Source: a virus (lineage: Duplodnaviria; Heunggongvirae; Uroviricota; Caudoviricetes). Taken from it: a stretch of DNA of 64,000 nucleotides. Where the stretch lies: IMG/VR virus record IMGVR_UViG_3300025778_000009. The stretch is one strand, 5' to 3'. How positions within the stretch are numbered: the stretch's first letter is position 1; each line of letters begins with the position of its first letter. A program made the translations under genes and the position numbers. The notes beneath the pieces were generated by a model. That model was not told the origin of the DNA. It was given only the letters and a program-made list of their open reading frames with translations, and did not search any database. Shown here in pieces: positions 1 to 64,000 of this stretch.

Positions 1-1681
1 TATCTGCAAACAAGTTATTATACATGTTAAAGATATTTGGATCGTTAACTAGAGCATCATCCCCATCAAGGAGTACTACAATACTATCCTTAGGTACATC
101 ACGTTTAATATTTACTATTTGATTGTATACTGCACCACGGTTTACTGGATTATCTACAACAGTAAAATGTTTAATTAAATTAGGATATCTACCTTTAATA
201 TATTGTACTACCAAATCTAAACTACTATCATTACTACAATCATTTATAAGATGCATATGCCAGTTATTATAGTTTTGTGATGCAACTGAATCAATACATC
301 TAATTAAATAATCAAATGCATTATAGAAAGGCGTGATTACATGGATTCGTTTTTCTTCCGGTAATTTATATGTATTCCATTCTTCTGGATTACTAAAACG
401 TCTTCCAAATACTTTATGAACACGATCATTAATGAAAGATACTTTACGATACTCTTCTACAGGTAGATACAATCCAAGCTTCTTAAAGAGGTGTTGTTTC
501 CATTGTAGTGCAACCGTATCCCATCCTGCAATCTCTTTTACAATATTACATGCAAACATTTTTTGTTGATGTAAGTAAGTATTATGATAAGCATCAAAAG
601 CCATACGAGCAAATCTATCTGCTTGTTGAGCTACATCAATATTAGGAAAAAGACCATTAGGCTCGATTGCATAATCAATATGGTAACAAGCAGACTCAAC
701 TGCTGTCTCTTCTAATGCACCAAACCTATTAGTTAAAAGAGGTGTATTATAGTATAGAGATTCTAAAGCTGAAATACCGAATGTTTCAGGGAACCCTGCA
801 GGAAAAATAAAAAATGACGCTTTCTGAAATAATTCTGCTACTTGCTTTTGAGGAATAATACCAGTAAAAGAAACATCCAATTCTTTATACTTTTTATCCT
901 GAGCCAGTTCTTCTAGCTCTTTTTGTTGTTGATCTGGTTCTGAAGTAGAACTGAATCTATAGTAACCACCAGCAACAACCAATTTAGCATCTGGAATATT
1001 ACGCTTTACTAAAGGCCATACATTTGCAAGTAAAGGTTTAAGACCCTTAGAGACTGCTGCAACATAAACAAATAAATTACGATCTTTCTGAAAAATATCT
1101 GTATTTTCAAAATACTTTACTATGCCGTTTCTTGTCTGGAATACTTTATTTTTTAATACCTCAAAATTGCGGCGATTACCACCATGCCAGCAATTAGTCA
1201 CATATGCTGTATGAAAATCTGATAAAGTAAACATCTCATTAATATGGTTATTTAACAATAACGTCTCTACATGAGGGTCACCCCATATAAAGGTATCATG
1301 CATCCATAAAACTTTATGTTTACTTACACGTCTAACTTTATCGAAAATTTGATAAGGATATTTTGTAGAATTTTCAATTTGAGACTGAAGAGGAATCGGC
1401 ACAAAAGGTGTAATACAACGTAACGATACCATAACATCATAATAATCATTACATTTTGCTAAAGTACTAATATGTCTATATTCGACTCTATCATAAACAC
1501 CAGGTTTACAGTCGATATCATTGCAATCATTATAAATAGTAACTTGAAAGCCAATTTGTGCCAGCTCTCTAGCCATAAGAGCACATGCTGACTCAGAACC
1601 ACCTAACGCTCGTTTTTTAATGGTATCTCCGTCATAAACCAAGCCAATAGAATCAATTATTACAATAGACGGATTGCTCAT
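1..1681 (-). CDS. two-domain glycosyltransferase (N-terminal GT4/GT-B-like + C-terminal GT2/GT-A-like); its 3' end runs off the window start
   Basis: Hand translation of the minus strand from the ATG at 1681 (a GAGG is 8 nt upstream) gives MSNPSIVIIDSIGLVYDGDTIKKRALGGSESACALMARELAQIGF...FPETFGISALESLYYNTPLLT, a GT4-like EX7E region. It continues ...HVITPFYNAFDYLIRCIDSVASQNYNNWHMHLINDCSNDSS...VVLLDGDDALV, a GT2 DxD region. I found no stop codon before position 1, though the translation was done by eye. The frame is absent from the ORF track, probably because it leaves the window. Confidence 0.6.
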   Translation of the reverse strand, partial: MSNPSIVIIDSIGLVYDGDTIKKRALGGSESACALMARELAQIGFQVTIYNDCNDIDCKPGVYDRVEYRHISTLAKCNDYYDVMVSLRCITPFVPIPLQSQIENSTKYPYQIFDKVRRVSKHKVLWMHDTFIWGDPHVETLLLNNHINEMFTLSDFHTAYVTNCWHGGNRRNFEVLKNKVFQTRNGIVKYFENTDIFQKDRNLFVYVAAVSKGLKPLLANVWPLVKRNIPDAKLVVAGGYYRFSSTSEPDQQQKELEELAQDKKYKELDVSFTGIIPQKQVAELFQKASFFIFPAGFPETFGISALESLYYNTPLLTNRFGALEETAVESACYHIDYAIEPNGLFPNIDVAQQADRFARMAFDAYHNTYLHQQKMFACNIVKEIAGWDTVALQWKQHLFKKLGLYLPVEEYRKVSFINDRVHKVFGRRFSNPEEWNTYKLPEEKRIHVITPFYNAFDYLIRCIDSVASQNYNNWHMHLINDCSNDSSLDLVVQYIKGRYPNLIKHFTVVDNPVNRGAVYNQIVNIKRDVPKDSIVVLLDGDDALVNDPNIFNMYNNLFAD

Positions 1682-1746
1682 ATTTTAACCTCAATAAATA
1701 CATTGTATACTACTAATATATATTATCTTAATTAATTAGGCAACAT

Positions 1747-4700
1747 ATGTCATCAGATATTTTAAATCAGCATCTAATCGGTAATGGAAGTAACACTCAA
1801 TTCACCTTATTAGAAGCTGTTGCCAATACTAGCTCTATTCTAGTAACTATCAACGGTCTAGTATCAGATCCTGACAGAGATTATACGGTTTCAGATAATT
1901 TATTATTATTTAATACCGCTCCATATAGTACTTCAGATATTGAAATTAGATATTTACCTGTAGTTCCCGTAGGATATACTGGGTCTGCAGGTGAACCTGC
2001 TGGTTACACTGGTTCTGCAGGACCAGTAGGAGCTCCTTCAGATATTCAGACTATAGTAGCTACTGGTTCATCTTATTACACTTTAACATCTACTCCTAAT
2101 TCTTCTAAAAATATATTAGTATCTGTAAATGGACTCTTACAGGTTCCAGAAGCTGATTATACTGTTTCTGGTTCTACTATTAATTTTAATACTATACCAG
2201 TAGAATTATCTGACATTGAAATAATTTATTTTGGTAATGTTGTAGGTTATAGAGGTTCTGCAGGGTTTCAAGGTTCTGTCGGATTTACAGGTTCTATTGG
2301 TTACAGTGGTAATGATGGATACACTGGTTCGATTGGTTACACAGGTTCTATAGGTGGTGCAGGTCCAGCTGGTTACACAGGTTCTGGTGGTGTAGCAGCC
2401 CCATCTGGTTTTCAAACATTTTTAACAGATAATAGAACTTCTTATCCTATTGATAGGGTAGTAGCATCATCTAAAGATATCTTAGTTTCCGTTAACGGGT
2501 TAATACAAGTACCTGACGCAGACTATATTGTTGTTGGTTCTAATATTAACTTTATAACAAAACCAAGTAATAATTCTGATGTAGAAATTTTATACTTTGA
2601 TGTTGCAGGGTTTATTGGTTCTACTGGTTATCTTGGTTCAACTGGGTTTAAAGGTTCTTCCGGTGACAACGGCTTACCAGGTTTCGTAGGATCCCAAGGT
2701 TATACAGGCTCTTCTGGTTTTGTCGGTTCTATGGGGTATGTTGGTTCTGGTGGTGTTGCCGCACCTTCAGAAATACAAACTATAGTTGCTGATGGTTCTA
2801 GTACATATACTTTAACAAGATATGTTGTTGATCCTAAACATATTTTTGTTATCGTTAACGGTCTTATTCAGATTGCAGATAGAGATTATACTGCAGCTGC
2901 AACTACCCTTACTTTCTATAATCCTCCTAATAATACTTCTGAAATTGAAATAATTTATTTTGAAGAAGCATTAGGATATCGAGGTTCTGTAGGTTATGCA
3001 GGTTCTGCAGGTACACCTGGAGGATCTACTGGTTATACTGGTTCTAGAGGAACTGACGGTTCCTTTGGATATACGGGTTCTACTGGTTATGTTGGTTCTG
3101 CTGGTGTTGGAGCTCCTTCTTCATATCAAATTTTATATGCAAATGGCTCTAATACAGTATTTACGTTAACATCTTCTGTTGATGCAGCTAAAAATATCCT
3201 TGTTTCTGTTAACGGTCTATTACAAATACCAGATACCGATTATACTGTATCCGGAACAACTATTTTATTTACTAATCCACCTAGTGATACTTCTCATATT
3301 GAAGTTTTATATTTTGATGTTTCTGGATATAGAGGTTCCACTGGTTATATGGGATCTAAAGGTGATCCTGGCGGTGATACTGGTTATACTGGCTCTATAG
3401 GTCCAAAAGGTGATATTGGTCCATTAGGTTATACTGGTTCTGTTGGATTTGGTTACACAGGTTCTGCAGGCCCTGTAGGTGCACCAACAAATTATCAAAC
3501 TATTGTTACAACATTTAATCAATCAACTTATAGTTTAAATCAAGATGTTGCACAAGCAGTAAGTATAATCGTTACTATAAACGGTCTTGTTCAAGTACCA
3601 GATCAAGACTATACCCTTCCTACTTCTAATACAATTACATTTACCAATACTCCAAATCCTAATTCTGATGTTGAAATTTTATATTTTTCTGCATCAGGAT
3701 TTACTGGATCAAGAGGTGCAGTAGGCTATCTAGGTTCAGTAGGTTATCAAGGTACTGTTGGTTTTAGCGGGTCGGCTGGTATTACTGGTTATATGGGATC
3801 TGCAGGGTCTGGGTTTACTGGCTCTATAGGTTATTCAGGATCTACAGGGTTTGCAGGATCTAGAGGAAGTTTAGGTTATACCGGCTCTATTGGTATTGGA
3901 TACACAGGTTCAGTTGGTTCTGGTTATACTGGTTCTACTGGTGCTGGGTATACCGGCTCTATCGGTTCATTAGGTTATACTGGTTCACAAGGATTTCAAG
4001 GTCTTACTGGTTATAGAGGTTCTACTGGTAGTACTGGTTTTGTAGGTTCTATTGGTTTAACAGGATCTATAGGTTATACAGGCTCTACTGGTGCCGGATT
4101 TGTTGGTTCTAGAGGTTTTGTTGGTTCTATTGGTTCACTAGGTTACACCGGATCTATTGGATTTACAGGTTCTATTGGTTATTCTGGTTCTAGAGGTGAT
4201 ATTGGTTTCTCTGGTTCAATAGGCTCGTTAGGTTATACAGGTTCTATTGGTATTGGATATACCGGTTCTACAGGAGCCCCTGGTGGTATTACGTATAACT
4301 ATAGATTCATTAATACACCTGTTGTTACTCCTGCATTTACTCAACAAGGTTATGCAGTTTTTAGTGCAACATCAAATGCTATTTACGTTACATCTGCTGA
4401 CCTAGCAGGAGCAAATACTGCATACTTTATAGAGTATGCATTAAAATCAGTTAATAATAGTATAAAAGGGTTTGTAACTTTATCAAGAGCTTCGACACCT
4501 TATGATGTTACAATATATTCAACTAACACTGCTATCTATTTCCCTTATCCTGCAGTACCTGCATTTCATAAAATATATCTTTCTTATCTGTCTGGTAATA
4601 CTACACCTTACTTAGACAATGAAATAATTAACATTTCATTTACGTTAACTGGAAGTCAAGGACCTAAAGGTGATAAGGGCGATATTGGTTATACTGGTTC

Positions 4701-7700
4701 TGCAGGTCCAGCTGGTCCTTCTGGTGCATTTGCTGGTATGGGTTATACCGGTTCTATTGGTTCATTGGGTTATTCTGGATCTATTGGATATACTGGTTCT
4801 ATAGGTATACAAGGTTCAATTGGCCCACAAGGCTACACAGGCTCTGTTGCTAACCCATCAGCTCCTGTAAGACAGAACTTTAACGGTGACGGTGTAACTA
4901 ACACATACAGTATTGATATCGGTCAAAACGTTAACGGTTATACACCTTATCAATTAGACGTTTATATTAACGGTGTAAAACTCTTTAACGGTATAGATGT
5001 CGATGTATCATCTGGTAATACCATACACTTTATTACCCCACCGAGAAAAGATGATAATATCGAAGTTGTAGGGTCATATATTTTCTCTACAAACCCAGAT
5101 AGTGCAGCATTATTTGGACCTAGAGGTTATACTGGGTCTGCTGGTCCACCTAACGGATATCAAGGATCTTTAGGTGAAACTGGCTATGTAGGTTCTAGAG
5201 GTTATACAGGTTCAACACCTAATCCTTCTGCACCTGTAAGACAAAATTTTAACGGTGATGGTACAACCAATACTTACTATATTGATATTGGTCAGAATGT
5301 AAATGGTTATACACCTTATCAGCTAGATGTTTATGTCAACGGTGTTAAGCTTTTCAATGGTATTGATGTTGATGTATCTTCTGGTAACTCTATTCATTTT
5401 ATTACACCACCTAGAATAAACGATAACATTGAAATAGTTGGATCTTATATCTTTTCAACTAATCCAGACAGTGCTGCATTGTTTGGTCCAAGAGGGTATA
5501 CTGGATCTCAAGGTCCACCAAACGGGTATCAAGGTTCTATTGGTGACATTGGTTATACTGGTTCTAGAGGCGATACTGGGTTTTCTGGTTCTGCTGGTAC
5601 TATTGGTTACTCTGGTTCTGGTGTAAGTTTTAGAAGTTACTATAATAATACTACAAATTACTATATTAATGATTTAGTAGAAGAAGATGGTGCCACTTAC
5701 ATTGCTATTGCACCTAGTATAGGAGAAGATCCTAAAACTAGCAACACATACTGGCAATTATTTGCTAGCAAAGGATATCAAGGTTCTAGAGGTTATACAG
5801 GTTCTACTCCTAACCCATCGTCTCCTGTAAGACAAAACTTTAACGGTGATGGTGTTTCTAGAACTTATTATATTGATATTGGGCAAAATGTCAATGGTTA
5901 TACTCCTTACGAGTTAGATGTATTCGTAAACGGTATTAAATTGTTTAACGGTCTTGATGTTGATGTATCATCTGGTAATGCTATTCACTTTGTAATACCG
6001 CCGAGAATAAACGATAATATCGAAGTAGTAGGGTCATATATTTTCTCTACTAATCCTGATCAAAATGCATTATTTGGGCCAAGAGGTTATACTGGTTCAG
6101 CAGGATTAAACGGGGCTGGTAATTCATTTACTAAAATTGTTGTTAGCGGTCAACCAGATTTAGTAGCATTAGAAGCAGATACTCTTCAAATAGTTGCTGG
6201 TGATAATATAGTTATATCAACTAACAATATTAATTCACCTAAAACTTTAACAATTTCTACATCACTGCCATCTGGTGCATCTGGTTATACAGGTTCGCAA
6301 GGTATAACGGGTTATATAGGTTCTATAGGAATTACCGGTTATACAGGATCAAGAGGATCTGATGGTGTTATAGGTTATAGTGGAAGTATAGGTTTCACAG
6401 GTTCTAAAGGGTCTGATGGCACTATAGGTTATACAGGATCGCAAGGTAATATAGGAAATACTGGAGATACTGGCTATACCGGATCAAGTGGAATAGACGG
6501 TGCAGTAGGTTATAATGGAAGTATAGGGTTCACAGGTTCTAAAGGGTCTGATGGTACTATAGGTTATACTGGATCTACAGGACCTGTAGCCGGATATGAT
6601 ACTCAAATTATATTTAATGATGGTAGTTATGCTAATGGTTCTTATGGATTAACTTATAATAAATCTACTCAAACATTAAACATAGGAAATAATCTTTATG
6701 TAGGTGGTAACATTTATATCACCGGCAACACTACAACTTTTGCTGCTAATAATTTAGAAATAGTAGATAATATGATCTACTTAAATTCTAATAGTGAATA
6801 TTCAAATCCCGATATTGGTTTTGCTGCAAATTATAATGACGGTGAATATCATCATACCGGTTTCTTTAGAGATCATGCAACAGGTATTTGGAAGGTATTT
6901 GAAAATTATAAACCAGAACCGCAAGCATCACAATTTATTGATCAATCTAATAATACCTTTAGAATAGCAGATTTTCAAGCAAATACTATTTTTGCTAATT
7001 CAATATATGCAAATGGTTCTTACGGTTCTTTTGGTCAAGTACTTATTTCTAATGGTTCAGGAATATTCTGGTCAACTTCTGCATTAGGGTTTAATGGTTC
7101 AACAGGGTATCAAGGTTCTTTAGGTGATACTGGCTACAAAGGTTCAATTGGTTACCAGGGTTCAGTTGGTAATCAAGGTATTTTTGGTTACCAGGGTTCT
7201 TCTGGCTACCAAGGATCAGTTGGTTATCAAGGAACTGTAGGTTTTCAAGGTTCAGCTGGCGCTACCGCCGATGCTGGTTATCAAGGAAGTGCAGGTTATC
7301 AGGGATCAGTAGGATTTCAAGGATCTTATGGATATCAAGGTACTGTAGGATTCCAAGGTTCTATAGGAGCTGTTGGATATCAAGGATCAGCAAGTGTTGG
7401 CTATAACGGTTCTACTGGATTTAATGGTTCTATAGGTAATAGAGGTCCTATAGGTTATACTGGATCAAAAGGTCAAGGATTTAATTGGAGAGGAGCTTGG
7501 GACGGAACACATAATGATTTTGGTGATTATCAAGTATACCTTCCTTATGATGTAGTACAATATGATCTAAACACATATGTTTGTATAGTATTATGTTATG
7601 GTGATTCTGGTACTCCTGCTGCAAGAACAGATTTATGGCAGATATTTGCAGAAGGTGTAGTAGGTTATGTTGGATCTAAAGGTCAAGATGGTGTACTGGG

Positions 7701-8370
7701 TTATAATGGTTCTATAGGTTATACAGGCTCAAAAGGTGATAATGGCGTTATTGGATATAACGGTTCTATAGGATATACAGGTTCTACTGGATTTGTTGGA
7801 TCTTCTGGAGCATCAGTTTATCAAGGCTATACTGGATCTACTGGTTATCAGGGTTCTAAAGGTGAAAGTTCTTATATTACCTCTGATACTGCACCTTCTA
7901 GTCCTTTAGTTGGAGATAGATGGTATAATACTACAGCTGGTATTGAACTAGTATGGACTTATGATGGTAATTCTTATCAGTGGGTAGAATTAGCTGCAAG
8001 CGGTTTCTTAGGTATGACCGGATATTCTGGTTCAATAGGAACTATAGGGTATACAGGTTCAGCTGCACAATCATTAATAAATTCAACTCAAAGTTCAATT
8101 TATGTTTTACAATCTTCGGATGATGGTAAATTAATTAATACATCTTATAGCGTTACTATACCTTCAAATGTATTTACAGCAGGTCAGACAATTACAATAT
8201 ATAACAGTAGCCAAACTAACGGTATTACAGTTACTCAAGGAAGCGGCACAACCGTATATTTGGTTAATACTACTTCTGTTGGAGACAGAACAGTAGGAGT
8301 AAATGGTATTGCAGTTATAATATGCGTGGATAATAATACTTTTGTTATTTCTGGTGGTGGTGTATCTTAA
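1747..8370 (+). CDS. giant (2207 aa) collagen-like fiber protein. It has six N-terminal ~75-aa repeated beta-domains separated by G-x-y tracts, long G-Y-T-G-S-x collagen-like tracts, three tandem ~100-aa domains, and a C-terminal globular region.
   Basis: Gly occurs at every third residue over hundreds of residues, in the pattern GYTGSIGFTGSIGYSGS. The module xQTIVAxGSxxYTLTxxxxxKNILVSVNGLLQVPDxDYTVSGxTIxFxxxPxxSDIEIxYF recurs six times. The block NPSAPVRQNFNGDG...FGPRGYTGS recurs three times. Confidence 0.8.
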   Translation: MSSDILNQHLIGNGSNTQFTLLEAVANTSSILVTINGLVSDPDRDYTVSDNLLLFNTAPYSTSDIEIRYLPVVPVGYTGSAGEPAGYTGSAGPVGAPSDIQTIVATGSSYYTLTSTPNSSKNILVSVNGLLQVPEADYTVSGSTINFNTIPVELSDIEIIYFGNVVGYRGSAGFQGSVGFTGSIGYSGNDGYTGSIGYTGSIGGAGPAGYTGSGGVAAPSGFQTFLTDNRTSYPIDRVVASSKDILVSVNGLIQVPDADYIVVGSNINFITKPSNNSDVEILYFDVAGFIGSTGYLGSTGFKGSSGDNGLPGFVGSQGYTGSSGFVGSMGYVGSGGVAAPSEIQTIVADGSSTYTLTRYVVDPKHIFVIVNGLIQIADRDYTAAATTLTFYNPPNNTSEIEIIYFEEALGYRGSVGYAGSAGTPGGSTGYTGSRGTDGSFGYTGSTGYVGSAGVGAPSSYQILYANGSNTVFTLTSSVDAAKNILVSVNGLLQIPDTDYTVSGTTILFTNPPSDTSHIEVLYFDVSGYRGSTGYMGSKGDPGGDTGYTGSIGPKGDIGPLGYTGSVGFGYTGSAGPVGAPTNYQTIVTTFNQSTYSLNQDVAQAVSIIVTINGLVQVPDQDYTLPTSNTITFTNTPNPNSDVEILYFSASGFTGSRGAVGYLGSVGYQGTVGFSGSAGITGYMGSAGSGFTGSIGYSGSTGFAGSRGSLGYTGSIGIGYTGSVGSGYTGSTGAGYTGSIGSLGYTGSQGFQGLTGYRGSTGSTGFVGSIGLTGSIGYTGSTGAGFVGSRGFVGSIGSLGYTGSIGFTGSIGYSGSRGDIGFSGSIGSLGYTGSIGIGYTGSTGAPGGITYNYRFINTPVVTPAFTQQGYAVFSATSNAIYVTSADLAGANTAYFIEYALKSVNNSIKGFVTLSRASTPYDVTIYSTNTAIYFPYPAVPAFHKIYLSYLSGNTTPYLDNEIINISFTLTGSQGPKGDKGDIGYTGSAGPAGPSGAFAGMGYTGSIGSLGYSGSIGYTGSIGIQGSIGPQGYTGSVANPSAPVRQNFNGDGVTNTYSIDIGQNVNGYTPYQLDVYINGVKLFNGIDVDVSSGNTIHFITPPRKDDNIEVVGSYIFSTNPDSAALFGPRGYTGSAGPPNGYQGSLGETGYVGSRGYTGSTPNPSAPVRQNFNGDGTTNTYYIDIGQNVNGYTPYQLDVYVNGVKLFNGIDVDVSSGNSIHFITPPRINDNIEIVGSYIFSTNPDSAALFGPRGYTGSQGPPNGYQGSIGDIGYTGSRGDTGFSGSAGTIGYSGSGVSFRSYYNNTTNYYINDLVEEDGATYIAIAPSIGEDPKTSNTYWQLFASKGYQGSRGYTGSTPNPSSPVRQNFNGDGVSRTYYIDIGQNVNGYTPYELDVFVNGIKLFNGLDVDVSSGNAIHFVIPPRINDNIEVVGSYIFSTNPDQNALFGPRGYTGSAGLNGAGNSFTKIVVSGQPDLVALEADTLQIVAGDNIVISTNNINSPKTLTISTSLPSGASGYTGSQGITGYIGSIGITGYTGSRGSDGVIGYSGSIGFTGSKGSDGTIGYTGSQGNIGNTGDTGYTGSSGIDGAVGYNGSIGFTGSKGSDGTIGYTGSTGPVAGYDTQIIFNDGSYANGSYGLTYNKSTQTLNIGNNLYVGGNIYITGNTTTFAANNLEIVDNMIYLNSNSEYSNPDIGFAANYNDGEYHHTGFFRDHATGIWKVFENYKPEPQASQFIDQSNNTFRIADFQANTIFANSIYANGSYGSFGQVLISNGSGIFWSTSALGFNGSTGYQGSLGDTGYKGSIGYQGSVGNQGIFGYQGSSGYQGSVGYQGTVGFQGSAGATADAGYQGSAGYQGSVGFQGSYGYQGTVGFQGSIGAVGYQGSASVGYNGSTGFNGSIGNRGPIGYTGSKGQGFNWRGAWDGTHNDFGDYQVYLPYDVVQYDLNTYVCIVLCYGDSGTPAARTDLWQIFAEGVVGYVGSKGQDGVLGYNGSIGYTGSKGDNGVIGYNGSIGYTGSTGFVGSSGASVYQGYTGSTGYQGSKGESSYITSDTAPSSPLVGDRWYNTTAGIELVWTYDGNSYQWVELAASGFLGMTGYSGSIGTIGYTGSAAQSLINSTQSSIYVLQSSDDGKLINTSYSVTIPSNVFTAGQTITIYNSSQTNGITVTQGSGTTVYLVNTTSVGDRTVGVNGIAVIICVDNNTFVISGGGVS

Positions 8371-9134
8371 TGAGTATTTTTAATGCTATAACTTCTATAC
8401 CCTATCAAGCTGCATATTTGCCAGCTGGAGTTTCATACGGAAGCGCGCTTCTTAACAATCTATATGTTGGTAATTCAGATAGAAGTTTAGGATCAGGGTA
8501 TCTTTATACTTCCCGTACAGGTGGATTTATTACTTCCGGCTCACTAAATGATTTTACTATAGAAGCATGGATATATCCTAAGTGGTTTAGTTATTCTGGT
8601 GGATATTATAATATGGTTATTATGAGTACCCACACTGGAAGTGGAAATCCAGGATGGGAATTTAAATTACAAGGTCCTTCTGCATCTAGATGGACTTCTT
8701 TAACTTTACGTAATCAAAGAATTTCAACAGATTATCAATTTCCTATAAATTTAGGAGGAAGTGATCTTAACAAATGGTATCATGTTGCCATAGTATATAC
8801 TTCATCTAATCATAGTTTAATTGGTTATTTAAATGGGAATGTATTATCATCTATATCTCCAGCTTATTTTTCAGATAATAATATTCTTCATGTTGGATTT
8901 AATTATACATACTTCCCTTATTGGTTTAAGGGAAACCTTACTAATTTAAGAATATCTAAAACTGCAAGATATACTAATTATTTTACACCATCTGTAGCAC
9001 ACAATATAGCAGATAGTAATGATACATTTATAATGAATATGCCAACAAGTAATTTTTTACAAGAAGATACCGGACTAACTATTTTATATTCAGGTGATCC
9101 TAGTGTAGTTTCACAAGATAATAATCACCCTTAA
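8370..9134 (+). CDS. structural protein with a ConA/LamG-like lectin-fold motif
   Basis: The motif WYHVAIVYTSSNHSLIGYLNGNV matches the LamG/ConA pattern W-H-hA-h-...-LYhNG. The start overlaps the upstream stop as TAATGA, which suggests translational coupling. Confidence 0.5.
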   Translation: MSIFNAITSIPYQAAYLPAGVSYGSALLNNLYVGNSDRSLGSGYLYTSRTGGFITSGSLNDFTIEAWIYPKWFSYSGGYYNMVIMSTHTGSGNPGWEFKLQGPSASRWTSLTLRNQRISTDYQFPINLGGSDLNKWYHVAIVYTSSNHSLIGYLNGNVLSSISPAYFSDNNILHVGFNYTYFPYWFKGNLTNLRISKTARYTNYFTPSVAHNIADSNDTFIMNMPTSNFLQEDTGLTILYSGDPSVVSQDNNHP

Positions 9135-9167
9135 TAAATATTATATAACATTAACCTATGAATAAAA

Positions 9168-11195
9168 ATGACAATTATTGATTTTCCTAATAGCCCAGCA
9201 GATGGTGATATCTATACATTTGGAAATAAATCCTGGCAATGGAATGCGTCAGGAAACTATTGGTTTGCAATATCAAAAACAATAGGCTATTCAGGCTCGA
9301 TAGGGTATACCGGATCTTCTGGTGCATCTGTATACATGGGATATACCGGGTCACAAGGATATTATGGTTCTACCGGGTTTCAAGGCTCTTTAGGCTATGA
9401 TGGTTCTATTGGATATACAGGATCTATAGGTTATACAGGTTCAACTGGATTTCAAGGATCAGCTGGGTTTGTAGGATCTCAAGGAACAAGTGGTGTTATA
9501 GGATATATTGGCTCTTCTGGTTTTACTGGTTCTACCGGGTTTAATGGTTCAGTAGGGTTTATAGGTTCTATAGGTTATTCTGGATCCATAGGTTACAACG
9601 GTTCTTTTGGTTTTACTGGTTCTACCGGGTTTAATGGGTCGGTAGGATTTACTGGATCACTAGGTTATACAGGATCTTTAGGTTACAGCGGTTCTATTGG
9701 GTATACTGGTTCTACAGGGTTTAATGGGTCGATAGGTTTTACAGGATCATTAGGTTTTACAGGATCATTAGGTTATAACGGTTCTACTGGATTTCAAGGG
9801 TCGTCAGGATTTAATGGATCTATAGGTTTTAACGGATCTATTGGATATACAGGTTCAATAGGGTATATAGGATCAGCTGGTTTTCAAGGGTCAACTGGTT
9901 TTCAAGGATCAGTAGGATTTATAGGGTCATTAGGATTTACTGGATCCCAAGGTGTTAACGGTGTAATAGGCTATAATGGATCGGTAGGATTTACAGGGTC
10001 AATTGGATATACAGGGTCTGCTTCTACTACACCGGGATATAATGGTTCTTTTGGGTATACTGGTTCGCAAGGTGCAAACAGTTTATACACACAATCTAAT
10101 ACTGCTCCTCTATATCCTAATCCAGGTGATAGATGGTTTAATACTGATATTGGAATTGAGTTAGTATACACAACAGATGCTAACGGTTCACAGTGGGTAG
10201 AAATTGCATCTAGCGGATTTTTAGGTCAAACTGGTTATAATGGGTCTCAAGGTGTTATCGGGTATACTGGATCACAAGGCATTCAAGGCATTATAGGTTA
10301 TTCTGGTTCAGTAGGATTTAACGGATCTATTGGATTTACAGGTTCAACAGGATTTACGGGCTCTACTGGTTTTAACGGATCGATTGGATTTGTAGGATCT
10401 ATAGGTTTTACAGGTTCTATTGGTACAGGGTATGTAGGTTCTAAAGGGTTTAATGGTTCAATAGGTGCAACAGGTTATGTTGGATCTACAGGATCAACAC
10501 CTACTATAACTTATACTTCACCTACTATGAACGTGTTTACATCTGGTTCTGGAACATATACAACACCAGGAAGTGTTGTGTGGATACGCGTACGAATGAT
10601 AGGCGGTGGCGGTGGCGGTGGTGGTGGTGGCACTAATAATTCAACCACATATAATTCAGTATATGCAGGAGCAAACGGAACTGCAACAACGTTTGGTGGT
10701 ACTTTACTAGTATGTAATCCTGGTCAAGGTGGTTTTGGTGCATATGATCTGCAATATGGTTTTGGAGGTACTGCTTCTATTGGTGATACTTCAAAAGCAT
10801 TTGGTATTGCATTAAACGGTGCATCTGGAGAACCAGGTTGGTCATCATCTCCTTCTACTTATGTTTCTGGTGGTTCTGGTGGTGCATCACCTTTTGGAGG
10901 TGCAGGGGCAAGAGGTTCTGGTGGTACAACCCCGGATGCAGTTTCAATTGCTGCGTCACCAAATACAGGAAGCGGCGGCGGAGGTGGTGGCAGCACTAAC
11001 GCTACTAACGCAAGAGGCGGCGGCGGTGGAGGCGCTGGAGGTTACATAGATGTTATAATAAGAATTCCAGATGCAACGTATTCATATGTAGTAGGTACTG
11101 GCGGAAGAGGTGGAGCTAACGGTACATCACAGTCTGGTTCAGGTAACACAGGTGCTTCTGGTATTATTATGATTGAAGAGCATTATGGTAGCTAA
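9168..11195 (+). CDS. collagen-like fiber protein with a conserved N-terminal adaptor module and a C-terminal Gly-rich module
   Basis: The N-terminus MTIIDFPNSPADGDIYTFGNKSWQWNASGNYW is followed by about 270 residues of G-x-y. It then carries the TAPLYPNPGDRWFNTDIGIELVYT motif, and the C-terminal ~230 aa are rich in poly-Gly, resembling the ORF at 15905. Confidence 0.75.
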   Translation: MTIIDFPNSPADGDIYTFGNKSWQWNASGNYWFAISKTIGYSGSIGYTGSSGASVYMGYTGSQGYYGSTGFQGSLGYDGSIGYTGSIGYTGSTGFQGSAGFVGSQGTSGVIGYIGSSGFTGSTGFNGSVGFIGSIGYSGSIGYNGSFGFTGSTGFNGSVGFTGSLGYTGSLGYSGSIGYTGSTGFNGSIGFTGSLGFTGSLGYNGSTGFQGSSGFNGSIGFNGSIGYTGSIGYIGSAGFQGSTGFQGSVGFIGSLGFTGSQGVNGVIGYNGSVGFTGSIGYTGSASTTPGYNGSFGYTGSQGANSLYTQSNTAPLYPNPGDRWFNTDIGIELVYTTDANGSQWVEIASSGFLGQTGYNGSQGVIGYTGSQGIQGIIGYSGSVGFNGSIGFTGSTGFTGSTGFNGSIGFVGSIGFTGSIGTGYVGSKGFNGSIGATGYVGSTGSTPTITYTSPTMNVFTSGSGTYTTPGSVVWIRVRMIGGGGGGGGGGTNNSTTYNSVYAGANGTATTFGGTLLVCNPGQGGFGAYDLQYGFGGTASIGDTSKAFGIALNGASGEPGWSSSPSTYVSGGSGGASPFGGAGARGSGGTTPDAVSIAASPNTGSGGGGGGSTNATNARGGGGGGAGGYIDVIIRIPDATYSYVVGTGGRGGANGTSQSGSGNTGASGIIMIEEHYGS

Positions 11196-11215
11196 TAAAA
11201 AGGTTTTTATTTTTA

Positions 11216-11830
11216 ATGAGTATTAATTTTCCTGCTAACCCAACACCTAATCAAGTATACACACTAGGTAGTAAAACTTGGACTTGGAATGCAGTATATG
11301 GTTACTGGCAGGCAACATCTACAACCATTGGGTATACCGGTTCACAAGGTAACCAAGGTTACTTAGGTTATACTGGTTCAACTGGGTTTCAAGGATCAGT
11401 TGGATACCAAGGATCAACTGGGTATCAAGGATCTGTAGGTTTTCAAGGATCTGCTGGGTTTCAAGGATCTGCTGGGTTTCAAGGATCTGCTGGGTTTCAA
11501 GGGTCAGCAGGATTTAATGGATCTTTCGGTTATACAGGATCTCTTGGTTATGCTGGATCTATAGGTCTTGCAAATGCTGTAGTTAGTGATACTGCTCCAG
11601 GTACTCCTGCTACTGGCCAATTATGGCTAGACTCTTCTACTGGTCTGCTAAATATATGGTATTCTCCTTCTAATGTGTGGCTTTCGGTAACATCAGTAGG
11701 CATTCAAGGACAGACCGGTTATGCTGGTTCTGTGGGAAATCCTGGACCTGCAGGAGGAGCTACTGGTTATCAAGGGTCAGCTGGCTCTCTAAGTGCAGCT
11801 ATAGGTATATCAATTATTTTTGGAATTTAA
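11216..11830 (+). CDS. short collagen-like fiber protein sharing the N-terminal adaptor module
   Basis: The N-terminus is MSINFPANPTPNQVYTLGSKTWTWNAVYGYW, followed by G-(Y/F)-Q-G-S repeats and the motif DTAPGTPATGQLWLDSSTGLLNIWY. Confidence 0.7.
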   Translation: MSINFPANPTPNQVYTLGSKTWTWNAVYGYWQATSTTIGYTGSQGNQGYLGYTGSTGFQGSVGYQGSTGYQGSVGFQGSAGFQGSAGFQGSAGFQGSAGFNGSFGYTGSLGYAGSIGLANAVVSDTAPGTPATGQLWLDSSTGLLNIWYSPSNVWLSVTSVGIQGQTGYAGSVGNPGPAGGATGYQGSAGSLSAAIGISIIFGI

Positions 11831-11841
11831 GAGAATAGCAA

Positions 11842-12195
11842 ATGGCAAACCCAAATATTTTAGCTTTATCTTCTGTAACTGGTAAATCTAATACTGCTCA
11901 GATAACTACTGGTGGTGTTACTATACTATCAGGATCAGCCGGTACTGTTCTTAAAGTAAATACATTAATGATCGGTAATATGGACGGTGTTACTGCATAT
12001 GGTGTTACTATGAACTACAATAACGGTATCACTAGTGTTACAGTAGCTAACAATATATCTGTTCCTGCACAATCTACTCTTACTATCATAGATAAAACTG
12101 CCACATTTTATATGGAAGAAAATCATACTATAGTTTTATATGCATCGCAAAATAATAAATTAAATAGTATTATTAGTTATGAGATAATGTCCTAA
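11842..12195 (+). CDS. hypothetical virion protein
   Basis: Clean ORF within the fiber operon with a Thr/Ser/Asn-rich composition. Confidence 0.45.
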   Translation: MANPNILALSSVTGKSNTAQITTGGVTILSGSAGTVLKVNTLMIGNMDGVTAYGVTMNYNNGITSVTVANNISVPAQSTLTIIDKTATFYMEENHTIVLYASQNNKLNSIISYEIMS

Positions 12196-13376
12196 TGATT
12201 ATTAACGGCGGTGTAAAAGGTATTTACAATATTCCTTCTACGGCCAGCGCGTCTGGAGTATGGTCAAGATTTGATCAAAATATAAACAAATCTTTAGGAA
12301 GATGGCCTATTGCAGCAGGAAATACAGCATCTCCTGTTATTGCATCTACAATTAGTGTATCCCCTTATGTTAAAGTAATTAATTTTTTTCCAGGCTCTGG
12401 TTTTGGTACAACGTTTTCTAATCCTGGAACATTACCTAGCGGACCGGGTAACGATATACAATTTTCTCCTGATAATAGCAGTATTGTATGGGTAGAGTTG
12501 AGCGGTGGTATAGTAAAAGTATTAAGTTGGGGTAGCACTGGTTTTGGTTCAACATTGTCTAATATAACTGTAGGCAGTACATATTATGCAAAAAGTGCTC
12601 AAATTAGTCCTTCAGGTAACTTTATTGCCATTAGATTTGTAACAAATCTTAGTGTAGGATATGTTAGTATATACAATTTTAATGCAACTACAGGAATAGG
12701 GTCTTTTCGATCATCAGCAACTGTTGGAACAGATAATATTACCTCAAATGGATATGATTTTGTTAAATGGTCACCGTTAGAAGATTCTATTATTACAACT
12801 ACCTATAATAGTCCGTCAAGTACTTTATATGGGTTTACTTTCAACTCTATTACAGGTGTAATAGGAACTGCTGTAGAATTAGAATTTGCAGCTAACTATG
12901 ACTATTATAGAGGTTCTATTCATCCTTCAGGTAAAGCTTTAGCTATAGGTGGTTCTTTTTTAAGCTTACATCTTTTTTCTTATTCATCTTCTACAGCGTC
13001 TGCTGTTTCTGCAGGCTCTGTTGGTACAGGTGGATCTGCTGCAGTAGATGCAAGTTATTCTAAAGACGGGACATTCTTATTAGCTTCAACGCCAAGTAAT
13101 ATATATATTCATTCTACTAATTCAGTTAACGGTGCTTATATATCTACTATAACCTCCTCTGCCACTGGATATACAACAGGTAGAAGTACAATATCATATA
13201 GTTCTTCTGACATCTTATATGATTTATCAAACACTACATCATATGGAATAAGAGGTTACCCAGTAACTAGAACAGGCTCTGTACCTACAGGTATAGGTAC
13301 ATCTTATTCCGCTTCTTTTACTTCAGGATCTTCTGTAACTACATATTCAATAGTAACAAACAATTATAATTATTAA
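12195..13376 (+). CDS. hypothetical virion protein, possibly with a beta-propeller-like repeat architecture
   Basis: Blade-like segments recur, such as ISPSGNFIAIRF, IHPSGKALAIGG and YSKDGTFLLAST. The start overlaps the stop of the previous gene. Confidence 0.4.
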   Translation: MIINGGVKGIYNIPSTASASGVWSRFDQNINKSLGRWPIAAGNTASPVIASTISVSPYVKVINFFPGSGFGTTFSNPGTLPSGPGNDIQFSPDNSSIVWVELSGGIVKVLSWGSTGFGSTLSNITVGSTYYAKSAQISPSGNFIAIRFVTNLSVGYVSIYNFNATTGIGSFRSSATVGTDNITSNGYDFVKWSPLEDSIITTTYNSPSSTLYGFTFNSITGVIGTAVELEFAANYDYYRGSIHPSGKALAIGGSFLSLHLFSYSSSTASAVSAGSVGTGGSAAVDASYSKDGTFLLASTPSNIYIHSTNSVNGAYISTITSSATGYTTGRSTISYSSSDILYDLSNTTSYGIRGYPVTRTGSVPTGIGTSYSASFTSGSSVTTYSIVTNNYNY

Positions 13377-13389
13377 AAGGAGTTTTATT

Positions 13390-13752
13390 ATGGATTTTTT
13401 TACTATTACAGATGCGGATAAAAAACTAACAATTGCAAGAAATATTGTTATGAGAGAACAAGAAATACATGCATACGAATTAAATGTAATAAATTATCAA
13501 GTAATTTTAGATTCTCTTCCAAAAGATGAATGGCCAGCAGTTATTAGTGCATATAAAGAAACACCTATTCAAAACGTTCCTTCAGATTATCATGATCTAG
13601 TAAATGACTATCAATTTAGAGAGCGTGTTAGACATCTTATAGCAACAGAAAAGCATGAAATGAATAAATCAGTGAAAGTATATCAAGCTTTGTTAACACA
13701 GATACCAGCAGAAGAATTGCCAGATCTATTAAAAGCAGCACAACAAGTTTAA
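13390..13752 (+). CDS. hypothetical protein
   Basis: 120-aa ORF with an RBS-like AAAGGAG upstream and a non-repetitive helical composition. Confidence 0.4.
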   Translation: MDFFTITDADKKLTIARNIVMREQEIHAYELNVINYQVILDSLPKDEWPAVISAYKETPIQNVPSDYHDLVNDYQFRERVRHLIATEKHEMNKSVKVYQALLTQIPAEELPDLLKAAQQV

Positions 13753-13758
13753 TAAAAA

Positions 13759-15903
13759 ATGTCACTAAGTTTTCCTAGTAGCCCTAGTATCGGTAATTTA
13801 TATTTTTCTGGTGGTAACACCTGGAAATGGACTGGTACCACATGGGTTATAGTAGGTAGTTCTGGCTTTCAAGGATCTATAGGGTTTCAAGGTTCTTCTG
13901 GTGCTATCGTAGCACCAGGCAGCACATCACAAGTATTATATAATGATGGTGTTTATGCTAATGCATCAGCTGGGTTAACATTTAGTAAAACTAGTAACAA
14001 TTTATTTGTTGGTAATACTTTAATTGCAAATTCTATATCTGCTAACGGATATATTGGTTCAGCAGGCCAACTTTTATATTCTAATTCTTCCGGTGGAATA
14101 TATTGGGCAAATGCTGCAGGCGGGTTTGCAAATGGTCAATCTATTGCAGTAAACGTTTTGACAGTTAATAGTTCATTAACTGCAAACGGTATAACAATTC
14201 ACAATGCTAATTTAGTCGCAAATAGTATTACTATTCATAATGCTAACGTAATATTTTCTACAACATTACCTTTAACATCACCTGCTGGTATTATAGCAAA
14301 CGGCTCTATTGGTACAGCATTTCAAACTCTATTATCTAACGGCACGGGGTTATATTGGGATAGTAATACCTATGTCTCTAACTCTTATTTTTCTACTAGT
14401 GGTGTAGGAGTATCTAATTCTTATGCATCAGCTACATATGTTACCAATAATACAATTAATTCCGCCAACATAATTTTAGGTGTTGCAAATGTTACTTTTA
14501 ATAGTAATGTAGTACATAATGCTAACATAACAATTAATGCTGTTTCTGCATATACGACATTTGCATCAAAAAATTATGTGTTTAATGCAAATACTATGGC
14601 TATTTTAACAAATAATTTTAGCACATATGCAACAACATTAAGTTCATCACAATATGTTAATATCGGTACTGGAACAACCTCAGTTTATGCTGGTAATGGT
14701 TATGGCTTTACTTCAGAATTTTTTGTTAAATTTAATACTCTTTCAACAACTTCAACATTGACACCTATGTGGTTTGATAATACAGGTGGTGGAGGTCGTC
14801 CAAATCAATATGCATTATTTGCTAATACTACTACGTTATCAGCTTCTCAAATTGGATACGGTACAATATTTACATTAACAGGATTAACAATTGCAACTGG
14901 TGTGTGGTATCATATGGCCTGGATAGGCTTTAATAATAACATGTATTTTGCAATTAATGGTACTGTTTATGATTTAAATACAGTTCCATCTAATGGAAAT
15001 TTTGCAACCGGGTATCCGTACAATTGGGGTGGTATATATAATCTTTCAAATGCTACCTATTCAAACATAAGAGTTGTTGCAAACAATAATATTTACTCCA
15101 TACATGGGTTTATTCCTCCAAACGCACCATTAAATGCACCCCCAGGCACATCCTTGTTAAATTTTCAATCTAGTACTTTTGCTGATTCTATTACAGGTAC
15201 TTTATTATCTACTACTGGAACACCCACTTTATCAACAACGACTATAAACTTATATCCCACAGCTAATAACAATTTAGTAAGTGGTACTATTAATAATGGA
15301 AATGCTATATTTCAATCTGTAACAACAAACTATATTCAAACACCTACATTGTATGTGTATGGAGCTAATGGTGCTGCTTCTACTTTATATGTTTCTAATG
15401 GTGTTTTATTAATAGGAAATACATCTGTTAACTCAGTTCATAATAGTAAATCATTATCCATTTATGATTCAATTGCAGTAAGCAATCTTACTATTAATTC
15501 TACTTCTATTGCTATATCAAATAGTACAATAACTAATGCTAAAATTTCTCCAGTTCAGACACTTACTGTTGCCTTGTCTGATGAATCAACTCAAATAACA
15601 CAAGGTATTAAAATTGTAACAAGAGCTCCTTATGCCATGACATTAGTACCTCCCTATGCAAGAATATCTTTATCAATAACAGGTACAACAACAACATCCG
15701 TAGATATTACATCTGGCGGATCTTCTATATTTTCGGCAACCCCATCATTAGCATCTGGTGTAATTTCTAATACAGGACCTGCATCTATGTCAGCAACAGG
15801 ATTAGCCACTATTGCAGATGATACACAATTACAATTTAGTGTGTCTGCTAACGGCGCTGGTGCTAGCGGGTTAAAAGCAACACTATATTATGTAAAGATC
15901 TAA
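13759..15903 (+). CDS. fiber protein with the N-terminal adaptor module, a short collagen-like tract and a LamG-like motif
   Basis: The N-terminus is MSLSFPSSPSIGNLYFSGGNTWKWTGTTW, followed by GFQGSIGFQGSSG. A LamG-like motif VWYHMAWIGFNNNMYFAINGTVY occurs later. The protein is Thr/Asn/Ser-rich. Confidence 0.65.
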   Translation: MSLSFPSSPSIGNLYFSGGNTWKWTGTTWVIVGSSGFQGSIGFQGSSGAIVAPGSTSQVLYNDGVYANASAGLTFSKTSNNLFVGNTLIANSISANGYIGSAGQLLYSNSSGGIYWANAAGGFANGQSIAVNVLTVNSSLTANGITIHNANLVANSITIHNANVIFSTTLPLTSPAGIIANGSIGTAFQTLLSNGTGLYWDSNTYVSNSYFSTSGVGVSNSYASATYVTNNTINSANIILGVANVTFNSNVVHNANITINAVSAYTTFASKNYVFNANTMAILTNNFSTYATTLSSSQYVNIGTGTTSVYAGNGYGFTSEFFVKFNTLSTTSTLTPMWFDNTGGGGRPNQYALFANTTTLSASQIGYGTIFTLTGLTIATGVWYHMAWIGFNNNMYFAINGTVYDLNTVPSNGNFATGYPYNWGGIYNLSNATYSNIRVVANNNIYSIHGFIPPNAPLNAPPGTSLLNFQSSTFADSITGTLLSTTGTPTLSTTTINLYPTANNNLVSGTINNGNAIFQSVTTNYIQTPTLYVYGANGAASTLYVSNGVLLIGNTSVNSVHNSKSLSIYDSIAVSNLTINSTSIAISNSTITNAKISPVQTLTVALSDESTQITQGIKIVTRAPYAMTLVPPYARISLSITGTTTTSVDITSGGSSIFSATPSLASGVISNTGPASMSATGLATIADDTQLQFSVSANGAGASGLKATLYYVKI

Positions 15904-15904
15904 T

Positions 15905-16843
15905 ATGAGTACCTATCTTTTAAATGAATATATAGGTGCTGGTTATAGTGATGGTCTAATAATTCCACCTGCAGCACCGTCACAAATTATTTTTACTACA
16001 GTAGGTGCATATTCATGGGCAGTACCACTAGGAGTAACTAGAATATGTGTTGTTGCAGTTGGGGGAGGTGGTGGAGGTGCAAATATAGCCAACGCTGGAG
16101 GAGGTGGCGGAGGTGGTTTAGTATATCTGAACAATTACACAGTAAAAGCTGGTGATATTGTTTCAGGAATCGTAGGAGATGGTGGTACAGCAAATACAGT
16201 AGGTGTTTCTACTACAGTACTTGTTAATGGATCTAATATAATTACTGCTCAGGGTGGAAGTGGAGGATCTGGTACTGTTGGTGGATCGGGAGGAAGTGGT
16301 ACTGGTATCTCAGGTATAGTTGCAAATTCAGGAGGAGCAGGAGGTAATTTTACTGGTTCTGGATCACCTTACGGTGCAGGTGGAGGTGGTGCTGCAGGTT
16401 ATTCAGGTGCTGGAGGACGTGGTGGATTTTCATCAGGAAACTCTGGAGGTATAGCAGCTATTGCAGGTGCAGGAGGTGGTGGCGGTGGCGGGGGAGCTGC
16501 TTACAGTACAAATAATACCGGTAGTGGTAGTGGTGCTGGAGGTGGTGGTGTTGGACTATTAGGTTCTGGTACAAATGGAACAGCTGGTACTCAAGGTTTT
16601 AGAAATACTCCTGTAAATCCTACTGGAGGCGGTGGTGGTTCAGGAGGAGCAGCTGGTACAAATGGCGGAGTTGTTAGTGCATCTGCTCCAGTTGGAGGAG
16701 CATACGGTGGTGGAGGCGGTGGTACACAGGGTGCTAACGGAAACCCTGCAGTTAACGGTAAAGGCGGGCAAGGTGCTGTAAGAATAATTTACGGTTATTC
16801 AACAGACACAAGAACATTTCCTTCTAATGCCGGGGATTTATAA
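15905..16843 (+). CDS. glycine-rich protein, homologous to the C-terminal module of the 9168..11195 protein
   Basis: YSWAVPLGVTRICVVAVGGGGGG parallels YTTPGSVVWIRVRMIGGGGGGGG in ORF 9168. Repeated GGxGG tracts run throughout. Confidence 0.55.
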   Translation: MSTYLLNEYIGAGYSDGLIIPPAAPSQIIFTTVGAYSWAVPLGVTRICVVAVGGGGGGANIANAGGGGGGGLVYLNNYTVKAGDIVSGIVGDGGTANTVGVSTTVLVNGSNIITAQGGSGGSGTVGGSGGSGTGISGIVANSGGAGGNFTGSGSPYGAGGGGAAGYSGAGGRGGFSSGNSGGIAAIAGAGGGGGGGGAAYSTNNTGSGSGAGGGGVGLLGSGTNGTAGTQGFRNTPVNPTGGGGGSGGAAGTNGGVVSASAPVGGAYGGGGGGTQGANGNPAVNGKGGQGAVRIIYGYSTDTRTFPSNAGDL

Positions 16844-16866
16844 TAAATTATCTTACCTTTGAATCT

Positions 16867-16874
16867 TATAAATA
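16867..16874 (+). promoter_or_regulatory. T4-type late promoter motif TATAAATA
   Basis: Exact TATAAATA lies about 35 nt upstream of the ATG at 16910. A gp55 homolog is encoded in this window. Confidence 0.4.
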
Positions 16875-16909
16875 CTTAAAAATACATTTACTTTTAGGAA
16901 AAATCTAAA

Positions 16910-18142
16910 ATGACCACGAAGATTTTCGTTTCCCAGATTGATAAAACTAATCCTGACGGGTATACAGGTTCTACCGGTGCCTTCTTAATCCTTGGTTCAA
17001 CTGGACCTTATTGGGCTAGTGGTGACGCTGCTGCACCTGTAGGATTTTTAGGTTCTATAGGTTTTCAAGGATCTTCTGGATTTCAAGGATCTTTTGGATA
17101 TACAGGGTATCAAGGATCACTAGGTTTTGTTGGTTATACTGGCTCAATTGGGTTTCAAGGTTCATCTGGATTTTTAGGATCATCAGGATTTCAAGGTTCT
17201 TTAGGTGATACTGGATATAAAGGATCTTTTGGTGATGTTGGTTTTAGAGGATCACAAGGTGTAATAGGTGATCAAGGTCCAGTAGGCTATCAAGGATCTA
17301 CTTCTTTTGCTGGTTCAGTAGGATTTCAAGGTTCTGTCGGCCCTCCTGGACCAATTAATATTGGATTTCAAGGGTCATTAGGTGACACAGGTTACCAAGG
17401 ATCAGCTGGTTTCCTAGGTTCTTCTGGATTTCAAGGTTCAGTAGGATTTTTAGGATCTTCAGGATTCTTAGGTTCAGCAGGATTTGCAGGTAGTGTAGGT
17501 TACGGTCTAACAGGCTATACTGGGTCAGTAGGTGCATCAGGAGGGCTAGGGCCTTTTGGTTATCAAGGATCTACTGGTTTTACTGGATCTGTACCCAATG
17601 TGAGTTTAACTGGTCTTGTTGATTTTCCTGCTTCATATACTTCTCCAAACGCATTTTTAAGAGTAAATGCTGCTGCTTCTGGTATTGTATTTGATACAAA
17701 TACTTACATTACTAATTCAATGTCTACTGGCATCAGTATGAATTATAATACATTGTTTAATCCAGTTCTTCTTGGATATGGTGAAGTAGTAAATCCAATT
17801 GGTAATGCAACAGTAACCGGTTTTGGTTTTACACCAACCGCTAATGGAAATATTGTTACTGTAACATTAACTGATTCTGTTGTTGGTGTTACAATAGGTA
17901 CTACTGGAATGGTGTCTGGTAGATTATATACCGCAACAATGTTTATTAAACAAGACGGTACAGGTAACAGAACAATAGATTGGTCTGCTTTAAATATAAA
18001 ATGGCCAACTGGTGAAAGTACGCCTCCTACAGGACCTGTTCTTTCTATACAACCAAATTATACAGATGTTATAACATTATATACTTTAAATGCAGGAACT
18101 ACATGGTATGGTATTTTAGCTATTAAAGGTTTTAACGGTTAA
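16910..18142 (+). CDS. collagen-like fiber protein with a non-collagen C-terminal domain
   Basis: About 200 aa of G-F-Q-G-S / G-Y-T-G-S repeats are followed by a Thr/Val-rich globular region. Confidence 0.7.
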   Translation: MTTKIFVSQIDKTNPDGYTGSTGAFLILGSTGPYWASGDAAAPVGFLGSIGFQGSSGFQGSFGYTGYQGSLGFVGYTGSIGFQGSSGFLGSSGFQGSLGDTGYKGSFGDVGFRGSQGVIGDQGPVGYQGSTSFAGSVGFQGSVGPPGPINIGFQGSLGDTGYQGSAGFLGSSGFQGSVGFLGSSGFLGSAGFAGSVGYGLTGYTGSVGASGGLGPFGYQGSTGFTGSVPNVSLTGLVDFPASYTSPNAFLRVNAAASGIVFDTNTYITNSMSTGISMNYNTLFNPVLLGYGEVVNPIGNATVTGFGFTPTANGNIVTVTLTDSVVGVTIGTTGMVSGRLYTATMFIKQDGTGNRTIDWSALNIKWPTGESTPPTGPVLSIQPNYTDVITLYTLNAGTTWYGILAIKGFNG

Positions 18143-18144
18143 AA

Positions 18145-19680
18145 ATGCCTGTATCAAGTACGCACTTTTCATTCTCAAGAACTTATATTCAAAAAGAAAA
18201 TGTTATAACAGTTTCGTTGCCAGATTATGCTGTACTTTTTTACTATGATAAAATAAAAAATTGGAATTCTACATATTCAGGCAATCTTAACATAGATTAC
18301 TATATAAGTCTTTCTACAAAAACTAATAATTTTAATTCTAAAACGCCTATAGATTGGCCATTAGTATATTGTGTTAATGATTACTCTGTTGATTCTGCAG
18401 TAGGTATATACTCCTCGGCTAATTTAGATGTTAGCAGTTTTACTAACAGCTCAACATTTTTAGACATAGGTGGTGCTCATAATCCTACTGTAGCAGGATT
18501 TCAAACTCAACCAACATTAGGGTTTGCATTTAATTCCGGCGATACTGCTTCTACATTAGTTACTGATGTGTATTATAATTATACTACGCCTCATAATGGT
18601 CATTATCATGAAGTGTCTGGACTTAATATAGCAAACGCATTATTAAATATTAAAAATTTATCTGCAAATGGTACATTATTACCTCAAAATATTGCTAATT
18701 TAGAAACGATAGGTATTCCACAAACTACTGTTAATATGTTATTAAAAGATCCAACTATAAAAAATGGAACTAAAATAATAACATTCTTACCTAAAAATGT
18801 AATTGTTTTTGGTAACAATTTACCTTCAGATTCTTATACACGAACAGATCCACTTTATTCAGGCTCACAGTCTGTGAATAGTAATCCAGTAAGAGGAAGT
18901 GATATATTAAGTAATACGTTTTATCTTTCTTGCTTTAATGATGCATCTGGATCTTATTTTAATTCTACTACTAATTTTAGTGTAACTTCTAATAACTCAC
19001 CATTTCACGATCATACTCCTTCTAGTGCTGGTGGTGTAAATACACCACAACGTAAATCTAATAAATCAGGTCAAACTGCTTCACTTTTTGGAGCAAGTGG
19101 AAGACACAATCATTCAGTAACTTATAATGTTAATGCATATCTAAAAGGTAAAAAGTTAAAAGCCTATTTTACTAAAAATGATCAAACTACTATTGCTAAC
19201 GGAGTTATTATAGGTTACTGTCCAAGTGCTGCATTAGGTTATACTGGTAAATCTTACTCTACTACTTTACCGCCGCATTGGCATGTATGTGATGGAAATA
19301 ATGGAACACCAGATCTTAGAGGTTTCTACATTGGAGCAAATTTCAATGACTCAGACAATAATGTTAACATTACAATATTAGAAAATAAAATGAAAATAAA
19401 CAATATTACGGTAGCTGCAAACGGTGCACATTCACATGGTGTTGTAGGAGCTGTAAATGCAGTTGGGCCTGCAGGTACTGCTAAAAATATTGGAAGTCAT
19501 TTATTAGAACCGGCAACTAACCACTCTCACTCTATTATAGCATCGGCAACATATCCAACATTTCCTACTGCTGCTACACCGCAAAAAACTAATATTAATG
19601 GAATAACATTTACTAATTTTAACTATAAGCCTGCTACATTTACAATGGCTTTCATAATGTATAACGAAAATATACCATAA
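18145..19680 (+). CDS. putative receptor-binding (short) tail fiber protein with a tail-collar-like motif and His boxes
   Basis: LPPHWHVCDGNNGTPDLRGFYIGAN resembles the phage tail collar domain (CDG...PDLRG). The HxH pairs GAHSHGVVGA and TNHSHSI recall the His boxes of T4 gp12 and gp37. Its position upstream of gp13 is equivalent to T4 gp12. Confidence 0.5.
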   Translation: MPVSSTHFSFSRTYIQKENVITVSLPDYAVLFYYDKIKNWNSTYSGNLNIDYYISLSTKTNNFNSKTPIDWPLVYCVNDYSVDSAVGIYSSANLDVSSFTNSSTFLDIGGAHNPTVAGFQTQPTLGFAFNSGDTASTLVTDVYYNYTTPHNGHYHEVSGLNIANALLNIKNLSANGTLLPQNIANLETIGIPQTTVNMLLKDPTIKNGTKIITFLPKNVIVFGNNLPSDSYTRTDPLYSGSQSVNSNPVRGSDILSNTFYLSCFNDASGSYFNSTTNFSVTSNNSPFHDHTPSSAGGVNTPQRKSNKSGQTASLFGASGRHNHSVTYNVNAYLKGKKLKAYFTKNDQTTIANGVIIGYCPSAALGYTGKSYSTTLPPHWHVCDGNNGTPDLRGFYIGANFNDSDNNVNITILENKMKINNITVAANGAHSHGVVGAVNAVGPAGTAKNIGSHLLEPATNHSHSIIASATYPTFPTAATPQKTNINGITFTNFNYKPATFTMAFIMYNENIP

Positions 19681-19690
19681 GGAGTTTAAG

Positions 19691-20305
19691 ATGATTACTG
19701 AAGAAATTATTAAATCTTGCTTTCCGCATGCAAAAGCTTCAATAGTAAAAGCGCTTGTAGAAAATGCAGAAGAATTATCAACCCATTATGAAATTAATAA
19801 TGAATTAAGATGGGCACATTTTCTTGCTCAAACCGGTCATGAATCTGGCGGGTTTACTGTTACAGAAGAAAATTTAAATTATAAAGCTGAAGGTCTAGAA
19901 AAAATATTTCCAAAGTACTTTAAAGATGTAGATGCAGAAGATTATGCTCATCAACCAGTTAAAATTGCAAATCGAGTTTATGCTAATAGAATGGGAAACG
20001 GAGATGAAGAATCAGGTGATGGCTACAAATTTAGAGGTCATGGTCTTATTCAATTAACTGGTAGAGATAATTACACCCATATGGCAAATGATTTAGATGT
20101 AAATCTAGAAGATTTAATTACACATTTAGCAACAGTTGATGGTGCTGTAGAGTCGGCTGCTTGGTTTTGGCATAAAAATGGCATTAATAAATTAGCTGAT
20201 GCAGACGATGTTACTGCTGTTACAAAAAAAGTAAATGGAGGAACTATCGGATTAGCTGAAAGACAAGAAAATACAGATAAATTAAAAGATATTTTAGGTG
20301 CGTAA
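19691..20305 (+). CDS. GH19 (chitinase-family) lysozyme-like peptidoglycan hydrolase
   Basis: HFLAQTGHESGGF and YKFRGHGLIQLTGRDNY match the two glycoside hydrolase family 19 signatures. Confidence 0.7.
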   Translation: MITEEIIKSCFPHAKASIVKALVENAEELSTHYEINNELRWAHFLAQTGHESGGFTVTEENLNYKAEGLEKIFPKYFKDVDAEDYAHQPVKIANRVYANRMGNGDEESGDGYKFRGHGLIQLTGRDNYTHMANDLDVNLEDLITHLATVDGAVESAAWFWHKNGINKLADADDVTAVTKKVNGGTIGLAERQENTDKLKDILGA

Positions 20306-20508
20306 TGATTGCCAGTACCAATATGATTGTTCAAAGAATAGGAGATTCTATAATCTCTCAAGCTAGAATACTAGGTTATAGCACTCACCTAATTATAAAC
20401 AAACAAAATAATGTAATTACGCCTATTTCTATTCTAAGACAGACTAGTAGCGGGCTTTTAAATGCATTACCTTCTTTACCAACTAATCCTCCTACATATA
20501 TTTCTTAA
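20305..20508 (+). CDS. small hypothetical protein
   Basis: 67-aa ORF overlapping the previous stop. Confidence 0.3.
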   Translation: MIASTNMIVQRIGDSIISQARILGYSTHLIINKQNNVITPISILRQTSSGLLNALPSLPTNPPTYIS

Positions 20509-20532
20509 TAAATATTATAAAAGGGTATAATA

Positions 20533-21279
20533 ATGTCATTTACTAAAATTACAAACAGAGCAGATTTTGCGTCTTATTGTTTAAGACGTTTAGGAGCACC
20601 TGTTATTGACATTAATGTTGATCCAGATCAGGTAAATGATCGTATAGATGATGCACTTAAATTTTGGTATGATTATCATTTTGAAGGTGCAGAAAAAACA
20701 TTCTACAAATATGTAATTTCTCAAACTGATATTGATAACAAATATATCCCAGTACCGGAAAATATTATAGGTGTTGTAAATATATTTGATCTTGGAGATT
20801 ATATTTCTACTAATAATATTTTTAATATTCGTTATCAAATTGCTTTAAATGATTTGTATACTTTGACATATCAATCAATGGTTCCATATTATATGGCATT
20901 CCAGCAACTTCAATTGCTAGAACAAATACTAGTTGGAAAACAACCAATCAGATATAATAGACATTTAGGTAAATTATATATTGATACAGATTGGACAAAG
21001 TTAACTGTTGGAAGTTATATAGTAGCAGAAGCATACATGGTAGTTGATCCGGACGTTTATACATCTGCATGGGATGATAGATGGTTGCAAAAATATGCAA
21101 CTGCGCTTATTAAACAGCAATGGGGTGCTAATTTAATTAAATTTACAGGCATGCAACTTCCAGGCGGTGTGCAATTTAACGGTGAAAAAATATATAATGA
21201 TGCTTCAGCTGAAATTGAAAAGATGGAACAAGAAGTAATTATTGGTTACAGTTTACCAGTTACTGATATGATTGGATAA
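20533..21279 (+). CDS. gp13: neck protein (T4 gp13-like), assigned by synteny
   Basis: This ORF is the first of the conserved gp13-gp14-gp15-gp16-gp17-gp18 order. Its length is similar to T4 gp13. Confidence 0.55.
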   Translation: MSFTKITNRADFASYCLRRLGAPVIDINVDPDQVNDRIDDALKFWYDYHFEGAEKTFYKYVISQTDIDNKYIPVPENIIGVVNIFDLGDYISTNNIFNIRYQIALNDLYTLTYQSMVPYYMAFQQLQLLEQILVGKQPIRYNRHLGKLYIDTDWTKLTVGSYIVAEAYMVVDPDVYTSAWDDRWLQKYATALIKQQWGANLIKFTGMQLPGGVQFNGEKIYNDASAEIEKMEQEVIIGYSLPVTDMIG

Positions 21280-21282
21280 TAA

Positions 21283-22005
21283 ATGCCATCCAATTTTTAT
21301 ATTAATAATTTTAATTCTAAAAATGAACAAAACCTTATTCAAGATTTAGTTGTTGAATCAATTAAATTTTACGGTATTGATCTTTATTACCTTCCTCGAG
21401 AAATTATTAATTTAAGTACTGAATTTAGAGAACAGCAAACATCAAGATACAATCAAGCTGTAACAACAGTAATGTATATTAAATCAATTGATGGCTTTGA
21501 TGGTGATGGTGAATTTCTATCTTCATTTGGTGTAGAAGTAAGAGAAGAAATTACATTTTCTGTAGCTAATTTTACTTTTGATAAAGAAGTTGGCCAGTTA
21601 ACTAGAAGAGATCGTCCTTTAGAATCTGATCTTATTTGGTTTCCATTAAATAAAGCATTATTTCAAATTAAATATGTAAATGTAAGACCTGTATTTTATC
21701 AATTTGGTGCACTACAGTTTTATGATGTTACTTGTGAATTATTTGAATATAGCAATGAAATATTTAATACTGGTGTTCCTGCTATTGATGCAGTATATAA
21801 TGCTTTTGCTACAACTACTGAGCCTTATCATTTACAATCAGAAGACAATACTGTATTAATGACTGAAGAAGGTTTTGATTTAATTGAAGAAGAATATGGT
21901 ATTGAAAATGAAACAAATCAACAAAATTCTACATTTGATCAAATAGCTGTAAATTTCTTAGATTTTACACAACAAGATCCATTTAGTGAAACAAAGAGAA
22001 TCTAA
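21283..22005 (+). CDS. gp14: neck protein (T4 gp14-like), assigned by synteny
   Basis: Lies between the gp13-like and gp15-like ORFs, and is acidic like T4 gp14. Confidence 0.55.
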   Translation: MPSNFYINNFNSKNEQNLIQDLVVESIKFYGIDLYYLPREIINLSTEFREQQTSRYNQAVTTVMYIKSIDGFDGDGEFLSSFGVEVREEITFSVANFTFDKEVGQLTRRDRPLESDLIWFPLNKALFQIKYVNVRPVFYQFGALQFYDVTCELFEYSNEIFNTGVPAIDAVYNAFATTTEPYHLQSEDNTVLMTEEGFDLIEEEYGIENETNQQNSTFDQIAVNFLDFTQQDPFSETKRI

Positions 22006-22895
22006 TGATTGGCGGCACTCCATTTTATAATTCTTTGTTTAAAAAGTACGTTGCCATATTTGGCACGCTTTTTAACAATCTTTATATTGATAGAACTGAT
22101 GATGCAGGCAACTTAATTCAAGAGATAAAGGTACCTATTGCATACGGTCCGCGCGAAAAATTCTTAGCACGTCTTCAAGATAATCCTACTGGTTCTGCTC
22201 AAGTTTCTATTACTCTACCTAGAATGGCATTTGAAATTGAAAGAATTCAATATGCTCCTAATAGAAAATTGCAGACTTTAAATAAAATCGCTTCAAAGAA
22301 AAACATTAATGGTCATAACGTATATAAGAAAGTATACTCTTCTGTTCCATATGATATAGGATTTAAATTACAAATCCTTACTAAAACTATGGAAGACGGG
22401 CTTAAAATTATTGAACAAATTCTTCCTTATTTTACTCCTGAATGGACCGTACAGGCTCATCTTTTAGGTGAAGATTTTGATATGGTAACAGATATCCCTA
22501 CTATATTAGATTCTGTATCAATTGATGATCAATATGAAGATAATTTTTTACAAAGAAGAGTATTAACATTTATTTTAAACTTTACTATGAAAGCTTATTT
22601 TTATGGGCCAATTACTGAAAGCAAAATTATTAAACTTACAGATACTAGAATATATGCTGATTTAACTGCAAATAGTGGATTTATAGAAACAACTATTCGC
22701 CCAGGATTAACAGCAAACGGTATGCCTACATCTAATCTAGCTTTATCTGTAGATATTTCTCAAATAGATGAAAATACGCATTACGGGTTTATTATTAATA
22801 CTACACAAACATATGCCGGTAATGCTAATACCACTTATAATGTAACTTCAAATACATATTTTAACGTTAATACAGGCGAGTTTGTAGGTGGCTAA
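22005..22895 (+). CDS. gp15: tail sheath stabiliser / tail completion protein
   Basis: KIIEQILPYFTPEW matches T4 gp15 QIVEQILPYFQPHF. The N-terminus FYNSLFKKYVAIFGTLFNN matches T4 YNSSFRRYATLMGDLFSN. Confidence 0.8.
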   Translation: MIGGTPFYNSLFKKYVAIFGTLFNNLYIDRTDDAGNLIQEIKVPIAYGPREKFLARLQDNPTGSAQVSITLPRMAFEIERIQYAPNRKLQTLNKIASKKNINGHNVYKKVYSSVPYDIGFKLQILTKTMEDGLKIIEQILPYFTPEWTVQAHLLGEDFDMVTDIPTILDSVSIDDQYEDNFLQRRVLTFILNFTMKAYFYGPITESKIIKLTDTRIYADLTANSGFIETTIRPGLTANGMPTSNLALSVDISQIDENTHYGFIINTTQTYAGNANTTYNVTSNTYFNVNTGEFVGG

Positions 22896-23277
22896 AGATA
22901 TTATTTCACAATCCTTAGGATTAGAACCTTTAAACGATGAGATTATAAATCAAGTAGTTGTACCACCTTCTACTATTAAAAATGATTATGATTATGCCAG
23001 AGATAATCTTTATAATATAATAGAAAAAGGTAATACTGCATTAGAAGATATTATGGATATTGCTAAACAGTCTGAGTCAGCGCGCGCATTTGAAGTAGTA
23101 ACTAATCTTATTAAAACTATGGTTGATGCTAATAAAGATCTTTTAGAACTTGCTAAAAAGAAAAAAGAATTAGATAAAACTGAGCAACCAGAACAAACTA
23201 ATGTAACAAATAATAATCTGTTTGTTGGTTCATCTGCAGAACTACTTAAAATGATTAAAGATAAAGCTAATGGCTGA
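22888..23277 (+). CDS. gp16: terminase small subunit
   Basis: Small helical protein immediately upstream of and overlapping the large terminase gene, which is the gp16 position. Confidence 0.6.
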   Translation: MAKDIISQSLGLEPLNDEIINQVVVPPSTIKNDYDYARDNLYNIIEKGNTALEDIMDIAKQSESARAFEVVTNLIKTMVDANKDLLELAKKKKELDKTEQPEQTNVTNNNLFVGSSAELLKMIKDKANG

Positions 23278-24859
23278 TATTTACCTAGGTAATAAAAATC
23301 TTAAAAATAAAGATGTAAAAATATCTTTTACTCCAGAACAAATGGCAGAATTCTGGAAATGTGCTAATGATGTTGATTATTTTTGTGAAACATATGTAAA
23401 AATTGTATCTGTAGATAAAGGTTTGGTTCCATTTAAACCATTTCAATATCAAAAGAATATGTTTAAAACTTTTAATGATAATAGATATACAATTTGTAAA
23501 ATGCCTCGTCAGGTCGGTAAGACAACTGGTGTTGTAGGTTATTTACTACATAAGATTCTTTTTAATGAAAATTATAACATAGCAGTTCTTGCTAATAAAC
23601 AAGTACAGGCTAGAGAAATTCTTTCACGAATTCAACTTGCATATGAATGGTTACCTAAATGGCTTCAACAAGGAGTAGTTGAGTGGAATAAAGGTAACAT
23701 TGAACTTGAAAATGGTTCTAAGATACTTGCATCTGCTACATCATCATCTGCTGTTCGTGGTCAATCTTATAACTTAGTTTATCTTGACGAGTTTGCTTTC
23801 GTGCCTCGTAATGTTCAAGATGCATTCTTTGCCTCAGTATTTCCTACAATATCTTCTGGTAATACATCTAAGCTTCTTATAACATCTACACCTAATGGAA
23901 TGAATTTATTCTATAAACTGTGGGTTGATTCAGAAAATGGTAACAATGATTATGCACGAGTAGATGTTCATTGGTCTGATGTTCCTGGAAGAGACCAAGC
24001 CTGGGCTGATCAAATGATCCGTAGTACATCTATAGATCAATTTAGACAAGAATTTGAATGTGAATTTTTAGGATCTGCTAACACTCTTATTCATCCTTCT
24101 GCAATGGCTAAATTAACATTTATAAATCCAATTTCTGTAAATCAAGGTGTAAAATTATTTAAACAACCAGAAAAAGATCACGTATATGTTATGATAGTAG
24201 ATGTGGCAGAAGGACTAGGTCTTGATAGTTCCGCTTTTGTAGTTGTAGATATCACTATTAATCCATACGAGGTAGTTGCAACATATCAAGATGCTAGTAT
24301 TTCTCAGTTAATGTTTCCTAATGTACTTTATAATGTAGGAAGATATTTCAATGAAGCTGCTATTTTAGTTGAAACTAATATTGGATCACAGGTTGTTAAT
24401 ATTTTACAACAAGATTTAGAATATGAAAATGTCGTAATGACTAAAACTAACGGTAGAAAAGGTACTGTTATTGGTAGCGACGGTTTATCTAAATTAGGTG
24501 TAAAAACTACTAAATCAGTTAAAAGAATAGGTTGCGCAAATCTTAAGTCTATTATAGAAAATCAAAAAATAATATTAAATGATTATGATGTAATAAATGA
24601 ACTTTCAACTTATGTAATGGATGGTTCTTCTTATAATGCAGAAGACGGGTATCACGATGATTTAGTTATGTGTATGGTGCTTTTTGCATGGTTGATAAAT
24701 CAGCCATATTTTAAAGATATTTCTAATTCTGATATTAGATTACTATTGCTAGAAGGCCAAGAAGAAAACTTTACTCCTTTTGGATTTATTGATGATGGTC
24801 AAGAAGATCTAAATAGAGTATTAAACGATTCAGAATTTGCAAATTTTCTTCTAAATTGA
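23270..24859 (+). CDS. gp17: terminase large subunit (ATPase/nuclease)
   Basis: The Walker A motif KMPRQVGKTT matches T4 gp17 SRQLGKT. The Walker B motif is LVYLDEFAF. The position is syntenic. Confidence 0.85.
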   Translation: MADIYLGNKNLKNKDVKISFTPEQMAEFWKCANDVDYFCETYVKIVSVDKGLVPFKPFQYQKNMFKTFNDNRYTICKMPRQVGKTTGVVGYLLHKILFNENYNIAVLANKQVQAREILSRIQLAYEWLPKWLQQGVVEWNKGNIELENGSKILASATSSSAVRGQSYNLVYLDEFAFVPRNVQDAFFASVFPTISSGNTSKLLITSTPNGMNLFYKLWVDSENGNNDYARVDVHWSDVPGRDQAWADQMIRSTSIDQFRQEFECEFLGSANTLIHPSAMAKLTFINPISVNQGVKLFKQPEKDHVYVMIVDVAEGLGLDSSAFVVVDITINPYEVVATYQDASISQLMFPNVLYNVGRYFNEAAILVETNIGSQVVNILQQDLEYENVVMTKTNGRKGTVIGSDGLSKLGVKTTKSVKRIGCANLKSIIENQKIILNDYDVINELSTYVMDGSSYNAEDGYHDDLVMCMVLFAWLINQPYFKDISNSDIRLLLLEGQEENFTPFGFIDDGQEDLNRVLNDSEFANFLLN

Positions 24860-24864
24860 TTTTT

Positions 24865-24872
24865 TATAAATA
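24865..24872 (+). promoter_or_regulatory. T4-type late promoter TATAAATA upstream of the sheath gene
   Basis: Exact TATAAATA lies 47 nt upstream of the gp18 ATG. Confidence 0.5.
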
Positions 24873-24918
24873 AGTAATAAAAGATCTTAAAGTTTATATT
24901 ATATTAAAGGAGAAAACC

Positions 24919-27021
24919 ATGCCATTTCAAGTAAGTCCTGGTGTAAACGTATCAGAAATTGACTTGACAACAATCGTACCTGCAGTATCTACTACAACTG
25001 GTGCGTTTGCTGGAACATTCAGATGGGGTCCTGTAGATCAGGCATTCCTAGTATCTTCTGAAGATGAACTAGTTCAATATTTCGGTAAGCCTACAGCCAA
25101 CAATTACGAAACATTTTTTACTGCAGCTAACTTCCTAGCTTACGGTAATCAATTATATATTTCTAGAGCAGCTAATACTGGAACATATAATGCTTATGCA
25201 TATACTGGCGGTACTGCTGCAAACGTAACAGTAAGAAATTCTGATGATTTTAATATTCAAAGTGGATCTTTCTCTTCTAATCAGCCATTTATTGCTAAGT
25301 ATCCAGGTGCCCTAGGTAATTCTCTAAGAATTTCTATTTGCCCTACTGCAAATGCCTATAGCAGCATGCTAACAGCTGCAAATATGGCTAATAATTCACC
25401 AAATGGTAATGCAGCTACTTATGCTGCTAATACTACTGCACAATTCATGCTAGATATTGGTTCTAGTGTAGCTAACATAGTAGTTAATTGTGCTAATACA
25501 TCTGGTTTCGGTGCATTATTTGCTAATGATTCTGCATTTAACATATATTCAAACATCAACTTAAATGATTACATTAAAGTAGGAGATGCAACTACAGGTG
25601 TACAATATATGCAAGTTGCATATTCTACAATACCAGTCGTTGATCCTTCTAACGTACAACAATATTGGTTTAATATTGGTTTTACTGATGTATTAAAAGT
25701 AAAATCTGGTATTAATATGTCTTATCTTGGTGGAAACACTGCAGTTACTAGATTCTGGGAATTTTATAATGCAGTTGATGGTGCACCTGGTGTTTCTAAT
25801 TACGTAAATCAACGCACTTCTAATAATGCAATTAGAGATCAACTTCATATTGTTGTTGTTGATAATCAAGGTGTTATTACCGGTGTGCCTAATCAAATTT
25901 TAGAAGTATGGCCTAACCTTTCTCGTGCAACTGATGCAAAAGGTGAACAAGGTGGTTCAATTTATTACCGTCGCGTATTAGATCAATCATCTAGATATGT
26001 TTGGGCAGCTACAGATTATGTTGGTTCAGGTGTTACTAATAATCAGCTACAACCTCCTAACTTTAGCGCACCACACTATATAAACTTTGTAAAAGGTACA
26101 GATGGTCCAACAGAAAGTGATATTTCAATATCTGCAGTAGCAACAGCATATGATGTATTTGCTTCAGCAGAAAGTATTGATATTTCATTAGTATTAACTG
26201 GTAAAGCTTCAATATCAGCAGGGTCTGGAGAAGTTCTTCCAAATTACCTAATTGATAATATTGCTGAATCAAGAAGAGATTGCGTAGTTTTCGTATCTCC
26301 TCCTTATGAATCTGTAGTAGGTGTACCCGGTTTTGAAGGATCTAATTTAGTTGCATTCCGTAATTTATTAAGATCCTCTTCATACTCTGTACTTGATTCT
26401 GGTTACAAATATCAATATGACAAGTATAACGATACTTACCGTTGGGTTCCACTAAATGGTGATATTGCCGGTCTATGTGTAAGAACTGATAATACACGTG
26501 ATCCATGGTACTCACCAGCTGGGTTTAACAGAGGTCAGGTAAAAAATGTTGTTAAATTAGCATTTAATCCAAATCAAGCTAACCGCGACCTTCTTTATAA
26601 GAATGGTGTTAATCCAGTTGTTACATTCCCAGGTCAAGGAACTGTATTGTATGGGGATAAGACAATGTTAGCACAACCTTCTGCATTTGATCGTATTAAC
26701 GTACGTAGATTGTTCATTGTGCTTGAAAAAGCAATTTCTACTGCTGCTAAGTTTGCTCTATTTGAATTCAATGATGATTTTACTAGAGCAGCATTCCGCA
26801 ACCTCGTTGAACCATATCTAAGAGATGTTCAAGGTCGTCGTGGTATCTATGACTTTAAGGTAGTTTGTGACGCAACAAACAATACGCCAGAAGTTATTGA
26901 CGGAAATAGATTTGTAGGAGATATTTACATTAAACCAGCACGCTCAATTAACTTCATTCAGCTTAACTTCGTTGCAGTACGCACCGGTGTTCAGTTCGAT
27001 GAAATTGTTGGTAAGTTCTAA
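24919..27021 (+). CDS. gp18: tail sheath protein
   Basis: The N-terminus MPFQVSPGVNVSEIDL...GAFAGTFRWGPVDQAFLVSSEDELVQYFGKPT resembles T4 gp18 (GAFAG/KFQWGP..FG.PT). The length is 700 aa and the gene sits between terminase and tube. Confidence 0.85.
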   Translation: MPFQVSPGVNVSEIDLTTIVPAVSTTTGAFAGTFRWGPVDQAFLVSSEDELVQYFGKPTANNYETFFTAANFLAYGNQLYISRAANTGTYNAYAYTGGTAANVTVRNSDDFNIQSGSFSSNQPFIAKYPGALGNSLRISICPTANAYSSMLTAANMANNSPNGNAATYAANTTAQFMLDIGSSVANIVVNCANTSGFGALFANDSAFNIYSNINLNDYIKVGDATTGVQYMQVAYSTIPVVDPSNVQQYWFNIGFTDVLKVKSGINMSYLGGNTAVTRFWEFYNAVDGAPGVSNYVNQRTSNNAIRDQLHIVVVDNQGVITGVPNQILEVWPNLSRATDAKGEQGGSIYYRRVLDQSSRYVWAATDYVGSGVTNNQLQPPNFSAPHYINFVKGTDGPTESDISISAVATAYDVFASAESIDISLVLTGKASISAGSGEVLPNYLIDNIAESRRDCVVFVSPPYESVVGVPGFEGSNLVAFRNLLRSSSYSVLDSGYKYQYDKYNDTYRWVPLNGDIAGLCVRTDNTRDPWYSPAGFNRGQVKNVVKLAFNPNQANRDLLYKNGVNPVVTFPGQGTVLYGDKTMLAQPSAFDRINVRRLFIVLEKAISTAAKFALFEFNDDFTRAAFRNLVEPYLRDVQGRRGIYDFKVVCDATNNTPEVIDGNRFVGDIYIKPARSINFIQLNFVAVRTGVQFDEIVGKF

Positions 27022-27035
27022 GGGAGGAATGACAA

Positions 27036-27587
27036 ATGGCATTTAATATCAACGACATTCGTGCCCAACTTACACTTGGTGGTGCGAGACCTAGTTTATT
27101 CCAGGTTATTATTAGTAACCCAGTTAATCCAATTGCAGATCTAAAGTTGCCTTTCCTATGTAAGGCAGCTCAACTTCCTGCTTCATCTTTAGGCACTATT
27201 GAAGTACCATACTTTGGTAGAAAGCTTAAGATTGCTGGAGATCGTAAATTTGATCCATGGACTGTTACTATCATCAATGATGAAGATTTCTTAGTAAGAA
27301 ATGCTATGGAAACTTGGAATAACTCAATTCAACTTTATCAACAAAATATTACTGCTCTCGGAACTTCTGCACCAGCTGTGTATAAGTCTCAAGCAACTGT
27401 AACTCAGTTTGGTAAAGACGGTACAATTCTAAGAACATATCAATTCAATGGTATCTTCCCTGATCAAATCTCAGCTATTGATTTGGCATGGAATACTACT
27501 GATGAAATTGAAGATTTCCAAGTATCATTCCAGTATGACACATTCGAAGTATTGAATAGTATTACTGGTAATGCTGGTGGCGCTTAA
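27036..27587 (+). CDS. gp19: tail tube protein
   Basis: RPSLFQVIIS and KIAGDRKFDPWTVTIINDED match T4 gp19 RPNLFQVEIS and NVAGDRTFDDWTVTVMNDE. Confidence 0.9.
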   Translation: MAFNINDIRAQLTLGGARPSLFQVIISNPVNPIADLKLPFLCKAAQLPASSLGTIEVPYFGRKLKIAGDRKFDPWTVTIINDEDFLVRNAMETWNNSIQLYQQNITALGTSAPAVYKSQATVTQFGKDGTILRTYQFNGIFPDQISAIDLAWNTTDEIEDFQVSFQYDTFEVLNSITGNAGGA

Positions 27588-27598
27588 GAAATAATTTA

Positions 27599-27631
27599 AA
27601 AGAGACCCTATAAATACAATAGGGTCTCTTT
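27599..27631 (+). terminator. perfect 13-bp stem / 7-nt loop hairpin between the tube and portal genes, with a late promoter TATAAATA (27609..27616) embedded in it
   Basis: The left arm aaagagaccctat is followed by the loop aaataca and the right arm atagggtctcttt, then actttctt. The arms are exact reverse complements. Confidence 0.55.
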
Positions 27632-27655
27632 ACTTTCTTAAGGAAAATTATTATT

Positions 27656-29248
27656 ATGGTACAATTATTTGGATTTGAAATCAACCGCAAGGTTAAAGAA
27701 CCAATAGAATCATTTGCACCTCCTGTAAATGATGATGGCGCAGTAATTGTTGCAGCCGGTGGTGCATATGGCACCTATATTGATTTAGATGGTACTGCAC
27801 GTACTGAATCAGAACTAGTTTCCAAATATCGCGAAATTGCATTAGAAGCAGATATCGAAAGAGCTGTTGACGATATTGTCAATGAAGCCATTGATACTGA
27901 TGCAGAGAAAATTGTAGAAATTAATCTTGATAAAATTAAATATAGTGAAAATGTAAAAGAAAAAATTAGAGAAGAATTTGAAATTATAATTGAACTTCTT
28001 AATTTTCATAATGAAGCATATGATCTCTTTAAAAGATGGTATATTGATGGCAGAATGTATTTCCATGCTATCATAGACGAAAAAAACCCTAGAGAAGGTA
28101 TTAAAGAGCTTCGTTATATTGATCCTAGAAAAATTCGTAAGATAAGAGAAATTAAAAAGAAAACTAAAGGTGATACTACGGTTGCTTATGCTAATCGCGA
28201 GTATTATGTATATAATGAGCGTAATTTTTTACCTGCTGGTGGTAATGCAGGTCTTCCAATGGATGCAGGCGCTGTTAATGGCGTAAAAATTGCTGCAGAC
28301 TCTATTATTCATGTTACATCTGGTTTAATGGATAAAAACAACGCATTTGTTTATTCATACCTTCAAAAAGCTATTCGCCCTCTTAATCAATTACGTACAT
28401 TAGAAGATGCAACCGTTATTTACCGCATCTCACGTGCTCCAGAGCGTCGTATTTTTTATATTGATGTTGGCAATCTTCCTAAGATTAAAGCTGAACAATA
28501 TATGAGAGACATGATGACTAAACATAAGAATCGTTTAGTCTATGATGCTACTACCGGTGAAGTTCGTGATGATCGTAAATATATGACGATGCTAGAAGAT
28601 TATTGGTTGCCAAGAAGAGAAGGTAATCGTGGTACAGAAATTACTACTCTTCCAGCAGGTCAAAATTTAGGTGAGATGGCAGACGTTACATACTTTCAAC
28701 AGAAGTTATATCAATCTCTTAACGTTCCTGTATCGCGTCTTCAATCATCTTCTGAAGTATTCAGTTTAGGAAAAGCTACTGAAATTTCTAGAGATGAAGT
28801 AAAGTTTGTTAAGTTTGTAGGACGTCTGAGAAAAAGATTCTCTCATCTTTTAATGAAATCATTAGAAAAGCAATTAATTCTTAAAGGAATAGTATCTGAA
28901 AATGATTGGAATGAATTATCTAATCAAATTAATTTTGATTTTGCAATAGATAGTCATTTTGAAGAATTTAAAGATACAGAAATATTACAAAGTAGATTAG
29001 CTAATCTAACAGAAATACAGCCTTTTATTGGTAAGTATTTTTCTGAAGAATGGGTAAGAAAAAATATACTTCATCAAACAGATAAAGACATAGAAGATAT
29101 GATGGCTCAAATAGAAGCAGAGGTATCTAATCAGCCCGAGCCAGACGTAGAAACACAACCAGCTGAACAGCCTGCTAATGCTAATAACAACATTAAAATA
29201 CATGTAACAAGTTCAGCAGTACCAACTGTAGATGGTGCTGGTAGATAA
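27656..29248 (+). CDS. gp20: portal vertex protein
   Basis: FKRWYIDGRMYFHAIIDEKNPREGIKELRYIDPRKI and VIYRISRAPERRIFYIDVGNLP...LVYDATTGEV...MTMLEDYWLPRREG align closely with T4 gp20. Confidence 0.9.
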   Translation: MVQLFGFEINRKVKEPIESFAPPVNDDGAVIVAAGGAYGTYIDLDGTARTESELVSKYREIALEADIERAVDDIVNEAIDTDAEKIVEINLDKIKYSENVKEKIREEFEIIIELLNFHNEAYDLFKRWYIDGRMYFHAIIDEKNPREGIKELRYIDPRKIRKIREIKKKTKGDTTVAYANREYYVYNERNFLPAGGNAGLPMDAGAVNGVKIAADSIIHVTSGLMDKNNAFVYSYLQKAIRPLNQLRTLEDATVIYRISRAPERRIFYIDVGNLPKIKAEQYMRDMMTKHKNRLVYDATTGEVRDDRKYMTMLEDYWLPRREGNRGTEITTLPAGQNLGEMADVTYFQQKLYQSLNVPVSRLQSSSEVFSLGKATEISRDEVKFVKFVGRLRKRFSHLLMKSLEKQLILKGIVSENDWNELSNQINFDFAIDSHFEEFKDTEILQSRLANLTEIQPFIGKYFSEEWVRKNILHQTDKDIEDMMAQIEAEVSNQPEPDVETQPAEQPANANNNIKIHVTSSAVPTVDGAGR

Positions 29249-29259
29249 TTTAATAATTT

Positions 29260-29267
29260 TATAAATA
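29260..29267 (+). promoter_or_regulatory. T4-type late promoter motif TATAAATA
   Basis: Exact TATAAATA lies 13 nt upstream of the ATG at 29280. Confidence 0.4.
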
Positions 29268-29279
29268 TATTATAGATTT

Positions 29280-29561
29280 TTGGAGGTAATTATGGCGGAT
29301 ATAGAAGATCTTTTAGTTCATGCTTGGAATAAAGATGCGGTAAATCTTAAGCCTGCATTAGATGATATTATGACAGCAAAAGTAGCAGAAAGAATGGATG
29401 ATACATTCATGGATGTTGCTGCTTCAATTTATGGTAGTACTGATGGTGATCCTAATAATGAACCTCTAGACGGCGATTCAGATTTAGATACACAAGATAA
29501 CACAGATAACGAAGGAACCCCAGAAGATGCCGATGAATTTGAAGCAAATAATCAAGAGTAA
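29280..29561 (+). CDS. small highly acidic protein, probably a prohead core protein (the T4 gp67/gp68 position)
   Basis: 93-aa ORF with an Asp/Glu-rich C-terminus DGDPNNEPLDGDSDLDTQDNTDNEGTPEDADEFE, sitting between the portal and protease genes. Confidence 0.5.
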   Translation: MEVIMADIEDLLVHAWNKDAVNLKPALDDIMTAKVAERMDDTFMDVAASIYGSTDGDPNNEPLDGDSDLDTQDNTDNEGTPEDADEFEANNQE

Positions 29562-31443
29562 GTTGTTTGAAGTAGAACAACCACAATCTCAGGGTGAGAA
29601 AAATTTCAAAGCCCTTCACAAGGCAGTTGACCATAAGAACTTGGTTCCTGGGGTTACTGATCAAGACCATGTTTTTAACGGTTCAACAAAACCATATGAC
29701 AACAAATATCTTAACTCATATAAGCCAGGCGAAGATCGTACTGCTTATGATAAGACATTAAAGTTAGACGATAAAGAAACAAATAATGGTTATGAAACTG
29801 CTAATGTAAAAGAAGCAATGGGTTCTATGATCGATAAAACACATAAAGATAGTCAACATAAAGCATCTTTTGGTTCATCAAACATTTCAGATATGATGAG
29901 AAAAGAAAAACAAAGAAAAGCTGCTGCAGAAGGCAAAAGAAATTCTTCTTTATCATCTAGAGCATCTTCAAATAGACAAGTACATTCTGAAGAAGTAGAA
30001 ACTACAGATGAAAATTATTTTAGATCAAATAATCAAACATCATTTCATAAAAGAGAAAAGATGTATAAATTAGCTTCTAACAAGCCATTTCATAGTGATA
30101 TGCAAACACATATTATACATGTTCATGCTTCTAAAGATGGCGGACCTGTAGAAGTTCATAAAGAAAAAATTCAAGCAAAAGATAAACATAAAGCAATGAC
30201 TGATGCTCAATTTAAATATTCACCTAAAAAAGGCTATAAAATTAGTGATACAAAATATAAAGGTGTAATGAAAGAAGAAATTGAGCTTCTTGACGAAGCC
30301 GCTTGGACTGAAAAGAATTTGCCTGCTGGTAATTATAATCAAGGCGGTCATACTGAAAAAGGCGACCTTCATCATATTGAAGTACATCCAGAAGTACTTA
30401 AGAAGCATGGCATTTCACATCAAGTATCACATGCCGGTGAATATGGACAGACTCATCATTTTGAGCATCCATCACATGGTAAGGTAGCAGTGTATCAATC
30501 AGATTTAAATAAAAAGACAGGCAACCCAATTATGTCAGTTAGAACTTATGGCCCACAAGGTGCTAAGCCAGTCGCTCATAAATTTGCTAAAAAATTATCT
30601 GGAAATATGATGCATTCTTATAGTGAATCAGTAAATGAAGATTATGATGATACACCAGAAGAAGTATCAATGGTAAGAACTGAACTTAGAGCAATTATTA
30701 ATGATGCACAAAGTCTTTTAGATAATATGCCATCAAACATGCACATTGAACCATGGGTACAATCTAAAATTGCAGTAGCAAAGTCTATGGTTTGTGGTGT
30801 ACATGACTATATGTTATATTCTGATGATGCAGGTGTGCCTTCTGATCAAAGAGTTGCTCCTATGCCTTCTATGTCTAATCCTTTTATGTCTAGTGAAGAA
30901 ACTACTCCTTCACAAAAGAAAAAAATGATGAAAGATGTGCCAGTAGCTGGAACTATGAGTCCTTCAGAAGGTGCTTCAGTTATTACTAAAGAAGAAACAG
31001 ATGTAGTAGATGAAAAACTTTCAGATGAGAAATTAAAGAAGTTTGCTAAACTAGCTCCTCCTTATGATAAAATTACACATGCTGATAAAATTGTAGCAGT
31101 AAAGAAAAAAGAAGCTGGACAAAAAATTCTTCCAGAAGCTTCTATGCTAGGTAAAGAATGTTCTGAATGTAATGATGGTCATTATAAAGAAGAAAAAGGT
31201 AAAATGGTTTGCGATGAATGCGGTCATATGGCTAAAAATGAAATGAAAGAAGCTTCTGTTATTAAGAGTCATGCTATGAATATGGCTAAACAGGCTCTTC
31301 ATAAATTAAAGCCAAAAATGAAGTACACTATGCATACTAAAATGAAAACACCAAAAGAACATATTAAGATGGATGAAAGTATTCTTTCTGATGAAGAAAA
31401 AGCTCGTCTTGATTCTATCATGAATACAGAAATGGGAGAATAA
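29527..31443 (+). CDS. large Lys/His/Glu-rich internal head (prohead core) protein with a C-terminal CxxC...CxxC zinc ribbon
   Basis: 638-aa ORF in the head-assembly module. His-rich tracts include HIIHVHASKDGGPVEVHKEK and HHIEVHPEVLKKHGISHQVSHAGEYGQTHHFEHPSHGK. The C-terminus carries CSECNDGHYKEEKGKMVCDECGH. Confidence 0.55.
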   Translation: MPMNLKQIIKSKLFEVEQPQSQGEKNFKALHKAVDHKNLVPGVTDQDHVFNGSTKPYDNKYLNSYKPGEDRTAYDKTLKLDDKETNNGYETANVKEAMGSMIDKTHKDSQHKASFGSSNISDMMRKEKQRKAAAEGKRNSSLSSRASSNRQVHSEEVETTDENYFRSNNQTSFHKREKMYKLASNKPFHSDMQTHIIHVHASKDGGPVEVHKEKIQAKDKHKAMTDAQFKYSPKKGYKISDTKYKGVMKEEIELLDEAAWTEKNLPAGNYNQGGHTEKGDLHHIEVHPEVLKKHGISHQVSHAGEYGQTHHFEHPSHGKVAVYQSDLNKKTGNPIMSVRTYGPQGAKPVAHKFAKKLSGNMMHSYSESVNEDYDDTPEEVSMVRTELRAIINDAQSLLDNMPSNMHIEPWVQSKIAVAKSMVCGVHDYMLYSDDAGVPSDQRVAPMPSMSNPFMSSEETTPSQKKKMMKDVPVAGTMSPSEGASVITKEETDVVDEKLSDEKLKKFAKLAPPYDKITHADKIVAVKKKEAGQKILPEASMLGKECSECNDGHYKEEKGKMVCDECGHMAKNEMKEASVIKSHAMNMAKQALHKLKPKMKYTMHTKMKTPKEHIKMDESILSDEEKARLDSIMNTEMGE

Positions 31444-31444
31444 G

Positions 31445-32491
31445 ATGGAACACAAATATCTTAATACCATTAAAGCAATTAAAGCTAAACGTAAAGAAAT
31501 GCAAAAAGAAGAAGTAGAGACTAATGAAGGTATTGTAAAAGGTACTGCTTCATTAGTTAAGCATGCTGTTGGTGTACCGGTTAAAACAGCCGGTAGAGTT
31601 GCAATGGGCGCAGTAAATGCAGTTCATTCAGTAGCTAGTGGCGTTAAAAATACAGTAAAAGATGTAAAAGATGCATCTAAAAAAGTAAAAGCTGCATATT
31701 CTGAAGAAGTAGATCTTACTGAAGTATTAAAAGCATCTGATCCTGTTGGTAAGTGGATTGACGATTTTGTTCAATCTGATAATCCTAAGTTTAAAGATAA
31801 AACTAAAGAAGAACGTCGTAAGATGGCTTTAGGGGCTTACTATGCAGCTCAAAAAGAATCTTACGAAAATTCAACCGAAGAATTAGCAGAAGGTCGTGGA
31901 CGTCCTCCTAAAGAAGGTTCTAAAGCATGGCATGCTGCACAAACTAAATCTTCTGCAGGAGAAAGCTCCGATCAAGAAGCAGATAAGAACATTGTTAACC
32001 AAATGAGAAAGAAACCTGTAGGTGACACTCATCATCTAATATTTGGTAATGGTGAAAAGAAAAACGTGCATGTAAAGCATGTCAATAAAGCACTTTCTAT
32101 GTTAGCTAATACTCCAAAACCTGCTGATAGAGAAAAACTTCAATCAAGTCTAAGTCATTCTCATAAGAGATTTATGGATACTGTTACATCTGGTAAAGCA
32201 GTAGAAGATTCAGCTCGCCCTAAAGTATCACTTGGCAAGATGAAAGCTGAAGCTGTAGAAATGTCAGATACAGGTCCAGAAAAAGCTTATATTGAGAATG
32301 GTAAATTGGTAGTAAGAAAAAAAGCAAGAAAAGATATAAAAATTGAAAATCTTGACCTAGAAATTGAAAATTCACTAAATAATTTATACTTAAATTTATC
32401 AGAAAACAATCAAGAATTGTTTTTAGATCTAATTTCTTCTGAAGATGGATTATTAGATTTAATTAATTTTGCTAAGGATCAAGGATTTTAA
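31445..32491 (+). CDS. Lys-rich internal head protein with an AT-hook-like motif
   Basis: Contains the AT-hook-like core GRGRPPKEGSK. The composition is highly basic, and the start overlaps the previous stop. Confidence 0.5.
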   Translation: MEHKYLNTIKAIKAKRKEMQKEEVETNEGIVKGTASLVKHAVGVPVKTAGRVAMGAVNAVHSVASGVKNTVKDVKDASKKVKAAYSEEVDLTEVLKASDPVGKWIDDFVQSDNPKFKDKTKEERRKMALGAYYAAQKESYENSTEELAEGRGRPPKEGSKAWHAAQTKSSAGESSDQEADKNIVNQMRKKPVGDTHHLIFGNGEKKNVHVKHVNKALSMLANTPKPADREKLQSSLSHSHKRFMDTVTSGKAVEDSARPKVSLGKMKAEAVEMSDTGPEKAYIENGKLVVRKKARKDIKIENLDLEIENSLNNLYLNLSENNQELFLDLISSEDGLLDLINFAKDQGF

Positions 32492-32492
32492 T

Positions 32493-32753
32493 ATGAGTAC
32501 TGTAATAAAGCCATTGGCAAATACTATCAATATTGATTCAACAGCCAATAATATGAATGGAGCAACTTTGTTGAAAGTTGTTAATTCATCTACAACTACA
32601 TATGCAACTTTAGTATTTAAATATGCTAATGGTACTCAATACGCAGATTTGCCAATGGCACCTCTAGAAAGTGTGATTGTACAAAAGGCAAATACTGATT
32701 TAGTTATTGGAAACAGTATGTATGCCTGCGCAATTGCTTGGCCAAAAGGATAA
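32493..32753 (+). CDS. small hypothetical head-module protein
   Basis: An ATG at 32493 lies directly after the upstream TAA. The tracked ORF 32469..32753 uses an earlier in-frame start. Confidence 0.35.
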   Translation: MSTVIKPLANTINIDSTANNMNGATLLKVVNSSTTTYATLVFKYANGTQYADLPMAPLESVIVQKANTDLVIGNSMYACAIAWPKG

Positions 32754-33436
32754 TACAAATGAAACTTATTACTGAAGTAAATGAAGAATTAAAATACATT
32801 GCTGAAGATAGCGCTGAAGGTAAAAAGAACCTTTATATTGAAGGTATATTCCTTCAAGGAGGTCTTGTAAACCGTAATGGCAGAATGTATGATCCTGAAA
32901 TTCTTGAAAAAGAAGTCAATCGCTATCATAAAGAAAATATTGATGCAGGGCGTGCTTATGGTGAACTAGGTCATCCATCAGGTCCATCTATCAATTTAGA
33001 GCGCGTTTGTATGATGATTAAGTCTCTTAGAAGAGAAGGTAATAACTTCATTGGTAAAGCTAAGATTATGGATACACCATATGGACAGATTGTAAAAAAC
33101 CTTATGTCAGAAGGTGCCAGACTAGGTGTTTCTTCTCGTGGTATGGGCTCTTTAAAAGAAGTAAATGGTGTAAATGTAGTTCAAGATGATTTTTATCTTG
33201 CTACAGCTGCAGACATTGTTGCTGATCCTTCCGCTCCAGACGCTTACGTTAATGGTGTTATGGAAGGCGTTGAGTGGGTTTGGAACAATGGTGTATTAAA
33301 GGCTGCTGCTCCTCAAAAAGCAGAAGAGCTTGTACAGGTTGCAGAAGTTCATAAAGAAGTAATTAAGAAAGCATCTAAATCTGAATTAGCTGAAGCTAAG
33401 ATTAGAGTTTTCCAACATTTTCTTTCAAAATTATAA
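32738..33436 (+). CDS. gp21: prohead core protease
   Basis: FLQGGLVNRNGRMYDPEILEKEV...GELGHPSGPSINLERVCMMIK...GVSSRGMGSL matches the T4 gp21 motifs IQGGVINANGRMYP, GELDHPS and GVSLRGLGSV. Confidence 0.85.
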   Translation: MAKRIIQMKLITEVNEELKYIAEDSAEGKKNLYIEGIFLQGGLVNRNGRMYDPEILEKEVNRYHKENIDAGRAYGELGHPSGPSINLERVCMMIKSLRREGNNFIGKAKIMDTPYGQIVKNLMSEGARLGVSSRGMGSLKEVNGVNVVQDDFYLATAADIVADPSAPDAYVNGVMEGVEWVWNNGVLKAAAPQKAEELVQVAEVHKEVIKKASKSELAEAKIRVFQHFLSKL

Positions 33437-33472
33437 TTTGCATAAATAGTTCATATAACACAGGAGATTCTA

Positions 33473-34555
33473 ATGGATAATGTAAATAATCAAGTAGATG
33501 TAAATGAAGCAGATGCTGCTTCAAATATGTCCACAATTCAAGCAAAGCCAACTGAAGTGTCACGTTCAGAGCTTATGGCAAAGATGGTAGACTATGCTGC
33601 AAAAGCAAGCAAAGAAGATCTTGCTGCCTTTATTGCTAGCATTGGCGGTGAGCCAGCTGAAAACGATCATGTACCTACTAATGATGAAATTGCTAACAAC
33701 AATAAAGGTGCAGAAAACGGTGCTGGTGATAATTCTGCTAAGAATATGGCATCAATTAAATCATCTGGTAAGCATGCAGATCCAATGCCATCAATCAAAG
33801 AAGATCTAGAAATGATTTTCGGAGATTCAGATGACCTTTCTGAAGATTTTAGAGTTAAAGTTTCTACACTATTTGAAGCAGCAGTTTCAACTAGAGTAAA
33901 CTTAGAAGTTGCTAAGATTGAAGAAAATTATGAGACACTTCAAAACAATCTATCAGAGCAATATGAACAAGCTCTTGAAGAGTCTGTAACCGAAATTAAG
34001 AATGAAATGGTAGAAAATATTGATAACTACCTAAATTATGCTGTTGCTGAATGGATGACAGAAAACAAACTAGCTATTACTAATAATATTCGCACTGAGA
34101 TGGCAGAATCATTTATTGCTAGTTTGAAGAATGTATTTGAAGATCATTATGTAAATATTCCTGAAGATAAGGTTGATGTTGTAGAAGCATTAACTTCTGA
34201 ACTAGAAGAAATTAAAGCTCGTTTGAATGAAACAACTGAAAAGAATATTGAATTATCAAAGGTTGTTAATGAAAAGAACGTAGCAGAAATTGCTAGTTCA
34301 ATGGCAGAAGGAATGACAGATACTCAGAAAGACAAGTTCTTTAAGCTTACTGAGGCTGTTAGCTATAATGATGCTGATGAATTTCGCAAAAAGATTGCTA
34401 TCATTAAAGAAACATATTTCCCAAAGGCTCAGGAAGTAAGAGTTGCTCAGGATCAGCTTCTTAGCGAAACTGTTGAAGAGCCTGTAAAGGAGCCTTCACT
34501 TGATCCTAATATGCAAAGCTATGTTTCTTCAATCTCAAGAACTCTTAAAAGATAA
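33473..34555 (+). CDS. gp22: prohead scaffolding core protein
   Basis: Acidic, coiled-coil-rich 360-aa protein between the protease and the major capsid protein. Confidence 0.7.
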   Translation: MDNVNNQVDVNEADAASNMSTIQAKPTEVSRSELMAKMVDYAAKASKEDLAAFIASIGGEPAENDHVPTNDEIANNNKGAENGAGDNSAKNMASIKSSGKHADPMPSIKEDLEMIFGDSDDLSEDFRVKVSTLFEAAVSTRVNLEVAKIEENYETLQNNLSEQYEQALEESVTEIKNEMVENIDNYLNYAVAEWMTENKLAITNNIRTEMAESFIASLKNVFEDHYVNIPEDKVDVVEALTSELEEIKARLNETTEKNIELSKVVNEKNVAEIASSMAEGMTDTQKDKFFKLTEAVSYNDADEFRKKIAIIKETYFPKAQEVRVAQDQLLSETVEEPVKEPSLDPNMQSYVSSISRTLKR

Positions 34556-34599
34556 AATTTAATAAATAAGTTAATAAACACTCTAAAGGAGAAAGACAA

Positions 34600-35982
34600 A
34601 TGAACGGTTTAAATGAAGAATTAGTTGCAAAGTGGAAGCCAGTGCTTGAGCACTCAGATCTTCCAAGAATTGCTGACGCCCACAAGCGTTCAGTAATTGC
34701 TACACTTCTAGAAAATACTGAAAAGGAAATGCGTTCTGAAGCAATGGCACGTGGTTCTTATAACGGTATTACATCTCTTAACGAAACTGGTATCAATGCT
34801 GTTGGTACTGGCGGTTATGGTTCAGCTGGCGGCTCAGGCGTTGCTGGTTACGATCCAATCCTTATCTCATTGATTCGTCGTGCAATGCCTAATCTTATTG
34901 CTTATGACGTTTGCGGTGTTCAACCAATGACTGGTCCAACTGGACTTATCTTTGCTATGCGTTCACAATATGCAAACTCAACTGCAAAAGGTTCAGAAAC
35001 ATTCTATGACGAAGTTAACACTGGTATGTCATCTGGCTTCAATGGCACTGGCGTATTTGGTCAAGGTACTGGTTCAGGCATTGGTGCTAACAACGTTGGT
35101 TCAACACCTGACAACACTGGCGGTGTTGGTTCATACAACTATCAAGCTGGTGCTCCTACATCAACAGCAGAAGCTTTTGGTACAGGTACTACATTCCCAG
35201 AAATGGCCTTCTCAATTGATAAGGTTTCTGTAACTGCAGTATCACGTGCTCTAAAGGCAGAATACACTATTGAATTGGCACAAGATCTAAAGGCTATCCA
35301 TGGATTGGATGCTGAGACTGAATTGTCAAACATTCTTCAGTCTGAAATTCTTGCTGAAATCAATCGTGAAGTTATTCGTGCTATTAACATTACTGCACGT
35401 CAAGGTGCTACAGACGGTACTACACAAGCTGGTATCTTCGATCTTGATACTGATTCAAACGGCCGCTGGTCAGTTGAAAAGTTCAAGGGTCTTATGTTCC
35501 AACTTGAAAGAGAAGCTAACAAGATCTCAAAAGACACACGTCGTGGTAAGGGTAACCTAGTTATCTGCTCTTCAGATGTTGCATCTGCTCTTCAGATGGC
35601 TGGCGTACTTGACTATACACCTGCTCTTGCTTCTAACAACCTACAAGTTGATGATACTGGCAATACATTCGCTGGTGTTCTAAACGGACGCTTCAGAGTA
35701 TATGTTGATCCATATACAACTGGTAACTATATGACTGTTGGCTATAAGGGTGCTAATGCATTCGATGCAGGTATCTTCTATTGCCCATACGTTCCACTAC
35801 AAATGGTTCGTGCAGTTGGTCAAGCAGACTTCCAACCAAAGATTGGATTTAAGACTCGTTATGGAATGGTAGCAAATCCATTTGCTCGTTCACAACAAGG
35901 TTCACCAAATCTTTCAGACGGTACACTATCTGCTTCTACTAACAGCTACTATCGTAGAACAATCATCCAAAACATCTTCTAA
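34600..35982 (+). CDS. gp23: major capsid protein
   Basis: The N-terminus LVAKWKPVLEHSDLPRIADAHKRSVIATLLENTEKEM is gp23-like. The 460-aa length is typical of cyanophage-type gp23. It follows gp22, and strong RBS and promoter-like sequence lie upstream. Confidence 0.85.
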   Translation: MNGLNEELVAKWKPVLEHSDLPRIADAHKRSVIATLLENTEKEMRSEAMARGSYNGITSLNETGINAVGTGGYGSAGGSGVAGYDPILISLIRRAMPNLIAYDVCGVQPMTGPTGLIFAMRSQYANSTAKGSETFYDEVNTGMSSGFNGTGVFGQGTGSGIGANNVGSTPDNTGGVGSYNYQAGAPTSTAEAFGTGTTFPEMAFSIDKVSVTAVSRALKAEYTIELAQDLKAIHGLDAETELSNILQSEILAEINREVIRAINITARQGATDGTTQAGIFDLDTDSNGRWSVEKFKGLMFQLEREANKISKDTRRGKGNLVICSSDVASALQMAGVLDYTPALASNNLQVDDTGNTFAGVLNGRFRVYVDPYTTGNYMTVGYKGANAFDAGIFYCPYVPLQMVRAVGQADFQPKIGFKTRYGMVANPFARSQQGSPNLSDGTLSASTNSYYRRTIIQNIF

Positions 35983-36010
35983 TAGAAGAACCGGGTTAAC
36001 CGGTCGAACT

Positions 36011-36040
36011 AAAAAAGGCCCCGAAAGGGGCCTTTTTCTT
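36011..36040. terminator. bidirectional rho-independent terminator between the convergent gp23 and minus-strand genes
   Basis: aaaaaaGGCCCCgaaaGGGGCCtttttc: a GC-rich 6-bp stem flanked by an A-tract and a T-tract. Confidence 0.8.
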
Positions 36041-36048
36041 TATTTAAA

Positions 36049-36300
36049 TTATTTTTTATAAAGCCAAGTATTAAATATATCTGCCATTTGACATACTTGT
36101 TCACTTGTCATAATAACGCCGTTCACCTCATTGCCTGGTGATGCTACAAGTTCATTAATATGCTTACACCATTCAATAGACTTATCTAAAGCCCATTGAC
36201 GATTCCAAATACGATCTGCTTTCTCGCGACGAGCAATACTTTCTGGTGTTTCTTTTGGAACTTCAAATTCTTCATTCATTCTGTTACTACCTTTCTCCAT
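36049..36300 (-). CDS. hypothetical protein
   Basis: 83-aa ORF that overlaps the upstream minus-strand gene. Confidence 0.4.
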   Translation of the reverse strand: MEKGSNRMNEEFEVPKETPESIARREKADRIWNRQWALDKSIEWCKHINELVASPGNEVNGVIMTSEQVCQMADIFNTWLYKK

Positions 36301-36587
36301 TGACCATCTTTACGTTTTAACCAAAGATCGCCATCATCACCTACTGCCATTGTTACTGCTTTATTAGGATCTGGTTGATGCATTCTCACTAATGATATTT
36401 TATATTGATCAGGATTATCAAATTGTGTCTTCTTCATTTCTGTAGTATCAACTTTAGATGCACCATTAAGAGTTATACTAAAAGCAGTATCTAAAGGTAC
36501 ACCATCTGCTGTTGCTGCTCTTGCTCCTTCAGCAACCAAAGCAAGAGGAGCTACAGGTAGGAATGCAAAGAAACTACGACGATTCAT
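36276..36587 (-). CDS. small secreted protein with a twin-arginine (Tat)-type signal peptide
   Basis: MNRRSFFAFLPVAPLALVAEGARAATA contains an RRxFF motif, a hydrophobic h-region and an AxA cleavage site. Local GC is higher than the surroundings. Confidence 0.5.
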   Translation of the reverse strand: MNRRSFFAFLPVAPLALVAEGARAATADGVPLDTAFSITLNGASKVDTTEMKKTQFDNPDQYKISLVRMHQPDPNKAVTMAVGDDGDLWLKRKDGQWRKVVTE

Positions 36588-37780
36588 TGTTTCACCTCCG
36601 GTAATGGTGCCTTAGGAGCTAATCCAATCAATGCATCAATCATTTGTGGAGTGACTACAATAGGCAATCCATGCTTATCCAAACCTGAACCAAGACCTTC
36701 TTGTACCTTAAGACCAGCAACTGCCTGAAGAATAGGAAGTGCAGAAGCAAGCTTAGTAGCAATATAACGATCGTTAACAGCTTTCTGAACTGATTGATCA
36801 AACTCAAACGTATCTGCCCATCCAATAAAGTCTAGAGTAATACCAACAGAAGCAAAGTATTCTTTTACGCTCTTTTGAATACTTTCCATCATAGGTACCA
36901 TATCTTCATTAGCCTGATCAAATGTACGTTTGCCGATTTCAGCACAAACAAGTGTCTGAACCTTCTTACGGCCTACATCATCCATAACATTAGCCAATGA
37001 ACGCCCATAATAAACAGATGTAAAGATTACTTGTGGATCATTACGATTACCTTGTTGTGGAACTACACCAAAGCGGTAAAGAAACTTAGCCGCATCAACT
37101 TCTGATACAGATGCGCCAATAGAAACACCTGCTGTAATATTCAAACCTTCCTTTGATTGACAAGGAAATGATTGATCTGAAGAAGCAGTTCCACGATTAG
37201 CAGACTTTACCCATTCACGAGAGTAGGGGGTACGATCAACAATAATCAAACGACCTGTAGGTACATAAAAGTCCCAATTCAAAAAGCCGCCTGAATTACT
37301 CAACTTAGCATGAGGAACAATAAAACGCTTTGCAGCAATCTTATTATCACTCAAATATGATTCAGAATCAAACTTGGCTTGAGTATCTTTGTTTGCACCA
37401 ACATCTGGAATCCAGAATGCTGATTCATTAGGAAGAATTGTATATGCTTCTGTCTTGTCAACAGTATCAGCATATGCAAATGCCTGTTGAGGATGTGCAA
37501 TTATCACAAGCAATAACAGCGCAGTAGATGCAGCCAGAAATTCTTGAATTTTATTCTTCCAAATAGCAAACAGAGTAACAAAAAGCACTAGCGTTGAAAT
37601 AAAATACACCGTGTTATTGATTGCAAAAACAAAACTCGTTGTAAGGTAAGTTGTTGTACTGTTATCAAATTGACTGCCTGCAACAGATCCTGTAATCAAA
37701 GTAGCCAAAGGATTAACTATACTAATTATTGTCATATAGACAAAAAAAGTAATAGCAGTTTTAATAATATTGCCGATCAT
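36584..37780 (-). CDS. integral membrane protein with three N-terminal TM helices and a large extracytoplasmic or soluble domain
   Basis: Hydrophobic segments are IIKTAITFFVYMTIISIV, FVFAINNTVYFISTLVLFVTLFAIW and AASTALLLLVIIAHP, followed by a 280-aa polar domain. Confidence 0.5.
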   Translation of the reverse strand: MIGNIIKTAITFFVYMTIISIVNPLATLITGSVAGSQFDNSTTTYLTTSFVFAINNTVYFISTLVLFVTLFAIWKNKIQEFLAASTALLLLVIIAHPQQAFAYADTVDKTEAYTILPNESAFWIPDVGANKDTQAKFDSESYLSDNKIAAKRFIVPHAKLSNSGGFLNWDFYVPTGRLIIVDRTPYSREWVKSANRGTASSDQSFPCQSKEGLNITAGVSIGASVSEVDAAKFLYRFGVVPQQGNRNDPQVIFTSVYYGRSLANVMDDVGRKKVQTLVCAEIGKRTFDQANEDMVPMMESIQKSVKEYFASVGITLDFIGWADTFEFDQSVQKAVNDRYIATKLASALPILQAVAGLKVQEGLGSGLDKHGLPIVVTPQMIDALIGLAPKAPLPEVKQ

Positions 37781-37803
37781 TATAAATGCTCCATTATAAA
37801 GCG

Positions 37804-38589
37804 TTACAGTTTAATTAAATCTTCTAGTTGATATTTCTGTGACATATAGCTAGAAACATTGTCTAAGACTGTTCTTTCTAAATCACCTTCACGTCTAGGA
37901 TATTCATTAACAGTAAAGTCTACATTATTAACTTTTTTAAAAGCTCTAATAATAGCTCTTACTGTATAACCAATACCAGTACCTAAATTTTCCAAACCAT
38001 TAGCAGGTTTGTCTATTGCTTTAATTAAAGCTTCACATATTTCGTTTACATGAACATAATCTCTAATACAAGTACCATCAGGTGTATTATAATCTGTACC
38101 GTAAAGATTAAATTCACCGGTATTTGCAGCTTTAATTAAATTATAAAGAAGACCGTCCGGGTTAGTAGGAGGAAAACCATCAGTTCCTATTACGTTATAA
38201 AATCTAAAAATAGTATAATTAAGATCTTTTTTATTGCAAACTTCTTTTACCACATCTTCACATGCACGCTTTGAAAATGCATATGGATTATTAGGGCTAG
38301 ATGCAGTCCCTGAAGAAGCAAAAATAAAATTATTATAAACAATCTTATTAAGTATATTAATTGTTCCACCAAGATTGTTATTATAATACTTAGAAGGTTC
38401 TTTAACCGATTCGTTAACCCTTACTAGTGCAGCAAGATGAATTACTGTATCTACAGAATAAAAAGTGAGTTTATCATTAATATCACCTTCATACTCTATT
38501 ACTTCATACAAGTCATTATAATGTGAAAGCATCTTTACTAAATGCTGACCAATATAACCCTTACTGCCTGTAATAATAATTTTTTTCAT
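37804..38589 (-). CDS. NAD(P)-dependent sugar epimerase/reductase (extended SDR family, GalE/RmlD-like)
   Basis: The N-terminal Rossmann motif is KIIITGSKGYIGQHL (TGxxGxxG). The catalytic YxxxK is NPYAFSKRACE. Confidence 0.7.
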   Translation of the reverse strand: MKKIIITGSKGYIGQHLVKMLSHYNDLYEVIEYEGDINDKLTFYSVDTVIHLAALVRVNESVKEPSKYYNNNLGGTINILNKIVYNNFIFASSGTASSPNNPYAFSKRACEDVVKEVCNKKDLNYTIFRFYNVIGTDGFPPTNPDGLLYNLIKAANTGEFNLYGTDYNTPDGTCIRDYVHVNEICEALIKAIDKPANGLENLGTGIGYTVRAIIRAFKKVNNVDFTVNEYPRREGDLERTVLDNVSSYMSQKYQLEDLIKL

Positions 38590-38593
38590 TTAG

Positions 38594-38788
38594 TTAACGG
38601 ATAACTTTCAAGTGATCAAAAACATAACCTGATGCTTTCAAGAATGTTTCAAATTGGCTTAACACAACATGAAGATTAGCTTCTGTAGCATCAAATGATA
38701 TTTCTACTGTCTGGTCAGGATGATCATCCATTCCGCTGTTGACCATATCCATACGGAATGTGTATGTTACACTAAAATCGTCATTCAT
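38594..38788 (-). CDS. hypothetical protein
   Basis: 64-aa ORF in the minus-strand operon. Confidence 0.35.
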   Translation of the reverse strand: MNDDFSVTYTFRMDMVNSGMDDHPDQTVEISFDATEANLHVVLSQFETFLKASGYVFDHLKVIR

Positions 38789-39198
38789 AATATAAACTCC
38801 AAATGATCTTCTACTACCTTAAAACGCACTGTTTGAGGATTGCCATTAATCTTAGTATAGTCTCTACCCCCATCAATAGCAACTTTATCGGCCGCACGAT
38901 AATCATGACGGTACCGACTATATACGACTTTCTCACCTAAAACAATACCGGTATACTCTACTTCTGTAGCTGAGATGCCATTAGCAATCATTAGATCACC
39001 ATCCATATCAAAATACAAACCAAAATAGTTAGAACCTTCTGGATGAGCTTTTTCTGTGTAGAAAATAGCACATGGAAAGTTGCCCCAGTCTCCACTCTTA
39101 AGTCTCAAACACGAATCAAAGATATAAGTAGCATTATATTTCTCTTCTATTTTTGCTATAGAATCTGGTCTAAGAAATGATGAAGTGTCTATCCACAT
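38785..39198 (-). CDS. hypothetical protein
   Basis: 137-aa ORF overlapping its neighbours by 4 nt. Confidence 0.4.
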   Translation of the reverse strand: MWIDTSSFLRPDSIAKIEEKYNATYIFDSCLRLKSGDWGNFPCAIFYTEKAHPEGSNYFGLYFDMDGDLMIANGISATEVEYTGIVLGEKVVYSRYRHDYRAADKVAIDGGRDYTKINGNPQTVRFKVVEDHLEFIL

Positions 39199-39504
39199 TT
39201 ATTTTTTCCTATAGTACATTGTATAAATTTTTTCTAACCCAACTTTGTTCGGATGCTTATGAATCCATTGTCCTGTATATGGGCTAAACTCTTTTTGGAA
39301 GTACAAATCCATTATATCGTTTTCTGTAGAAATGGCAATATTTATTTTAGATGCAAGTTCATCAAACTCAGCATCAGTCATAATAGAATCTGAATGTACT
39401 TCATAAGCATAAGCTGCTACTGATAATTTAATTCTATTTCGTCTTTCTATTTCAACCGGTGACCCCCAATTAGACTTAACTTCCATAAAGTCTTCTATAC
39501 TCAA
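39199..39504 (-). CDS. hypothetical protein
   Basis: 101-aa ORF. Confidence 0.4.
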   Translation of the reverse strand: MSIEDFMEVKSNWGSPVEIERRNRIKLSVAAYAYEVHSDSIMTDAEFDELASKINIAISTENDIMDLYFQKEFSPYTGQWIHKHPNKVGLEKIYTMYYRKK

Positions 39505-39860
39505 GACATACCTACTATATGCTTACAGTTACGACGGAACATAAAAGCCTGACAAGTACAAGACTTATAATTCTCTCCTACAGTTACAATATAAGTATCA
39601 CCTTTAGAACCTGTAACTGAAAAAGTGCGCTCTTTTACTGCTTCTGTTTTAAAAGAAGTAGCAGCACCATCCATTTCTATAATATCTTCTTTAGGTATGA
39701 TACGAAACTTAAACTTAGTATTTTCGCTTGTAGTAAGAGCAATAGCATCATACTCTACCCATTTAGGAGTAGCAACAAGCTCTCCTTCATAGGTATAGTA
39801 ATTTTGTCCCATTGTACGGTGAGAGTTTTTAACTGTAACTTTCATTGCTTTGACACACAA
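39501..39860 (-). CDS. SWIM-type zinc-finger protein
   Basis: The C-terminal SCTCQAFMFRRNCKHIVGM matches the CxCx(n)CxH SWIM signature. Confidence 0.55.
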   Translation of the reverse strand: MCVKAMKVTVKNSHRTMGQNYYTYEGELVATPKWVEYDAIALTTSENTKFKFRIIPKEDIIEMDGAATSFKTEAVKERTFSVTGSKGDTYIVTVGENYKSCTCQAFMFRRNCKHIVGMS

Positions 39861-40027
39861 GTAATATAAGGATGTAAGGAAGCAAACTCTTTTGCGATCA
39901 TTTTAGATGATACTTCACAATGAGCTTTATCTTTTACTGGTGTCTCAATAGTTACTTTAGATTTCTCTACACCAGTAAAAGATAAAGATACAATCATAAC
40001 TAGAACATAAGACATATTAACGATCAA
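39842..40027 (-). CDS. small hypothetical protein
   Basis: 61-aa ORF with a hydrophobic N-terminus. Confidence 0.3.
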   Translation of the reverse strand: MIVNMSYVLVMIVSLSFTGVEKSKVTIETPVKDKAHCEVSSKMIAKEFASLHPYITCVSKQ

Positions 40028-40202
40028 TTGCTAAATCATGATAGTAGTCAGCTGCATCTCCAAGATACTCTTGAAGGCGGTTATCAATTTCTTCTGAATT
40101 ACTACAAACTATATCATAGGCTTCAGACCAATCCATTAATGGATTTTTATCCATAAGTTCCTCGACCATCTTGTCAAGAATTTGAACCCATAGTTCTTTC
40201 AT
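40017..40202 (-). CDS. small acidic hypothetical protein
   Basis: 61-aa ORF. Confidence 0.3.
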   Translation of the reverse strand: MKELWVQILDKMVEELMDKNPLMDWSEAYDIVCSNSEEIDNRLQEYLGDAADYYHDLAIDR

Positions 40203-40205
40203 ATA

Positions 40206-40535
40206 TTACATGCTCCAGTAAGTTTCTTTCGAAGGATCACAAGCAAGAGGAGTAGAAGCAAGAATCGTAACATCCTTGCCGGTCATAAGGCTCTTAACAA
40301 CCTTAGTACGAGTTTCTTCCGTATGCTGAGCCTTTGCTTTCTTAAGATGCAGCTTAGCATTACCAATCTTCAAACCCAACTTATGGCAGAGTTCAGAAAG
40401 AATAACTTCGTCGGTATCACCCTTACGAAGCGAACCCATGATAAAATTACGAACTTCATTCCGTTTATGACGCATTTGAGTATCTCCATTTCTCATCTTA
40501 TAATTAATCATAGCGGTTTTAGGAAAATAATGCAA
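40206..40535 (-). CDS. hypothetical basic protein
   Basis: 109-aa Lys/Arg-rich ORF. Confidence 0.4.
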   Translation of the reverse strand: MHYFPKTAMINYKMRNGDTQMRHKRNEVRNFIMGSLRKGDTDEVILSELCHKLGLKIGNAKLHLKKAKAQHTEETRTKVVKSLMTGKDVTILASTPLACDPSKETYWSM

Positions 40536-40545
40536 CTGTTATTTT

Positions 40546-40917
40546 TTACCCTACCTTAACATAGCAAACTTCTTCGATATCAATAAAATCTTCCTTCACT
40601 TCATATTCATAGTTATCAGTACCGTCACCTAAAAACATTTTTTCACTATATCTCAATTCTTCCATAAACTTTTTATCAATTTTTTCTCCTACAAACTCAA
40701 CAGATACGTAACCAGAATCTTCAAACCGATACCAACCTTTTTTAGTAACTACTTCATTAATAGTATCAACATCACCACCAAAGAATTCTTCTGCCGACAT
40801 ACTACCTAATTCGAATTTATCCATAAATTCTTTTGCTAATTTGTTCATTTTCATCTCTCCATTTATCATATTATTATAATCGTATAAATCTGATATAAAA
40901 TCTACTGTTTTTTTCAT
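40546..40917 (-). CDS. hypothetical acidic protein, first gene of the minus-strand operon
   Basis: 123-aa ORF whose start abuts the inverted-repeat region. Confidence 0.4.
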   Translation of the reverse strand: MKKTVDFISDLYDYNNMINGEMKMNKLAKEFMDKFELGSMSAEEFFGGDVDTINEVVTKKGWYRFEDSGYVSVEFVGEKIDKKFMEELRYSEKMFLGDGTDNYEYEVKEDFIDIEEVCYVKVG

Positions 40918-40925
40918 AAAAACGC

Positions 40926-41012
40926 CATTGAAATCATTGAGTTTTTTTAGATCTAGCTAACTTATTGAAATCATTATACTTTTTATATCAAAAAAACTCA
41001 ATGATTTCAATG
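40926..41012. promoter_or_regulatory. 23-bp perfect inverted repeat with a 41-bp spacer that contains a third partial copy, in the divergent intergenic region
   Basis: The arm cattgaaatcattgagttttttt at 40926..40948 has its exact reverse complement aaaaaaactcaatgatttcaatg at 40990..41012. The spacer contains attgaaatcatt at 40964..40975 and an agatct palindrome. Confidence 0.6.
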
Positions 41013-41083
41013 TCGTTTTTTTATAGATTTTATTATAAAAACATGCTATATTTAATTATAAGATAAAATAAAGGAGATAAAAA

Positions 41084-41284
41084 ATGACAAAACGTATTTT
41101 CGCCACTTTTGACTTCGAGCACGAAACAGTTCTCGGCGACCTTTTAGACCTTTTATTCTGCTATCAAGGTAAAATTGAATCTTTTTTTCCTCGTGAAGAT
41201 GTATGGGTTTTGACTCTATCTTTTTCAGCAGAAAAAGAATTAAAAAGCTTTATAGAAGATTTAGGTCGTGATCCGATTTACTAG
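41084..41284 (+). CDS. small hypothetical protein (early-region type)
   Basis: 66-aa ORF with AAAGGAGAT upstream. Confidence 0.4.
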   Translation: MTKRIFATFDFEHETVLGDLLDLLFCYQGKIESFFPREDVWVLTLSFSAEKELKSFIEDLGRDPIY

Positions 41285-41339
41285 TTGCTATTATTTTCAA
41301 AATACCGTATATTAGTATTATGAGAAATGGAGAAGTGAA

Positions 41340-41555
41340 ATGAATGTCAATGAAGCAATATCATTAGCTAATCAGCTTGAACTTTTAATTACTAATTCTC
41401 TCACATACAATATGTCTCGAGAACAGCTCATACAAGGGATAGGATTTGTATCTAAGGAGCTACGTGAGTATGCGGATAAGCTAGATTCTGATATGTATAA
41501 CGAATTAGGTCATGCATACGAGAAGTATGATGATGCAATGGTTGTTGGAGGTTAA
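41340..41555 (+). CDS. small hypothetical protein
   Basis: 71-aa ORF with a GGAGAAG RBS. Confidence 0.4.
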   Translation: MNVNEAISLANQLELLITNSLTYNMSREQLIQGIGFVSKELREYADKLDSDMYNELGHAYEKYDDAMVVGG

Positions 41556-41961
41556 TATGATCCCTGTTACTTTTCCTGCTGGTCGTTATCTCATTGGTGA
41601 TCTTTGCTACCGTGATGAATATATGTGGGATGCTATGCTTAATACACCTATGGGTAAAAAAGGCAAAGTAGAGAATTCCTATGAAGGTACTGTTCATGAT
41701 TTTTGTATTTTAAGGACTAAGTGGGGTGATGGTGGTTATGATGATCAATATGGTAACGAATATTTTGTAGATTCTGGTACAATTGGAATTATGAGCTGGA
41801 ATCAAGATAAAAAAGATAGCGGTACTGGTCGCACTTTTAATTTTGCCGGTCCGTTTCAAGTATATGAAGAAAACGGTAAGTTGGTTTTTGGTAGTATCAT
41901 CATTAATACTGATCCAGTATATGAAGAAAAAGAAGAATATGAACTAGAGGAGACATTCTAA
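41512..41961 (+). CDS. hypothetical protein
   Basis: 149-aa ORF. The true start is probably the internal Met MIPVTFPAG, which follows GGAGG. Confidence 0.45.
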   Translation: MHTRSMMMQWLLEVNMIPVTFPAGRYLIGDLCYRDEYMWDAMLNTPMGKKGKVENSYEGTVHDFCILRTKWGDGGYDDQYGNEYFVDSGTIGIMSWNQDKKDSGTGRTFNFAGPFQVYEENGKLVFGSIIINTDPVYEEKEEYELEETF

Positions 41962-41963
41962 TA

Positions 41964-42143
41964 TGGATAAGCTATTAATTTTTTTAGGTGCTTTGGTTAT
42001 CATTATCATCGGACCGTTTCTTTCAATCTGGGCATTGGATACTCTTTTCCCAGTGCTTAATATCCCCTATACACTTGAAACATGGTTTGCTGCTGCAATT
42101 TTGTCAGCTGGGGTATATACTAGACCTAATAAGAAAGGTTGAT
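41964..42143 (+). CDS. small membrane protein (59 aa)
   Basis: MDKLLIFLGALVIIIIGPFLSIWALDTLFPVLNIPYTLETWFAAAILSAGVYTRPNKKG: two hydrophobic segments. It falls below the ORF-track length cutoff. Confidence 0.3.
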
Positions 42144-42324
42144 TATGTTTAACTTACAGGCTTGCTATTCTATCAATGATATACTATTCTCAGTATCATT
42201 GTTTACAATGATTTTAACAGTCATTGTTACATTTACGTATTTGATGGTTACGTTGATTAAAGATGCAGTGTTTGAAGTACAAGACATGAAATCTAAGAAA
42301 GATAGAGCCATAAATACTCAATGA
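42139..42324 (+). CDS. small membrane protein
   Basis: 61-aa hydrophobic ORF. Confidence 0.3.
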   Translation: MIMFNLQACYSINDILFSVSLFTMILTVIVTFTYLMVTLIKDAVFEVQDMKSKKDRAINTQ

Positions 42325-42334
42325 GGAGTAGTAT

Positions 42335-42865
42335 ATGGCAATTATTACAGATCAACCACAAAATATTAATTTTCTTTCACCGTTAGGGTTCAGGTTTAAA
42401 TTAGCCAGAACTCCTAATGTGAATTTTTTTGTTACTGATGTTAAACTGCCTTCTATAAGTTTAGGATTTGTAGAAGTTCCTTCACCGTTTAAAATTATTG
42501 AAATAGCTGGTAATAAATTAGATTACGGTGATTTTGAATTAACATTTAGATTAGATGAAGATTTAGAATCTTATTTTGAGATTTATAACTGGTTAACTGC
42601 TATCGGATTTCCAGAAGACTTTAAGCAATTTGCTAAATTAAAAAACTCTTCTAATGCATATGGCTCGCTTCAGACTCAATATTCAGACGGAACATTAACT
42701 ATATTAACAAATGAAATGGTTCCTAATTATGAAGTTAATTTTGTCAATATGTATCCTACAACAATTAGCGATATAAATTTTACAGTTACTGATACAGATG
42801 TAAATTATATTACGGCAACCGTTACATTTAAATACCAGATTTATCGCATTAATAAAGCCCAATAA
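42335..42865 (+). CDS. tail tube protein paralog (gp19-like fold; tube initiator/terminator candidate)
   Basis: LPSISLGFVEVPSPFKIIEIAGNKLDYGDFELTFRLDEDLESYFEIYNW aligns with the gp19 segment of this window, LPASSLGTIEVPYFGRKLKIAGDRKFDPWTVTIINDEDFLVRNAMETW. Confidence 0.55.
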   Translation: MAIITDQPQNINFLSPLGFRFKLARTPNVNFFVTDVKLPSISLGFVEVPSPFKIIEIAGNKLDYGDFELTFRLDEDLESYFEIYNWLTAIGFPEDFKQFAKLKNSSNAYGSLQTQYSDGTLTILTNEMVPNYEVNFVNMYPTTISDINFTVTDTDVNYITATVTFKYQIYRINKAQ

Positions 42866-42874
42866 AGGTTTGTT

Positions 42875-43309
42875 ATGAAACTAGATGATATTATGGAAAT
42901 GTGGTCTGAGGACTGCAATGTGAATCGACTTGAGTTGGGTGAAGAGAGTCTTAAGCTTCCTAAACTTCACAGTAAGTATCTTCGCATTTTTACAGAAGAG
43001 AGACTTTTACTCCGTAGATTAGAAGGTGAACGTAAAGAGCTTATACTTCTTAAGCACGATTATTATCGCGGTGTAATGCCAGAAGAAGATTTAAGATCAA
43101 ACGGTTGGGAGCCGTTCAGGCTTAACGTTCTTAAATCAGACATACCAATGTATATTGAAGCAGATCAAGACATCGTCAAATTAAACCTTCGTGTTGCTAT
43201 GCAGCAGGAAAAGGTAGACGCATTAGAATCAATTATCCGCTCTATAAATAATAGAGGGTACTTGATTAAGAATGCGATAGAATTTGAGAAATTTAAAGTG
43301 GGCGCGTGA
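42875..43309 (+). CDS. uvsY: recombination mediator UvsY
   Basis: The 144-aa protein carries LKHDYYRG, like T4 UvsY LKARLDYYSG. Its size and its position next to UvsW and gp55 also fit. Confidence 0.65.
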   Translation: MKLDDIMEMWSEDCNVNRLELGEESLKLPKLHSKYLRIFTEERLLLRRLEGERKELILLKHDYYRGVMPEEDLRSNGWEPFRLNVLKSDIPMYIEADQDIVKLNLRVAMQQEKVDALESIIRSINNRGYLIKNAIEFEKFKVGA

Positions 43310-44738
43310 TAAATTGAAGCTTGAAAAGGTAAATGAAGTTTACCTGAAAGTTAGCAGTGAAGCATCCGTCATCCAAGAACTTTCAGATCATCTTACTTTT
43401 GAAGTACCAGGAGCTAAATTCTCTCCTGCGTATAAAAATAAATTTTGGGATGGTAAAATAAGACTTCTTAACTCTTTAACTGGCTTGACTTATGCAGGCC
43501 TGGTTAAAGAGATTTCTGAGTTTGCTAGCGTACGTAACTATGATATAGAGGTTGATCCTGAACTACAACCTAAAGAATATATTGGAAATCCATATTCGCT
43601 TGGTATAAAAATCAATCCAAGAGATTATCAAATTAATGCTTTTAAACAAGCTGTATCCAATGAAAGAGGTATTTTTCTTTCACCTACTGCTTCAGGTAAG
43701 TCTCTTATCATATATGCATTGACAAAATATTATAATTGTGAGAACTATAAAGTATTAGTCATTGTTCCTACTGTATCTCTTGTTCTTCAGATGAAGAAAG
43801 ACTTTGAAAGTTATACTGACGAACAATTAGACATTCATAGTATTACTGCAGGTGTTGATAAAGTATCAAAAAGCCCTATTGTTATATCAACATGGCAATC
43901 TATCTATAAGATGCCTAAGGATTGGTTTAATCAATTTGGTTGTGTGATTGGGGACGAGGTCCATCTATTTAAAGCTACTTCACTTAAATCAATTATGGAA
44001 AAATTAATTAATTGTAAATACCGTTACGGGTTTACAGGTACATTAGATGGTTCCTTGACTAATAAGATTACACTTGAAGGGTTGTTTGGTCCTGTCAAGC
44101 AGGTAACGACAACAACTGAGTTGATGAGTCAAGGTCATGTTGCTAATCTTAAAATTAAAGCTATCATTTTAAAACATTCTTTAGAAGATAAAAAATTAGC
44201 TAAGAAATTTACCTATCCGGATGAAATGGATTTCTTAGTTAGACACGAAAAGAGAAATAAATTTATACGCAATTTAACTTTATCTTTAAATGGTAATTCT
44301 CTTGTTCTTTTTCAGTATGTTGATAAGCATGGTAAAACGTTATATGATATGCTAACAGCCAAAGATTCAAATCGTAAAATTTATTTTGTACATGGTGGAG
44401 TAGAAGGTGATGACAGAGAAAGAATTAGAGGAATCGTTGAGGGAGAATCCAATGCTATTATTGTGGCAAGCTATGGTACTTTCTCAACCGGTATTAATAT
44501 ACGAAACCTTCATTCTGTTGTGCTTGCTTCTCCTTCTAAGTCTCGTATTAGAATATTACAGTCCATTGGACGTGGACTACGTATTGGGGATGATAAGTTT
44601 GAAATGACTTTATATGATTTAGCTGATGATTTAAAGTCAGGCACGCATACCAACTTTACCCTACAACATTTTACTGAAAGACTAAATATTTACAATGATG
44701 AAGGCTTTGATTATAAAATTTTCAATACGGAGCTTTAA
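43284..44738 (+). CDS. uvsW: SF2 DNA helicase UvsW
   Basis: Walker A is SPTASGKS. The DExH box is IGDEVH. It carries a helicase C-terminal domain and is syntenic with UvsY. Confidence 0.7.
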   Translation: MRNLKWARDKLKLEKVNEVYLKVSSEASVIQELSDHLTFEVPGAKFSPAYKNKFWDGKIRLLNSLTGLTYAGLVKEISEFASVRNYDIEVDPELQPKEYIGNPYSLGIKINPRDYQINAFKQAVSNERGIFLSPTASGKSLIIYALTKYYNCENYKVLVIVPTVSLVLQMKKDFESYTDEQLDIHSITAGVDKVSKSPIVISTWQSIYKMPKDWFNQFGCVIGDEVHLFKATSLKSIMEKLINCKYRYGFTGTLDGSLTNKITLEGLFGPVKQVTTTTELMSQGHVANLKIKAIILKHSLEDKKLAKKFTYPDEMDFLVRHEKRNKFIRNLTLSLNGNSLVLFQYVDKHGKTLYDMLTAKDSNRKIYFVHGGVEGDDRERIRGIVEGESNAIIVASYGTFSTGINIRNLHSVVLASPSKSRIRILQSIGRGLRIGDDKFEMTLYDLADDLKSGTHTNFTLQHFTERLNIYNDEGFDYKIFNTEL

Positions 44739-45068
44739 ATGAAGATTGTATTGTTTACAATACCTGGTAGCCCACCGATTGTTGGTGGTGTATCAGATGA
44801 TCAAGATACAGATTACATGAAAGTAGAATACCCAGTAGTATTTTTAAAAGAAGAAAATTTAATTTATACAATTCCATATATGCCTTTAGCTAAACTAGGC
44901 GTTGTTCTTTTTAATAGAAATAATATTGTGAGTGTGTCTGCTGTTGACGAAGAAATTAAAAATGAATATGAAGAAGTAGTTAAAGCATTAAAACTTCAGA
45001 AGCACATATTTAAAAAACCAGATGAAGAAAAATTAAAAAAGATTATTGATAAGAAAGTCTTACATTAA
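44739..45068 (+). CDS. hypothetical protein
   Basis: 109-aa ORF. Confidence 0.4.
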   Translation: MKIVLFTIPGSPPIVGGVSDDQDTDYMKVEYPVVFLKEENLIYTIPYMPLAKLGVVLFNRNNIVSVSAVDEEIKNEYEEVVKALKLQKHIFKKPDEEKLKKIIDKKVLH

Positions 45069-45139
45069 TTAGTTGAATTATTTTAATAAATCTGTTATTA
45101 TAATAGTTATATTTACATACATTTATTTTAGGAATTATT

Positions 45140-45697
45140 ATGGCAGATCCCAAGAAGAATAAGCATTATATTGATAATAAAAGATTTTATACTGAGATTT
45201 TAAAGCATAAAGCCGACGTAGAAAAAGCAAAAGCAGATGGTTTAGATGAACCAAGAATACCACCTTATATAGGTGAGTGCCTCTTTAAAATTGCAACAAG
45301 ACTATCATTAAAACCAAATTTTGTTAGTTATACTTTCAGAGAAGAAATGATATCTGATGGATTAGAAAATTGTATAAATTATTTTCACAATTTTAATCCA
45401 GAAAAATCTGACAATCCATTTGCCTATTTCACACAGATTATTTGGTTTGCTTTTATTAGACGTATTGATAAAGAAAAAAAACATCTTTATATTAAACAAA
45501 AGACATTAGAAAATTTTTATTTTGAAGGTATGTTGGCTGAACAAGGTATTGGTGAAGACGACAGGACCGTAACTGTTAATTTAGATAACGAGTATATGAA
45601 GGGCTTAGTTGAATCTTATGATAAGAAGCAGCTAGAAAAACAAAAGAAAAATAAAGCCCGTAAGTTAGGAGTGGAGAAATTCTATGAATCAGAATAG
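45140..45697 (+). CDS. gp55: late-transcription sigma factor
   Basis: Exactly 185 aa, as in T4 gp55. HYIDNKRFYTEIL matches T4 NYVNNKELLQAII. NPFAYFTQIIWFAFIRRIDKEKK matches T4 [23 protein letters not shown]. Confidence 0.85.
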   Translation: MADPKKNKHYIDNKRFYTEILKHKADVEKAKADGLDEPRIPPYIGECLFKIATRLSLKPNFVSYTFREEMISDGLENCINYFHNFNPEKSDNPFAYFTQIIWFAFIRRIDKEKKHLYIKQKTLENFYFEGMLAEQGIGEDDRTVTVNLDNEYMKGLVESYDKKQLEKQKKNKARKLGVEKFYESE

Positions 45698-45914
45698 AAT
45701 ACATTTAGTGCCGCAGATAGTTGTTGACTGCGCAGAAAATTTAATGAATGCAAAACACGATCATATGAAAGATACGTATACTATACGTTTGGAAACAATT
45801 CGTGATTATTGCGATGCAGCTTTAAAACAAGCAGGTAGCCCAACTAGACAAGTATTTGAAAAGAAAACTAAATCACAATTAAATTATTCTCGCATTGGTA
45901 GAAACAACGTATGA
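45684..45914 (+). CDS. small hypothetical protein
   Basis: 76-aa ORF between gp55 and gp47. Confidence 0.35.
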   Translation: MNQNRIHLVPQIVVDCAENLMNAKHDHMKDTYTIRLETIRDYCDAALKQAGSPTRQVFEKKTKSQLNYSRIGRNNV

Positions 45915-55745: not shown

Positions 55746-56533
55746 AAATAGCACATGAAGCTCCTATAAGTATATTTCCTACAGTTCAGCTTATGACCGA
55801 TTATGATTATGCGCTGGTACATTTATTTGAATCTAATTTAATGTATTACCGCATGTTCAAGGATGCAGTGGTAAGCGGACGTGAAGTAATTCTTGATAAT
55901 TCTATTTTTGAATTAGGTACATCATTTGATGGTGATACTTATTTTAATTGGATTGAAAAGTTACAACCTACATGGTACATTATACCAGATGTACTAGAAG
56001 ATAAACAGGGCACTTTGGATAAAATGGATAATTGGTTATCTAAGTATAAAGTCTCTTCAAATATTAAATCTATTGGTGTTATTCAAGGTAAGACTTTTGA
56101 TGAGCTTGCTGAATGTTATTTAAAGATTGCTCCACGGGTAGATAAAATTGCAATCTCTTTTGATTACTCATACTATATAGAATCAACAAAAGATATTAAT
56201 CCTACTAGCAAATACGCTGCATGGATGTTTGGTCGTCAAGCATTGTTAGAGGATTTACTTGCTGATGGTATTATAGATACTAACAAGCCCCATCATTTAT
56301 TAGGTTGCGCTTTACCACAAGAATTCTCTGCCTATAAAGACTATAAGTGGATTGACTCTGTTGATACTTCTAATCCTGTAGTACACGGGTTAAATGGTAT
56401 ACATTATACTTCTAATGGCTTAGATAGTAAAATTTCTACTAAGCTTATTGAGTATATGAACGAACAAGTAACCGATATACAACTTGGTATGGTTAAATAT
56501 AATATTGAAAAATTTAGAGAGTTTTGTAATTGA
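55742..56533 (+). CDS. dpdA: DpdA-like (tRNA-guanine transglycosylase fold) protein lacking the zinc subdomain; candidate DNA 7-deazaguanine transglycosylase
   Basis: NKPHHLLGCALPQEF...IDSVDTSNPVVHGLNG parallels the TGT core KPRYLMGVGKPEDL...DMFDCVMPTRNARNG. ILDNSIFELG lies at the position of the DSGGFQ substrate pocket. The gene sits inside the preQ gene cluster. Confidence 0.55.
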   Translation: MKIAHEAPISIFPTVQLMTDYDYALVHLFESNLMYYRMFKDAVVSGREVILDNSIFELGTSFDGDTYFNWIEKLQPTWYIIPDVLEDKQGTLDKMDNWLSKYKVSSNIKSIGVIQGKTFDELAECYLKIAPRVDKIAISFDYSYYIESTKDINPTSKYAAWMFGRQALLEDLLADGIIDTNKPHHLLGCALPQEFSAYKDYKWIDSVDTSNPVVHGLNGIHYTSNGLDSKISTKLIEYMNEQVTDIQLGMVKYNIEKFREFCN

Positions 56534-57066
56534 GACCGTGGATAGCTCTTTTTAGTCAAACTGGAAGTGAACTCAAAAGTATTTGTGATCACTTTAACGT
56601 ATGGCCTACAAACATATATACTAACAATTATAATGAAGATCAATGGGCTCATAATATACCTGTTGATAAAGTAACCATTATGAGCCATGATGCTATTCAT
56701 AATGGATTGCGCTTTACTAAGCAAAATTGCTTTGTAACCTTGCATGGATATCTTCGTATTATACCTGCTGACGTTTGTAAAATGCATGACATTTACAACG
56801 GTCATCCTGCACCTATACATCTTTATCCAGAACTTAAAGGTAAAGACCCTCAAGAGCGTATTTGGGAAGGTAATGCCAGGTATCATACATTAGGTTCAGT
56901 TATTCACAGAGTAACAGAAGGTGTTGATGAAGGCGAAATAGTTTATAGTGTTATTGAAGATAATACTTGCATTAGTAAGGAAGAGCTTTATAATACACTT
57001 AAGGATTGCTCATATAATTCGTGGATTGAATTTTTAGAAAGTAAGATAGATGTCAGCAAAAGATAA
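56530..57066 (+). CDS. PurN/Fmt-like formyltransferase (minimal N-terminal catalytic domain)
   Basis: RPWIALFSQTGSELKSI matches PurN RIAVLISGSGSNLQAI. FVTLHGYLRIIPADVCKMHDIYNGHPAPIHLYPELKG matches PurN VVLAGYMRIL...NIHPSLLPKYPG, with catalytic N, H and D. HRVTEGVDEGEIV matches PurN HFVTDELDGGPVI. Confidence 0.7.
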   Translation: MRPWIALFSQTGSELKSICDHFNVWPTNIYTNNYNEDQWAHNIPVDKVTIMSHDAIHNGLRFTKQNCFVTLHGYLRIIPADVCKMHDIYNGHPAPIHLYPELKGKDPQERIWEGNARYHTLGSVIHRVTEGVDEGEIVYSVIEDNTCISKEELYNTLKDCSYNSWIEFLESKIDVSKR

Positions 57067-57304
57067 TAAAGATGCAATTAGACCTAATCATTATAAAGGT
57101 AAAGGTAAATACGAATGCATCGATGTAATTGAAGATCTCTGCAATACTTCTACTAATGATCGATTTACTGACTACAATAGGTTTCAAGCTTTTAAATATG
57201 TCTGGCGTGCAGGTAATAAAGATCCTGTAATTCAGGATCTTAAGAAAGCTATTACGTTTTTAGAATTTGCAATTGCATATGAGGAAAAGAAAAATGTCAA
57301 GTAA
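57050..57304 (+). CDS. small conserved phage protein (DUF3310-like)
   Basis: RPNHYKGKGKYECIDVIEDL resembles the P-x-HY...G-x-E-x-ID-x-I signature recalled for DUF3310. Confidence 0.4.
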   Translation: MSAKDNKDAIRPNHYKGKGKYECIDVIEDLCNTSTNDRFTDYNRFQAFKYVWRAGNKDPVIQDLKKAITFLEFAIAYEEKKNVK

Positions 57305-58235
57305 GATTGAAGATATTGCATCCGTACACTTAGGAAAGGCTGGAGATGGATCAGTTGTTAAGCCTTATATTACTCCCGATTTTATTGATCGTAGCCTTCT
57401 TGTGGGTATTCCTCGCATGCTTAATCGCACTGCTTACAATATTGATGAATCTGATCTACCTTTCGTTGGTTTTGATACTTGGAACTGTTATGAGTTTTCT
57501 ACCCTTACTGATAATGGGTTTCCTGTTTGTGGTGTTATTAGGATTAGTTATCCGTCTGATTCGCCTAATATTGTAGAGTCAAAGTCACTTAAACTCTATA
57601 TGAACTCATTTAACATGACTCACTGTGGTAAGACCGTTGAGGATGTTATTGCAAAAGCAGAAGAAGTTATTATTCAAGATCTTGCACCTGCATTAGGTAT
57701 TGAGTATGATGATCTCTCAGTATCATTTGTTAATGAGTTTTCAGATACAGTAACACCAATCAAGAATTATTTTGCTCTTCTTGAAACTACAGTAGATGTA
57801 GAAAATATTTCGTTTGACCATTTTAACGAAGATCCAGATATCTTACAAATTGTAGATTATACTGGTATGAATCAAAATGGTATGCAAGTACGTTCTGCAG
57901 TTCTTCGTTCTAACTGCCGTGTTACTAATCAGCCAGACTGGGGTGATGTATATATTTCATTCAGAGGTGAAAAAGGTGTAACACCTGAATCACTACTACA
58001 GTATATTGTTTCTATGCGTAAAGAAAATCACTTTCATGAAGAGATTTGTGAGTGCATTTATAAGCGACTTCATGATATGCTACAACCAGAAGATCTTTTT
58101 GTAGCATGTCTGTATACACGTCGTGGTGGTATTGATATTAATCCAGCACGCGCTTCTAGCTATGAGCTATTAATGACTTATGCAGATAATCTAAGCAAGA
58201 CTCATAAATTGAACAATAAGACATTGAGGCAGTAA
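57294..58235 (+). CDS. queF: NADPH-dependent 7-cyano-7-deazaguanine reductase, bimodular (YqcD-type) QueF
   Basis: The first half carries the QueF motif VESKSLKLYMNSFN. The second half carries the catalytic Cys context NCRVTNQPDWGDVYISF and HFHEE. The ATG at 57294 follows GAGGAAAAG. The tracked ORF starts at 57267. Confidence 0.75.
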   Translation: MSSKIEDIASVHLGKAGDGSVVKPYITPDFIDRSLLVGIPRMLNRTAYNIDESDLPFVGFDTWNCYEFSTLTDNGFPVCGVIRISYPSDSPNIVESKSLKLYMNSFNMTHCGKTVEDVIAKAEEVIIQDLAPALGIEYDDLSVSFVNEFSDTVTPIKNYFALLETTVDVENISFDHFNEDPDILQIVDYTGMNQNGMQVRSAVLRSNCRVTNQPDWGDVYISFRGEKGVTPESLLQYIVSMRKENHFHEEICECIYKRLHDMLQPEDLFVACLYTRRGGIDINPARASSYELLMTYADNLSKTHKLNNKTLRQ

Positions 58236-58981
58236 TGAACTTACAAGAAGCATTAGCAGCATTACCTGATACAGATGATAATGTAGTATCCGTTCTTTCT
58301 GGTGGAATGGATTCTACTATCATGACTTACATCCTTGTTGCAAAGTATGGCAAGGAAAGAGTTTTTGCTTTATCATATAACTATGGTCAAAAGCAAAAGA
58401 AAGAACTTGAGATGGCTGCCAAGACATGTGAATATCTTGGCATTGCTCATAAAGTATTGGATCTTGGAATTCTTGGTGATATTGTAAAGGATGTCAGTGC
58501 AAATATCGGCGGCACTGACGTGGCTATGCCAACCATCAAAGATGTTCTTGGAGATCCACAACCTAAAACTTATGTACCATTCCGCAATATGATCTTAAAT
58601 GCATTAGCATTTTCATTTGCTGAATCTAATAAAGCTTCTCATGTATTTACCGGTTTACAAGTACATGACGAGTATGGCTACTGGGATACTTCTCAGAAAT
58701 TTGTTGATAATATGAATGCAGTTGCTGGTCTTAATCGCACCCACAAGGTTAAGCTTGAAGCGCCTTTTAGTCAATTAGCAAAGTGGGAAGAGATCAAGAT
58801 TGCAGAGGAGCTTGGTAATGTTAAACTTGAATACACTCTTACTTGTTATGATCCTGATGATGATGGAAGGTCATGTGGTGTTTGCCCCAGCTGTTCGGAG
58901 CGTATACAGAATTTTATTAGAGCTAATGTTCGTGATCCTATTGCTTACGTACACGGTATCGATTGGGATAGATTTATATAA
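58235..58981 (+). CDS. queC: 7-cyano-7-deazaguanine synthase
   Basis: VVSVLSGGMDSTIM is the PP-loop. The C-terminal zinc ligands are CYDPDDDGRSCGVCPSCSERI, a QueC-type CxxC...C cluster. Confidence 0.8.
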   Translation: MNLQEALAALPDTDDNVVSVLSGGMDSTIMTYILVAKYGKERVFALSYNYGQKQKKELEMAAKTCEYLGIAHKVLDLGILGDIVKDVSANIGGTDVAMPTIKDVLGDPQPKTYVPFRNMILNALAFSFAESNKASHVFTGLQVHDEYGYWDTSQKFVDNMNAVAGLNRTHKVKLEAPFSQLAKWEEIKIAEELGNVKLEYTLTCYDPDDDGRSCGVCPSCSERIQNFIRANVRDPIAYVHGIDWDRFI

Positions 58982-59610
58982 TGTGCAGTATCATTGGTTC
59001 TTTCAGTAAAGATAAAATTGCTGACCTCGTAAAGCTAAACCTTTATAGAGGTCAGCATTCATATTCTTATTCTTACTATAACCTTGAAGATAATACAATC
59101 CAAGTAAACAGAGGCTTAGGTGAGATACCTCTTGATGCTATTAACATACCCGATAGGTGCTATTGTATTGCTCATATGCAGGCGCCTACAACAGAAAATA
59201 AAGATATAAATTCTGTTCACCCTGCTTATAGTGGTAATGCTTTACTATGGCATAACGGTATAGTAAAGGCAAAATGGATTAACGAACGTAAGCAACAATA
59301 TGAAGGTGACCGTTATAATACTTGGGATACTTATTTGATTTTAAAGCAGTATGCTGAGGAAGGTCACCTAAATAATATTGATGGTACTTTTTCCTGTGTG
59401 TACTACAGTCCTATGGAAGGATTGCAGTTGTTTCGCAATCTCATTTCACCATTGTTCATAGATGATGATCATAATATCTCATCTACAAAATTTGAAAATT
59501 CTCAACCATTACCTGCAAATATTATCTGGAGTTTTAATCCAGGTGAAGGTATTATAAGAGATGGTATTTTTAATACAGTTGAAAACCCTTATTATGGATT
59601 AGATTTATGA
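58981..59610 (+). CDS. class-II (Ntn, AsnB-type) glutamine amidotransferase domain protein; effectively a split Gat-QueC in reversed order
   Basis: The N-terminus MCSIIGSF provides the catalytic Cys2 after Met removal. YRGQHSYS, HNGIVKAKW and GTFSCVYYS parallel AsnB MCSIFGVF, HRGPDWSG, NGEIYN and GMFAFALYD. The start ATG overlaps the queC stop as TAATG. Confidence 0.65.
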   Translation: MCSIIGSFSKDKIADLVKLNLYRGQHSYSYSYYNLEDNTIQVNRGLGEIPLDAINIPDRCYCIAHMQAPTTENKDINSVHPAYSGNALLWHNGIVKAKWINERKQQYEGDRYNTWDTYLILKQYAEEGHLNNIDGTFSCVYYSPMEGLQLFRNLISPLFIDDDHNISSTKFENSQPLPANIIWSFNPGEGIIRDGIFNTVENPYYGLDL

Positions 59611-60122
59611 GTATGTTACATATTGCTTCAAAGAAAACCAAATCAAGTTTAACCAATATGTTGGATGAAGATATCCAACCTAATGCCGTTGATCTTCGTC
59701 TTGATAAAATTTTTATTATTCATCCTGCTCTCTTTACTCTTGGTACTGATGATACTGGTAAAGAAATCAAAAAGCATAGAGGATCAGTAGAGATATATCC
59801 TGATAGTGAAGGTTACTTTTATTTGCATCCAGGTAATGCATACGAAGTTATTATGGAAAATGTTATTGAGGTAGGTGATGGTGAAGCAGGTTGGGTTATT
59901 ACCAGAAGTACTCTTAATCGTAATGGTTTGTATATTACTTCCGGTTTATATGACTCTGGCTATCATGGAGTTATGGCTGGTGCTCTACATGTAAAAAATG
60001 GTCCAGCAAAAATTAAAAAAGGTAGCCGTATTGGCCAGTTTTTACTTTTTAAGTCTGAGTCACTAAAGAAGTATGATGGTGATTATGGTCTCGGTAAAGA
60101 GCATGATAAAAAATATACTTGA
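59607..60122 (+). CDS. dUTPase / dCTP deaminase-family protein (T4 gp56-sized, 171 aa)
   Basis: NAVDLRLDKIFII...ITSGLYDSGYHGVMAGAL contains the GxxDxGYxG motif of the all-beta dUTPase/Dcd superfamily. Confidence 0.6.
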   Translation: MSMLHIASKKTKSSLTNMLDEDIQPNAVDLRLDKIFIIHPALFTLGTDDTGKEIKKHRGSVEIYPDSEGYFYLHPGNAYEVIMENVIEVGDGEAGWVITRSTLNRNGLYITSGLYDSGYHGVMAGALHVKNGPAKIKKGSRIGQFLLFKSESLKKYDGDYGLGKEHDKKYT

Positions 60123-60294
60123 ATATATTAAATGGTCTAACTTATTAATAAAATTTAGATTAAACCCATTTCGGTGGCATATATCCTATAGTTGGTATAC
60201 TCATAGTGATATGGATCCTGGAATGTTAATAAATGCGCATTTAGAATTTGGTCCATTAGAAATTGCATTATGGATTGATGATGGTAGTTGGTAA
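60073..60294 (+). CDS. small hypothetical ORF
   Basis: 73-aa ORF filling the 60123..60314 gap. The call is weak. Confidence 0.2.
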   Translation: MMVIMVSVKSMIKNILEYIKWSNLLIKFRLNPFRWHISYSWYTHSDMDPGMLINAHLEFGPLEIALWIDDGSW

Positions 60295-60314
60295 AAAACA
60301 AGGAAAAATAAAAA

Positions 60315-61388
60315 ATGGAAATTAAAATTGATTTAGAATTATTGCGCTCTAAGAAAATTTTCTTAGCTACACCAATGTATGGTGGTAATTGTAACGGCAT
60401 GTATACCCGTTCATTGTGTGACTTGACCGCTATGTGTGTTAAGTATGGTATTGAACTTCGTTCTTACTTTCTTTTCAACGAGTCCTTGATTACACGTGCT
60501 CGTAACTATTGTGTTGACGAGTTTATGCGTTCAGGTGCAGATCACCTTCTATTCATTGACTCTGACATTGGATTTAATCCACAAGACGTTATTGCTATGA
60601 TGGCATTGCAAGCAGCAGAACCAGAGAAGTATAATGTTATTGGTGGTCCATATCCTAAGAAGTGTATTACATGGGAAAAGATTCTTGCTGCTGTTAATAA
60701 AGGTGTAGCAGATCAAAATCCTAATCAGTTAGAAGATTTCGTCGGTGATTTTGTTTTTAATCCAGTTATTACAGGTGAGCAGACTTCTATTCGTCTTGAT
60801 GAGCCAGCTGAAGTTCTTGAGATCGGTACAGGCTTTATGATGGTAACACGTGATACTTTCTTGACATTTGAAAAAGAGTATCCACAGTATTCCTATAAAC
60901 CAGATCATGTTCGCACCGAAGCCTTTGATGGTTCACGTGAAATTATGATGTACTTCCAGGCTGAAAAAGATGGTTTAGATTATGGCAAGTTCTATGCTGA
61001 CGGTATGCAGAAAATTGCCGCTATGCGTCTCAACGATCCTGATCTAGTACAAGCAGAAATTGAAAAGTTAATGGCAACTGCTATTGAAATGGATTCAAGA
61101 ACTTCTAAGCGTTATCTCTCAGAGGATTATTGGTTCTGTCAATTAGTTCGCCGTATTGGATTGAAGGTCTGGTTGTGCCCTTGGATGCACTTACAGCATG
61201 CTGGTACATATGTGTTTGCTGGTAAGCTACCTGCATTAGCTTCAATTGGTGCATCTGCAACTGCTGATGCTGCTCTTCTTAATAAATTTAAGAACGGCGG
61301 TGTAGCTAAACCAGCAATCGCACCTTCAAAGTCTACACCGGTCATTGCTAATGATCCTGCTCTTCTTAGCAAGTTTAAGAAGATTTAA
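60315..61388 (+). CDS. putative GT-A-fold (DxD) glycosyltransferase with a C-terminal duplicated Lys-Phe-Lys tail
   Basis: IFLATPMYGGNCNG...ITRARNYCVDEFMRSGADHLLFIDSDIGF resembles the GT2 pattern of an N-terminal Rossmann strand followed by R-N-x6-G-x3-L-F-h-D-x-D. The tail carries AALLNKFKNGG and PALLSKFKKI. Confidence 0.4.
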   Translation: MEIKIDLELLRSKKIFLATPMYGGNCNGMYTRSLCDLTAMCVKYGIELRSYFLFNESLITRARNYCVDEFMRSGADHLLFIDSDIGFNPQDVIAMMALQAAEPEKYNVIGGPYPKKCITWEKILAAVNKGVADQNPNQLEDFVGDFVFNPVITGEQTSIRLDEPAEVLEIGTGFMMVTRDTFLTFEKEYPQYSYKPDHVRTEAFDGSREIMMYFQAEKDGLDYGKFYADGMQKIAAMRLNDPDLVQAEIEKLMATAIEMDSRTSKRYLSEDYWFCQLVRRIGLKVWLCPWMHLQHAGTYVFAGKLPALASIGASATADAALLNKFKNGGVAKPAIAPSKSTPVIANDPALLSKFKKI

Positions 61389-61405
61389 CAGAAAGTTAAT
61401 ATATT

Positions 61406-62071
61406 ATGAAATTAAGTGAACATACAGTTAACATTCTTAAGAATTTCTCTAATATTAATCCAATGTTGTTAGTGAACCCTGGTAGTTCACTAACAACTAT
61501 GAATATTAATAGATCTATATTTGCTTCAGCAAACGTAGAAGAGAATTTCCCTAGTCAGTTTGCTATCTTTGAACTACCTAAATTTTTAGGTGTACTTTCT
61601 CTGTTTAAAGAACCAGAGTTAGAGTTTGGTAGCAAGCAAGTTAAAATTGCTTCTGGTCGTCAATCAGTAAATTATACATTTGCAGATCCTTCTATGGTTG
61701 TTGCACCAGATCCAAATAAAAATATTAATTTTCCGGCTGCTGATATTGAGTTCTCCATTTCTCAAGAAGAATTGCAACGTGTAGTGAGAGCCACTGCAGT
61801 TCTTCAGTTGCCGGATATTGCAGTGATAGGTGATGGTGAAAACATCTCTATCACTGCTACCAATTCTAAGAATCCTACTACAGATGGTTTTAGTATTGTT
61901 GTAGGTAACACTAATAAGTCATTTTCAATGTTTTTTGAAGTGGCTGACATTATTAAGTTGATTTCTTCTGATTATAATGTTAAGATATCATCTAAAGGTC
62001 TTTCACAATGGAAGTCTGATAATGTTCTTTATTATGTGGCTGTAAAGGCTAATAGTTCTTTTACAAATTGA
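61406..62071 (+). CDS. gp45: DNA polymerase sliding clamp
   Basis: MKLSEHTVNILKNFSNINPMLLVNPG...FAIFELPKFLGVLSLF aligns with T4 gp45 MKLSKDTTALLKNFATINSGIMLKSG...VAIYDLNGFLGILSLV. Confidence 0.9.
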   Translation: MKLSEHTVNILKNFSNINPMLLVNPGSSLTTMNINRSIFASANVEENFPSQFAIFELPKFLGVLSLFKEPELEFGSKQVKIASGRQSVNYTFADPSMVVAPDPNKNINFPAADIEFSISQEELQRVVRATAVLQLPDIAVIGDGENISITATNSKNPTTDGFSIVVGNTNKSFSMFFEVADIIKLISSDYNVKISSKGLSQWKSDNVLYYVAVKANSSFTN

Positions 62072-62080
62072 GGTGATAAA

Positions 62081-63016
62081 ATGAATGAGTTCTTATGGGT
62101 AGAAAAGTATCGCCCTAAGACCATTAATGACTGCATTCTGCCGGAGGGTCTTAAACAGACCTTTCGGCAATTTGTTGTTAATGGTGAAATACCTAACTTA
62201 TTACTGACAGGTGGTCCTGGTATTGGTAAGACAACAGTAGCGCGTGCTATTTTAGAACAAATTGGTTGTGATTATATTATTATTAACGGGAGTATGAATG
62301 GAAACATCGACACACTTCGTAACGACATCCAACAGTTTGCTTCCTCAGTATCTTTCACTGGAGGTCGTAAGTATGTTATTCTTGACGAAGCTGACTATCT
62401 TAATGCCAATAGCACTCAGCCTGCTTTGCGTAACTTCATGGAAGAGTTCTCACGGAATTGCGGTTTCATTCTTACATGTAACTTTCGCAATCGTATTATT
62501 GATCCTCTCCATTCTCGTTGTTCTGTCGTAGAATTTAAAATAAATAAAAGTGACTATCCGAAGCTGGCTGCACAGTTCTATAAGAGAACTTGTAGGATCC
62601 TGGAGGGCGAGAATGTTACATATGATAAAGCCGTTGTTGCTGATCTTGTTTCTAAGCATATGCCTGACTGGCGTCGTGTGCTTAATGAATTACAAAGATA
62701 CTCTGTAAATGGAACAATTGACACCGGCATATTTGTTAATCTATCTGATGATTCTTTTAAATCTCTTGTAGGATTAGTTAAAGCAAAAAACTTTGCAGAT
62801 ATGCGCAAATGGGTAGGTGAAAACTCAGATTCAGATTCTACTGGATTATTCCGTAAATTTTATGATCAGGCCTATCAATATATTAAGCCTCAATCAATAC
62901 CTGAACTTGTTATGATTATTAGTAAGTATCAGTATCAGGATGCTTTTGTTGCTGATAAGGAAATCAACCTTACTGCGTTTCTTACAGAAACAATGATGAA
63001 TATTGAATTCCTATGA
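62081..63016 (+). CDS. gp44: clamp loader large subunit (AAA+)
   Basis: WVEKYRPKTINDCILPEG...LLLTGGPGIGKTT is a Walker A in the gp44/RFC arrangement. It follows gp45. Confidence 0.9.
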   Translation: MNEFLWVEKYRPKTINDCILPEGLKQTFRQFVVNGEIPNLLLTGGPGIGKTTVARAILEQIGCDYIIINGSMNGNIDTLRNDIQQFASSVSFTGGRKYVILDEADYLNANSTQPALRNFMEEFSRNCGFILTCNFRNRIIDPLHSRCSVVEFKINKSDYPKLAAQFYKRTCRILEGENVTYDKAVVADLVSKHMPDWRRVLNELQRYSVNGTIDTGIFVNLSDDSFKSLVGLVKAKNFADMRKWVGENSDSDSTGLFRKFYDQAYQYIKPQSIPELVMIISKYQYQDAFVADKEINLTAFLTETMMNIEFL

Positions 63017-63444
63017 ACCCATTTGATTTTGTAACTAATATTAATGGAGCTAAAAAAGATCTGATTAGAGATTCAGATAATCCTGATCTTATGGAGAAGT
63101 CTTATAACCCCTTTCTAGTAAATAGGGCTTTATCCTATTTTATAGACACAATCATGTATGCTAATGAGATAAATCAAGCAAAACATATAGATTCTATACT
63201 TCAAAACGATTATTACCTAAATAGTGTACGTTCAGGTAAAAGATTTTCAAAATGGGCTAAACCCATTGAAAACTCCGATATTGAGAGTATACAAGAATAT
63301 TATAAAGTAAGTTACATGAAGGCTTTGGATATTATAAAGGTATTATCCAGAGAACAGATTGACCTTATAAAAACAAAAATAATAAAAGGTGGTAATCATG
63401 TTCAACATCAATCAGCTAGTGGAAGTGAGACTAAAGAACGCTGA
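63013..63444 (+). CDS. gp62: clamp loader small subunit
   Basis: SGKRFSKWAKPIENSDIE matches T4 gp62 RGKRYGKWAKLVEDSTE. The ORF overlaps the gp44 stop. Confidence 0.75.
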   Translation: MNPFDFVTNINGAKKDLIRDSDNPDLMEKSYNPFLVNRALSYFIDTIMYANEINQAKHIDSILQNDYYLNSVRSGKRFSKWAKPIENSDIESIQEYYKVSYMKALDIIKVLSREQIDLIKTKIIKGGNHVQHQSASGSETKER

Positions 63445-63793
63445 AGATTTTTTGAAAGTAAGAGAGACTCTTTCCAGAATAGGTCTAGCTTCTAAAAAAG
63501 ATAATACTCTATATCAATCTTGCCATATTTTACATAAGCAAGGTAAATACTACATCGTACATTTTAAAGAATTATTTTTATTAGACGGTAAAGATTCTAC
63601 TATATCAGATGGTGATATAGCACGTAGAAACCGTATCATTCATTTATTAGATGAATGGGAATTAATAGAAGTAGCTGATTATAAGAAGATTGAAGAGCCA
63701 ATCTCCCCTCTTAGTCAGATAAAGATTATTCCATTTAAGGATAAAAATAAATGGAATCTAGTTACAAAATATACGATAGGGTCAAAATATTAA
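63389..63793 (+). CDS. regA: translational repressor RegA
   Basis: AEDFLKVRETLSRIGLASKKDNTLYQSCHILHKQGKYYIVHFKELF matches T4 RegA PEDFLKVKETLTRMGIANNKDKVLYQSCHILQKKGLYYIVHFKEM. Confidence 0.9.
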   Translation: MVIMFNINQLVEVRLKNAEDFLKVRETLSRIGLASKKDNTLYQSCHILHKQGKYYIVHFKELFLLDGKDSTISDGDIARRNRIIHLLDEWELIEVADYKKIEEPISPLSQIKIIPFKDKNKWNLVTKYTIGSKY

Positions 63794-63794
63794 T

Positions 63795-64000
63795 ATGTTA
63801 TCTTTTAATCAATTTATAACAGAATCATCCACACTTCATGTATTTGATGTGGATGATACTCTTGTTCATTCAAATGCAAAAGTGCATGTAAAAAACTCAG
63901 ATGGCAAAACAGTTCAAAAATTAAATACATCTGAGTATAATCATCATAAATTGCCTGCCGGTCATCATTATGACTATCATGAATTTAATAGTGCAGACGT
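63795..64000 (+). CDS. N-terminal fragment of a HAD-superfamily (DxDxT) hydrolase-like protein, truncated at the window end
   Basis: The ATG at 63795 follows the regA stop. LHVFDVDDTLVHS is HAD motif I. Confidence 0.4.
   Translation, partial: MLSFNQFITESSTLHVFDVDDTLVHSNAKVHVKNSDGKTVQKLNTSEYNHHKLPAGHHYDYHEFNSAD

Follow-up and report, generated by a model that had tools for sequence, protein, structure and literature searches.

Phased copies of an asymmetric motif, probably IHF-type sites, between two divergent promoters of a T4-like phage

The window, by which we mean the whole 64-kb stretch of DNA analyzed here, carries three copies of an asymmetric motif of approximately 27 bp between two divergently oriented promoters. 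We propose that these copies are IHF-type architectural sites that would shape both promoters, and we assign this reading a probability of roughly 0.6. The broader statement, that the copies are phased upstream protein-binding sites belonging to a clade-wide motif, is very probably correct. The two outer copies form the inverted repeat for which the region was originally singled out, and this inverted repeat is not itself the functional unit.

The window belongs to a T4-like myovirus with approximately 33% G+C. Its best gp23 match was that of Stenotrophomonas phage DLP_6 (66%), followed by those of Methylophilales and Pelagibacter phages, and megablast of positions 40000-42500 against cultured phages gave no match. 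A minus-strand gene block, which includes Band7-like, epimerase and ligase-domain-like ORFs, lies between the gp23 gene and the repeat. Beyond the repeat, the plus strand encodes small ORFs, a gp3-like tail protein, UvsY, a UvsW-type helicase, the late sigma factor gp55, gp47 and gp46. The repeat occupies a divergent control region, as was first suggested: it lies in the gap between the variable minus-strand block and the small plus-strand genes, and transcription diverges from it. The features discussed below are as follows.

34600-35982: gene for the major capsid protein gp23.
36276-40848, minus strand: variable gene block.
40507-40535, minus strand: sigma70-like promoter cassette.
40546-40848, minus strand: first leftward gene, encoding a 100-aa acidic protein (start revised from 40917).
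40876-40904, minus strand: P_L, inferred leftward promoter, with TAGATT (40904-40899), a 17-bp spacer and GATTAT (40881-40876).
40918-40948, plus strand: site A, the left arm, with the core ATTGAAATCATTGAG at 40927-40941 and a T-run at 40942-40948; PWM score 37.9 bits; nearest site to the leftward promoter.
40949-40989, no strand: 41-bp spacer between the arms, holding AGATCT and site B.
40958-40984, plus strand: site B, the middle copy, TAACTT-ATTGAAATCATTATA-CTTTTT, with its core at 40964-40978; PWM score 27.4 bits.
40990-41020, minus strand: site C, the right arm, with its core at 40997-41011 (minus strand) and its T-run, a plus-strand A-run, at 40990-40996; PWM score 33.4 bits; nearest site to the rightward promoter.
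41024-41052, plus strand: P_R, inferred rightward promoter, with TAGATT (41024-41029), a 17-bp spacer and TATATT (41047-41052).
41084-41284, plus strand: first rightward gene, encoding a 66-aa protein (98% identity in the related contig L001).
41285-41313, plus strand: sigma70-like promoter cassette.
54677-54731, plus strand: element with a degenerate second motif copy, ATTGAAATACATGAG (54677-54691), 11 nt upstream of TTGATT-17-TATTAT (cassette at 54703-54731).

Both genes that flank the repeat read away from it. A 123-aa ORF starting at 40917 was rejected in favor of the start at 40848, which is preceded by a conserved GGAGAG-N6-ATG arrangement. The ATG at 40917 touches the left arm and is unlikely to be used as a start, TAG being found at the homologous position in the relative L060. 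After this revision, the non-coding gap extends from 40849 to 41083. The leftward 100-aa protein had no Pfam or PHROG matches, the small proteins flanking the array had no family matches, and a flanking 102-aa protein had no relatives in the metagenome scan.

The left arm of the repeat (CATTGAAATCATTGAGTTTTTTT, 40926-40948) and its exact complement (40990-41012) are 41 bp apart. This is the perfect 23-bp pair of the original prediction, and the pairing stretches to 31 nt on each side (40918-40948 with 40990-41020), with 30 of 31 positions complementary. The third half-site claimed for the spacer is likewise present. Its exact 12-mer, ATTGAAATCATT, is found at 40964-40975 and points the same way as the left arm. 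Taken as a 21-nt unit (40964-40984), the half-site shares 81% of its positions with the left arm and can pair at 81% of positions with the right arm, which lies beyond a 6-nt gap. The AGATCT palindrome is located at 40949-40954, within the spacer as described.

The repeat is the longest inverted repeat with a spacing of up to 300 bp in the whole window. When the window was searched for further copies, as had been suggested, the exact 12-mer was found at three places, all of them at this repeat. With one mismatch allowed there were nine matches, compared with 2.0 expected, and none of 100 shuffles reached nine. Further, a scan with a matrix built from the motif family scored sites A, B and C at 27.4-37.9 bits (individual values above), whereas the maximum in 20 shuffles of the window was 15 bits. 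Thus, a chance origin of the repeat is excluded, in agreement with what had been supposed from its length.

The unit has the consensus TAAC(C/T)N-ATTGAAATCATTGAG-TTTTT (~27 bp). An exact search for the 20-mer ATTGAAATCATTGAGTTTTT found it in 34 IMG/VR stretches. In related T4-like contigs, the units form arrays of two to four, often within ~100 bp, and neighboring units were arranged directly in 25 pairs and inverted in six. By tblastn of the window ORFs we identified at least eight syntenic relatives (L001, L011, L013, L016, L018, L028, L034 and L060), in which gp23 is 66-89% identical to that of the window. In all eight, the array was located at the same junction, in the order gp23, variable block, array, gp3, uvsY, uvsW. 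The small genes adjoining the array differ among the relatives, and no neighboring gene is common to all arrays.

In the closest relative (L001/L059), the three sites and their layout (+,+,-) were kept, site B reading TAACCT-ATTGAAATCATTGGA-TTTTT in L001. The spacers of L001/L059 have diverged and AGATCT was lost; outside site B, the spacer of the window is not conserved in L001. The left arm of L001 has changed from ATTG to CTTG, with no compensating change in the right arm. In L060, the leftward gene was kept (78% identity) but the array consists of three direct copies, and the homologue of this gene is found across the array on the opposite strand. Direct arrays were observed in L004, L008, L011, L013, L016, L018, L022, L028 and L060, and stem-forming arrangements are confined to the window, L001, L003 and L064. 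A check for loss of the repeat from relatives that keep the flanking gene thus gave a divided answer, in that L060 lost the inverted structure and retained the motif. Conservation thus applies to the sites and not to their inverted geometry.

Genes have also moved around the array. Homologues of the genes at 39199 and 39501 are found on the opposite side of the array in L028, and a 2.6-kb indel distinguishes the window from L001 at ~36.6-39.2 kb, inside the variable block and ~1.7 kb from the repeat. In L064, a locus of a 109-kb contig, a two-site inverted pair lies between two TAGATT promoters near rnh, gp59 and gp32. As this is a different genomic location, the module of site and promoter is portable.

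Every array lies upstream of a sigma70-like cassette, and there is usually one cassette reading outwards on each side. The cassette comprises TTGCAT, TTGCTA, TTGATT or TAGATT, 17 bp, TAnnnT, a Shine-Dalgarno sequence (a AATAATATGAGAAATGGAGA-type leader) and ATG; P_L, P_R and the cassettes at 40507-40535, 41285-41313 and 54703-54731 are those of the window. P_L and P_R are promoters inferred from sequence. P_L aligns with TTGATT-17-GATTAT in L060, and L059 is identical to the window there; P_R is followed by AAGGAGA and then by the ATG at 41084. A consensus scan also returned TTGAGT-17-TATAAT on the minus strand (41001-40973), but the -10 hexamer of this candidate is not kept in L001, and it was therefore discarded.

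The center of site A (40933) is 29 bp upstream of the first base of the P_L -35 hexamer, and that of site C (41005) is 19 bp upstream of the first base of the P_R -35 hexamer. When the nearest site was considered in 20 promoter-site pairs from 12 loci, the distance from the site center to the first base of -35 was 19-22 bp in ten pairs, 29-31 bp in eight, and 41 and 52 bp in the other two. The distances were alike whether the site pointed towards or away from the promoter. Their periodicity was strongest at 10.5 bp (R = 0.865, Rayleigh p ~3e-7, the related cassettes not being fully independent). The centers of all units were positioned 19-136 bp upstream of the -35 hexamers and upstream of the inferred starts. 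The spacing indicates helical phasing that is independent of orientation, as is expected of a protein that bends DNA just upstream of RNA polymerase.

The regions upstream of P_L and P_R align as an inverted duplication: both contain AAAAAAACTCAATGATTTCAATG(G/T)CGTTTTT, followed by a 10-nt indel and then by TAGATTTTAT. The inverted repeat is near-perfect because a module comprising the site, G(G/T)CGTTTTT and TAGATTTTAT was duplicated head to head. Site B is 35-37 bp from each of its neighbors.

We compared the motif with the canonical IHF site, which has WATCAA near its center, TTR 4 bp to the 3' side of WATCAA, and two steps (usually AA) 9 bp apart at the points of proline intercalation; the 5' half of some sites also carries a 4-6 bp A-tract (PMC1874591). 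All four elements are found in the reverse complement of the motif, AAAAAA-CTC-AA-TGAT-TTCAA-TNGG-TTA, and when the columns were matched to those of the lambda H' site (AAAAAAGCATTGCTTATCAATTTGTTG, NC_001416), they fell in the same register. When the IHF template was slid along both strands of the motif logo, the best register scored 0.825 and the next 0.627 (z = 4.3); the logo was derived from 33 copies that were not used for retrieval and that were found by PWM, so that it is biased towards the motif. The most conserved blocks of the logo, namely TAA, TTGAAA, CATTG and the T-run, are the IHF elements as judged from this alignment.

The core TTTCAA agrees with WATCAA at five of six positions, and TCAA was invariant in the 33 copies; position 2 of WATCAA was T in 82% and A in 15% of them. 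The TTR element was represented in the family logo by T (73%), T (97%) and A (85%). The AA steps, at template positions 10-11 (97% each) and 19-20 (100%), are both present in all three sites of the window. The T-run at motif positions +16 to +20 corresponds to the A-tract in the H' register and is 7 T long in sites A and C and 5 T long (+16 to +20) in site B. Site B, in which the core ends in ATA rather than GAG, retains the TAA (TTR) element and is thus complete with respect to the four elements. In sites A and C, the core, the A-tract and the two AA steps are present, whereas CGT stands at the TTR position (ACG for TAA), the flank of site A being AAAAACGCC where TAACCN is usual.

The match, which is by sequence only, differs from the canonical IHF site in several respects. 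The core is TTTCAA, far more positions are fixed (unrelated genomes share 15-21 nt exactly), the two arms of the repeat in the window have no TTR, and the sites occur in abutting arrays. Further, C8, A9 and G12 of the core are strongly conserved here and not conserved in E. coli IHF sites, which may mean that the reader is more specific or has another optimum. In several relatives the units abut at a spacing of 25-28 bp, as against an IHF footprint of ~34 bp, so that full simultaneous wrapping of all such sites is impossible; the spacing of 35-37 bp in the window is compatible with full occupancy. The motif was also compared by eye with the consensus sequences of the Fur box, Pho box, sigma54, CtrA, Fis and UP-element, and these readings were dropped because the fit was poor.

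The motif is also found outside the T4-like clade. When TAACYN-ATTGAAATCATTGAG was searched in one genome per species, 24 matches were obtained. At least 22 of these were in Proteobacteria, Myxococcota, Bdellovibrionota, Desulfobacterota, Acidobacteriota or Nitrospinota, which are IHF-bearing lineages, and, despite the AT-richness of the pattern, Firmicutes, Bacteroidota and Cyanobacteria contributed none of the 24. The 21-mer is also present in Rhizobium phage 16-3, where two inverted copies lie next to the tRNA-like core and int, within the annotated functional attP. The second copy in this attP comprises the core only, without the IHF flanks, and further CAATGATT copies there might be integrase arm sites. 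In L036, an exact 21-mer is found 4 nt after a tRNA-Leu gene and is followed by a tyrosine integrase gene, and in L056 an exact 21-mer is found 1 nt after a tRNA-Ser gene. Like lambda H', copies of the motif adjoin att cores and int genes (16-3 attP and L036).

In L040, two ATCAAACCAAGTGA repeats flank the 21-mer, a Mu-type transposase gene is found ~0.9 kb away, and we read this locus as the end of a Mu-like prophage. The motif was found among short iterons beside replication helicase or primase genes in L057 and L058, and in iteron-like repeats in L002 and in Xanthomonas phage Pfeifenkraut, where the region is intergenic; in L002, L057 and L063 a single motif copy accompanies separate iterons. 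In three Paenochrobactrum species the motif is located upstream of mdh. An 86% match in the E. coli genome, inside a CDS of the dpd island, was taken as chance, and matches of 87-90% identity in Streptococcus satellite phages were dismissed because they are inside CDSs. The spread of the motif across unrelated elements cannot be explained by a regulator confined to one clade but can be explained by a ubiquitous architectural protein, and its presence in unrelated mobile elements and at chromosomal sites points to a host protein. When E. coli IhfA, IhfB and HupA were used as tblastn queries, neither the window nor the related loci gave anything below E = 1. Literature searches gave nothing relevant for the motif (both strands) or for 16-3 attP with IHF, and we found no description of such arrays, or of IHF at early promoters, in T4-like phages.

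In the mechanism that we propose, the sites would be read by host IHF or a closely similar DNA-bending protein, for which the ~27-bp unit would be a high-affinity site. At each promoter, one site would be centered 19 or 29 bp upstream of the -35 hexamer, that is, at ~-54 or ~-64 from the inferred start, and three footprints of ~35 bp could sit side by side. Immediately upstream of RNA polymerase, the bound protein would bend the DNA sharply, and always on the same helical face. Such bends may shape the upstream DNA of both promoters, which have the weak hexamer TAGATT, and set their activity, by activation or by repression, at the start of infection. The head-to-head duplication of the module, with an indel of 10 bp (one helical turn), would have supplied one copy to each promoter. 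Here, both IHF as the binder and the early timing of the promoters are what we infer.

Comparable arrangements are known. IHF sites lie upstream of the early promoters lambda pL and Mu Pe, and the arrays described here resemble them in placing putative bending sites upstream of probable sigma70 early promoters of a phage on a defined helical face. They differ in that the phage is a lytic T4-like myovirus, that each region has two to four near-identical sites, and that the sites are between divergent promoters, with the nearest center ~20 or 30 bp upstream of -35. Phage-encoded HU-family or histone-like proteins act at early promoters in SPO1 (TF1) and phi29 (p6). These systems share with the proposed one the clustering of bending-protein sites at lytic-phage early promoters, whereas neither the window nor the related loci yielded an HU/IHF homologue.

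Another likeness is to the promoter-early stem-loop (PeSL) elements, which are mobile regulatory cassettes of T4-type phages (PMC2839356, PMC4122927). As in these, a sigma70-like promoter, a Shine-Dalgarno sequence and a start codon are repeated in hyperplastic regions, and genes have been gained, lost and shuffled between relatives (L060, L028 and the 2.6-kb indel relative to L001). At 54691-54731 there is even a true stem-loop around the -35 hexamer. In contrast to the short, terminator-like stem-loop of PeSLs, however, the arrays have an asymmetric 27-bp motif upstream of the promoter, mostly as direct copies. We did not classify the element as a PeSL because the defining stem-loop is replaced by this asymmetric motif.

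A first alternative to the IHF reading is that the sites are operators for a sequence-specific regulator of both promoters that the phage itself encodes, the candidate being an 89-aa basic protein (40206-40475). The core has a partial dyad, CAWTGAWWTCAWTG (10 of 14 positions), and matches to the reverse-complement matrix reach 17-22 bits; further, strong conservation extends to core bases beyond the IHF consensus. Homologues of the 89-aa protein adjoin the arrays in L008, L028, L034 and L064, and its AlphaFold model (pLDDT 85.6) has three helices and a beta-hairpin, a fold common in DNA binders. However, the protein has 14 close homologues, without a Pfam domain, whereas the motif occurs in at least six bacterial phyla, in the 16-3 attP and in a Xanthomonas phage. 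The genes flanking the arrays vary, and no homologue of the 89-aa protein was found in the 13-kb junction locus L011. Further, the sites are upstream of -35 and not over the promoter, and spacing that depends on phase and not on orientation suits a DNA bender better than a contact repressor. We therefore consider a phage-encoded regulator unlikely. A palindromic operator for a dimeric repressor is not supported: the unit is asymmetric, the arrays are mostly direct, the sites are upstream of the hexamers, and the arrays have no neighboring gene in common. The operator that was originally envisaged for both promoters survives to the extent that protein-binding sites appear to serve both, and finds no support as a symmetric dimeric-repressor operator.

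According to a second alternative, the array and its cassettes are mainly a recombination joint or a replication-origin element, either PeSL-like or an iteron origin, and the repeat marks a site of rearrangement. The movement of genes across the array (the homologue of 40546-40848 in L060, and those of 39199 and 39501 in L028), the inverted duplication of the two promoter modules and the occurrence of the same module elsewhere in L064 are in line with this idea, as is the company of iterons that the motif keeps in other elements. PeSL cassettes were reported to mediate such shuffling in T4-type phages (PMC4122927). These observations are compatible with the IHF reading and do not exclude it. 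At the array of the window, moreover, no iterons, initiator gene or unwinding element was identified, the indel relative to L001 (~36.6-39.2 kb) is away from the repeat, and the helical phasing to -35 points to a role in transcription. Recombination or replication as the main function is thus somewhat less probable still, while a role as a joint of the PeSL kind is possible because genes were shuffled across the array between relatives.

It is very improbable that the repeat acts as a hairpin or cruciform, that is, as a bidirectional intrinsic terminator or a structured RNA. Either strand can fold into a long stem (-36.6 and -36.8 kcal/mol, z ~-8), the arms end in a T-run or an A-run, and sites B and C could pair in a 21-bp stem with a 6-nt loop, but strong folding is inevitable for any inverted repeat, the 31-nt arms have ~23% G+C with a 41-nt loop, and the repeat is probably untranscribed, since it precedes both inferred promoters and separates the 5' ends of two diverging genes. 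The terminator scan of the window gave none here, and the Rfam matches were sub-threshold and to miRNA-hairpin models, reflecting the long stem. In addition, the direct repeats of most relatives cannot pair (L060 has its three direct copies), and the ATTG to CTTG change in the left arm of L001 is uncompensated. The terminator that had been among the functions first suggested is contradicted by its AT-rich stem, its 41-nt loop, its position at 5' gene ends, the lack of a scan match and the loss of the inversion in L060.

A more speculative picture, which we regard as doubtful, extends the IHF reading to a portable super-consensus bending site that would be shared by T4-like phages, temperate att sites, Mu-like ends and iteron origins. 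Its phase-dependent, orientation-independent modules would capture host RNA polymerase for early promoters with a weak -35 and double as patches of homology for inversion and exchange. The reader of such a site might be an undescribed protein other than IHF, possibly the clade-specific 89-aa protein.

IHF bending sites are a familiar kind of control element, which would here occur in an unfamiliar phage group. If the IHF reading is true, a whole uncultured clade of T4-like phages would rely on a nucleoid protein of the host at a conserved junction carrying early promoters. The T4 paradigm differs, in that phage factors such as MotA/AsiA and ADP-ribosylation do that work. Host prediction would then be narrowed to IHF-bearing Gram-negative lineages, the motif would be a simple sequence marker of early regulatory regions in metagenomic T4-like genomes, and indirect readout could be studied on an IHF-type site of unusually high information content. 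Should the binder prove to be a protein other than IHF, the motif would still be the mark of an upstream element that is conserved and phased. Elsewhere in the window, the degenerate copy at 54677 has strong single sites in L014 and L026 as its orthologues.

Four features of the window and one annotated locus outside the T4-like clade are noted alongside the arrays of the motif, the asymmetric unit of about 27 bp read as a candidate IHF-type bending site:
40507-40535, minus strand, repeated promoter and leader cassette
41285-41313, plus strand, repeated promoter and leader cassette
54677-54731, degenerate motif copy ATTGAAATACATGAG, 11 nt upstream of TTGATT-17-TATTAT
40206-40475, minus strand, gene for a basic protein of 89 aa (MRHKRNEV...ETYWSM)
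L061 1330-1590 (DQ500118 30539-30798), attP of Rhizobium phage 16-3, annotated as functional

The two cassettes, which stand ahead of consecutive small genes on both strands, each consist of TTGCAT or TTGCTA, 17 bp, TATGAT or TATATT, ATGAGAAATGGAGA and ATG. Neither cassette has motif copies. At 54677-54731, the -35 hexamer is enclosed by a 13-bp hairpin (54691-54725; arms GGTTCTTTTCAGT and ACTGAAAAGAACC), and the locus looks like a true promoter and stem-loop of the PeSL (promoter-early stem-loop) type. Strong single motif sites in two of the compared contigs, L014 and L026, are orthologous to it in position, which follows a gene resembling GTP cyclohydrolase. The small genes downstream of this promoter locus include an HNH endonuclease ORF of 117 aa (54977-55330).

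In the 16-3 attP, an inverted motif pair, CCATTGAAATCATTGAGCTTTTT ... CTCAATGATTTCAG, lies directly past the tRNA-like core. Further, at least three more CAATGATT-like copies are spread over both arms; these may serve IHF, the integrase (as arm sites) or both proteins. In L040, from a Hyphomicrobiales MAG, the exact 21-mer of the motif is flanked by two copies of ATCAAACCAAGTGA (about 1900-2030). Its neighbours are a Mu-type transposase and a gene of the Cro/CI-like kind, an arrangement similar to that of a DNA-bender site between the end-binding sites of a transposase.

The gene for the 89-aa protein adjoins motif arrays in L008, L028, L034 and L064. Only 14 homologues were found, all uncharacterized, and the C-terminal ILASTP.xC.P..E.YWSM is invariant. 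No Pfam domain was found in this protein, for which an AlphaFold model (pLDDT 85.6) predicts three helices and a beta-hairpin.

When the window was compared with its closest relative, L001 (gp23 89% identical), a 2.6-kb indel was observed: L001 lacks 36584-39198, the part of the minus-strand block with a Band7-like gene, a gene for an NAD-dependent epimerase and two small ORFs. This indel is located within the variable block, away from the motif inverted repeat. The 101-aa protein encoded at 39199-39504 (minus strand) resembles NAD-dependent DNA ligases in their N-terminal Ia domain alone (PF22745, E = 6e-11) and contains no catalytic ligase domain. Further, a perfect 19-nt inverted repeat, CTTTATCTTTTACTGGTGT / ACACCAGTAAAAGATAAAG (39925-39943 / 39969-39987; spacer 25 nt), lies within the small minus-strand ORF region at 39842-40027.

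Follow-up and report, generated by a model that had tools for sequence, protein, structure and literature searches.

Genes and reading frames at the locus

The stretch of viral DNA analysed here (64,000 nt, IMGVR_UViG_3300025778_000009; hereafter the window) comes from an uncultured phage known solely from metagenomic contigs, and carries FolE, QueD, QueE, QueC, QueF, DpdA3 and DpdN genes on one strand within 51568..58981. The focus of this work is the ORF at 56530..57066 (+; 178 aa, TTG start), which we place in the DpdN family of formyltransferases on the basis of a PF00551 domain, a match to the DpdN of the Flavobacterium immuto phages, a family HMM and the AF2 fold. Its product is predicted to N-formylate preQ1 or dPreQ1 at the 7-aminomethyl group.

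This 178-aa ORF is real. Its ends agree with those called independently on identical metagenomic contigs, and its homologues among 5.8 billion clustered proteins (837 at E <= 1e-3, all of about 170-195 aa) put it far beyond chance. The invariant Trp4 is kept solely if TTG is the start codon, and relatives carry ATG (56), GTG (14) or TTG (9) at the equivalent position. The TTG (56530-56532) overlaps the TGA (56531-56533) of an upstream 263-aa ORF as TTGA, while the final 17 nt are shared with the next ORF, whose ATG lies at 57050; coordinates, length and both overlaps are as described in the original prediction, which had been made from the sequence alone. That prediction also placed the gene between a DpdA-like gene and QueF, which needs correction, as the direct downstream neighbour is an 84-aa DUF3310 ORF (57050..57304, +; PF11753, E = 2.1e-12) and QueF comes after it. 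An antisense ORF (56404..56886, 160 aa) was set aside as a shadow ORF of AT-rich DNA. A scan of 49000-61500 for sigma-70 promoters and terminators gave counts no better than shuffles; it is neutral on the claim that the DpdA3-DpdN cluster is an operon, which rests on the same-strand overlaps.

Directly upstream, the 263-aa protein at 55742..56533 (+) is predicted from tblastn and its modelled fold to be a DNA guanine transglycosylase of the DpdA3 subfamily. Its tblastn identity is 57% to immuto DpdA, 37% to the Campylobacter CP220 group and 24% to Cellulophaga phiST, phages whose transglycosylases form the published DpdA3 set. The protein has no Pfam match, and a DpdA profile found no tRNA-guanine transglycosylase (TGT) among PDB sequences; the TGT relationship was reached by structure prediction and Foldseek, with an AF2 model (pLDDT 95.4) whose top 50 PDB matches are all TGTs (50/50; E ~1e-7, TM 0.61-0.67).

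Beyond DUF3310 lies a bimodular QueF, the nitrile reductase converting preQ0 to preQ1 (57294..58235, +; 313 aa; PF14819 and PF14489), which is 46% identical to immuto QueF. Its frame is open from 57267, and gene callers on identical contigs use the 313-aa form from 57294, the likely start. The protein contains ESKSLKLY and SNCRVTNQPDWG, which we take to be the QueF motif and the catalytic Cys. Both a DpdA-like gene and QueF, which had been named as cluster members, are present, the former recognised by tblastn and fold and the latter by its two Pfam domains.

The remaining pathway genes surround this core. QueC, the preQ0 synthase, follows at 58235..58981 (+; PF06508, E = 3e-53), and is adjoined by a class-II (N-terminal Cys) glutamine amidotransferase-like protein at 58981..59610 (+) that scores below the gathering score for PF13522 (E = 5e-5) and matches phrog_12378 (E = 2e-37). 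In KVP40-like Vibrio phages and Pseudomonas phage pf16, too, QueC is flanked by a homologue of the latter, but immuto has none; we think that the amidotransferase-like protein probably supplies ammonia to QueC. On the upstream side are FolE, the GTP cyclohydrolase I of the first pathway step (53946..54677, +; PF01227, E = 3.8e-39), QueD, a 6-carboxy-tetrahydropterin synthase (52712..53233, +; PF01242, E = 4e-16), and QueE, a radical-SAM 7-carboxy-7-deazaguanine synthase (51568..52458, +; Radical_SAM and Fer4_12, E ~1e-5), which probably begins at an ATG near 51595 and whose Radical_SAM score of 25.2 bits falls under the gathering score of 29.5. PDB sequence searches with orf143 and with a 359-aa PP-loop ORF found no match, and PADLOC defence models returned nothing meaningful.

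Family membership, fold and genomic linkage of DpdN

When the 178-aa protein was searched by tblastn against 50,697 phage records, it matched only the Flavobacterium immuto phages (n=3), at 39% identity over 96% coverage (E = 5e-30). The gene matched is immuto26A_67 (RefSeq locus tag KNV73_gp067), whose product was named DpdN (Cui et al., NAR 2023, PMC10516641) because all G of immuto DNA is 2'-deoxy-7-(formylamino)methyl-7-deazaguanosine (fdPreQ1) and the formyltransferase gene adjoins deazaguanine genes. The reported content is 345,000 fdPreQ1 per 10^6 nt, with no dG and no dPreQ1 (PMC10516641). That study gives only four DpdN proteins and presents the function of DpdN in immuto as a prediction (PMC10516641); in the literature searched, including that after 2023, we found no biochemical or genetic validation of it. 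The family, its name, its predicted function and its gene neighbourhood were already published in 2023, and the window protein, new as a sequence, is a member of that family rather than a new kind of system.

An HMM comparison, proposed along with the original prediction, separates the family cleanly from PurN. The profile drew on 45 metagenomic members, none of which shares more than 55% identity with the window protein, and both that protein and immuto were left out of it. It gives the window protein 254 bits and immuto DpdN 183 bits, against 31-42 bits for the 'PurN' proteins of P-SSM7, S-SKS1 and P-SSM2 and 32.5 bits for E. coli PurN. When 1.84 billion cluster representatives were searched exhaustively, 380 clusters (at 50% identity) fell within the family at E <= 1e-3 and 313 at E <= 1e-10; the E-value distribution is steep, which suggests that the family is sharply bounded. 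The exact window sequence occurs in metagenome assemblies alone, the longest such contig reaching 229 kb. Nothing in its 90% cluster comes from NCBI, and among the 120 homologues listed those that do come from there share at most 54% identity with it. There is also no close cultured relative, since a megablast of 55700-58300 against phage records found no match.

The Pfam match to PF00551 covers residues 68-159 (33.9 bits against a gathering score of 26.1, E = 3.3e-8), and the AF2 model, built with 54 homologues, shows one domain over the full length (pLDDT 95.4, pTM 0.90). In the PDB its fold is closest to PurN structures (4s1n, E = 7e-12, TM 0.78), with PurU, sugar N-formyltransferases, ArnA and Fmt lower in the list; a Foldseek search of the BFVD viral models gave giant-virus Fmt-like matches alone and no DpdN models. 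As had been predicted, a C-terminal domain of the Fmt/ArnA (PF02911) type is absent: Pfam gives PF00551 alone and the protein ends at residue 178.

Three stretches carry the sequence signature of the protein, namely FSQTGSE (residues 8-14), YNGHPAPIHLYPELKGKDPQ (89-108) and IHRVTEGVDEGE (125-136). We aligned the family to an E. coli PurN sequence that had been checked against 1c2t. The predicted Asn/His/Asp triad is there, with N90, H92 and D133, invariant in 54 family members, aligning with the catalytic N106, H108 and D144 of PurN. The folate-loop residue R76 aligns with PurN R90 and G12-S13 with PurN G11-S12. The invariant T11-G12-S13 represents a retained PurN phosphate-binding loop, but where PurN has Asn13 in contact with phosphate the family invariably has Glu14. 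Of the three PurN signatures claimed earlier all quoted motifs were found, the exception being the description of the N-terminal loop as Gly-rich: it reads S-Q-T-G-S-E and is homologous to SGNGSN of PurN. Relative to PurN the protein has a three-residue insertion in the ELKGKDPQ loop, and after residue 144 it is not alignable to the C-terminal helix with Q170 and E173; in E. coli PurN the GAR-binding residues are those of this helix and of the G-S-N phosphate loop.

The association with DpdA3 was assessed in the best 80 viral loci plus immuto (81 loci), out of at least 558 IMG/VR stretches encoding a relative, and in nine further loci (eight MAG contigs and the metagenome contig L090). DpdA3 lies directly upstream of DpdN in 77/81 and 9/9 of these, or 86/90 altogether; the four exceptions mostly have the DpdN match at a contig edge, and in one (L066) DpdA lies 6.9 kb upstream. 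The eight MAG contigs are all the loci found among 185,579 species genomes, with DpdN identities of 35-43%. Within the 81 loci QueF is found downstream in 75, QueC in 62, FolE in 61, the QueC-adjacent amidotransferase in 54 and a syntenic QueE in 51. In 52 of 71 loci the end of DpdA runs into the start of DpdN by 4, 8 or 1 nt, and in two lineages the two genes are a single fusion ORF (L090, 447 aa; L095, 453 aa). With just 36% identity between these two proteins from end to end, the fused arrangement is one that evolved rather than a product of faulty assembly. T4-like replication genes occur in many of the loci examined.

A comparison with immuto brings out both the likeness and the distance between the two systems. 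DpdN is of similar size in both (175 aa in immuto, 178 aa here), is a single PF00551 domain, is placed between DpdA3 upstream and QueF downstream, and has the invariant motifs FSQTGSE, LHGY/WLRI, YNGHP, YPELKGKDPQ and VTxGVDEGE. The immuto gene order (DpdA, small ORF, DpdN, P-loop protein, QueF) is that of the window apart from a few swaps: immuto has a 155-nt spacer with a small ORF where the window has overlapping DpdA and DpdN genes, an AAA_28 P-loop gene where the window has DUF3310, and no counterpart of the QueC-associated amidotransferase. However, the two DpdN proteins are just 39% identical, and the phages differ in kind: that of the window is no Immutovirus but a T4-like myovirus, whose gp44 shares 65% identity with its counterpart in Stenotrophomonas phage DLP_6 and 60% with the one in Methylophilales phage Melnitz. 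Furthermore, fdPreQ1 was measured in immuto DNA, whereas the window phage is known here from its genes.

Which acceptor is formylated

The best explanation of the locus, and one that we hold with good confidence, is that the 178-aa ORF encodes a DpdN orthologue, on a branch of the PurN-type formyltransferase fold that is specific to phages, working in the fdPreQ1 pathway outlined below. The immuto match, the family HMM, the upstream DpdA3 and the FolE-to-QueF pathway all agree with the original prediction of a DpdN-type formyltransferase for preQ1 or dPreQ1. Three other readings have to be weighed against it. One is that the gene is an ordinary PurN, a GAR transformylase carried as an auxiliary metabolic gene to raise purine synthesis in the host. 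Names given to family members by JGI ('PurN', 'Fmt' or 'formyl-THF hydrolase') would seem to favour this, although such public-pipeline labels appear to be misannotations. PurN (TIGR00639; E. coli 1c2t, S. pneumoniae 4s1n) does share the fold, the triad, the folate-loop residues and a homologous N-terminal loop with the window protein, and the two probably use the same formyl donor, N10-formyl-THF. T4-like cyanophages, moreover, carry PurN genes of 174-191 aa, these short forms (P-SSM2 gp051, P-SSM7 gp151, S-SKS1 gp117; phrog_9240) resembling the window protein in size (~175-190 aa) and fold family. Yet the window protein scores only 27.5 bits against the PurN equivalog TIGR00639, which has a cut-off of 150.1; it is about 30 aa shorter than PurN, has Glu14 for Asn13 and no alignable GAR-binding helix, and matches E. 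coli PurN in a 72-residue local segment alone (29% identity). In a reverse control E. coli PurN matched 76 phage records, cyanophage PurN included and immuto not, a set disjoint from that found with the window protein. The cyanophage proteins themselves are genuine relatives of PurN that share 34-42% identity with the E. coli enzyme and have an SGNGTN loop where the window protein has FSQTGSE, and no deazaguanine genes are found nearby; they are probably the 'group 2' of PMC10516641, and the window protein is the short single-domain form rather than the 'longer form' of group 3 in that paper. Purine-synthesis genes are not among the neighbours, which are always DpdA3 and QueF. Scores, motifs and context together exclude a genuine PurN for practical purposes, and we regard it as highly improbable. 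An equally faint chance attaches to formyl transfer to a target that has no part in DNA modification, for instance Met-tRNA or an amino sugar (or formyl-THF hydrolysis for one), with the position in the cluster being a coincidence. Profile and fold searches gave weak matches that point that way, to ArnA, Fmt, PurU and the sugar N-formyltransferases VioF, PseJ and WbkC, as does an NAD-dependent epimerase/dehydratase gene elsewhere in the window (37804..38589), but these matches are far weaker than those to PurN and the C-terminal domain of Fmt and ArnA is missing. Across lineages as little as about 35% identical, DpdN keeps its place beside DpdA3, and the two overlap or are fused as well; this is incompatible with coincidence, and the linkage and the missing domain are the grounds on which a sugar or tRNA acceptor was rejected.

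More closely related to the preferred reading is the suggestion that DpdN acts on a phosphorylated nucleoside, for example dPreQ1 5'-monophosphate, so that the modified nucleotide would be incorporated at replication, with DpdA3 and a kinase feeding the route. The retained phosphate-binding loop would suit such a substrate, and by our own reckoning the amine is five bonds from C1' in a dPreQ1 nucleotide, close to the four bonds in GAR. The slot between DpdN and QueF could hold the kinase: it is occupied by an AAA_28 P-loop protein (NadR-like kinase family) in 52 loci and by DUF3310 in 23, and DpdN is fused to AAA_28 in two proteins (P0165, P0269), to DUF3310 in another (P0022) and to an N-terminal thymidylate-kinase-like P-loop domain in a fourth (P0197). 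Complete replacement of G in DpdA3 phages is also typical of pre-replicative routes. On the other hand, an AAA_28 homologue was searched for and is absent from the 64-kb window, which means that such a kinase is not obligatory within this stretch for the window lineage; Glu14 invariably stands where PurN contacts phosphate through Asn13; the TGT fold of DpdA3 acts on polynucleotides; and the published view is that DpdA inserts the base post-replicatively. We regard a nucleotide acceptor as unlikely, while giving it more weight than either of the preceding readings.

A proposed pathway and its implications

According to the DpdN reading, FolE, QueD, QueE, QueC (with its amidotransferase partner) and QueF would convert GTP to preQ1, DpdA3 would swap genomic guanine for the 7-deazaguanine base, and DpdN would formylate the primary amine of the 7-aminomethyl side chain. 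The formyl group would come from N10-formyl-tetrahydrofolate, with N90, H92 and D133 acting as in PurN, and the product in DNA would be fdPreQ1, probably in place of most or all G, which may protect the genome against restriction. Donor, acceptor and extent of replacement are here deduced from the PurN mechanism and the immuto measurements, and restriction protection is likewise a putative role for the window DpdN. The 2023 paper names 5-methyl-THF as the donor (PMC10516641), which looks like a slip. Identity to the sole phage with measured fdPreQ1, it should be kept in mind, is just 39%, and with an amidotransferase next to QueC and no AAA_28 within 64 kb, the end product in the window phage could differ in detail from that of immuto.

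As to the order of events, we slightly favour a DpdA3-DpdN complex in which formylation precedes insertion or accompanies it, because immuto DNA contains no dPreQ1 and because the two proteins are fused in two lineages. A fold suited to small molecules and the translational coupling of the two genes point the same way. DpdM offers a useful comparison, being likewise a phage enzyme that decorates the preQ1 7-aminomethyl nitrogen within a DpdA-based DNA-modification cluster. This dPreQ1 N-methyltransferase of Cellulophaga phage phiSM and Vibrio phages has an unrelated fold and transfers methyl rather than formyl, and it methylates only a few per cent of dPreQ1 (PMC10516641), whereas formylation in immuto is complete. 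Two things speak for action on DNA: the precedent that the paper proposed for DpdM, and the Lys-rich tail of a single member of the family, P0176. We saw no recognisable DNA-binding feature in the window protein, and its acidic pI of 5.8 neither supports nor excludes action on DNA; the family median is 6.6, and DpdA, a presumed DNA-binding protein, is more acidic still at 4.9, so that net charge is uninformative on this point. A bolder version, which we find rather doubtful but somewhat less so than the nucleotide acceptor on its own, has DpdN and DpdA3 as one physical unit that inserts pre-formed N-formyl-preQ1 or acts on a GAR-like nucleotide (e.g., dPreQ1 5'-phosphate), with an AAA_28 kinase-like partner in most lineages. 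Full replacement of G would then stem from a channelled or nucleotide-level route and not from base exchange in duplex DNA followed by decoration.

Our analysis adds four points to the published picture: how large the family is in nature, how nearly universal its overlap with DpdA3 is, the existence of DpdA3-DpdN fusions, and the AAA_28 partner. The many orthologues and the natural fusions are also available as material for the biochemistry of DpdN. Phages of this kind carry a modified guanine (preQ1) in their DNA by which they evade bacterial restriction, and fdPreQ1 has been measured in one cultured phage alone. Given that the DpdA3-DpdN-QueF module extends across at least 558 IMG/VR viral contig stretches and that the family comprises about 313 clusters, with T4-like replication genes in many of the loci examined, genomes fully substituted with formyl-deazaguanine may be common in nature. 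If so, they would be relevant to the restriction biology of phages and their hosts, as well as to the sequencing and metagenomic recovery of modified DNA.

Fusions of DpdN to its genomic neighbours

The predicted formyltransferase DpdN and the DNA guanine transglycosylase DpdA3 are joined in a single ORF in two of the related loci, one recovered from a fecal, Lachnospiraceae-binned MAG and the other from another metagenome. Both enzymes are complete in each of these ORFs (447 aa, L090:2262-3602; 453 aa, L095:7212-8570), and as the two copies are only 36% identical, we consider the fusion to be conserved in a sub-lineage. These fusions are Rosetta-stone evidence that DpdA3 and DpdN act jointly.

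DpdN is also found fused to proteins that otherwise occupy the slot between it and the preQ1 pathway gene queF. An AAA_28 P-loop protein of the NadR-like kinase family (175-183 aa) lies in this slot in 52 loci, making it the arrangement of most lineages; its representative in Flavobacterium phage immuto is gp68 (L001:9525-10049), which is annotated as 'thymidylate kinase'. In the DpdN-family proteins P0165 and P0269, DpdN is fused to the AAA_28 protein, and P0197 carries a thymidylate-kinase-like P-loop domain at its N-terminal end. A search of the 64-kb window found no AAA_28 homologue; here, as part of a group of 23 loci, the slot is filled by a DUF3310 gene (window 57050..57304), and one protein of 251 aa (P0022) is a fusion of DpdN with DUF3310. 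An unusual member of the family is P0176 (392 aa), in which a Lys-rich N-terminal tail is followed by two tandem DpdN-like domains, the first of which has lost the N-G-H-P motif.

In public annotation pipelines, proteins of the family (P0004, P0019, P0023, P0040, P0042 and others) are labelled PurN, methionyl-tRNA formyltransferase or formyl-THF hydrolase. Judged by the scores against the PurN model and by gene context, such labels seem mistaken.

Neighbours of the preQ1 pathway genes

Gene order was compared across 81 loci, namely the 80 best viral loci of at least 558 IMG/VR stretches, together with immuto. A 209-aa protein encoded after queC (window 58981..59610) begins with Met-Cys, the N-terminal nucleophile of class-II amidotransferase-type proteins, and a homologue comes after queC in 54 of these loci. 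Such homologues also adjoin queC in KVP40-like Vibrio phages and in Pseudomonas phage pf16, and none is present in immuto. The protein is probably a source of glutamine-derived ammonia for QueC, which would make the pair a split version of the Gat-QueC arrangement.

Between queD and folE lies a gene for an NADPH-dependent FMN reductase or flavodoxin-like protein (window 53233..53934; PF03358), a possible electron source for radical-SAM QueE; the gene was not found in any other fetched locus searched, including L002, which is 88-97% identical. Directly upstream of dpdA3, a position kept in 34/81 loci, is a 143-aa ORF (orf143, window 55314..55745) with no match in Pfam, PHROGs, NCBIfam, PADLOC or PDB sequences. 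Judged by eye, its GIDFIV ... IDVKT pattern recalls a PD-(D/E)xK nuclease core.

Just upstream of queE is a peptide deformylase gene (window 50879..51358; PF01327, E = 1.7e-36). Deformylases are common phage auxiliary genes, yet it is curious to meet one repeatedly beside a formyltransferase cluster: 22 of the 81 loci have a copy within about 3-9 kb of dpdN. The region at window 49144..50879 comprises two ORFs: the first, of 359 aa, shows the PP-loop motif SGGIDS and has no family match anywhere, and the second encodes a 219-aa cupin (PF07883). Counterparts of the two were not found in the related loci.

Large ORFs and putative homing endonucleases

At the start of the window, a 2207-aa ORF (1747..8370) belongs to a run of large same-strand ORFs, plausibly the structural region. 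Within the deazaguanine cluster, an HNH endonuclease gene (window 54977..55330) sits between orf70 and orf143 and is absent from the near-identical L002, where a 221-aa ORF with the appearance of a GIY-YIG endonuclease (L002:10392-11057) lies between the DUF3310 gene and queF. Homing endonucleases seem to enter and leave the cluster.

Follow-up and report, generated by a model that had tools for sequence, protein, structure and literature searches.

The window, a 64,000-nucleotide stretch of phage DNA, is T4-like: genes for gp45, gp44, gp62, and RegA lie downstream of the region described here, which is part of a co-directional 7-deazaguanine DNA-modification cluster of about 8.5 kb. Modifications of this type shield phage DNA against restriction enzymes and, in vitro, against Cas9, and the 7-deazaguanine pathways are being catalogued enzyme by enzyme. 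The cluster and its immediate neighbor comprise the following genes.

51568..52458, + strand: QueE-like radical-SAM enzyme (CDG synthase); Pfam Fer4_12 and Radical_SAM
52712..53233, + strand: QueD / 6-pyruvoyl-tetrahydropterin synthase family (CPH4 synthase); Pfam PTPS, 4e-16; kept in related loci
53233..53934, + strand: flavodoxin-like NADPH-dependent FMN reductase; Pfam FMN_red, 1.4e-15
53946..54677, + strand: FolE, GTP cyclohydrolase I (first pathway step); Pfam GTP_cyclohydroI, 3.8e-39
55742..56533, + strand: DpdA3-type DNA guanine transglycosylase, which would put the 7-deazaguanine base into DNA; tblastn match to the DpdA of phage immuto
56530..57066, + strand: DpdN-type formyltransferase, predicted preQ1/dPreQ1 N-formylase; Pfam Formyl_trans_N
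57050..57304, + strand: DUF3310 small protein, between DpdN and QueF; Pfam DUF3310, 2.1e-12
57294..58235, + strand: bimodular QueF, NADPH-dependent preQ0 reductase (preQ0 to preQ1); Pfam QueF_N and QueF
58235..58981, + strand: QueC, ATP-dependent preQ0 synthase (CDG to ADG to preQ0); Pfam QueC, 3e-53
58981..59610, + strand: stand-alone class-II (Ntn) amidotransferase-like protein, here called Gat; PHROG 12378 (function unknown), 2e-37
59607..60122, + strand: dCTP-deaminase/dUTPase-like protein (DCD), coupled translationally to Gat; Pfam DCD, 9.3e-17

The genes for QueF, QueC, and Gat are consecutive, with an overlapping TAATG at each junction: the QueF TAA stop (58233-58235) overlaps the QueC ATG at 58235, and the QueC TAA stop (58979-58981) overlaps the Gat ATG at 58981. 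This confirms the arrangement noted in the preliminary description of this DNA, in which a bimodular QueF, a QueC, and a stand-alone class-II Ntn amidotransferase-like gene are coupled in translation. The QueF ATG (57294) has GAGGA upstream; a longer form from TTG 57267 is possible, and independent metagenome gene calls use the 57294 start to give a protein of 313 aa. The Gat ORF encodes 209 aa with the amino terminus MCSIIGSF, and its TGA stop (59608-59610) overlaps the ATG (59607) of the DCD-like gene as ATGA. This latter gene, which probably acts in nucleotide-pool metabolism, follows Gat in many, though not all, of the related loci.

Three other genes deserve comment. The QueE start is uncertain (TTG 51568 or an internal ATG nine codons downstream), and syntenic QueE homologues from related phage loci are 30-85% identical. 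The DUF3310 protein, syntenic in many loci, matches PHROG families named "nucleotide kinase" over their C-terminal portion. The FMN reductase may be a reductant for QueE; tblastn returned no match to it in 84 related loci, and because it is confined to the window among the loci compared, its membership in the pathway is uncertain.

PreQ1 synthesis and the predicted end product

Pfam places both QueF and QueC in their families far beyond chance. QueF matches QueF_N (1.7e-27) and QueF (1.8e-21), the signature of the bimodular type; its score against the NCBIfam model TIGR03138 (227 bits) falls under the cut-off of 293, and it is therefore a divergent member. Alignment with Vibrio cholerae QueF (3BP1; 2.6e-45) pairs SNC-RVTNQPDWG and ESKSLKLY with their counterparts, and shows that ESKSLKLY, the catalytic Cys in SNCRVTNQPDWG, and FHEE are retained. 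The NADPH motif, taken as E(S/L)K(S/A)hK(L/Y)(Y/F/W), is present. Phage-encoded QueF had been regarded in the preliminary description as uncommon; in fact, 64 phage records match the window QueF, and the bimodular type accounts for about half of the QueF sequences in phages (PMC10516641).

QueC exceeds the cut-off for the TIGR00364 equivalog (172.3 vs 150.3 bits). Its P-loop (SGGMDS) and zinc motif (C-x9-C-x2-C-x2-C) align to QueC 2PG3, and it also matches the Asn_synthase and NAD_synthase PP-loop profiles in Pfam. Ammonia is the nitrogen donor for QueC (PMC13082051).

The likely end product is defined by two genes directly upstream that the preliminary description overlooked, DpdA3 and DpdN. 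In tblastn comparisons, DpdA3 is 57% identical to immuto DpdA (annotated "DNA guanine transglycosylase"), 37% to that of Campylobacter phage CP220, and 24% to that of Cellulophaga phage phiST, over at least 92% of its length. Those three proteins belong to the DpdA3 subfamily (PMC10516641), and these identities place the window protein in the same group. Pfam yields no match for it, and the TIGR00449 tgt model (tgt_general) a weak one (E 0.029). The gene is flanked by FolE and DpdN. DpdN itself scores 33.9 bits against Formyl_trans_N (PF00551; cut-off 26.1), its only matches in the phage database are the immuto DpdN genes (39% identity), and it adjoins DpdA3, as in immuto. Its activity is a prediction even in immuto (PMC10516641).

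Flavobacterium phage vB_FspM_immuto, whose DNA contains 100% fdPreQ1 (PMC10516641 Table 1), has the same gene set: DpdA3, DpdN, QueF (46% identical), QueC, QueE, QueD, and FolE. The local order also is the same: DpdA3, DpdN, a small kinase-related ORF, and QueF. The window differs in being T4-like, in having QueC adjoin QueF and then Gat, and in encoding the flavodoxin-like FMN reductase. Since DpdA3, DpdN, QueE, QueD, and FolE, together with QueF and QueC, make up the immuto pathway, the predicted end product is formyl-preQ1 DNA (fdPreQ1). FolE, QueD, and QueE would convert GTP to CDG; QueC would convert CDG to preQ0, consuming two ATP and one ammonia; and QueF would reduce preQ0 to preQ1. 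DpdA3 would insert the deazaguanine base into the phage DNA in exchange for guanine, and DpdN would generate 7-(formylamino)methyl-7-deazaguanine, probably in place of most or all G.

Phage QueF, DpdA3, and DpdN have been described already; the main addition here is that fdPreQ1-type clusters also occur in a T4-like lineage that is uncultured and widespread. With the remaining gene set of known kind, the cluster's only undescribed member is the small glutaminase-like Gat.

The Gat family

As a single sequence, the Gat ORF gives a weak Pfam match (GATase_6, 5e-5, under the gathering score). A family profile retrieves the GlmS and PurF glutaminase domains from the PDB at 1.6e-5, and the AlphaFold model (pLDDT 90.9, pTM 0.88), which adopts the four-layer alpha-beta-beta-alpha Ntn fold, brings GlmS, GFAT-1, PurF, and EgtC to the top in Foldseek (E about 3e-8 to 6e-7; TM (query) 0.56-0.72). 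Because GlmS and PurF come out on top by both sequence and fold, the label "AsnB-type" given in the preliminary description does not fit. These glutaminase domains, along with EgtC, are the nearest proteins of known structure, and share 9-18% identity with Gat. Unlike GlmS and PurF, the Gat chain carries no acceptor domain. EgtC, a stand-alone Ntn amidohydrolase, shows that a free domain of this fold, of about 230 aa, can act as an enzyme by itself.

Gat has 334 metagenome homologues, and 293 representative clusters match at E<1e-30. On sequence comparison, it forms its own family, found almost exclusively in phages. We found no discussion of this phage family in the literature, including the Gat gene of KVP40-like phages, pf16, and Vibrio phage 2.275.O.

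Residues expected of a glutaminase are largely present. Cys2, which aligns to GlmS Cys1, is found in 263 of 264 family members, and among the best 150 of the 293 clusters matches nearly always begin at residue 1, in keeping with the need of an Ntn nucleophile for an N-terminal position. WHNG (Asn92, 272/273; Gly93, 273/273) and WDT (Asp116, 273/273) align to GlmS HNG and DTE; the GlmS counterparts considered are the oxyanion-hole residues Asn98-Gly99, and Asp123, which binds the substrate alpha-amino group. The preliminary description would have been refuted by the loss of Cys2 and the oxyanion residues; Cys2 and the Asn-Gly oxyanion pair are both present and invariant in the family. In all, Gat retains six of the seven canonical positions of the glutamine site: Cys, Thr-Thr, Asn-Gly, and Asp. 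To judge from the alignment and the model, Gat looks catalytically competent.

The seventh position is different. Gat H-M-Q67-A-P-T aligns to GlmS H-T-R73-W-A-T and to N-x-R88-A-E-P-T of Gat-QueC (the fused archaeosine-type enzyme discussed below); this residue is Gln in 272 of 273 members and never Arg. The glutamine alpha-carboxylate is bound by this Arg in GlmS and PurF (Arg73), AsnB (Arg49), and Gat-QueC; with Gln in its place, Gat may have a low affinity for glutamine or a different substrate altogether. Moreover, three residues that flank the catalytic motifs, Trp90 (252/273), Trp115 (273/273), and Lys96 (262/273), are absent from the GlmS and Gat-QueC alignments examined. Because the glutamine-binding Arg is missing throughout, this family offers a clean test case for the substrate specificity of Ntn amidotransferases.

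These family-specific, nearly or fully invariant features provide the case for viewing Gat as an active Cys-Ntn enzyme that is not a glutaminase, and that adds or edits a step around QueC, although we consider this unlikely. The Arg-to-Gln replacement together with Trp90, Trp115, and Lys96 might, at similarly long odds, re-shape the pocket for another amide or a nitrile. Its substrate could then be another nitrogen donor (asparagine, for example) or a 7-deazaguanine intermediate, ADG or preQ0, candidates that are equally doubtful; Cys attack on the preQ0 nitrile is precedented by the thioimide chemistry of QueF and QueF-L (PMC5485725). Retention of six of the seven glutamine-site positions argues otherwise. 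If Gat acted on ADG or preQ0 other than by supplying ammonia, the reaction would be futile or in competition with QueF, yet the pair is kept across pathways with differing end products. Furthermore, there is no hint of an extra deazaguanine species in phages phi-Grn1 or phi-ST2, which carry homologues (PMC10516641). That the QueC-linked Ntn family as a whole acts not on glutamine but on some other nitrogen donor, or on an amide or nitrile of the 7-deazaguanine type (such as ADG or preQ0), is a tentative idea that we judge rather improbable; if true, it would reveal an undescribed chemical step in preQ0 synthesis, common to hundreds of phage lineages.

Pairing of Gat with QueC

In 76 of 77 loci, QueC directly precedes Gat and has the same orientation; stop and start overlap in 51. 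At one locus (L088), Gat adjoins QueF, not QueC, and at 15 loci unrelated genes are inserted between QueC and Gat. All 51 Gat-carrying phage-database records have an adjacent QueC, and no QueC-Gat fusion protein occurs among the best 150 of the 293 representatives. This QueC-then-Gat order is conserved independent of the genes downstream and of QueF or DpdN: the pair is seen with DpdA3, DpdN, and QueF; with QueF alone; and with neither. Two loci (L005 and L006) encode QueC and Gat proteins 95% and 90% identical to those in the window, and QueF and DpdN were not found in the locus sequence covered. The pair therefore must yield preQ0, the intermediate common to these pathways and the one required by QueF; Gat goes with QueC rather than with a given end product. 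The Gat-paired QueC proteins also form a separate clade, with 51-68% mutual identity vs less than 39% identity to all other phage QueC proteins.

Adjacency could instead be inherited synteny, with Gat a general auxiliary metabolic gene, unrelated to QueC, that acts for example in nitrogen or nucleotide-pool metabolism along with DCD. Most loci do represent one broad T4-like lineage with the order QueC, Gat, (DCD), a 357-aa ORF, gp45, and gp44; Gat overlaps the DCD start; and the 15 loci with insertions show that separation is tolerated. Nevertheless, this explanation is improbable. QueC and Gat remain adjacent in pf16 and in jumbo phage 2.275.O even though every other neighbor differs there, and also in KVP40-like phages; many loci keep the pair without DCD. 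Cellular genomes tell the same story: Gat has six matches among 185,579, all on short MAG contigs, and of the five contigs that matched some cluster gene, four carry QueC plus other cluster genes.

QueC catalyzes the sole nitrogen-incorporating step of the pathway. Together, the observations suggest that Gat is an ammonia-supplying subunit of QueC, in a cluster that makes fdPreQ1-type DNA; we assign this reading a probability of roughly 0.55. The overlapping TAATG would keep Gat synthesis matched to that of QueC; Gat would use Cys2 to hydrolyze an amide donor, which is most likely glutamine, and would hand the ammonia on to QueC. The two proteins would form a two-subunit amide-dependent preQ0 synthase, with an AsnB-like division of labor between separately encoded subunits. 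Observed directly are the gene identities, the catalytic motifs, the fold, and the QueC-then-Gat pairing; the physical complex, the transfer of ammonia, glutamine as donor, and fdPreQ1 as the final base are inferred. Of the two alternatives offered in the preliminary description, ammonia feed to QueC is thus favored, and a G+-type product is not.

There are parallels among PP-loop enzymes. AsnB and GMP synthase couple the PP-loop domain to a glutaminase domain or separate subunit, which in AsnB is a fused class-II GATase and in the archaeal two-subunit GMP synthase a class I protein (PF00117) rather than an Ntn one. They work by the scheme proposed for QueC and Gat, in that the PP-loop enzyme activates a carboxylate and the glutaminase supplies ammonia, but the acceptor is aspartate or XMP rather than CDG/ADG, and the canonical glutamine-binding Arg is missing from Gat. 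Both glutaminase domains and separately encoded subunits are on record for these related enzymes, the archaeal GMP synthase subunits being encoded by adjacent genes (PMC13082051). QueC has been described as using free ammonia, so a dedicated amide-hydrolyzing partner, if true, would add a core pathway component. It also would offer a biochemical handle on phage nitrogen supply, given that DpdA3 systems can replace all guanines.

Several observations temper this proposal. To the Gln at the Arg position, the absence of a fusion protein among the best 150 of the 293 representatives, the L088 locus, and the 15 loci with insertions, two others can be added. The phage-database search found no Gat homologue in immuto, which nevertheless reaches 100% fdPreQ1; Gat therefore is not essential for the pathway. 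In KVP40-like phages that carry QueC-Gat, only about 0.01-0.1% of G is modified (PMC6884629, PMC10516641), which weakens the argument that Gat serves a high nitrogen demand.

Gat, Gat-QueC, and archaeosine

Gat-QueC of phage 9g and Crenarchaeota likewise combines a class-II Ntn module with QueC, and shares the MC(S/A)I nucleophile, HNG, and PTTE. It is one polypeptide with Gat first, whereas in the window QueC comes first and the two ORFs occupy separate frames. The motifs are RGRDG, N-x-RAEPTTE, DQQPY, and VHNGTIAN in Gat-QueC, and YRGQHS, HMQAPTTE, VHPA, and WHNGIIK in Gat; Arg88, invariant in the former, is Gln in the latter. Gat-QueC is linked to dG+/G+ without QueF, whereas the window has an adjacent QueF and its homologous phages lack dG+, an indirect comparison, made on the DNA of those relatives.

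Could QueC and Gat nevertheless constitute a two-gene Gat-QueC, an archaeosine (G+) synthase, such that the phage makes both a G+-type amidine and a preQ1-type amine? In phages of the 9g type, Gat-QueC in place of QueC does give dG+ (PMC6884629). The two Gat groups are homologous by profile, with a common PTTE beside the active-site loop (hhalign 94.4%). Some related loci have DpdA, QueC, and Gat, with QueF not found in the sequence covered, and so formally resemble the dG+ set; and a small amount of dG+ is present in phage nt-1, which carries the QueC-Gat pair (PMC6884629). We regard this explanation as distinctly improbable, and would not expect Gat to act as a G+ synthase. The same triple is present in phi-Grn1 and phi-ST2, whose DNA contains dPreQ1 and mdPreQ1 but zero dG+, and no dADG or dPreQ0 (PMC10516641 Table 1), which also speaks against the two end products envisaged in the preliminary description. 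DpdA2 plus ArcS2 suffice to reproduce the nt-1 dG+ in Escherichia coli, with no Gat (PMC10516641 Table 3). Near-identical QueC-Gat pairs (the 95% and 90% cases above) serve clusters with and without QueF, and a G+ product would be a dead end because QueF needs the nitrile. Nor does the epithet "permuted, split Gat-QueC" hold: BLASTP against the Gat-QueC of phage 9g gives E 0.01 over 41 aa, hhalign gives 94% probability at 19% identity, and Gat belongs to its own family with Gln for the invariant Arg. If Gat indeed serves QueC, the family warns against reading any GATase beside QueC as a marker for archaeosine (dG+).

Among the KVP40-like Vibrio phages, KVP40, VH7D, phi-Grn1, and phi-ST2 carry the QueF-QueC-Gat triple of the window, as do Pseudomonas phage pf16 and Vibrio phage 2.275.O, and nt-1 has QueC-Gat alone, with overlapping or near-overlapping genes as in the window; identities to the window proteins are 30-40% for Gat, 51-68% for QueC, and 45-52% for QueF. 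Unlike the window, the KVP40-like phages are without DpdA3 and DpdN, and use DpdA2 with DpdM or ArcS2, with low modification (PMC6884629, PMC10516641). Gat in these phages is annotated as "hypothetical protein" or "nucleophile aminohydrolase".

A modification cluster of probable fdPreQ1 type

Between 51.5 and 60.1 kb, the plus strand of the window carries co-directional ORFs, and on the ORF map those from 54763 to 60122 are contiguous or overlapping. ORF identities come from Pfam, NCBIfam and PHROG scans, with the specific evidence in parentheses:

Genes of the cluster
51568-52458, plus strand, QueE-like radical-SAM enzyme
52712-53233, plus strand, QueD/PTPS
53233-53934, plus strand, FMN-reductase/flavodoxin-like protein (Pfam FMN_red, 1.4e-15)
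53946-54677, plus strand, FolE
54977-55330, plus strand, HNH endonuclease
55742-56533, plus strand, DpdA3 (without Pfam match; identified through phage homologues)
56530-57066, plus strand, Formyl_trans_N protein, DpdN-type (Pfam)
57050-57304, plus strand, DUF3310 protein (Pfam)
57294-58235, plus strand, bimodular QueF (QueF_N plus QueF; Pfam)
58235-58981, plus strand, QueC (3e-53; exceeds the TIGR00364 equivalog cut-off)
58981-59610, plus strand, Gat, a class-II amidotransferase-like protein of 209 residues with the N-terminus MCSIIGSF (family profile, fold)
59607-60122, plus strand, dCTP-deaminase-like (DCD) protein

The stop-start overlap noted in the preliminary description is confirmed, along with its neighbors: TAATG joins QueF to QueC and QueC to Gat, and ATGA joins Gat to DCD. 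The genes for the gp45 clamp, the gp44 and gp62 clamp-loader subunits, and RegA follow, which identifies the window as part of a T4-like phage. It represents no sequenced isolate: the 55.7-60.2 kb region has no megablast match among 50,697 phage records. An identical Gat protein, with the same neighbors and gene calls, occurs on 15 metagenome contigs (ENA, JGI, Logan). Scans of the whole window for tRNAs and Rfam families, including the preQ1 riboswitch, gave no matches. Promoter and terminator counts across 51-61.5 kb were close to shuffle expectation, and so do not set operon boundaries; the T4 late-promoter motif TATAAATA does not occur within the cluster.

Two genes overlooked in the preliminary description, DpdA3 and the formyltransferase, bear directly on the end product. 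DpdA3 is 57% identical to DpdA of Flavobacterium phage immuto; for the homologues in Campylobacter CP220 and Cellulophaga phiST the figures are 37% and 24%. The sole phage-database matches to the formyltransferase are the immuto DpdN genes, at 39% identity. Local order is also similar (DpdA3, DpdN, kinase, QueF in immuto), except that the window has the DUF3310 protein before QueF. In immuto DNA, fdPreQ1 (formyl-preQ1) is the sole deazaguanine, at 345,000 per 10^6 nucleotides (PMC10516641, Table 1), and the DpdA3 subfamily is tied to complete G replacement (Cui et al. 2023; PMC10516641). Since both enzymes are immuto-like, the gene set probably specifies an fdPreQ1-type pathway, with fdPreQ1 as the predicted end product. 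In such a pathway, GTP would be converted to CDG by FolE, QueD, and QueE; CDG to preQ0 by QueC; and preQ0 to preQ1 by QueF. DpdA3 would insert the base into DNA, and DpdN would formylate it. Judged from gene content, the cluster is thus a further candidate immuto-type pathway, in a widespread uncultured T4-like lineage.

Aligned with V. cholerae QueF, the window protein retains the NADPH motif ESKSLKLY, the thioimide Cys in SNCRVTNQPDWG, and FHEE, and looks functional. QueC likewise retains SGGMDS and the four-Cys zinc site. Nor is a phage-encoded QueF uncommon, as had been supposed: such proteins, the bimodular type included, are well documented (PMC10516641), and 64 phage records match the window QueF.

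Several other ORFs merit comment. The NADPH-dependent, flavodoxin-like FMN reductase between QueD and FolE is without counterpart in a comparison with 84 related loci; the radical-SAM enzyme QueE could draw on it as a reductant supplied by the phage. The HNH ORF, inside the cluster between FolE and DpdA3 and flanked by small ORFs (54763-54975 and 55314-55745), is probably a mobile homing-type element. The DUF3310 protein is conserved in the interval between DpdN and QueF, where immuto has a thymidylate kinase; in PHROG, DUF3310 forms the C-terminus of 'nucleotide kinase' families, and one metagenome protein of 349 residues (P0263) is a Gat-DUF3310 fusion. Finally, a 357-residue ORF (60315-61388, plus strand; PHROG 1574, unknown function) with a weak, sub-threshold Glyco_transf_21 match separates the DCD-like gene from gp45 in nearly all related loci.

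Gat family, fold, and active site

By itself, the Gat sequence makes only a weak Pfam match (GATase_6, 5e-5, under the gathering score). It belongs to a family of 334 homologues of about 205-220 residues (90% clusters), with 293 clusters at 50% identity (E<1e-30), designated PHROG 12378 ('unknown function'). Searched against the PDB, the family profile picks out E. coli GlmS (1.6e-5) and PurF, in each case through the glutaminase domain. The AlphaFold model built from the family alignment (pLDDT 90.9, pTM 0.88) retrieves GlmS, GFAT-1, PurF, and EgtC in Foldseek (E ~3e-8, TM 0.6-0.72); of these, EgtC is a stand-alone Ntn hydrolase. The automatic JGI name, PurF, can be rejected: Gat has 209 residues and no phosphoribosyltransferase domain.

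Conservation of Gat residues in a 273-sequence alignment, read against the GlmS alignment
Cys2: 263/264; GlmS Cys1, nucleophile
Asn92: 272/273; GlmS Asn98, oxyanion
Gly93: 273/273; GlmS Gly99, oxyanion
Asp116: 273/273; GlmS Asp123
Gln67: 272/273, Arg in none; GlmS Arg73

The nucleophile and oxyanion residues, whose absence the preliminary description had named as a refutation, are therefore conserved, and from its alignment Gat looks catalytically competent, position 67 excepted. There, Gln replaces GlmS Arg73, a ligand of the glutamine alpha-carboxylate in class-II amidotransferases. Trp90, Trp115, and Lys96 are further family-specific invariants.

The arrangement had been described as a permuted, split Gat-QueC, the fusion of an N-terminal glutaminase to QueC known from phage 9g. 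This holds only in the loosest sense. BLASTP of Gat against 9g Gat-QueC aligns the first 41 residues (E 0.01), and a profile of eight Gat-QueC N-terminal domains matches the Gat family profile with 94% probability but 19% identity. The signature motifs differ as well: the Gat-QueC group has an invariant Arg, within N-x-R-A-E-P-T-T-E, whereas the Gat family has Gln, within H-x-Q-A-P-T-T-E. Identity between the window QueC and the corresponding part of the 9g protein is 26%. Remote identity and differing motifs rule out recent fission or permutation, and argue that the Ntn module next to QueC was recruited separately or diverged very long ago. Fusion in the order QueC-then-Gat would in any case be poorly compatible with an Ntn nucleophile, which needs a free N-terminus unless autoprocessed. 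Among the best 150 of 1,451 profile matches, alignments nearly always start at residue 1, and there are no QueC-Gat fusions ('Rosetta stone' evidence); in the three longer proteins the C-terminal extension is of another kind, in one case DUF3310.

The QueC-Gat pair and its product

In the phage database, Gat occurs in 51 records: 49 Vibrio phage (KVP40-like phages and jumbo phage 2.275.O) and two of Pseudomonas phage pf16. QueC lies directly 5' of Gat in the loci inspected, despite differing other neighbors:

Gat loci of sequenced phages
KVP40: QueF 72732-73622, QueC 73687-74373, Gat 74397-75002
VH7D, phi-Grn1, phi-ST2: the QueF-QueC-Gat triple, as in KVP40 and the window
pf16: QueF-QueC-Gat
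2.275.O: QueF, YhhQ-like transporter, QueC, Gat, FolE
nt-1 and its near-twin CZ01: QueC-Gat, no QueF match

A survey of 80 IMG/VR loci plus others gave 77 in which both genes are complete. QueC is upstream of Gat on the same strand in 76; stop and start codons overlap in 51, gaps of at most 53 nt separate the genes in 10, and unrelated genes (inserts of 300-1185 nt) in 15 (among them L031, L033, L044/L045, L047, L058, L059, L064, L073, L076, L077, L082, L084). The insert ORFs, read by eye from translations only, include ones that are GIY-YIG-like, YhhQ-like (a membrane protein resembling preQ0 transporters), HAD-type 5'-nucleotidase-like (DMDGV motif), and ACP-like. The sole exception is L088, a Flavobacterium-labelled MAG contig (1220-2658 and 6960-7652): Gat is followed at once by QueF, and QueC is about 5 kb off. 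Gat-paired QueCs share 51-68% identity with the window QueC; all other phage QueC or Gat-QueC proteins fall below 39%. QueC and Gat have thus been handed down as a unit. A Gat function unrelated to QueC is improbable. Cellular genomes contain almost no members of the family: a search of 185,579 species gave six MAG contigs, all short. Five match some cluster gene, and four of those five carry QueC plus other cluster genes.

Around the pair, three configurations recur:

Configurations of QueC-Gat loci
i, as in the window: with DpdA3, DpdN, DUF3310, and QueF
ii: with QueF; DpdA3 and DpdN not detectable
iii: with a divergent DpdA (~33% identity); QueF and DpdN absent from the available sequence

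Across loci L005-L084, compared with window positions 55742-58235, close T4-like relatives swap this 'end-product cassette' while QueC-Gat stays constant, which suggests that sister phages carry different deazaguanine modifications. Many Gat loci lack DpdN, ruling out joint action of the two (hydrolysing or making formamide). In two loci of configuration iii, L005 and L006, QueC is 95% and Gat 90% identical to the window proteins, and to judge by this likeness the pairs almost certainly share a product. Because such pairs occur with and without QueF, and the substrate that QueF of the window requires is the nitrile preQ0, that product is most simply preQ0.

The proposal of two end products, one of them a G+-type amidine, fares poorly. 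Phi-Grn1 and phi-ST2, both triple carriers, have 816 and 668 dPreQ1 per 10^6 nt, plus mdPreQ1, but zero dG+, dADG, and dPreQ0 (PMC10516641, Table 1); the VH7D QueF complements an E. coli queF mutant (PMC10516641). DNA of nt-1 does contain a small amount of dG+ (PMC6884629), but DpdA2 and ArcS2 alone reproduce it in E. coli (PMC10516641, Table 3). That QueC and Gat together form a G+ synthase is hard to credit, given the zero values in the two triple carriers.

Proposed ammonia supply to QueC

QueC, the pathway's only nitrogen-incorporating step, is described as an ammonia user (PMC13082051). In AsnB, its PP-loop relative, a fused class-II GATase supplies the ammonia; in GMP synthase the GATase is fused or, in some archaea, separately encoded and adjacent (PMC13082051). 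This suggests a model in which Gat supplies ammonia to QueC, to which we assign a probability of roughly 0.55. The preQ0 synthase would then have two subunits and depend on an amide, with Gat generating the ammonia, and translational coupling would have Gat made together with QueC. Fold, catalytic residues, and genomic linkage are established; the complex, a channel, and the identity of the donor are predictions of the model. If a DpdA3-type system replaces every G, each would cost one ammonia, a rationale for Gat. However, modification is low in the KVP40-like carriers, so nitrogen demand alone is no explanation.

The main weakness of the ammonia-supply model is the change of the invariant Arg to Gln: either the glutamine carboxylate is held otherwise, or the donor or substrate differs. 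The latter would make Gat a non-glutaminase Ntn enzyme, using another donor or acting on a deazaguanine amide or nitrile; we consider this unlikely, even with Gln67 standing in for GlmS Arg73 in 272 of 273 sequences.

If the ammonia-supply model is correct, a PP-loop enzyme has in Gat an amidotransferase partner whose active site is distinctively altered. Public genomes have contained the QueF-QueC-Gat triple since KVP40, with Gat labelled 'hypothetical protein' or 'nucleophile aminohydrolase' in GenBank. Literature searches and four papers (PMC6884629, PMC10516641, PMC13082051, PMC5485725) make no mention of the stand-alone protein, which may nonetheless have been noted elsewhere.

The clade of Gat-paired QueCs also has an N-terminal extension of ~12-16 residues (MNLxEALxxLPxT...; window 58235-58285) ahead of the SGGxDS P-loop. 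The solved QueC structure 2PG3 lacks this extension, on which Gat might dock.
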